Both the position numbers and the translations under genes were made by a program. The notes beneath the pieces were generated by a model, which saw only the letters and a program-made list of their open reading frames with translations, was not told where the DNA came from and searched no databases. Below, piece by piece: positions 1-20,000 of a DNA stretch of 20,000 nt (position 1 is the stretch's first letter; each line of letters opens with the position of its first letter). Source of the stretch: Asterionella formosa (lineage: Eukaryota); NCBI GenBank assembly GCA_002256025.1, contig NKIB01005148.1, positions 117,233 to 137,232 on the forward strand, written 5' to 3'.

Positions 1-159
1 TTCATTTTGTAGTTAATGTTTTTCCACTCTTTGTGTTTGCCCAGGACTTTGAGGGTCAACAGTAACACTGAATCTGCTGTTATTTCTTGTTGTAGATGAC
101 CTTTCTTTTCCTTTATGGTGGGTGTTATTTACCTTGCCTTGCATTGATGTGCGAAAAAT

Positions 160-690
160 GTCTCCAATGATTACCATCTGTCCACTGGACAAAATCTTGC
201 GCCAGTTCTGGTGCGATTAAGTCATCATGTTTCATCTTGTGACGCCACCATTTGACCACATCCACTTGCCCAAATGCCAATGTTCCAGCAAATACTGGTA
301 TACATCAAGATGGCAAGTTCTCCCACATTTTCCCCGCCCTTCGACTGACCAATGCAAAGTAGTTCAATCATCGCGTTTGGCTTTATAACAATCTGTAGCT
401 TTATGTGGCACCAAACACTTGACAGCGTCTAAGTTGCCACTCCCACATGCCCAATGCAATAGTACATGATATTCTGGTTCCAATGGATCGCCTCCATGCG
501 AGAGGAGAAATTGAACCAAGCAAGTTGTATCATTTCGACTAGTGTATTGTGTTGACCATGAGGTGTTGTCTTCTTTTCGACATGCACCTATTAGTCCATG
601 TTGAAAGACAATATCCCATGCTTCGACATGAGCGGTCTCAAAGAATTTGTTTTTGTCATTGAATTTCGTTTTGTCATCCTCATTTGATTA
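160..690 (-). pseudogene. Ankyrin-repeat gene remnant
   Basis: Manual minus-strand translation gives LLHWACGSGNLDAVKCLV (LHWACGSGN at 433-459), then KRDD*TTLHWS...CHLDVYQYLL with an in-frame TGA at 364-366. After a frameshift it reads GQVDVVKWW. These match the ankyrin consensus TPLHxA..GhxdvvkxLl. No start codon was found. Boundaries are approximate. Confidence 0.65.
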
Positions 691-754
691 ATGATGATCG
701 TCAGACAGGTTGTATAGTTGATGAAGCGCACATAATCGCTCTATTTTGCTGAAT

Positions 755-897
755 GTGATGCACATGTTTGTGGAGACACAAAAAAAGGTTTAATGTTTTT
801 CCGTTATTGAGATATATATGTGAAATGTATCTCAGTAAAGATTCTTTTTTTAAGATACAATAAATAATAATTTTTGTGTCTCTGTTAAGATCTCCCC
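755..897. repeat. Isolated right end of a TIR-element family related to 936-1615
   Basis: TCTCTGTTAAGA at 879-890 is identical to 1597-1608 and is followed by TCTCCCC. Similar subterminal motifs (CACATGTT, AAAAAGGTTT, GAGAYACAAAA) occur at 760-790 and 1520-1560. The left boundary is uncertain. Confidence 0.45.
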
Positions 898-935
898 TTC
901 GCTGTTGGCAAACATGCATATTTTATTTGTGCCAC

Positions 936-1615
936 CAGGGATGATCTTAACAAAGATGCAATTTCAGACTTTTACAGAGATGCATTTTACAAATATAACG
1001 CAGTAACAGCAAAACAGTAAACCATTTTTGTGTCACCCCAAACATTTACATCAGACTCAGCGAAATTATATTATCGATACGGCATAATCACTCCTGATGT
1101 GTTTCATTTTTGCATCATTTCGCTCTGATGATCATTACTCCATGAATTATATCTGATGTGCAATTCACCACATTTTTCCTCTCCTTCTGATTTATGCATG
1201 ATGGAGTCCAGCTTCTGGAGGCTTGTATGCCAATCAGGGAGGGCATGGTTATGGCCAAAGTTGAGGATAAGATTGAAGCAGACATAGCAATCAAATTATC
1301 CGATGCAGTGACGGAACTTCCTGTGGCGAAGAAAATGAAAGTTATTGACTTAAGTGAAGGAAGATCTATAGTCAGCGCCCCTAAAGATCGAAAAGTCTTC
1401 GAATTACACTCAAAGTCGGGGAGAACGTGAAAATTAAATGAAACATGTTTATGTAGAAAAATAATGTTGCTTAATGCTGCATTTGTAGCGATACACACAG
1501 ATAAACATTTCTGAGCAACAAAAAGGTTTTGCTGGAACCCACATGTTCGAGATACAAAATATTATACTGAGCAACCAACATATTTTTCCATTTATATCTC
1601 TGTTAAGACCTCCTG
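936..1615. mobile_element. Putative non-autonomous DNA transposon (MITE-like) with imperfect TIRs
   Basis: The left end CAGGGATGATCTTAACAAAGATGCA (936-960) resembles the reverse complement of the right end, CAGGAGGTCTTAACAGAGATATA (1593-1615). The core TCTTAACAGAGA matches 11/12. The interior is AT-rich, no TSD was found and the superfamily is not assignable. Confidence 0.5.
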
Positions 1616-2125
1616 GCCTCTGACTCCGATGGAATCTTTGTTCTCCTCCATTAAAACCCCCAATCTTATTTCGATTCTGGGAATGAGTTTCACCCTAAAA
1701 TAGTTCCAGTCAAATCGAGTTCCACGACTGAAAGATAATCATTGTTCAAGCTGGTCGGCTTAACTATTAAACTTTTTTGTATCAGCAGGCGTGAATATCT
1801 TGTCTTGTCCTAATTGTCATGTCAGCAAACCATCATTGCCAATTGCCTACTGGTTCATGTATTTTTCAACCTTGACCTCTATTGCTAGCTATTTCTGAGT
1901 GAGGTTGAGTGCTGTACTTTTAAATGGCTTAACGTCGATGTCAGAAAGAATGAAAATGATGGCGAAATTCCATCATAGTGACAGTAATAAGAGAAAACCT
2001 GGAATCAATTTCCTCACTCCACCACTGGTCCATCAAGCACGAGATGATAATTTGATCATTTCTGGAAGCGAATAATTTCAGAACTACAGCAATTAAGGGA
2101 GATTGCTCTGGTATGGTCGGTGTTG

Positions 2126-2812
2126 TTACATTGGACCCAGGACGCTGTTGATGTGCTCTATGAAGTCTGAGTCTCCATCGCTTTCTTCTTCATTATTGCA
2201 ACTAAGATCACATTTGCAGAACGAATCTGTTTCATTTTCCGACAGTTCAGAAACGGAAAAATCGGTTCTTGGTAGAATAGCTGATGAGCTAGCAGTGATG
2301 GACAACGGATTTGAAATCCCTCCCTGTGGTGCTCCAGCCTGTCGAGCTCGTAGATGACGGTTCATTCGTTGGCCCGTTTTGCAATACAATGCATCTCTCA
2401 AAGCGTGCGACACCTTTTCGTTAACTCTTTCGATAGTTAGCTCTATCCATTGATTCTTTTCTGTGTTCCACTTTAAGAATCGTCCACCGCTTTGACGAAT
2501 CGCGTCGATGACTTCATTGACCACCTCATTTTGGTCACCTTTGTCCCTCGCTCCTTCAAAAAAGCAGAGAAAGCGAGCGATCAGCCTTTGGTAATAACGA
2601 TTTCCTGTGTGTCTCCGATTCAATTTATTTCTTCCGGAGAGAACGTCCATTTCAGCAACACCATCGGCAAGCGGAGGGTTCGGCGAAGGAAATTCCGGAA
2701 TTGTCAGGGTTCCGCCTGATGCACTAGTACTAACAACCACGTCGCCAAAAAATGAGCTGGATTCTTTTCCTTTTGGTTTCACTGTTTGAGTAGGATTCTT
2801 TTCGTTTTGCAT
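2126..2812 (-). CDS. DUF6824-domain protein (228 aa)
   Basis: It carries the motif series DVLSGR...HTGN..Y..LI...V.EVIDAIRQSGGRFLK.......W.E.....EKVSHALRD, typical of the diatom-expanded DUF6824 family. The flanks are low-complexity or acidic. Confidence 0.85.
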   Translation of the reverse strand: MQNEKNPTQTVKPKGKESSSFFGDVVVSTSASGGTLTIPEFPSPNPPLADGVAEMDVLSGRNKLNRRHTGNRYYQRLIARFLCFFEGARDKGDQNEVVNEVIDAIRQSGGRFLKWNTEKNQWIELTIERVNEKVSHALRDALYCKTGQRMNRHLRARQAGAPQGGISNPLSITASSSAILPRTDFSVSELSENETDSFCKCDLSCNNEEESDGDSDFIEHINSVLGPM

Positions 2813-2936
2813 ACCTATTCTTTAGTATAAAAGAGGAAAGCGATGCATTGTTTGCTCATTTGTATGATAAACAGAATAAATGTGAGACGTATTTTGGAAG
2901 GAAATGGTCATAACAAATACATATTGACTATAATAC

Positions 2937-3238
2937 TACCGGTATAAAATCATGTTTTTATGTTGTACGATGTGAATGTACCATGCTCCGTGCTTTTCTT
3001 TTCGCTCAACGAATGATTTAATTAAATACGATATACCGGTACTCCCTATCGGGACCCAGTGTTGGTATCTAACGCTTTTACAGGTACCTGGTAGTTGATG
3101 CATCCTGTTTATTATTTAAAAGTAAGAAGTATGCAGTAAGTAATGGACTTTACCGGTACTGGGAGCGAAGTACGGGTAACTGTGTTTTAAGGCGAATGTC
3201 CCGTGGTACCAGATTAAGGGACTACCGATATGCCGGTA
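2937..3238. promoter_or_regulatory. Cluster of TACCGGTA/GGTACC palindromes in a divergent intergenic region
   Basis: Exact TACCGGTA occurs at 2937, 3034 and 3151, with CAGGTACCTG at 3081, GGTACC at 3205 and TGCCGGTA at 3231. The cluster lies between the divergent starts at 2812(-) and 3525(+). A regulatory role is inferred. Confidence 0.4.
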
Positions 3239-3524
3239 GTTCCGCTGTTCGGGGATGTATGACGGTACATTGGAGTCTAATAAAAGGCAATATTAGTAGA
3301 AATGCATGATAGCCTGCCACACTTTTATGTTTATGGATTCAGATGGTTCCACAAGAAGCGTGAATTCGGTCACAGATGGCAAAACGGGAAAACGATGAAA
3401 TCTGTGACGCGACAAGAAAACTCCATTCGCAGTGTGAATCAAAATCAGATCACCTTCTCGATCGATGATTGCCTCGCCCGACGCTCTGCTTACCTGAATA
3501 TAAACACTAGTAACAAGCAAACCC

Positions 3525-4322
3525 ATGAATCGAACAGCTATTGCTATCGTCTTTATCCTAGTGGCTGTAGTAGTGGGTTTCAACAGTCATCAGGAACAGG
3601 TCCCATCGTGCCATTCTCCATTTCGACAATTGACTTGTCTCAACGCAGCTCATTTGGGGGAGCGTGAAGGAAAGATATCATGCAGCTGGATCCGAGCTTT
3701 GGCAACTGATGAAAATGTAATGAACCTTGTTCAGACTAAAAAAAACTCGAGGGTGCCAGCAATTAAAAAAAAATCCGGTATCGTCATGAGAACGGCAGCT
3801 AGCAAATACAACGAGGAGGCATCGAAACCATCATCGCCGCAGTATACGACAAGAAAGAATTCCCAGCCAAGTGTCTCGATATCGTTTGAAGGAATTGCTG
3901 GAGACTACAATTGCTATCGAACCCTATCATTAAGCTCTACTCCTGCTCGTGCTATTTCTCTTCTGACTGTGGATGCTATAAATCTTCTTAAGACGCTTTA
4001 TCCTACTTTCAGGGATGGGGATTTGGGAGAAAATATTCTCATCGATGGCATTTTTTATCGGGACATGGAAGTGGGAGGAAGGTTTTATTTAGGAAATGAA
4101 GTGCTGTTGGAGGTAACAGAACCGATTGAACCATGTGCGAATCTGTGTAAGCTCCCTTACATTAACAATGTCACCCTGACACCAAGGGATCGAATCCAAC
4201 GATGCAAGGATTTCATTGAATGGCTTAATACCCAGGATGGACTCCGTGGCTGGTACGCAAAAGTTGTCAATACCGGAGTCGTAAAAGTTGGTGATACAGT
4301 ACAAGACGCAAAATTATTGTAA
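3525..4322 (+). CDS. MOSC-domain protein (YiiM-like) with N-terminal signal peptide, possibly plastid-targeted
   Basis: The motifs GIAGD, RAISLL, GDLGENILIDG, LLEVTEPIEPCANL (conserved MOSC Cys) and RGWYAKVVNTGVVKVGD are present. The hydrophobic N-terminus MNRTAIAIVFILVAVVVG is followed by F. Confidence 0.85.
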   Translation: MNRTAIAIVFILVAVVVGFNSHQEQVPSCHSPFRQLTCLNAAHLGEREGKISCSWIRALATDENVMNLVQTKKNSRVPAIKKKSGIVMRTAASKYNEEASKPSSPQYTTRKNSQPSVSISFEGIAGDYNCYRTLSLSSTPARAISLLTVDAINLLKTLYPTFRDGDLGENILIDGIFYRDMEVGGRFYLGNEVLLEVTEPIEPCANLCKLPYINNVTLTPRDRIQRCKDFIEWLNTQDGLRGWYAKVVNTGVVKVGDTVQDAKLL

Positions 4323-5057
4323 TCTTACCGTATCGATGTAAAGCAAGATGGAGGGTTAGCAATAGTCTTCCCATGAATCGATTCTTTTCAACGAAAGGAA
4401 AACATCCAGATAGACTGGTATTATTCTGTTTTTGCCAATCTGAAGTAAATTAGCTAGAAATTACTTCATCTGGAGCAGATTTCAAAAACAGTGTAATTTT
4501 TCTCAGGATGTAAGATTGCCATAGAATTTTCGAACATACCATGCTACTTCGTAAGCGTATTAATAAATACTATTTTTCCTTGGTTACAATTTGATTCAGT
4601 GATTCAGTGAATAAAAGCGAAACGTGCTTCGGCATCAGAGACCTCAAATTTCCCAAGTCGGGGTAAGTGATAGTGAATCGCCCTTCACATAAACAAAGCA
4701 AAGATATTCATATGAATCCACAAGTCGGGTACTATTATAACAATTCCCCATGTATATTAAATCCCCAAACAACAAATATCTATCGGGGACCAGCATGGTG
4801 ATATTAGATGTTTAGGGCAAACTCGATATACATAGCTTTCCTTTTCACACCAGCAGAAATGCACTGGTTTAAGTCTTTGACAAGAAGTCAAATCTGTGAC
4901 TAGCAAAGAAATTGTGAATTAAAAACATTATAATTGCATGCGAGGCAAATCACTTTAAGGAATCATGCTTCAAATGGATGCACTTGAGTTGTTACCAGAC
5001 AAGTAAAATCGATTGGATGAAACATTGAACATGAATTCTTTGCTCCTGTGTCATTGA

Positions 5058-5774
5058 TTACCTCTCATCGAAATTTAAACTGGCAAGTGTTGCCTCATTG
5101 TACTCATCGATAGCGCTGTCTGAGACTATTGATTCGCCACTTGAGCTGTTGTTTACAAGCGAAGCTGATTGCTTCGACAGGCCTGCAGCAGGTCGCAGCC
5201 GTATTTCAGGTAGAATTCCGTTGGAGAGCTGTGTGTGTCCCTCACAGCGTGCACTACTCTTTCCATTCCGTTTCGGTCGATGTTGTGCTTTCGACTGTTG
5301 TGCCATAACATCTCGTAGCGCGTGACTTGTTTTGCTTCGAGTTTTATTACTTGAAACGACGTACCACTTCTTGCTCCTCGACTCTTGTTTCAGAAAGCGG
5401 CCTCCTTTGCTATGGATAGCTTCAATTATTGAAGAAACTACATTTGCTTTGTCGGTCCTCAACGTCGCTGCAGCAAATCGCTCGACGTTCTGGTTTGTCA
5501 GAAAGCGAAAGTTCTTATTGCCTCTATGATTATAACAATTACTGTCTCGACCCAGAAGGACGTCATGGTCGTTGATGTGCTGAGAATCTATCAGGGGCAA
5601 ACTTTCGTCGTATGTATCATTATATTTGCTTTCTTCCTTTTTAATACTTCCTTTCGTTTTCCTCGTTGAAACCTTGCTGGAAATGTTGTCATGGACGCCT
5701 TGTGTCGGTGCTGGTATCGGTCGAGAATTCACATGCTTGCATTGAGAGGTCGAACCGTTTTGAGAGGACGACAT
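5058..5774 (-). CDS. DUF6824-domain protein (238 aa)
   Basis: The sequence DHDVLLGR...HRGNKNFR.L...KANVVSSIIEAIHSKGGRFLK......W..V.....RSKTSHALRD places it in the same family as 2126-2812. The exact 3' end could be altered by splicing. Confidence 0.85.
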   Translation of the reverse strand: MSSSQNGSTSQCKHVNSRPIPAPTQGVHDNISSKVSTRKTKGSIKKEESKYNDTYDESLPLIDSQHINDHDVLLGRDSNCYNHRGNKNFRFLTNQNVERFAAATLRTDKANVVSSIIEAIHSKGGRFLKQESRSKKWYVVSSNKTRSKTSHALRDVMAQQSKAQHRPKRNGKSSARCEGHTQLSNGILPEIRLRPAAGLSKQSASLVNNSSSGESIVSDSAIDEYNEATLASLNFDER

Positions 5775-7076
5775 TTATGTTCGAGCGAGCAATGAGCGGT
5801 AAAAAATCAATGTACAGTTCGCTCACTGCATCTAGCGCTCCAACTAATGAATAGAGTTACCGCTAAGTACTCTTCTTTTCAGAAATAAAAATGGCAGACA
5901 ATAAAAATTGAAATTGCATTGAAAACAATCATGTTACATGGGTTTCGAGTATTTTCAACGAACTAATTTGCTGAGGGCCCTTACTTTCTACGGAGACGAG
6001 CAGCTCGATATTTTGGTGGATGGTTCACCATTTTGAAATTCGTTGTCACTTCACGAAAGCGACAAGCGACCGAACCGCTTGAATTGTCAAATAATGACGT
6101 GTTCCTTCATGGGTTTTCTTAACAAAAACAGAAATCATTTCGAGTTTCATAAAGACTCAATGATTTGTATCGTTCGTCGCTTAGTACATACATATAATGA
6201 CACCATATGTTAGTTCCGGAAAAGTCCGAATATTCCGAATATTTGTCAGTACATAAATAACCAAACAATGTAACCTTAACATTGGCTGTTGCTAACACTG
6301 GACCAAACCCAAAACCAAACTATGTTTTGGTTTCGGTCACATGGAGCAGTCCTCGTGACGGATGGAAAATTTGCCCCAGTATGTCGTCTACGGGAACGTC
6401 ATGTAGGCCAATGGTTATTTAAGGAATTTTTAATTTTTTATATTCATTTCTTCACTTTTCTCTGTAGTCGAATTTTTTAACTTTTCACGACCCCCCTCCT
6501 TTGATGGCGAAACCGGCGAAGTTGGTGGTACCATCATGGTGACTTGCGTGCCGGTTTGTTGCAAGAAAAATAGGTCCATCATGGTTGCTCTTGCTAATGA
6601 TAACAAACAATACTGTTGTGAAGCAAGGAGCAGTAGATGCACCGATTAACATTTGAAAGTCTACTTTTGTTTATTCAATTTCTAGGAACATATAGAGTGA
6701 ATAGTTTGTCCTCCTAGCTAACAAATGGTTGTGACATCGGATGATTGTTGAATATGGCTGAACACCTCATGGGATAGCAGGCACATTTGCTTCCAAGCAT
6801 ATCCACCTGCACCTAACAGCCTCCTTCCCATACAGCAATTCCGAATTGCTCCAACATGATGGATCAAAGATACACCCAAGACTTCCATGCCGAGATTTCT
6901 TCCTCTTCATGCCTTCTGTATGTCTTCATACTGCATTAAATCGCATCTGTGCCTACTTCAGGAGGTTTTTGAAAGAAGACATATCATTAGTGGAAATTCC
7001 AGCAATTACATTTGACAATCCACAACGAAGGCGCCGAGGATTTTGACAACTCTGACCCCAGTCACAACGCTGGGCT

Positions 7077-7283
7077 TGTTAGAAAATGCGGAAACAGACT
7101 AATCAGACTATAATGAAGGTACTGGATGGATTCACGTGACTAAAAAGAAACAGAACAAGGCCACGTTGTTGTCCAAGAAAGCGTCACCAAGACCAAGGGT
7201 ACCAGGTACCAAAATAGGTACCAGGTGCACTATATAGCTAATATATGGGCTATGCTCATTTTTTTATAGTTATCTGGTTTACA
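7077..7283 (+). repeat. 5' LTR (207 bp)
   Basis: It starts TGTTAGAAAATGCGGAAACAGAC and ends ...GGTTTACA (TG...CA). It is a direct repeat of 10911 onward and contains GGTACC repeats and a TATATA. Confidence 0.9.
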
Positions 7284-7536
7284 TCGATAAAGCCTCCCCT
7301 GTATGTTTTTATTCTGGACGTTGTTGTCTTATTGACACAACCGAACTCAAGTCAAACTTGTGGATTCAACATAACTATAAAAGAAAAAGAACGGGGTCCA
7401 GTGACACAGCTGCCAATGATGGCGGTGGGAGCGGAACTCCAACTCAAAAGGAAAAGAAGGAGACACAAGGCAGTGGGAAAAGCCACCCTTCCGGTCTGCA
7501 AATCCAAACCAAAGAAACACGGTGCCAAGACACACA

Positions 7537-8529
7537 AAGTTTGAAGGGATATGTGATGACATAAAGGGCTACATTTTCGACTGCTCAGACAGTCAGATAT
7601 GTTTGTGAAGACCACAAAGGCTGAATATGTCGGAAGGACATACAAATATGGTGGAGACATCAGGCTTGCTGTGGAGAATCTCGAGCTACCCATCATCAAT
7701 GAGCCATCAGACCCACCAGCCGGAGCAACCAGGACCAAGGAGTGTATCTGGGAGAAGCAAGTAGATGAATATGTCAAGCGGAGCACTTATCTTACTAATG
7801 AAAACATCAAGACCCTCTATTCATTGGTATGCCCATGTCATGCGGCAAAAAGTTGAGGCATTACCCAACTTCTTCAATGGAATGTCAAGTGAGGGTGATG
7901 GTTTGTCTCTTCTCAAGGCAATAAAGAATATGGCTTTTATTTATCAAAGCCAGAAATACTTGCCACATTCAATGTATGAATCAATGAAAAGGTTCTACTC
8001 CATGACACAGGGCAAATATATGACCACTCAGGTCTATTTGGAACAATTTCAGAACATGGTAGATGTGATTGAGCACACGGGTGGAACTATTGGACATCAA
8101 CCTGGACTAGAACAACTAATCATGACTGAGCTCAACATCATCCATGAAATGGCCACCCAACTTGACAAGCTGACAGTAAAGAAAGAGGCACAAGGAAGGT
8201 TCTTGGCGCTGACACAAGACGAGCGATTTGGTCGACTAATTGAGAATCTAGAGAATGACTACTTACAAGGACAGAACAACCACCCAACCACACTGACCGG
8301 AGCCTACAATCTCTTGACAAACTGGAAGCAGGACCCACGAAATTTGATGAGAACAATTGGCCCTGTGAATGATGGAGTGTCTTTTACTAATGTTGAGGGT
8401 GCCGATGCAGAATAAGAAGTTACCCTTGCCAACCACAGCCAAAACAAATCGAGTAGTGGCAACAACAAGGACAAACCACATGTCACATGCCGCAAGTGCG
8501 GAAAACAAGGGCATTATGCAGACAAATGT
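7537..8529 (+). pseudogene. gag: Copia gag remnant with zinc knuckle
   Basis: Fragments KFEGICDDIKGYIFD, YVGRTYKYGGDI, DGLSLLKAIK and YLEQFQNMVDV lie across several frames. A CX2CX4HX4C knuckle CRKCGKQGHYADKC is at 8488-8529. The true start is upstream and unresolved. Confidence 0.85.
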
Positions 8530-8643
8530 GAAGAAGAGAGACAGAGTGGTGCCACAATGCTCACATCGTCATCAGGTGTAACAAATGGCGAATTTGACAA
8601 TCAAGAGCACTTTCAATTCTTGCAACACACCTCTGGGGTATAA

Positions 8644-9000
8644 TTGAAACTTGGAGAGAATGGCAAAATCCCAAGAACTTGGATGCTATTGGATAATCAA
8701 TCCACAGTCGACTTGTTTTATAATTCTGCCCTCCTAAAGAACATTAGACAGGTGGATGCATACATGGACATCCACTGCAATGCTGGAATCACTAGCACAA
8801 ATATGGTTGGAGACCTCCCAGGTTATGGGAAAGTGTGGTTTCACCCCAACGGTATTGCAAACATTCTCTCCCTTGCACGTGTCAAAGAGCAAGGGTACCA
8901 TGTCACATACAATAGCAACAACGGGAACAAATTCCTGATTCACAAGCCAGACAAGACCAGTTGAGTGTTCAAACAATCAGAACGAGGGCTATATTTCTTA
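8644..9000 (+). pseudogene. pol: Copia aspartic protease remnant plus pre-integrase GLY motif
   Basis: WMLLDNQSTVDLF (CoDi-type active site) and ANILSLARV are present. Reading through the TGA at 8962-8964 gives VFKQSERGLYF. Confidence 0.85.
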
Positions 9001-9070
9001 GATACTGCTGATAGCGCAAAGAATATCACATTGGTCAATATAGTAGACAATAACAAGTCTACTAGCTAGT

Positions 9071-9560
9071 CTCAACATTACATTGAACACCGTAGCCAAC
9101 AATGAGCATGTGCCAGAGGTTGAACGATATATCTACACAGTAAAGGAATGAGCATGCTGTGTATACAACATGCTGCCATTTAAACAAATCCCTGCAAGAA
9201 TGACCATTGAAATGATCTACTACAATGTTTTCTGGCTAAACAGCTTCCCTCCCGCCGATGGAATTTCCGACATGCTCAGCCCCTGTGCACTTGTGATAGG
9301 CTCTAAACTGCACTACACAAAACACTGTCGACTTGAGTTTGGCACATACGCTCAGGTGCATGAAGAACATGATAATTCCATGGCTACTCGCACCACAGGC
9401 GCCATTGCTCTACAACCCACTGGTAGCACTCAAGGTGCATACTATTTTTATAGCTTAACTACTGGGCGAGTCCTCAACCGCAATCACTGGACAGCGCTAC
9501 CAATGCCTGCAGAGGTTATTGACCGGGTTCATGTGCTTGCCAGTCGCACCGTTGGAGCGG
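9071..9560 (+). pseudogene. pol: Copia integrase C-terminal half and SH3-like region
   Basis: NEHVPEVERYIYTVKE*A (last catalytic E region, TGA at 9149-9151), FWLNSFP, FGTYAQVHE and GAIALQPTGSTQGAYYFYSLTTGR are present. The zinc-binding domain and first catalytic Asp residues are absent. Confidence 0.85.
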
Positions 9561-10051
9561 GAGCTGCTGGACTAGCATTTACAGACCAAATTGGAAATCC
9601 TTTCATCAACCCAGCCGATGACGACAGCTCCAATGATGAGACATATAACCCAGCCTGACACCTCTGACATGGATGACAACTATGATTCTGAAGATGATGA
9701 CACTGATAATGAACATGACAATCAGGAAATGGATGATCATGCAGACATCCCCATTCTTCCTACAGACATCCCCATTGCAGGAGTGCACAGTGCAGATGAA
9801 AACAATGACCAACATGACCAACACGAAAATTTGCAAAATTCTGAAATGCTCCATGAACATCACGACAACAATGAAATTGAAAATGAACATGACAATCAGG
9901 AAATGGATGATCATGAAAATTTGCAAGAATTACCTATGACAGTGGAAGAGGAAATGGATGCAAAATACGGGACCCATACAAACGCATACCAGCTAAGGCC
10001 CAGAAAGCCCCGGGACTATGGCCACCTCCATGCGACTCTTGAACATACTGC

Positions 10052-10870
10052 CATGACGCAATATAACATGAAAAAGGCATAAAGATGTTTGGTGATGCAC
10101 GCGTTGAGGCTGTTCAAACAGAATTACAGCAATTACACGACAGGAAAGTCCTAGAACCAAAAATCCAAAAGCTTGACTCTATTAAGCTAAACGCTGAAGA
10201 GGCGGCGGTGCTGTTCCATCATAATGTGGCCAAACTACTATTTTTATGCAAACGGCCTTGGCCTGACATTCAAACTGCCATTGCATTCCTATGCACAAGA
10301 GTGAAATGTCCAGATGAGGATGACTACAAAAAACTGTGTAGTGTTATGAAATGCTTACAAGGAACAATCAATATGCAGCTGAAATTAGAAACAGACGACG
10401 TCAAGATCGAAAAATGGTGGGTTGACGCCTCCTTTGCAGTGCACCCAGAAATGAAGAGTCACACTGGAGGAACAATGACACTAGGCAAGGGCATCATGTA
10501 TGGCACATCAACCCAACAGAAAATTAATACAAAAAGTTCAACCGAGGGTGAGCTTGTGGGGGTGAATGATGTAATGCCTCAAGTTCTCTGGTCTAGGTAC
10601 TTTTTGGAAGCTCAGGGATATGCAGTCTCTGACTCAGTGATATACCAGGATAACTAGAGTGCAATCCTATTAGAGAAGAATAGAAAAGCATCCAGCAGCA
10701 AGCGTACTTGACATATCAATATTCGATATTTTTTTGTGACAGATAGTAGGATTGCCTCTCGTGAGGTCTCTGTGCAATACTACCCTACTGAAAACATGAG
10801 TGCAGATTTTTTTACCAAGCCCTTTCAGGGTGCAGTTTTCAAGAAATTTAGGGACCAGATTATGAACGTT
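10052..10870 (+). pseudogene. pol: Copia RT flanks (core deleted) and RNase H remnant
   Basis: MTQYNMKKA...ELQQLHDRKVLEP is joined directly to FHHNVAKLLFLCKR.WPDIQTAIAFLCTRV, with no YVDD. RNase H motifs WWVDASFAVHPEMKSHTG, KSSTEGELV, YQDN*SAI, RT*HINIRYFF and ADFFTKP follow. Confidence 0.88.
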
Positions 10871-10900
10871 GATCCTACAACAACCTCAAGCTTGCAGGAT

Positions 10901-10910
10901 CACAGGAGTG
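10901..10910 (+). other. Polypurine-tract-like element before the 3' LTR
   Basis: CACAGGAGTG immediately precedes the TGTAA start of the 3' LTR. It is short and only partly purine-rich. Confidence 0.5.
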
Positions 10911-11085
10911 TGTAAGAAAATGCGGAAACAGACTTGTCAGACTATTATGAAGGTACTGAATGGATTCACGTGACTAACAAGAAAGAGAACAAGGCCACTT
11001 GTCAGCCAAGAAAGCGTCACCAACAAGGGTACCAAAATAGGTACCAGGTGCACTATATAATATATGGGCCATGCTCATTCTTTTA
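10911..11085 (+). repeat. 3' LTR (probably truncated at its 3' end)
   Basis: It starts TGTAAGAAAATGCGGAAACAGAC and aligns to 7077-7266 with about 12 substitutions and 4 indels by manual count. Similarity stops after ATGCTCATTCTTTTA. An alternative end is CTAACA at 11101. Confidence 0.85.
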
Positions 11086-11870
11086 AAATTGCAAACTAAC
11101 AGCCATGTGGTGCAGTCTCGAATATTGTTGCATCTAAAGTGGCTACACTGCTGGCTTGGCTAAAAAACCCAACCAGTACCATTTGCAGAAGCTAAATCAG
11201 GCGGGAAAGGCAACTCATTCGCTACTAGTACAATTACCTGTAACTACGACACCAAATTATTCACTGTCATTTTTAGGACATACCTCATCAATTTTTACCC
11301 TGACAACAAATCCAAGTTTAAACATCCAACTCACGAAATGCAAGAGAGACTTACTCACCCCAAGGAAAGGCGCCGTGCTGAACTTGCTGTTGGAAAGGAT
11401 GACATTGTTGATCTGGTGTCGAAAGCTTGGGATGAATCCTTTTCCCATATCGCTATAAACCAAAAAGCTGTTGCTGAATGAGGTTGGGGTTCATTGAACT
11501 ACAACTTCTTCTTCCATCCAGAAATTCAACTGAAAAGTCCCTCAAATCTGCAAACAGAAGCAAGCAATAATCAACCAGTCTCTTCCATTCCCCCATCCGG
11601 ACTTAACTTGAGCCAAGGCATCTCTGGAACCCTTGTTGATCAGGTCGTACAGTATCGCAATCATGAGTACCAATGAAAAGGAACAGCACTAAGGGCGATT
11701 GCAAGCAATAAACAATACACAGCCGGTCTTCATGTTGCTGGAGGCAGGTACTTCAACTTTTAAAGTGGTCAAGCAATGAAGAGCTGAAAAGGAAGAGGCG
11801 TGCGGAAGAAGTGCAGAGTGAGCGATAGTATAAGAATATAAATACACACACGGCGCTTGCAAACAAGGTT
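11086..11870 (+). mobile_element. Decayed pogo/Tc1-mariner-like (DDE_1) transposase fragment
   Basis: Across a frameshift it reads IQLTKCKRDLLT / KERRRAELAVGKDDIVDLVSKAWDESFSHIAINQKAVAE*GWGSLNYNFFFHPEI (11398-11526, TGA at 11479-11481). This resembles the AW...I...G helix region after the DDE_1 catalytic core. The catalytic residues themselves were not seen. Confidence 0.6.
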
Positions 11871-12317
11871 GATGCAATCAGAACTCTAAACAAACAGCCA
11901 GCCTGCAGAGTAGACAGTGGTACAAACGAAAACAATGGCAACATGTTACTTGCGAGCAGGCAATCTTCCATTACCAACACCAAAGCAACTTCTACTTACC
12001 AGATACCATGACACTATGATGTGTGGTGATGCTGCAGTACCAGTTGCAACTGCCATGGCGCCACTTCCTCACCCTTCAGTTGCTCCTATTACATGACAAG
12101 ATATTATGGGAAGACCACCACCAGTCTAAGAAGGAGTGATGCAATGACTACAGCGAAAAAAATGCGAGGAGTCTTCCATGGAACCAACAAGATAAAATTG
12201 GAACAACAACACCAGTTTGAGAAAGATGCAGCTACTTACTGCGAAAAAAATGCAAACGATATAACATTTCTAACCGTCGCCTATAAAAATAACTTCATCT
12301 ATGGTAAAGTTTTGATC

Positions 12318-12522
12318 AATGGCTTTGAGCCACTTCGGCCGTTTTCGTCACTTTCAAAATGGATAGATCTTAGTAAATATGTGTTGAAGTAAAAAATGAT
12401 TTAATTGTCATGTAGCTTAATGTACTAACTAATATCGCGCCAAAGGGCGAAAGAGGGGATCGATTTTAGCATAATTCTAGAATTAGTCGGAAAACGATAT
12501 AATTACGTGGCTCAAAGCCATT
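12318..12522. repeat. Perfect 16-bp inverted repeat with 173-bp spacer
   Basis: AATGGCTTTGAGCCAC (12318-12333) and GTGGCTCAAAGCCATT (12507-12522) are exact reverse complements. Confidence 0.8.
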
Positions 12523-12836
12523 TATAACTGGTACACTGACGGCGCTGATCGCGTTAAATTTGACTGAAAAGACCCTGCTTATTCATAGGAGGTGGCTAGA
12601 CCAGCCTCCATGTAAAACTGCATGTACTGTAGCTGCAAAATTTATGACGATCATCGACATTATCCATTCATCACGAAAAGCACATGTTGGCTTCTCCTCA
12701 TTTAACTTTTATCTAAAGAAAATTGTTTCTAACTTCGCTCCCGTGTTGTGTGACATTGATATAAGGGTTCATTCACTCCATATTTCGCTTCCACACACAC
12801 AATACAGACCACTTCCTTCACTAACTAATTCACACG

Positions 12837-14770
12837 ATGAAGTTGTACGCAGAAGCAGCGAGGGCAGCCCTTGCTGTGGTTCTCTTCTCCACTTCAATCG
12901 TGATTTCAGAGAGTTTCGCCCTTGTTCGATCGAACTCACGATTGATGGAACCAATGAACCCGTCCGTATCGACCCGATTACATATGGTGGCGACAGAAAT
13001 AAATCCGTCGAATGACTTGAAAGAGTTGGGAAGCGATGGCATCTATCATATTCGCAACCAGGAGCAATACCAGTGAGTTCTGGACAATGGAACTTCTCGT
13101 TGTGGTGACGATGCGAAAACTCAGCAGCGCTTCGACTCTAACACATTCTTGCGCCCCCTCTCCCTCCTTTCAGTGAATTCTTAGCCTCAAACTCGGACAA
13201 AATAATTGTACTCAAATTCTTTGCTCCTTGGTGTAAGGCATGTCAAAGTTTGGATCCTCGCTTTCAACGGATTGTAGATGATCCCAAATACGCCAACCTA
13301 CCCTTGGTATTTGCTGATTTATCGGTCAGTGAGAATAAAGAATTGGCCAAACGAATTGGAGTTCTGGCACTGCCTTCTGTTCGGATGTACGCTGGCGGAG
13401 GATTGGTGGAAAACTTTCCTTGTGGACCTTCTAAGGTTCCCATTTTGAAAGCAAAACTAGACCAACTAGTGCATGACAGAATCGATCCAGAGACCAATAT
13501 ATTACGAGATCTTGTCGTTGACATTGAAAATACCACAAGTACAGACTGGACTTTGAGGGAACTTGATGGCAGAGGAATCAGAACAACCGTGGATGGTGTG
13601 GAGGTTTCGAACGAGACTATTCAACGAATGCAGACGACGATTCCCTACTTGAATGAATTGACCAACGATCAATTTAACGGCCTAATGGCAAAGGCCAAAC
13701 TAGTTTCCTTCAATAAAAACTCAATTATTGCCAGAGAAGGAACGCCAGGGCGAACATTTTATGTTATCTTATCGGGTGAAGTAGAGGTCGCATGCAGGAC
13801 TGCATTTGAGGATCCCCTTACAACACCGTCGTTTTATCTTGGAACTGTAATTAATCGACTCAAAGCATATGATTACTTTGGTGAACGGGCATTGATCACG
13901 GGCGAACCCATGTCAGCTTCTCTTGTCACAACAGAAAATACCAAAATTGTGGCTTTTGATGTTGACGATATTCCGTCCTCCTCCATTTTGTCAGGGAAAG
14001 GACTAGCAAGTGCTGATCGCATGCAACAAGTTGACAGTAAGTACGGTGTTGACGTTGGCAGTCTGGATATGCTCCAAGTGAATGCGCAGCTGGAAGCTTC
14101 AAAGTTGAATAGTCAAGTACGAGGATCCATCAATTCACCAAACATTATTCGAGGTGTCGATACAGATGAAGACTTTATAGAGATCCCAACTGCGAAGAAG
14201 GATAACGATTTAATTATTTCCCTTTTGGTAAAGTTCCGCATGATTCGGCATGCGGCCCGTTGCTTTGATTACATCATGACAACTGCACCAAAATGGGGCG
14301 ACGATGGTTCCCAACGACGACGTAGCATGCTGGTTAGTCGACTCACTGCTGCTCAAAAGGAAGAGTTTCAAGATGTCTTTGCGATAATCGATAAATCACG
14401 AGATGGTGAAATCAGCTTATTGGAATTAGAACGTTTTATGAGCTCTGTGGGCGAAGTAAAATCGGATGCGGAACTTCAAGCGGTGATTGCCAATTCTCTG
14501 CAAAATTTGGACGGAAAGAAAGTTATAACGAAACAAGATTTTATGGGAATCATGGCAGAAGCAGACTTTTATCATTTATTCAAGGACACGTTTGCCAGTT
14601 TGGATAAGTACAACTCTGGTTTTGTGAAGGCGTCAGAGTTAGATCGTGTCCTCTGTGGAATGCGTGATTTGATAAGTGATGATCGCAAGTCAATTATTGA
14701 TGTCGACGACAAGGACATGATGATTGATTATGAACAATTCAGCAAGATGCTATTGGGAACAACGTTATGA
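12837..14770 (+). CDS. Thioredoxin (WCKAC) + cyclic-nucleotide-binding domain + EF-hand protein, predicted plastid-targeted; exons 12837-13072 and 13174-14770, 610 aa
   Basis: Splicing joins ORF 12837 to ORF 13250 in frame. The presequence is MKLYAEAARAALAVVLFSTSIVISES-FAL. The Trx domain reads KIIVLKFFAPWCKACQSL (WCKAC at 13229-13243)...GVLALPSV. The cNMP domain reads IIAREGTPGRTFYVILSGEVEV...DYFGERALITGEPMSAS. EF loops are DKSRDGEISLLE (14390-14425) and DKYNSGFVKASE (14603-14638). Confidence 0.9.
13073..13173 (+). other. Spliceosomal intron (101 nt, phase 2)
   Basis: Donor GTGAGT, branch-site CTAAC at 13138-13142, a pyrimidine tract and acceptor TTTCAG are present. Removal restores a continuous frame through WCKAC. 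Confidence 0.9.
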
Positions 14771-15737
14771 AGCGACCAGCAGGTGAGGCTACACATGCAA
14801 ATTTGAGCACAAGACTTTTTGGTCAATGTCGGATAGAAAGCATTCTAAGCACACCAGTTTGGCTTGCACGCCTTCAATAAGCAGAATGCATAATGCAAAA
14901 GAATAGATAAATAAAGAAAGCAAATCGCACAACATAGCTTATTTTTGAAAGTATCACTGTAGTAGCGAAGCAAGTGCTTAACTATCGCAGTGCATTCTGA
15001 CCTTTTCCTACCAGGCAGCTTGTGCCACCTTCCTAAGCAGTTTCCCCTAATGCTGCAGCTAAGATGACCAAATTTGCAAAACGTGGTTGAGGACTTGCCT
15101 ACACTAACTAAACTAAGGAAGAGAAGGTTTTGATAGCACAATCAATACTTGCCTAGTCACATATATCCTATTCGATTGTCAGCCACCCGAGAGTGTGCTG
15201 GAGGCGTGCCTTGCATGTATCTTCTGTAACCCGGTGTTATTATACATGGCATATTGCTTGACAACATTGATGATTCTCATGCTGGCATATGGTCATACGA
15301 CTTACGTTTTCGTCAGCTGTGGCAATCTCGTCGGATGAAGCAGTCTCTGACTTACATCACATCGGCCAGACTCGCACATATGATGTTGGGAACAGACTAT
15401 AGACATATGTATTATTGATTTAATGAGTAAAATATCATCTTCACACATTTGGTGCATTACACTAAATTAATTGGTAGAGGATTAGGGTGATGAGGTTTAG
15501 GACTCTGCAACCTCCGCCTCGGATGGCTTTTTTGATCTCAAAAAATTAGCCATAATTTCACATCTATCGCAAAACATCCTTGACCTTTGGTCGGCGGACT
15601 TTTGTCGCATGACGAGACTTAAATTGTAATCCTGCACCGATAGCTGCAAGTTGCGGTCATTTTGCTTAAACAAACAATTTAATAAAGAAAGCTAAATTCT
15701 TAGTTTCAGAACAATTGCCGCAACTTGCTGGTATTAC

Positions 15738-15820
15738 GGTACCAGGTACTCCGGTAGAAAACCACGGTACTAGGTACTCGAATATAGTCGCTTGTGACTT
15801 TATGTACCTGTACCGGTACA
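15738..15820. promoter_or_regulatory. GGTAC/TACCGGTA motif cluster upstream of the heme-binding gene
   Basis: GGTACC is at 15738 and GGTAC at 15745, 15766 and 15773. The 12-bp palindrome TGTACCGGTACA is at 15809-15820. A regulatory role is inferred. Confidence 0.4.
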
Positions 15821-16210
15821 TTGATTCGTAGACTGAGTAATTCACACACTGGTGTATGTTTATATAGAATCCGTGGTACACAAATTTATTATGCCATTAA
15901 TATCTCGTTTCAGGACGTCCGACCTACCGAAAGTCAGCATAAATTGATTCTTGCTTGCAATTCGACCACGAATCATCGACTAATCGATCCAAATATCTGA
16001 CGCGAAACCCAGTTACCGGCAACGAAAAACCACTTGTTGTGAGTCAGTTGACAATGTTCGATTGTAGTCGGAGTCTCCAACTTCCATTAAGTACCCTGGA
16101 AGTTTGCTCCGTCGAATATAGTGAGTACTGTTTTCCTCACAATTAGGCATCTTCGCCATAAAACTGACCAAAAGTTCTTCTTGTCAGCATTGATTTTACC
16201 CTACTCAACA

Positions 16211-17224
16211 ATGAATCTCCTTGTCAACAACTCTGTCCTCGCTCTACTTCTTGTACTCGCCAGCACTACCTACGCCCAACAATGCTCCGGAAAACCAAGC
16301 ACCTTGACATGCTTACCAGCATCAATTTCACCAACTCTAGATGCGGAGCTCAGCGAATGGGCCAGCGTGGAAGGCATTGATACAAGTATTTATCAGATTG
16401 GCGGGACGGAATACCATCACAACGTCTCCTACAAATGCTTGTACGATGAAACGAACATATACTTTGCCCTCGTCATCCCTGGAGACTACCGCTTCAACGC
16501 TTCGGTTAGCGAGCTTTGCGCATCAATTGCTACCATGTTCAAGATTGGCTCTAATGCATCCTACATCAACATGGGAGGCTGTCCCGACGCTGCCTTTTCA
16601 TGCTTGAGTAATGGCACAGTACCAGCTTCCTGTGACGACTATCGTGTTGATATTGGTTCTCATTGGGAGCTGCCCACCACGCAACAAAATGTGGCATACC
16701 AAATAGCCGTGCAAGACGGCAGTGGTGAGGACCCAGTGGCAGGAAACAACGATGAATACGCAGTGAGTCCCTATTGCCGCGCCTTTGACGATGGTGCCGG
16801 TGCAGGCAATGAATGGGTGGGAGCATGGGCTCATTCCAACCCAACAGATGGAGCAGCGGGTAGTTACACCTTTGAATTGTCCCGCTTGCTGTCGACCAAG
16901 TCGTCATCGACGGATTTACAACTTGTGGCAGGTAAAACGTACAGTTTTGGTATCGCGTTCTGGGATCCTTGGCAGACAGAAGCAGGATGGCTAGATCCCG
17001 GTCACTACATAACTGGGTGTGCCTCCGAGTGGATCGATCTCGTCCTTCAGAAAAGCTCCCCTGGTAACTCTACCCCTGCAGCTGCTCCATCTCAAAGTGG
17101 TGGTTCAACTGCCACACCTGCCCCCACAAAAGGTGCTAGTACTGGAAGCAGCACACGAGGCGTTCACCTTGGAATCATGTTGACCTCCCTTGTTGCTACA
17201 ATGATGCTTCTTTTGCTGCACTAA
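16211..17224 (+). CDS. Secreted, probably GPI-anchored DOMON-like/EB_dh-type heme-binding protein (337 aa)
   Basis: The ATG at 16211 gives the signal peptide MNLLVNNSVLALLLVLASTTYA. Motifs TLDAELSEW, KCLYDETNIYFAL, NMGGC, WVGAWAHS, YTFELSRLL, FGIAFWDP and GHY are present. An S/T/P/A-rich linker is followed by a terminal hydrophobic tail with no cytosolic segment. Confidence 0.8.
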   Translation: MNLLVNNSVLALLLVLASTTYAQQCSGKPSTLTCLPASISPTLDAELSEWASVEGIDTSIYQIGGTEYHHNVSYKCLYDETNIYFALVIPGDYRFNASVSELCASIATMFKIGSNASYINMGGCPDAAFSCLSNGTVPASCDDYRVDIGSHWELPTTQQNVAYQIAVQDGSGEDPVAGNNDEYAVSPYCRAFDDGAGAGNEWVGAWAHSNPTDGAAGSYTFELSRLLSTKSSSTDLQLVAGKTYSFGIAFWDPWQTEAGWLDPGHYITGCASEWIDLVLQKSSPGNSTPAAAPSQSGGSTATPAPTKGASTGSSTRGVHLGIMLTSLVATMMLLLLH

Positions 17225-17588
17225 AGTAAGGACTGGGCGTATGGTTCGTCGAACATTTGGTTACACTAAAACGTCACATGCTACTCAGTAGCCTACGGTG
17301 CTGCCGGAAATTAGTTACATGACACGCAAAACATGGTTTGAAACCCCTACAACTTGCTCCTGCAAGTACAGAATCAAACAATATAAAAAGTCGATCCGAT
17401 TCCTGGGCAAATAAATTTAATTTTAATTAATATATTGTCCATCATACCCGTAATACAAATATGTATCATATTTTATATCGACGAATATTGCCGGTAACGA
17501 CACGCCAGCTTTTCAATTCTGTTGTAGCATTCCATCAACATTTTCTGTCCGATTCAAGATGTATACAATGCGTACTACTTGTTCTAAT

Positions 17589-18011
17589 TCAAATAAAATG
17601 GTGCTTCCCATCATCGCTGACATCCAGTGATTTCGACACCAACTCCTCGTTTAGAACTGAATCATCCTCATCCCCAAAAATCATCCTCATCATCGTCCCA
17701 GGAATATGTCCCCAATTCATCATTATTGACCACTTCTCTAAGTCCACAAGAGACGAGATCAAAAAATTGTAAGTAAATTCATGAAAAACGCGATTGGTTG
17801 ATTTCGACCGTTTCGCAGCTGTTCTGGGTGGATTGTCGAGTGAAATTCCTTTCAATTCACATTTGGCTTCTACAAAGGTTTGTAAGGATCATAGCATAAG
17901 TTGTCTAGAAACTTGTGTTGCTTTTCCCTCCTCCCTTTTACTGGATTGCGTGTTGTTCAGATCAGTGAATGTTGTTTCACTAGGCCTCTGGATTCGTGTT
18001 CCCGTTCCCAA
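17589..18011 (-). pseudogene. Possible gene relic of unknown family
   Basis: One frame of about 140 codons is interrupted only by a TGA at 17889-17891 and has a protein-like acidic C-terminal part. No recognisable domain was found. Confidence 0.25.
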
Positions 18012-18148
18012 TCAGCCTCAATGAACTACAATCCAAGTGCGATTGACAAAACCCCCGACGACAATACCGCAAAATTTGTTGCATTTCCCAAGTCTTGTAA
18101 ACTTTCGATGCTTCTAAACTTACTTTGCAGGTACTTTTTTGTCATTTT

Positions 18149-19303
18149 CTATGTGGACTCAAGCAAAGTTGTTGCAACTCCTTGGCGAACATTCGAAATA
18201 TGCGTCCAATGTTCTAAATCATCCAAAAGGCCTGTTCCACAAATATCTACATCGTGCAAGGCTGGGGCGTCCACGGTGGCATGAGCCAGTTTTGTGCACC
18301 CACATACATTCAATTGTAACAAAGCAGGAGCATAAAGGTCCAACACTTCCAAAAGCGGCAACATGGAAAGGTTCAATTCTTTTATTGAGGAGGAGGCCAC
18401 TATGACAGTGTGCAAGCGAAGACATACAGCCGTGACCAAATGACTCAACGACGGGCAATCCAAACTAAGTTTTGAAAGGTTTGAAGAAAGGGTAACATCG
18501 AGAGACGCGAGCGTTGACGAGCAAATGTCGAGGGTCATCAATAAGGGGCACTTGGATATTTTCAATAATGCTAAGTGGTTCAATGACTGTACCGCATTCT
18601 GGATGGATTCTCCTCCTAGTCGTCTACAGTCGGAGAGTTGCAATGATACTAGCTGTGGACAATGAAAGGCCGGCAAATCACGCAAGTCAAAACAGCCCAT
18701 CAAACGTAGGTGCCGCAAGGAATGGCTCTGAATCTTGGGCGAAAAAATTCTTGAGCACATTGCCAAGGACAGAGTTTCAAGAAGTCGACGGCCCAGGATA
18801 GTGTCAATGTGTTCATCTTGTATCGAATAGCAATATTGTATCGAGAGAGTCTCCAAATCACTGGAGAGGAGGACGCTTCCAAAGTCCACTGTAAATTTGC
18901 CATGAAGAGTCACGTGTTTTGCCTGTTCGAGATGCAACATGGCGGGACAGGGACCACTCCGAGAGAACGCAAAGGTATAGCCATGGAGGTGAATTTCTTG
19001 AAGAGTCGACAGTGCTACCGTGGCGTTGCTAAGGATGGAGAACAACGCGTTGCCAACCAATTCCAGGCCAGCGAGGTACAACACACGAATCCGTTTGAAT
19101 TTATTGATCAGTGATCGCAATTGACGTTCATTCAGGAGTGGCCCATCGTTGTAGATGTGAGTCGCATCGGCCGACGCTTGGTTCAAGAGGGCCGACGACC
19201 ACGACAGCGATTGGAGCTCGTGGAGGCGCAGAAAGCTCAGGACGCTGCGAATGCAATCCGGAGGCAGCAATTCAAGCAACGAGAGGACTGCGCCGTCACT
19301 CAT
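18149..19303 (-). CDS. F-box/leucine-rich-repeat (FBXL-type) protein (384 aa)
   Basis: The N-terminal F-box reads LLELLPPDCIRSVLSFLRLHELQSLSWSS. Cys-containing LRRs follow (LETLSLAMCSRI, LRHLRLMGCFDL, LVSLQLSDCRRL, LLQLNVCGCTKL). Confidence 0.88.
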   Translation of the reverse strand: MSDGAVLSLLELLPPDCIRSVLSFLRLHELQSLSWSSALLNQASADATHIYNDGPLLNERQLRSLINKFKRIRVLYLAGLELVGNALFSILSNATVALSTLQEIHLHGYTFAFSRSGPCPAMLHLEQAKHVTLHGKFTVDFGSVLLSSDLETLSIQYCYSIQDEHIDTILGRRLLETLSLAMCSRIFSPKIQSHSLRHLRLMGCFDLRDLPAFHCPQLVSLQLSDCRRLGGESIQNAVQSLNHLALLKISKCPLLMTLDICSSTLASLDVTLSSNLSKLSLDCPSLSHLVTAVCLRLHTVIVASSSIKELNLSMLPLLEVLDLYAPALLQLNVCGCTKLAHATVDAPALHDVDICGTGLLDDLEHWTHISNVRQGVATTLLEST

Positions 19304-19314
19304 GGAAAGGGAAT

Positions 19315-19620
19315 GGTACCGGTAACTCTACTTGGTAACAGATACCAGGTACTGATCTAATATAATACCGGTACACACTTTCAATGAATCGAGAATGGCA
19401 TTATAGTATACCGGGTACAGCTGTCGTACTAGAAACCTTCGGCGCGAAACTGCGCGGAAAAGAGCAAGAAGTGCAACTGCCTGCTTGTTGTTTAATCATC
19501 CTCAACTCAAAGACCGGTACAAGGTACCGGAGTAAGCCAACTTTATGATTTTTTTGTTATATATAATATCACGGTATGATACAGATACACTACGGATACC
19601 ACTACACCGGTACACCGGTA
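19315..19620. promoter_or_regulatory. TACCGGTA/ACCGGTA motif cluster in a divergent intergenic region
   Basis: TACCGGTA is at 19317 and 19366, TACCAGGTA at 19343, TACCGGGTA at 19409, ACCGGTA at 19513, 19606 and 19614, and GGTACC at 19315 and 19523. The cluster lies between starts at 19303(-) and 19721(+). Confidence 0.45.
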
Positions 19621-19720
19621 AATGTTTTCTCGTTTGAATGTAAAATTTATATCATTTTGGTCAACTCCCCTCCCGCCAGTTTTTGTCATACCAGTACATA
19701 TATTCTACCCCCACATCGAA

Positions 19721-20000
19721 ATGAAACGAAGAGCTTGGGTACTCTCCACATTTTCCACATTTCTTGTTGTGGCAATGCTACACTTTCTGACAACATCAAA
19801 GTGGCTGTTTATCGCGATGAATTCGATTGCCCAAGCATCGCCATCTGACGACGCCATTTATCCAATACATGTCGAGAAAGGTGACGTCGTTGAGCCTGCA
19901 ACACAAATGCATGCTTTAATGATTACCAAAAGAAAAGCTGCTATTGCAACGATTAATTCCACCATGCTTTCACGTGTGCATCGTACAGCCTCGACGGGAA
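19721..20000 (+). CDS. 5' part of a putative type II membrane/secretory protein (runs off the window)
   Basis: The frame from the ATG at 19721 is open to the window end: MKRRAWVLSTFSTFLVVAMLHFLTTSKWLFIAMNS... It has a basic N-terminus plus a hydrophobic helix. It is absent from the ORF track, presumably because no stop lies in the window. Confidence 0.55.
   Translation, partial: MKRRAWVLSTFSTFLVVAMLHFLTTSKWLFIAMNSIAQASPSDDAIYPIHVEKGDVVEPATQMHALMITKRKAAIATINSTMLSRVHRTASTG

Follow-up and report, generated by a model that had tools for sequence, protein, structure and literature searches.

At one locus of the window, which is the whole 20,000-nt stretch of Asterionella formosa DNA that was analysed, a single gene joins a thioredoxin (Trx) domain, a cyclic-nucleotide-binding (CNB) domain and a calmodulin-like domain. 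A first-pass annotation had proposed that this one polypeptide could couple redox, cyclic nucleotide (cNMP) and Ca2+ signals in the plastid. The question raised by the locus is which of these signals can be expected to reach the Trx domain of this particular protein. The coordinates of all features are collected in Table 1.

Table 1. Features of the Trx-CNB-EF gene in the window.
Feature	Position	Strand	Basis
Transcribed span, longest RNA contig, poly-A end	12672..14934	+	contig X4
Coding exon 1 (presequence and start of Trx domain)	12837..13072	+	translation, RNA contigs
Predicted signal peptide, aa 1-26, cleavage SES↓F	12837..12914	+	sequence, crude hydropathy test
Predicted transit peptide from Phe27, Ser/Arg-rich, end approximate	12915..12986	+	crude presequence test
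ACHT/Lilium-like thioredoxin domain, aa ~68-181, spans the intron	13038..13480	+	Pfam, profile match, alignment
Intron, 101 nt, GT-AG, phase 2	13073..13173	+	splice signals, RNA joint
Coding exon 2	13174..14770	+	translation, RNA contigs
Active site WCKAC, C99 and C102	13229..13243	+	family alignment
Third conserved Cys, C162 (FPCGP)	13421..13423	+	family alignment
CNB fold, aa ~236-352, PKG/PKA-like	13643..13993	+	Pfam, sequence and fold matches
Phosphate-binding cassette, Arg to Met325 (13910-13912), Ala to Ser326	13874..13930	+	family alignment
Conserved junction helices, aa ~420-468, preceding the calmodulin-like lobe (accompanying it in the model)	14195..14341	+	alignment, model
Calmodulin-like domain, aa ~469-608	14342..14761	+	calmodulin matches
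EF1, sole canonical Ca2+ loop (DKSRDGEISLLE)	14390..14425	+	EF-hand pattern
EF3, degenerate, Tyr at 3, Lys at 9 (DKYNSGFVKASE)	14603..14638	+	EF-hand pattern
EF4 region, degenerate Ca2+ loop, highly conserved, acidic	14699..14737	+	alignment, EF-hand pattern

Joining of the two coding exons results in a frame of 610 aa that has one stop, at its end. The intron carries a GTGAGT donor and a CAG acceptor, with a CTCTAAC branch-like site and a pyrimidine tract in between. Since six other donor/acceptor pairs keep the frame open as well, the intron had to be decided by RNA, and the RNA contained only the predicted joint 13072/13174, which was present in all four runs examined (of 22 listed; four studies). 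The runs, in which the gene was carried by lake or freshwater metatranscriptomes and an algal poly-A library, were available as contigs that give no expression level, and the RNA label of one of them is a guess. The whole coding region was bridged by one contig in three of the four runs. Contig X4 consists of 12672-13072 joined to 13174-14934 with a loose end of 24 A at 14934, and the contigs X3 and X6 extend from 12697 to 14930 and from 12722 to 14956, respectively. The earlier statement that the open reading frame track hides the active site was not confirmed, as WCKAC lies inside the stop-to-stop frame 13142-14770; the part that the intron sets apart comprises the presequence and the first strand of the Trx domain. 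The domain order Trx, cNMP-binding, calmodulin-like was confirmed with the Pfam families Thioredoxin (E-value 5.8e-13), cNMP_binding (8e-14) and EF-hand, all of which pass the curated cut-offs. In the AlphaFold model the individual domains are confident (mean pLDDT 84.4) and their mutual arrangement is left unfixed (pTM 0.47); a complex prediction of the Trx domain with the remaining protein and Ca2+, performed without alignment, scored 0.15 (mark 0.34) and counts neither for nor against such a contact.

In the surroundings of the gene, a decayed LTR retroelement (7077-11100, plus strand) is located about 1.7 kb upstream. Its direct repeats (7077-7271 and 10911-11090) are 92% identical over 88 nt and it holds broken gag-, protease-, integrase- and RT-like frames; four pieces of the element gave no Pfam match, and by its motifs we take it to be of the Ty1/copia type. 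Two DUF6824 genes (2126-2821 and 5058-5774, both minus strand) lie around a MOSC-domain gene (3504-4322, plus strand). A secreted-looking and possibly GPI-anchored protein with an EB_dh (PF09459) domain, a Ser/Pro/Thr-rich tail and a hydrophobic C-terminus is encoded at 16091-17224 (plus strand), and a leucine-rich-repeat protein with an N-terminus that appears F-box-like by eye, its Pfam LRR matches being below the cut-off, at 18149-19327 (minus strand).

The N-terminus of the 610-aa protein consists of a hydrophobic stretch (mean hydropathy of 1.86 over aa 8-22) followed by SES↓FAL. A crude, purpose-made presequence test, comprising a hydrophobic stretch, a SES↓F-type site and a Ser/Arg-rich peptide, was passed by 57 of the 73 distinct full-length N-termini of the family, compared to a mean of 6.5 and a maximum of 15 in 200 shuffles under the same test. 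Plastid import is deduced from the ASAFAP rule, which is mentioned in the accessible text of PMC5462543, and the probable plastid targeting proposed earlier is upheld: judged from its presequence, the protein is highly likely to reside in the plastid.

The Trx domain's active site is conserved as WC[RK][AS]C in 117 of 120 homologues, the region being absent from the other three, and C162 is kept in all 120. Among single-domain PDB entries, the best match of a profile of 26 family Trx regions was the chloroplastic Thioredoxin-like 2-1 with 69.7 bits (6LYW/6LYX, presumably ACHT1), whereas the next single-domain thioredoxin reached only 56.4 bits; multi-domain PDIs ranked above by summed domains only, with each domain at 47 bits or less in the four alignments shown. 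When the family member P0261 was aligned to 6lyw, the WCGSC site was aligned and the Cys of ESF-S-C stood opposite that of the family's ESF-P-C, so that the third Cys of 6lyw falls in the same column as C162. The use of this third Cys (ESF-x-C) as a mark of the ACHT/Trx-lilium type is a reading of the alignment. The family and 6LYW/6LYX thus share a non-canonical CxxC, the third Cys in ESF-x-C and an EN(K/R)-x-L-x-K-x-L-x-V-x-x-LP stretch. They differ in the active site, which is WCGSC in the plant entries, WC[RK]AC in the family and WCKAC in the 610-aa protein, although active sites differ among the ACHT isoforms themselves; moreover, ACHT/Trx-lilium proteins carry no such fusion, whereas the family adds the CNB and calmodulin-like domains.

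According to the accessible parts of PMC12596114 and PMC10351500, ACHT/Trx-lilium proteins are oxidation factors of plant chloroplasts, their redox potentials are high and they act on chloroplast enzymes by oxidising them via 2-Cys peroxiredoxin. Because the Trx domain is ACHT-like, switching targets off would be its likelier output, and on this analogy the chance that it works in the oxidative direction is put at about even. A typical 2-Cys peroxiredoxin, the partner of both plant ACHTs and calredoxin, was not among the best six of 9 AhpC-TSA matches in the nuclear assembly of A. formosa (15 candidates scored), which makes it harder to carry the plant pathway over unchanged, although such a protein may be plastid-encoded or have been missed. 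By motif, the best six matches are taken to be PrxQ-like, 1-Cys and type II peroxiredoxins. Two PrxQ-like peroxiredoxins (L020 and L021; G000 contigs C805 and C8423), of which L021 has a VSA↓FAP presequence, are candidate electron sinks for the Trx domain. The genome also contains an apparently stand-alone Trx of the same subtype with the motifs WCKSC and FPCGPNK (L011, 1342-1836, minus strand; C13850).

The CNB domain has PKG and PKA-R as top sequence and fold matches. It shares with PKG/PKA regulatory CNBs the fold and the type of cassette (family consensus FGERALITGEPRAAS), and differs in that a single CNB, no kinase and a plastid presequence are present. The canonical cassette, FGE-x-AL-x-x-x-x-P-R with a phosphate-binding Arg, was taken from the accessible text of PMC2246266. 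While the cNMP-binding domain of the first-pass annotation is present as a fold, its pocket is altered in the 610-aa protein: FGE is intact, but the cassette reads PMSAS and the Arg of PKG/PKA is missing, being replaced by Met325 and followed by Ser326. At this position Arg was found in 116 of 120 homologues, Leu in 3 and Met in 1, the last being the cluster of the 610-aa protein. A sequencing error was ruled out, since the RNA contigs X4, X6 and X7 match the codon without differences and two relatives also show Leu-Ser there. The available sections of PMC2246266 describe that the pocket Arg coordinates the cyclic phosphate, that its exchange for Lys in PKA lowers the cAMP affinity nearly ten-fold, and that a Met-bearing CNB was crystallised without ligand; in trypanosome PKA, replacement of the Arg accompanies loss of the cAMP response (PMC10959531, accessible part). 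With Arg exchanged for Met325 in the pocket, the 610-aa protein is therefore probably blind to cNMP or binds it weakly, and we regard this with good confidence. The genome further encodes a protein with three CNB domains and a kinase in a PKG-like layout (L004, 55-2376, minus strand; C5861). Its second cassette is nearly the family consensus at an overall identity of only 32-37%, and a CNB of this kind is possibly the source type of the fused domain.

The calmodulin-like domain is covered over its whole length by calmodulin alignments (E about 6e-15). In 120 homologues, the EF-hand pattern used for scoring is passed by EF1 in 108, EF2 in 3, EF3 in 24 and EF4 in 0 cases, and in the 610-aa protein by EF1 alone. 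Thus, the earlier description of one canonical loop was accurate, but the loop called near-canonical, EF3, fails the pattern, its ligand positions 3 and 9 being occupied by Tyr and Lys, respectively. From its ligands, EF1 is likely to bind Ca2+, and as a lone canonical loop it may do so weakly. The junction helices in front of this domain were also found in pelagophyte and dictyochophyte members and in the CNB-less protein P0201. A model of aa 360-610 reached a pTM of 0.67, and the best fold matches covering the junction helix were calmodulin-peptide fusions and the CDPK activation domain, in which a long conserved helix likewise directly precedes a calmodulin-like domain. The match of 3khe_B to model residues 76-249 had a Z of 7.7 and an rmsd of 3.4 over 106 residues, which is within the range of common helical arrangements, and the family is without a kinase. 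Since no match reached Z 8, a junction acting as an internal calmodulin-target helix is treated as a lead from the model and not as a result.

The Trx-CNB-EF architecture is conserved across diatoms and is present in pelagophytes and a dictyochophyte. A search with the exon-2 product gave 520 matches among 8000 scored candidates, and the best 120 homologues were 48-73% identical, own cluster aside. The nearest named homologues are diatom proteins, the named ones including Thalassiosira, Cyclotella, Skeletonema and Cylindrotheca, and distant three-domain members were found in Aureococcus anophagefferens, Pelagophyceae sp. CCMP2097 and Octactis speculum; two diatom cNMP+EF clusters in the ESM Atlas at 0.76 are a further lead. 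In 153 scorable rows, in which the 610-aa protein and its paralogue (see below) each enter twice via cluster representatives, pocket Arg and EF1 are both kept in 131, only the Arg is missing in 11, only EF1 fails in 10, and neither is kept in 1. Loss of the Arg recurs in several unrelated branches, which fits repeated specialisation and tolerated loss alike. P0201, a protein of 445 aa, consists of Trx (WCRSC, FGCGP), junction and calmodulin-like domain; only P0201 itself was found at E<=1e-20 among 8000 candidates. It is possibly a two-domain form of the family, and its lack of a CNB hints at the CNB as a separable module. In a quick 75-row tree, P0129, P0132, P0141, P0142, P0152 and P0153, one of them from Extubocellulus spinifer, form a separate subfamily (support 99). 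Its active sites, in members that have the region, read [YF]C-x-AC, and the pocket Arg is replaced by an aromatic or aliphatic residue.

A second copy of the gene is present in the same genome, and it shows the mirrored pattern: the pocket Arg is kept and EF1 is degenerate. The paralogue (G000 C6681/C12368) encodes a protein of 62% identity with a plastid-type presequence, and its intron has the same position and phase at a length of 85 nt. C6681 and C12368 do not differ over 5382 nt (100% identity), which may be due to assembly redundancy or a very recent duplication, and they were counted as one gene. Near-identical spliced paralogue products of 631 aa were found on contigs of about 2 kb. 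That the 610-aa protein and the paralogue are alleles was ruled out by the 62% identity and by the grouping of each with other sequences. The paralogue retains a PRAAS cassette, whereas its EF1 is DQSKKDEISLLD, where ligand position 5 is Lys and position 12 is Asp, and the EF1 pattern fails across its clade. An exchange of Glu for Asp at EF position 12 can shift metal binding instead of abolishing it. The paralogue had been missed in the first-pass annotation, as had the ACHT-like type of the Trx, the third Cys C162 and the parallel with calredoxin.

For a careful tree, 29 of 160 aligned rows were used and the cassette, EF1 and Cys204 columns were removed. The Arg-less clade (610-aa protein, P0002, P0003) was supported with 100/99 and the EF1-degenerate clade (paralogue, P0004, P0005, P0007) with 100/100; both are sisters (100/99), in agreement with the quick 75-row tree. 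Since the sequences are 73-78% identical within the Arg-less and 83-94% within the EF1-degenerate clade, the duplication probably predates several species splits. The 610-aa protein departs from 26 of 192 conserved columns overall. Where a column is conserved to 85% or more in 113 other homologues, it differs in the CNB domain at 15 of 56 columns vs 4 of 56 in the paralogue, and in the calmodulin-like domain at 1 of 52 vs 5 of 52 (Fisher test, p=0.012, post hoc). Because two of the positions counted, 257 and 543, are not specific to a clade, stricter counts were made: strictly clade-wide changes in CNB/calmodulin-like domain amount to 4/0 vs 1/4 (p=0.048), numbers that are small and were chosen after seeing the data. 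Judged from these sequences, the pair may have divided the Ca2+ and cNMP signals.

The preferred reading, to which slightly less than an even chance is given as a whole chain, is that of a plastid thiol switch that responds to Ca2+, its cNMP input having been taken over by the sister. The 610-aa protein would be a nucleus-encoded, plastid-imported sensor-responder. In diatoms exposed to high light and H2O2, stromal Ca2+ increases (PMC11663583, accessible part). This Ca2+ would bind to EF1, the calmodulin-like lobe would alter its grip on the conserved junction helices, and the shift of the junction would gate the ACHT-type thioredoxin, which most likely would oxidise, i.e. switch off, target thiols and hand electrons to peroxiredoxin. 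In the ancestral family, the cyclic-nucleotide input would be supplied by the CNB domain; after a lineage-specific duplication, the 610-aa protein would have lost the pocket Arg and kept EF1 as the Ca2+ copy, and the sister would have retained the Arg and lost the EF1 ligands as the cNMP copy. The allosteric coupling of the Ca2+ domain to the Trx, as suggested by analogy, could equally well be real or not. The wider claim that the family is a cNMP and Ca2+ receptor of the secondary plastid in diatoms and allied algae, with direct control over the thiol oxidation of photosynthetic enzymes, here split into a Ca2+-only and a cNMP-only copy, is rather unlikely.

Redox could instead be the input: the protein would be an adaptor that acts by binding a partner via the junction helices and the acidic C-lobe, with its conformation governed by the Trx cysteines, C162, C442 and C573 together with Ca2+. 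The conservation of C442 in 116 and of C573 in 114 of 120 homologues is in line with this, as is the finding that conservation is among the highest in the junction and in the degenerate EF4 region, though EF4 never passes the pattern. However, the invariant CxxC and the complete Trx fold are as expected of an active oxidoreductase and no partner is known, and the adaptor is considered improbable. Still less probable is the absence of any division of labour, i.e. relaxed drift of independent modules after duplication with the mirrored pattern arising by chance. The number of changed conserved columns and the lower identity within the Arg-less clade than in its sister would suit drift, and the recurrent loss of the Arg elsewhere in the family means that the loss may simply be tolerated, which also speaks against split inputs; against drift, the same hydrophobic-plus-Ser replacement is common to three sequences that share only 73-78% identity, each copy's losses fall in a particular domain and mirror those of the other, and the gene is expressed with an intact frame.

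The role proposed at first, integration of redox, cyclic nucleotide and Ca2+ by the single 610-aa polypeptide, is plausible for the family, most members of which keep both sensors, and is consistent with three Pfam domains above the cut-offs and the intact FGE. For the 610-aa protein itself, it is distinctly improbable because the pocket Arg is lost and more than a quarter of the conserved CNB columns (15 of 56) are altered, and even the Lys exchange in PKA and the ligand-free Met-bearing CNB cited above (PMC2246266, accessible part) speak against it. Least probable of all is a pocket retuned to a nucleoside, AMP or a metabolite, giving a Ca2+ plus metabolite sensor, for although fold and FGE are retained and a trypanosome PKA-R with the same Arg replaced binds purine nucleosides (PMC10959531, accessible part), a further exchange that is needed in trypanosomes, Ala to Glu at the second residue behind the cassette Glu, is missing (Ala318 here) and the replacing residue varies between Met and Leu.

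No Trx-CNB-EF protein was found in the titles and abstract openings searched, most subscription papers being outside the search, and the architecture is not described in the accessible parts of PMC5462543, PMC5139114, PMC13351737 and PMC11663583; the supplements of PMC5462543 (770 ochrophyte plastid proteins) may list it. In agreement with the first-pass annotation, this architecture, common in diatoms, is therefore uncharacterised within the literature searched. A family that reaches from diatoms to pelagophytes and dictyochophytes and combines an oxidation-type Trx with both sensors is a direct candidate for plastid Ca2+ decoding, enzyme re-oxidation and plastid cNMP action. The mirrored paralogues make the Ca2+ and cNMP inputs testable singly with natural proteins and, if the preferred reading is true, the pair is a natural means of separating them.

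Few Ca2+ decoders of the diatom plastid are named in the accessible text of PMC11663583, namely KEA3 and DSP1. Both are likewise diatom plastid proteins with gained C-terminal EF-hands, but have unrelated effector domains and, as described there, neither Trx nor CNB. The closer parallel is calredoxin (CRX), a Ca2+-dependent chloroplast thioredoxin of Chlamydomonas reinhardtii (PMC4911631; PMC13351737, accessible parts), in which a calmodulin-like domain and a Trx are joined in one polypeptide with a proposed Ca2+-to-thiol coupling (PMC4911631). CRX was absent among the best 50-60 PDB matches listed for the 610-aa protein and its family. According to the same partial source, CRX has the EF domain first, a C-terminal Trx, no CNB and four Ca2+-filled loops, its midpoint is -288 mV and its target is 2-Cys PRX1, whereas the order here is Trx, CNB, junction, EF with one canonical loop, and the Trx is ACHT-like, unlike that of CRX. 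With neither four filled EF-hands nor the calredoxin domain order, the 610-aa protein lies outside that family and its fusion is probably independent, yet its sequence suggests that it would work like calredoxin.
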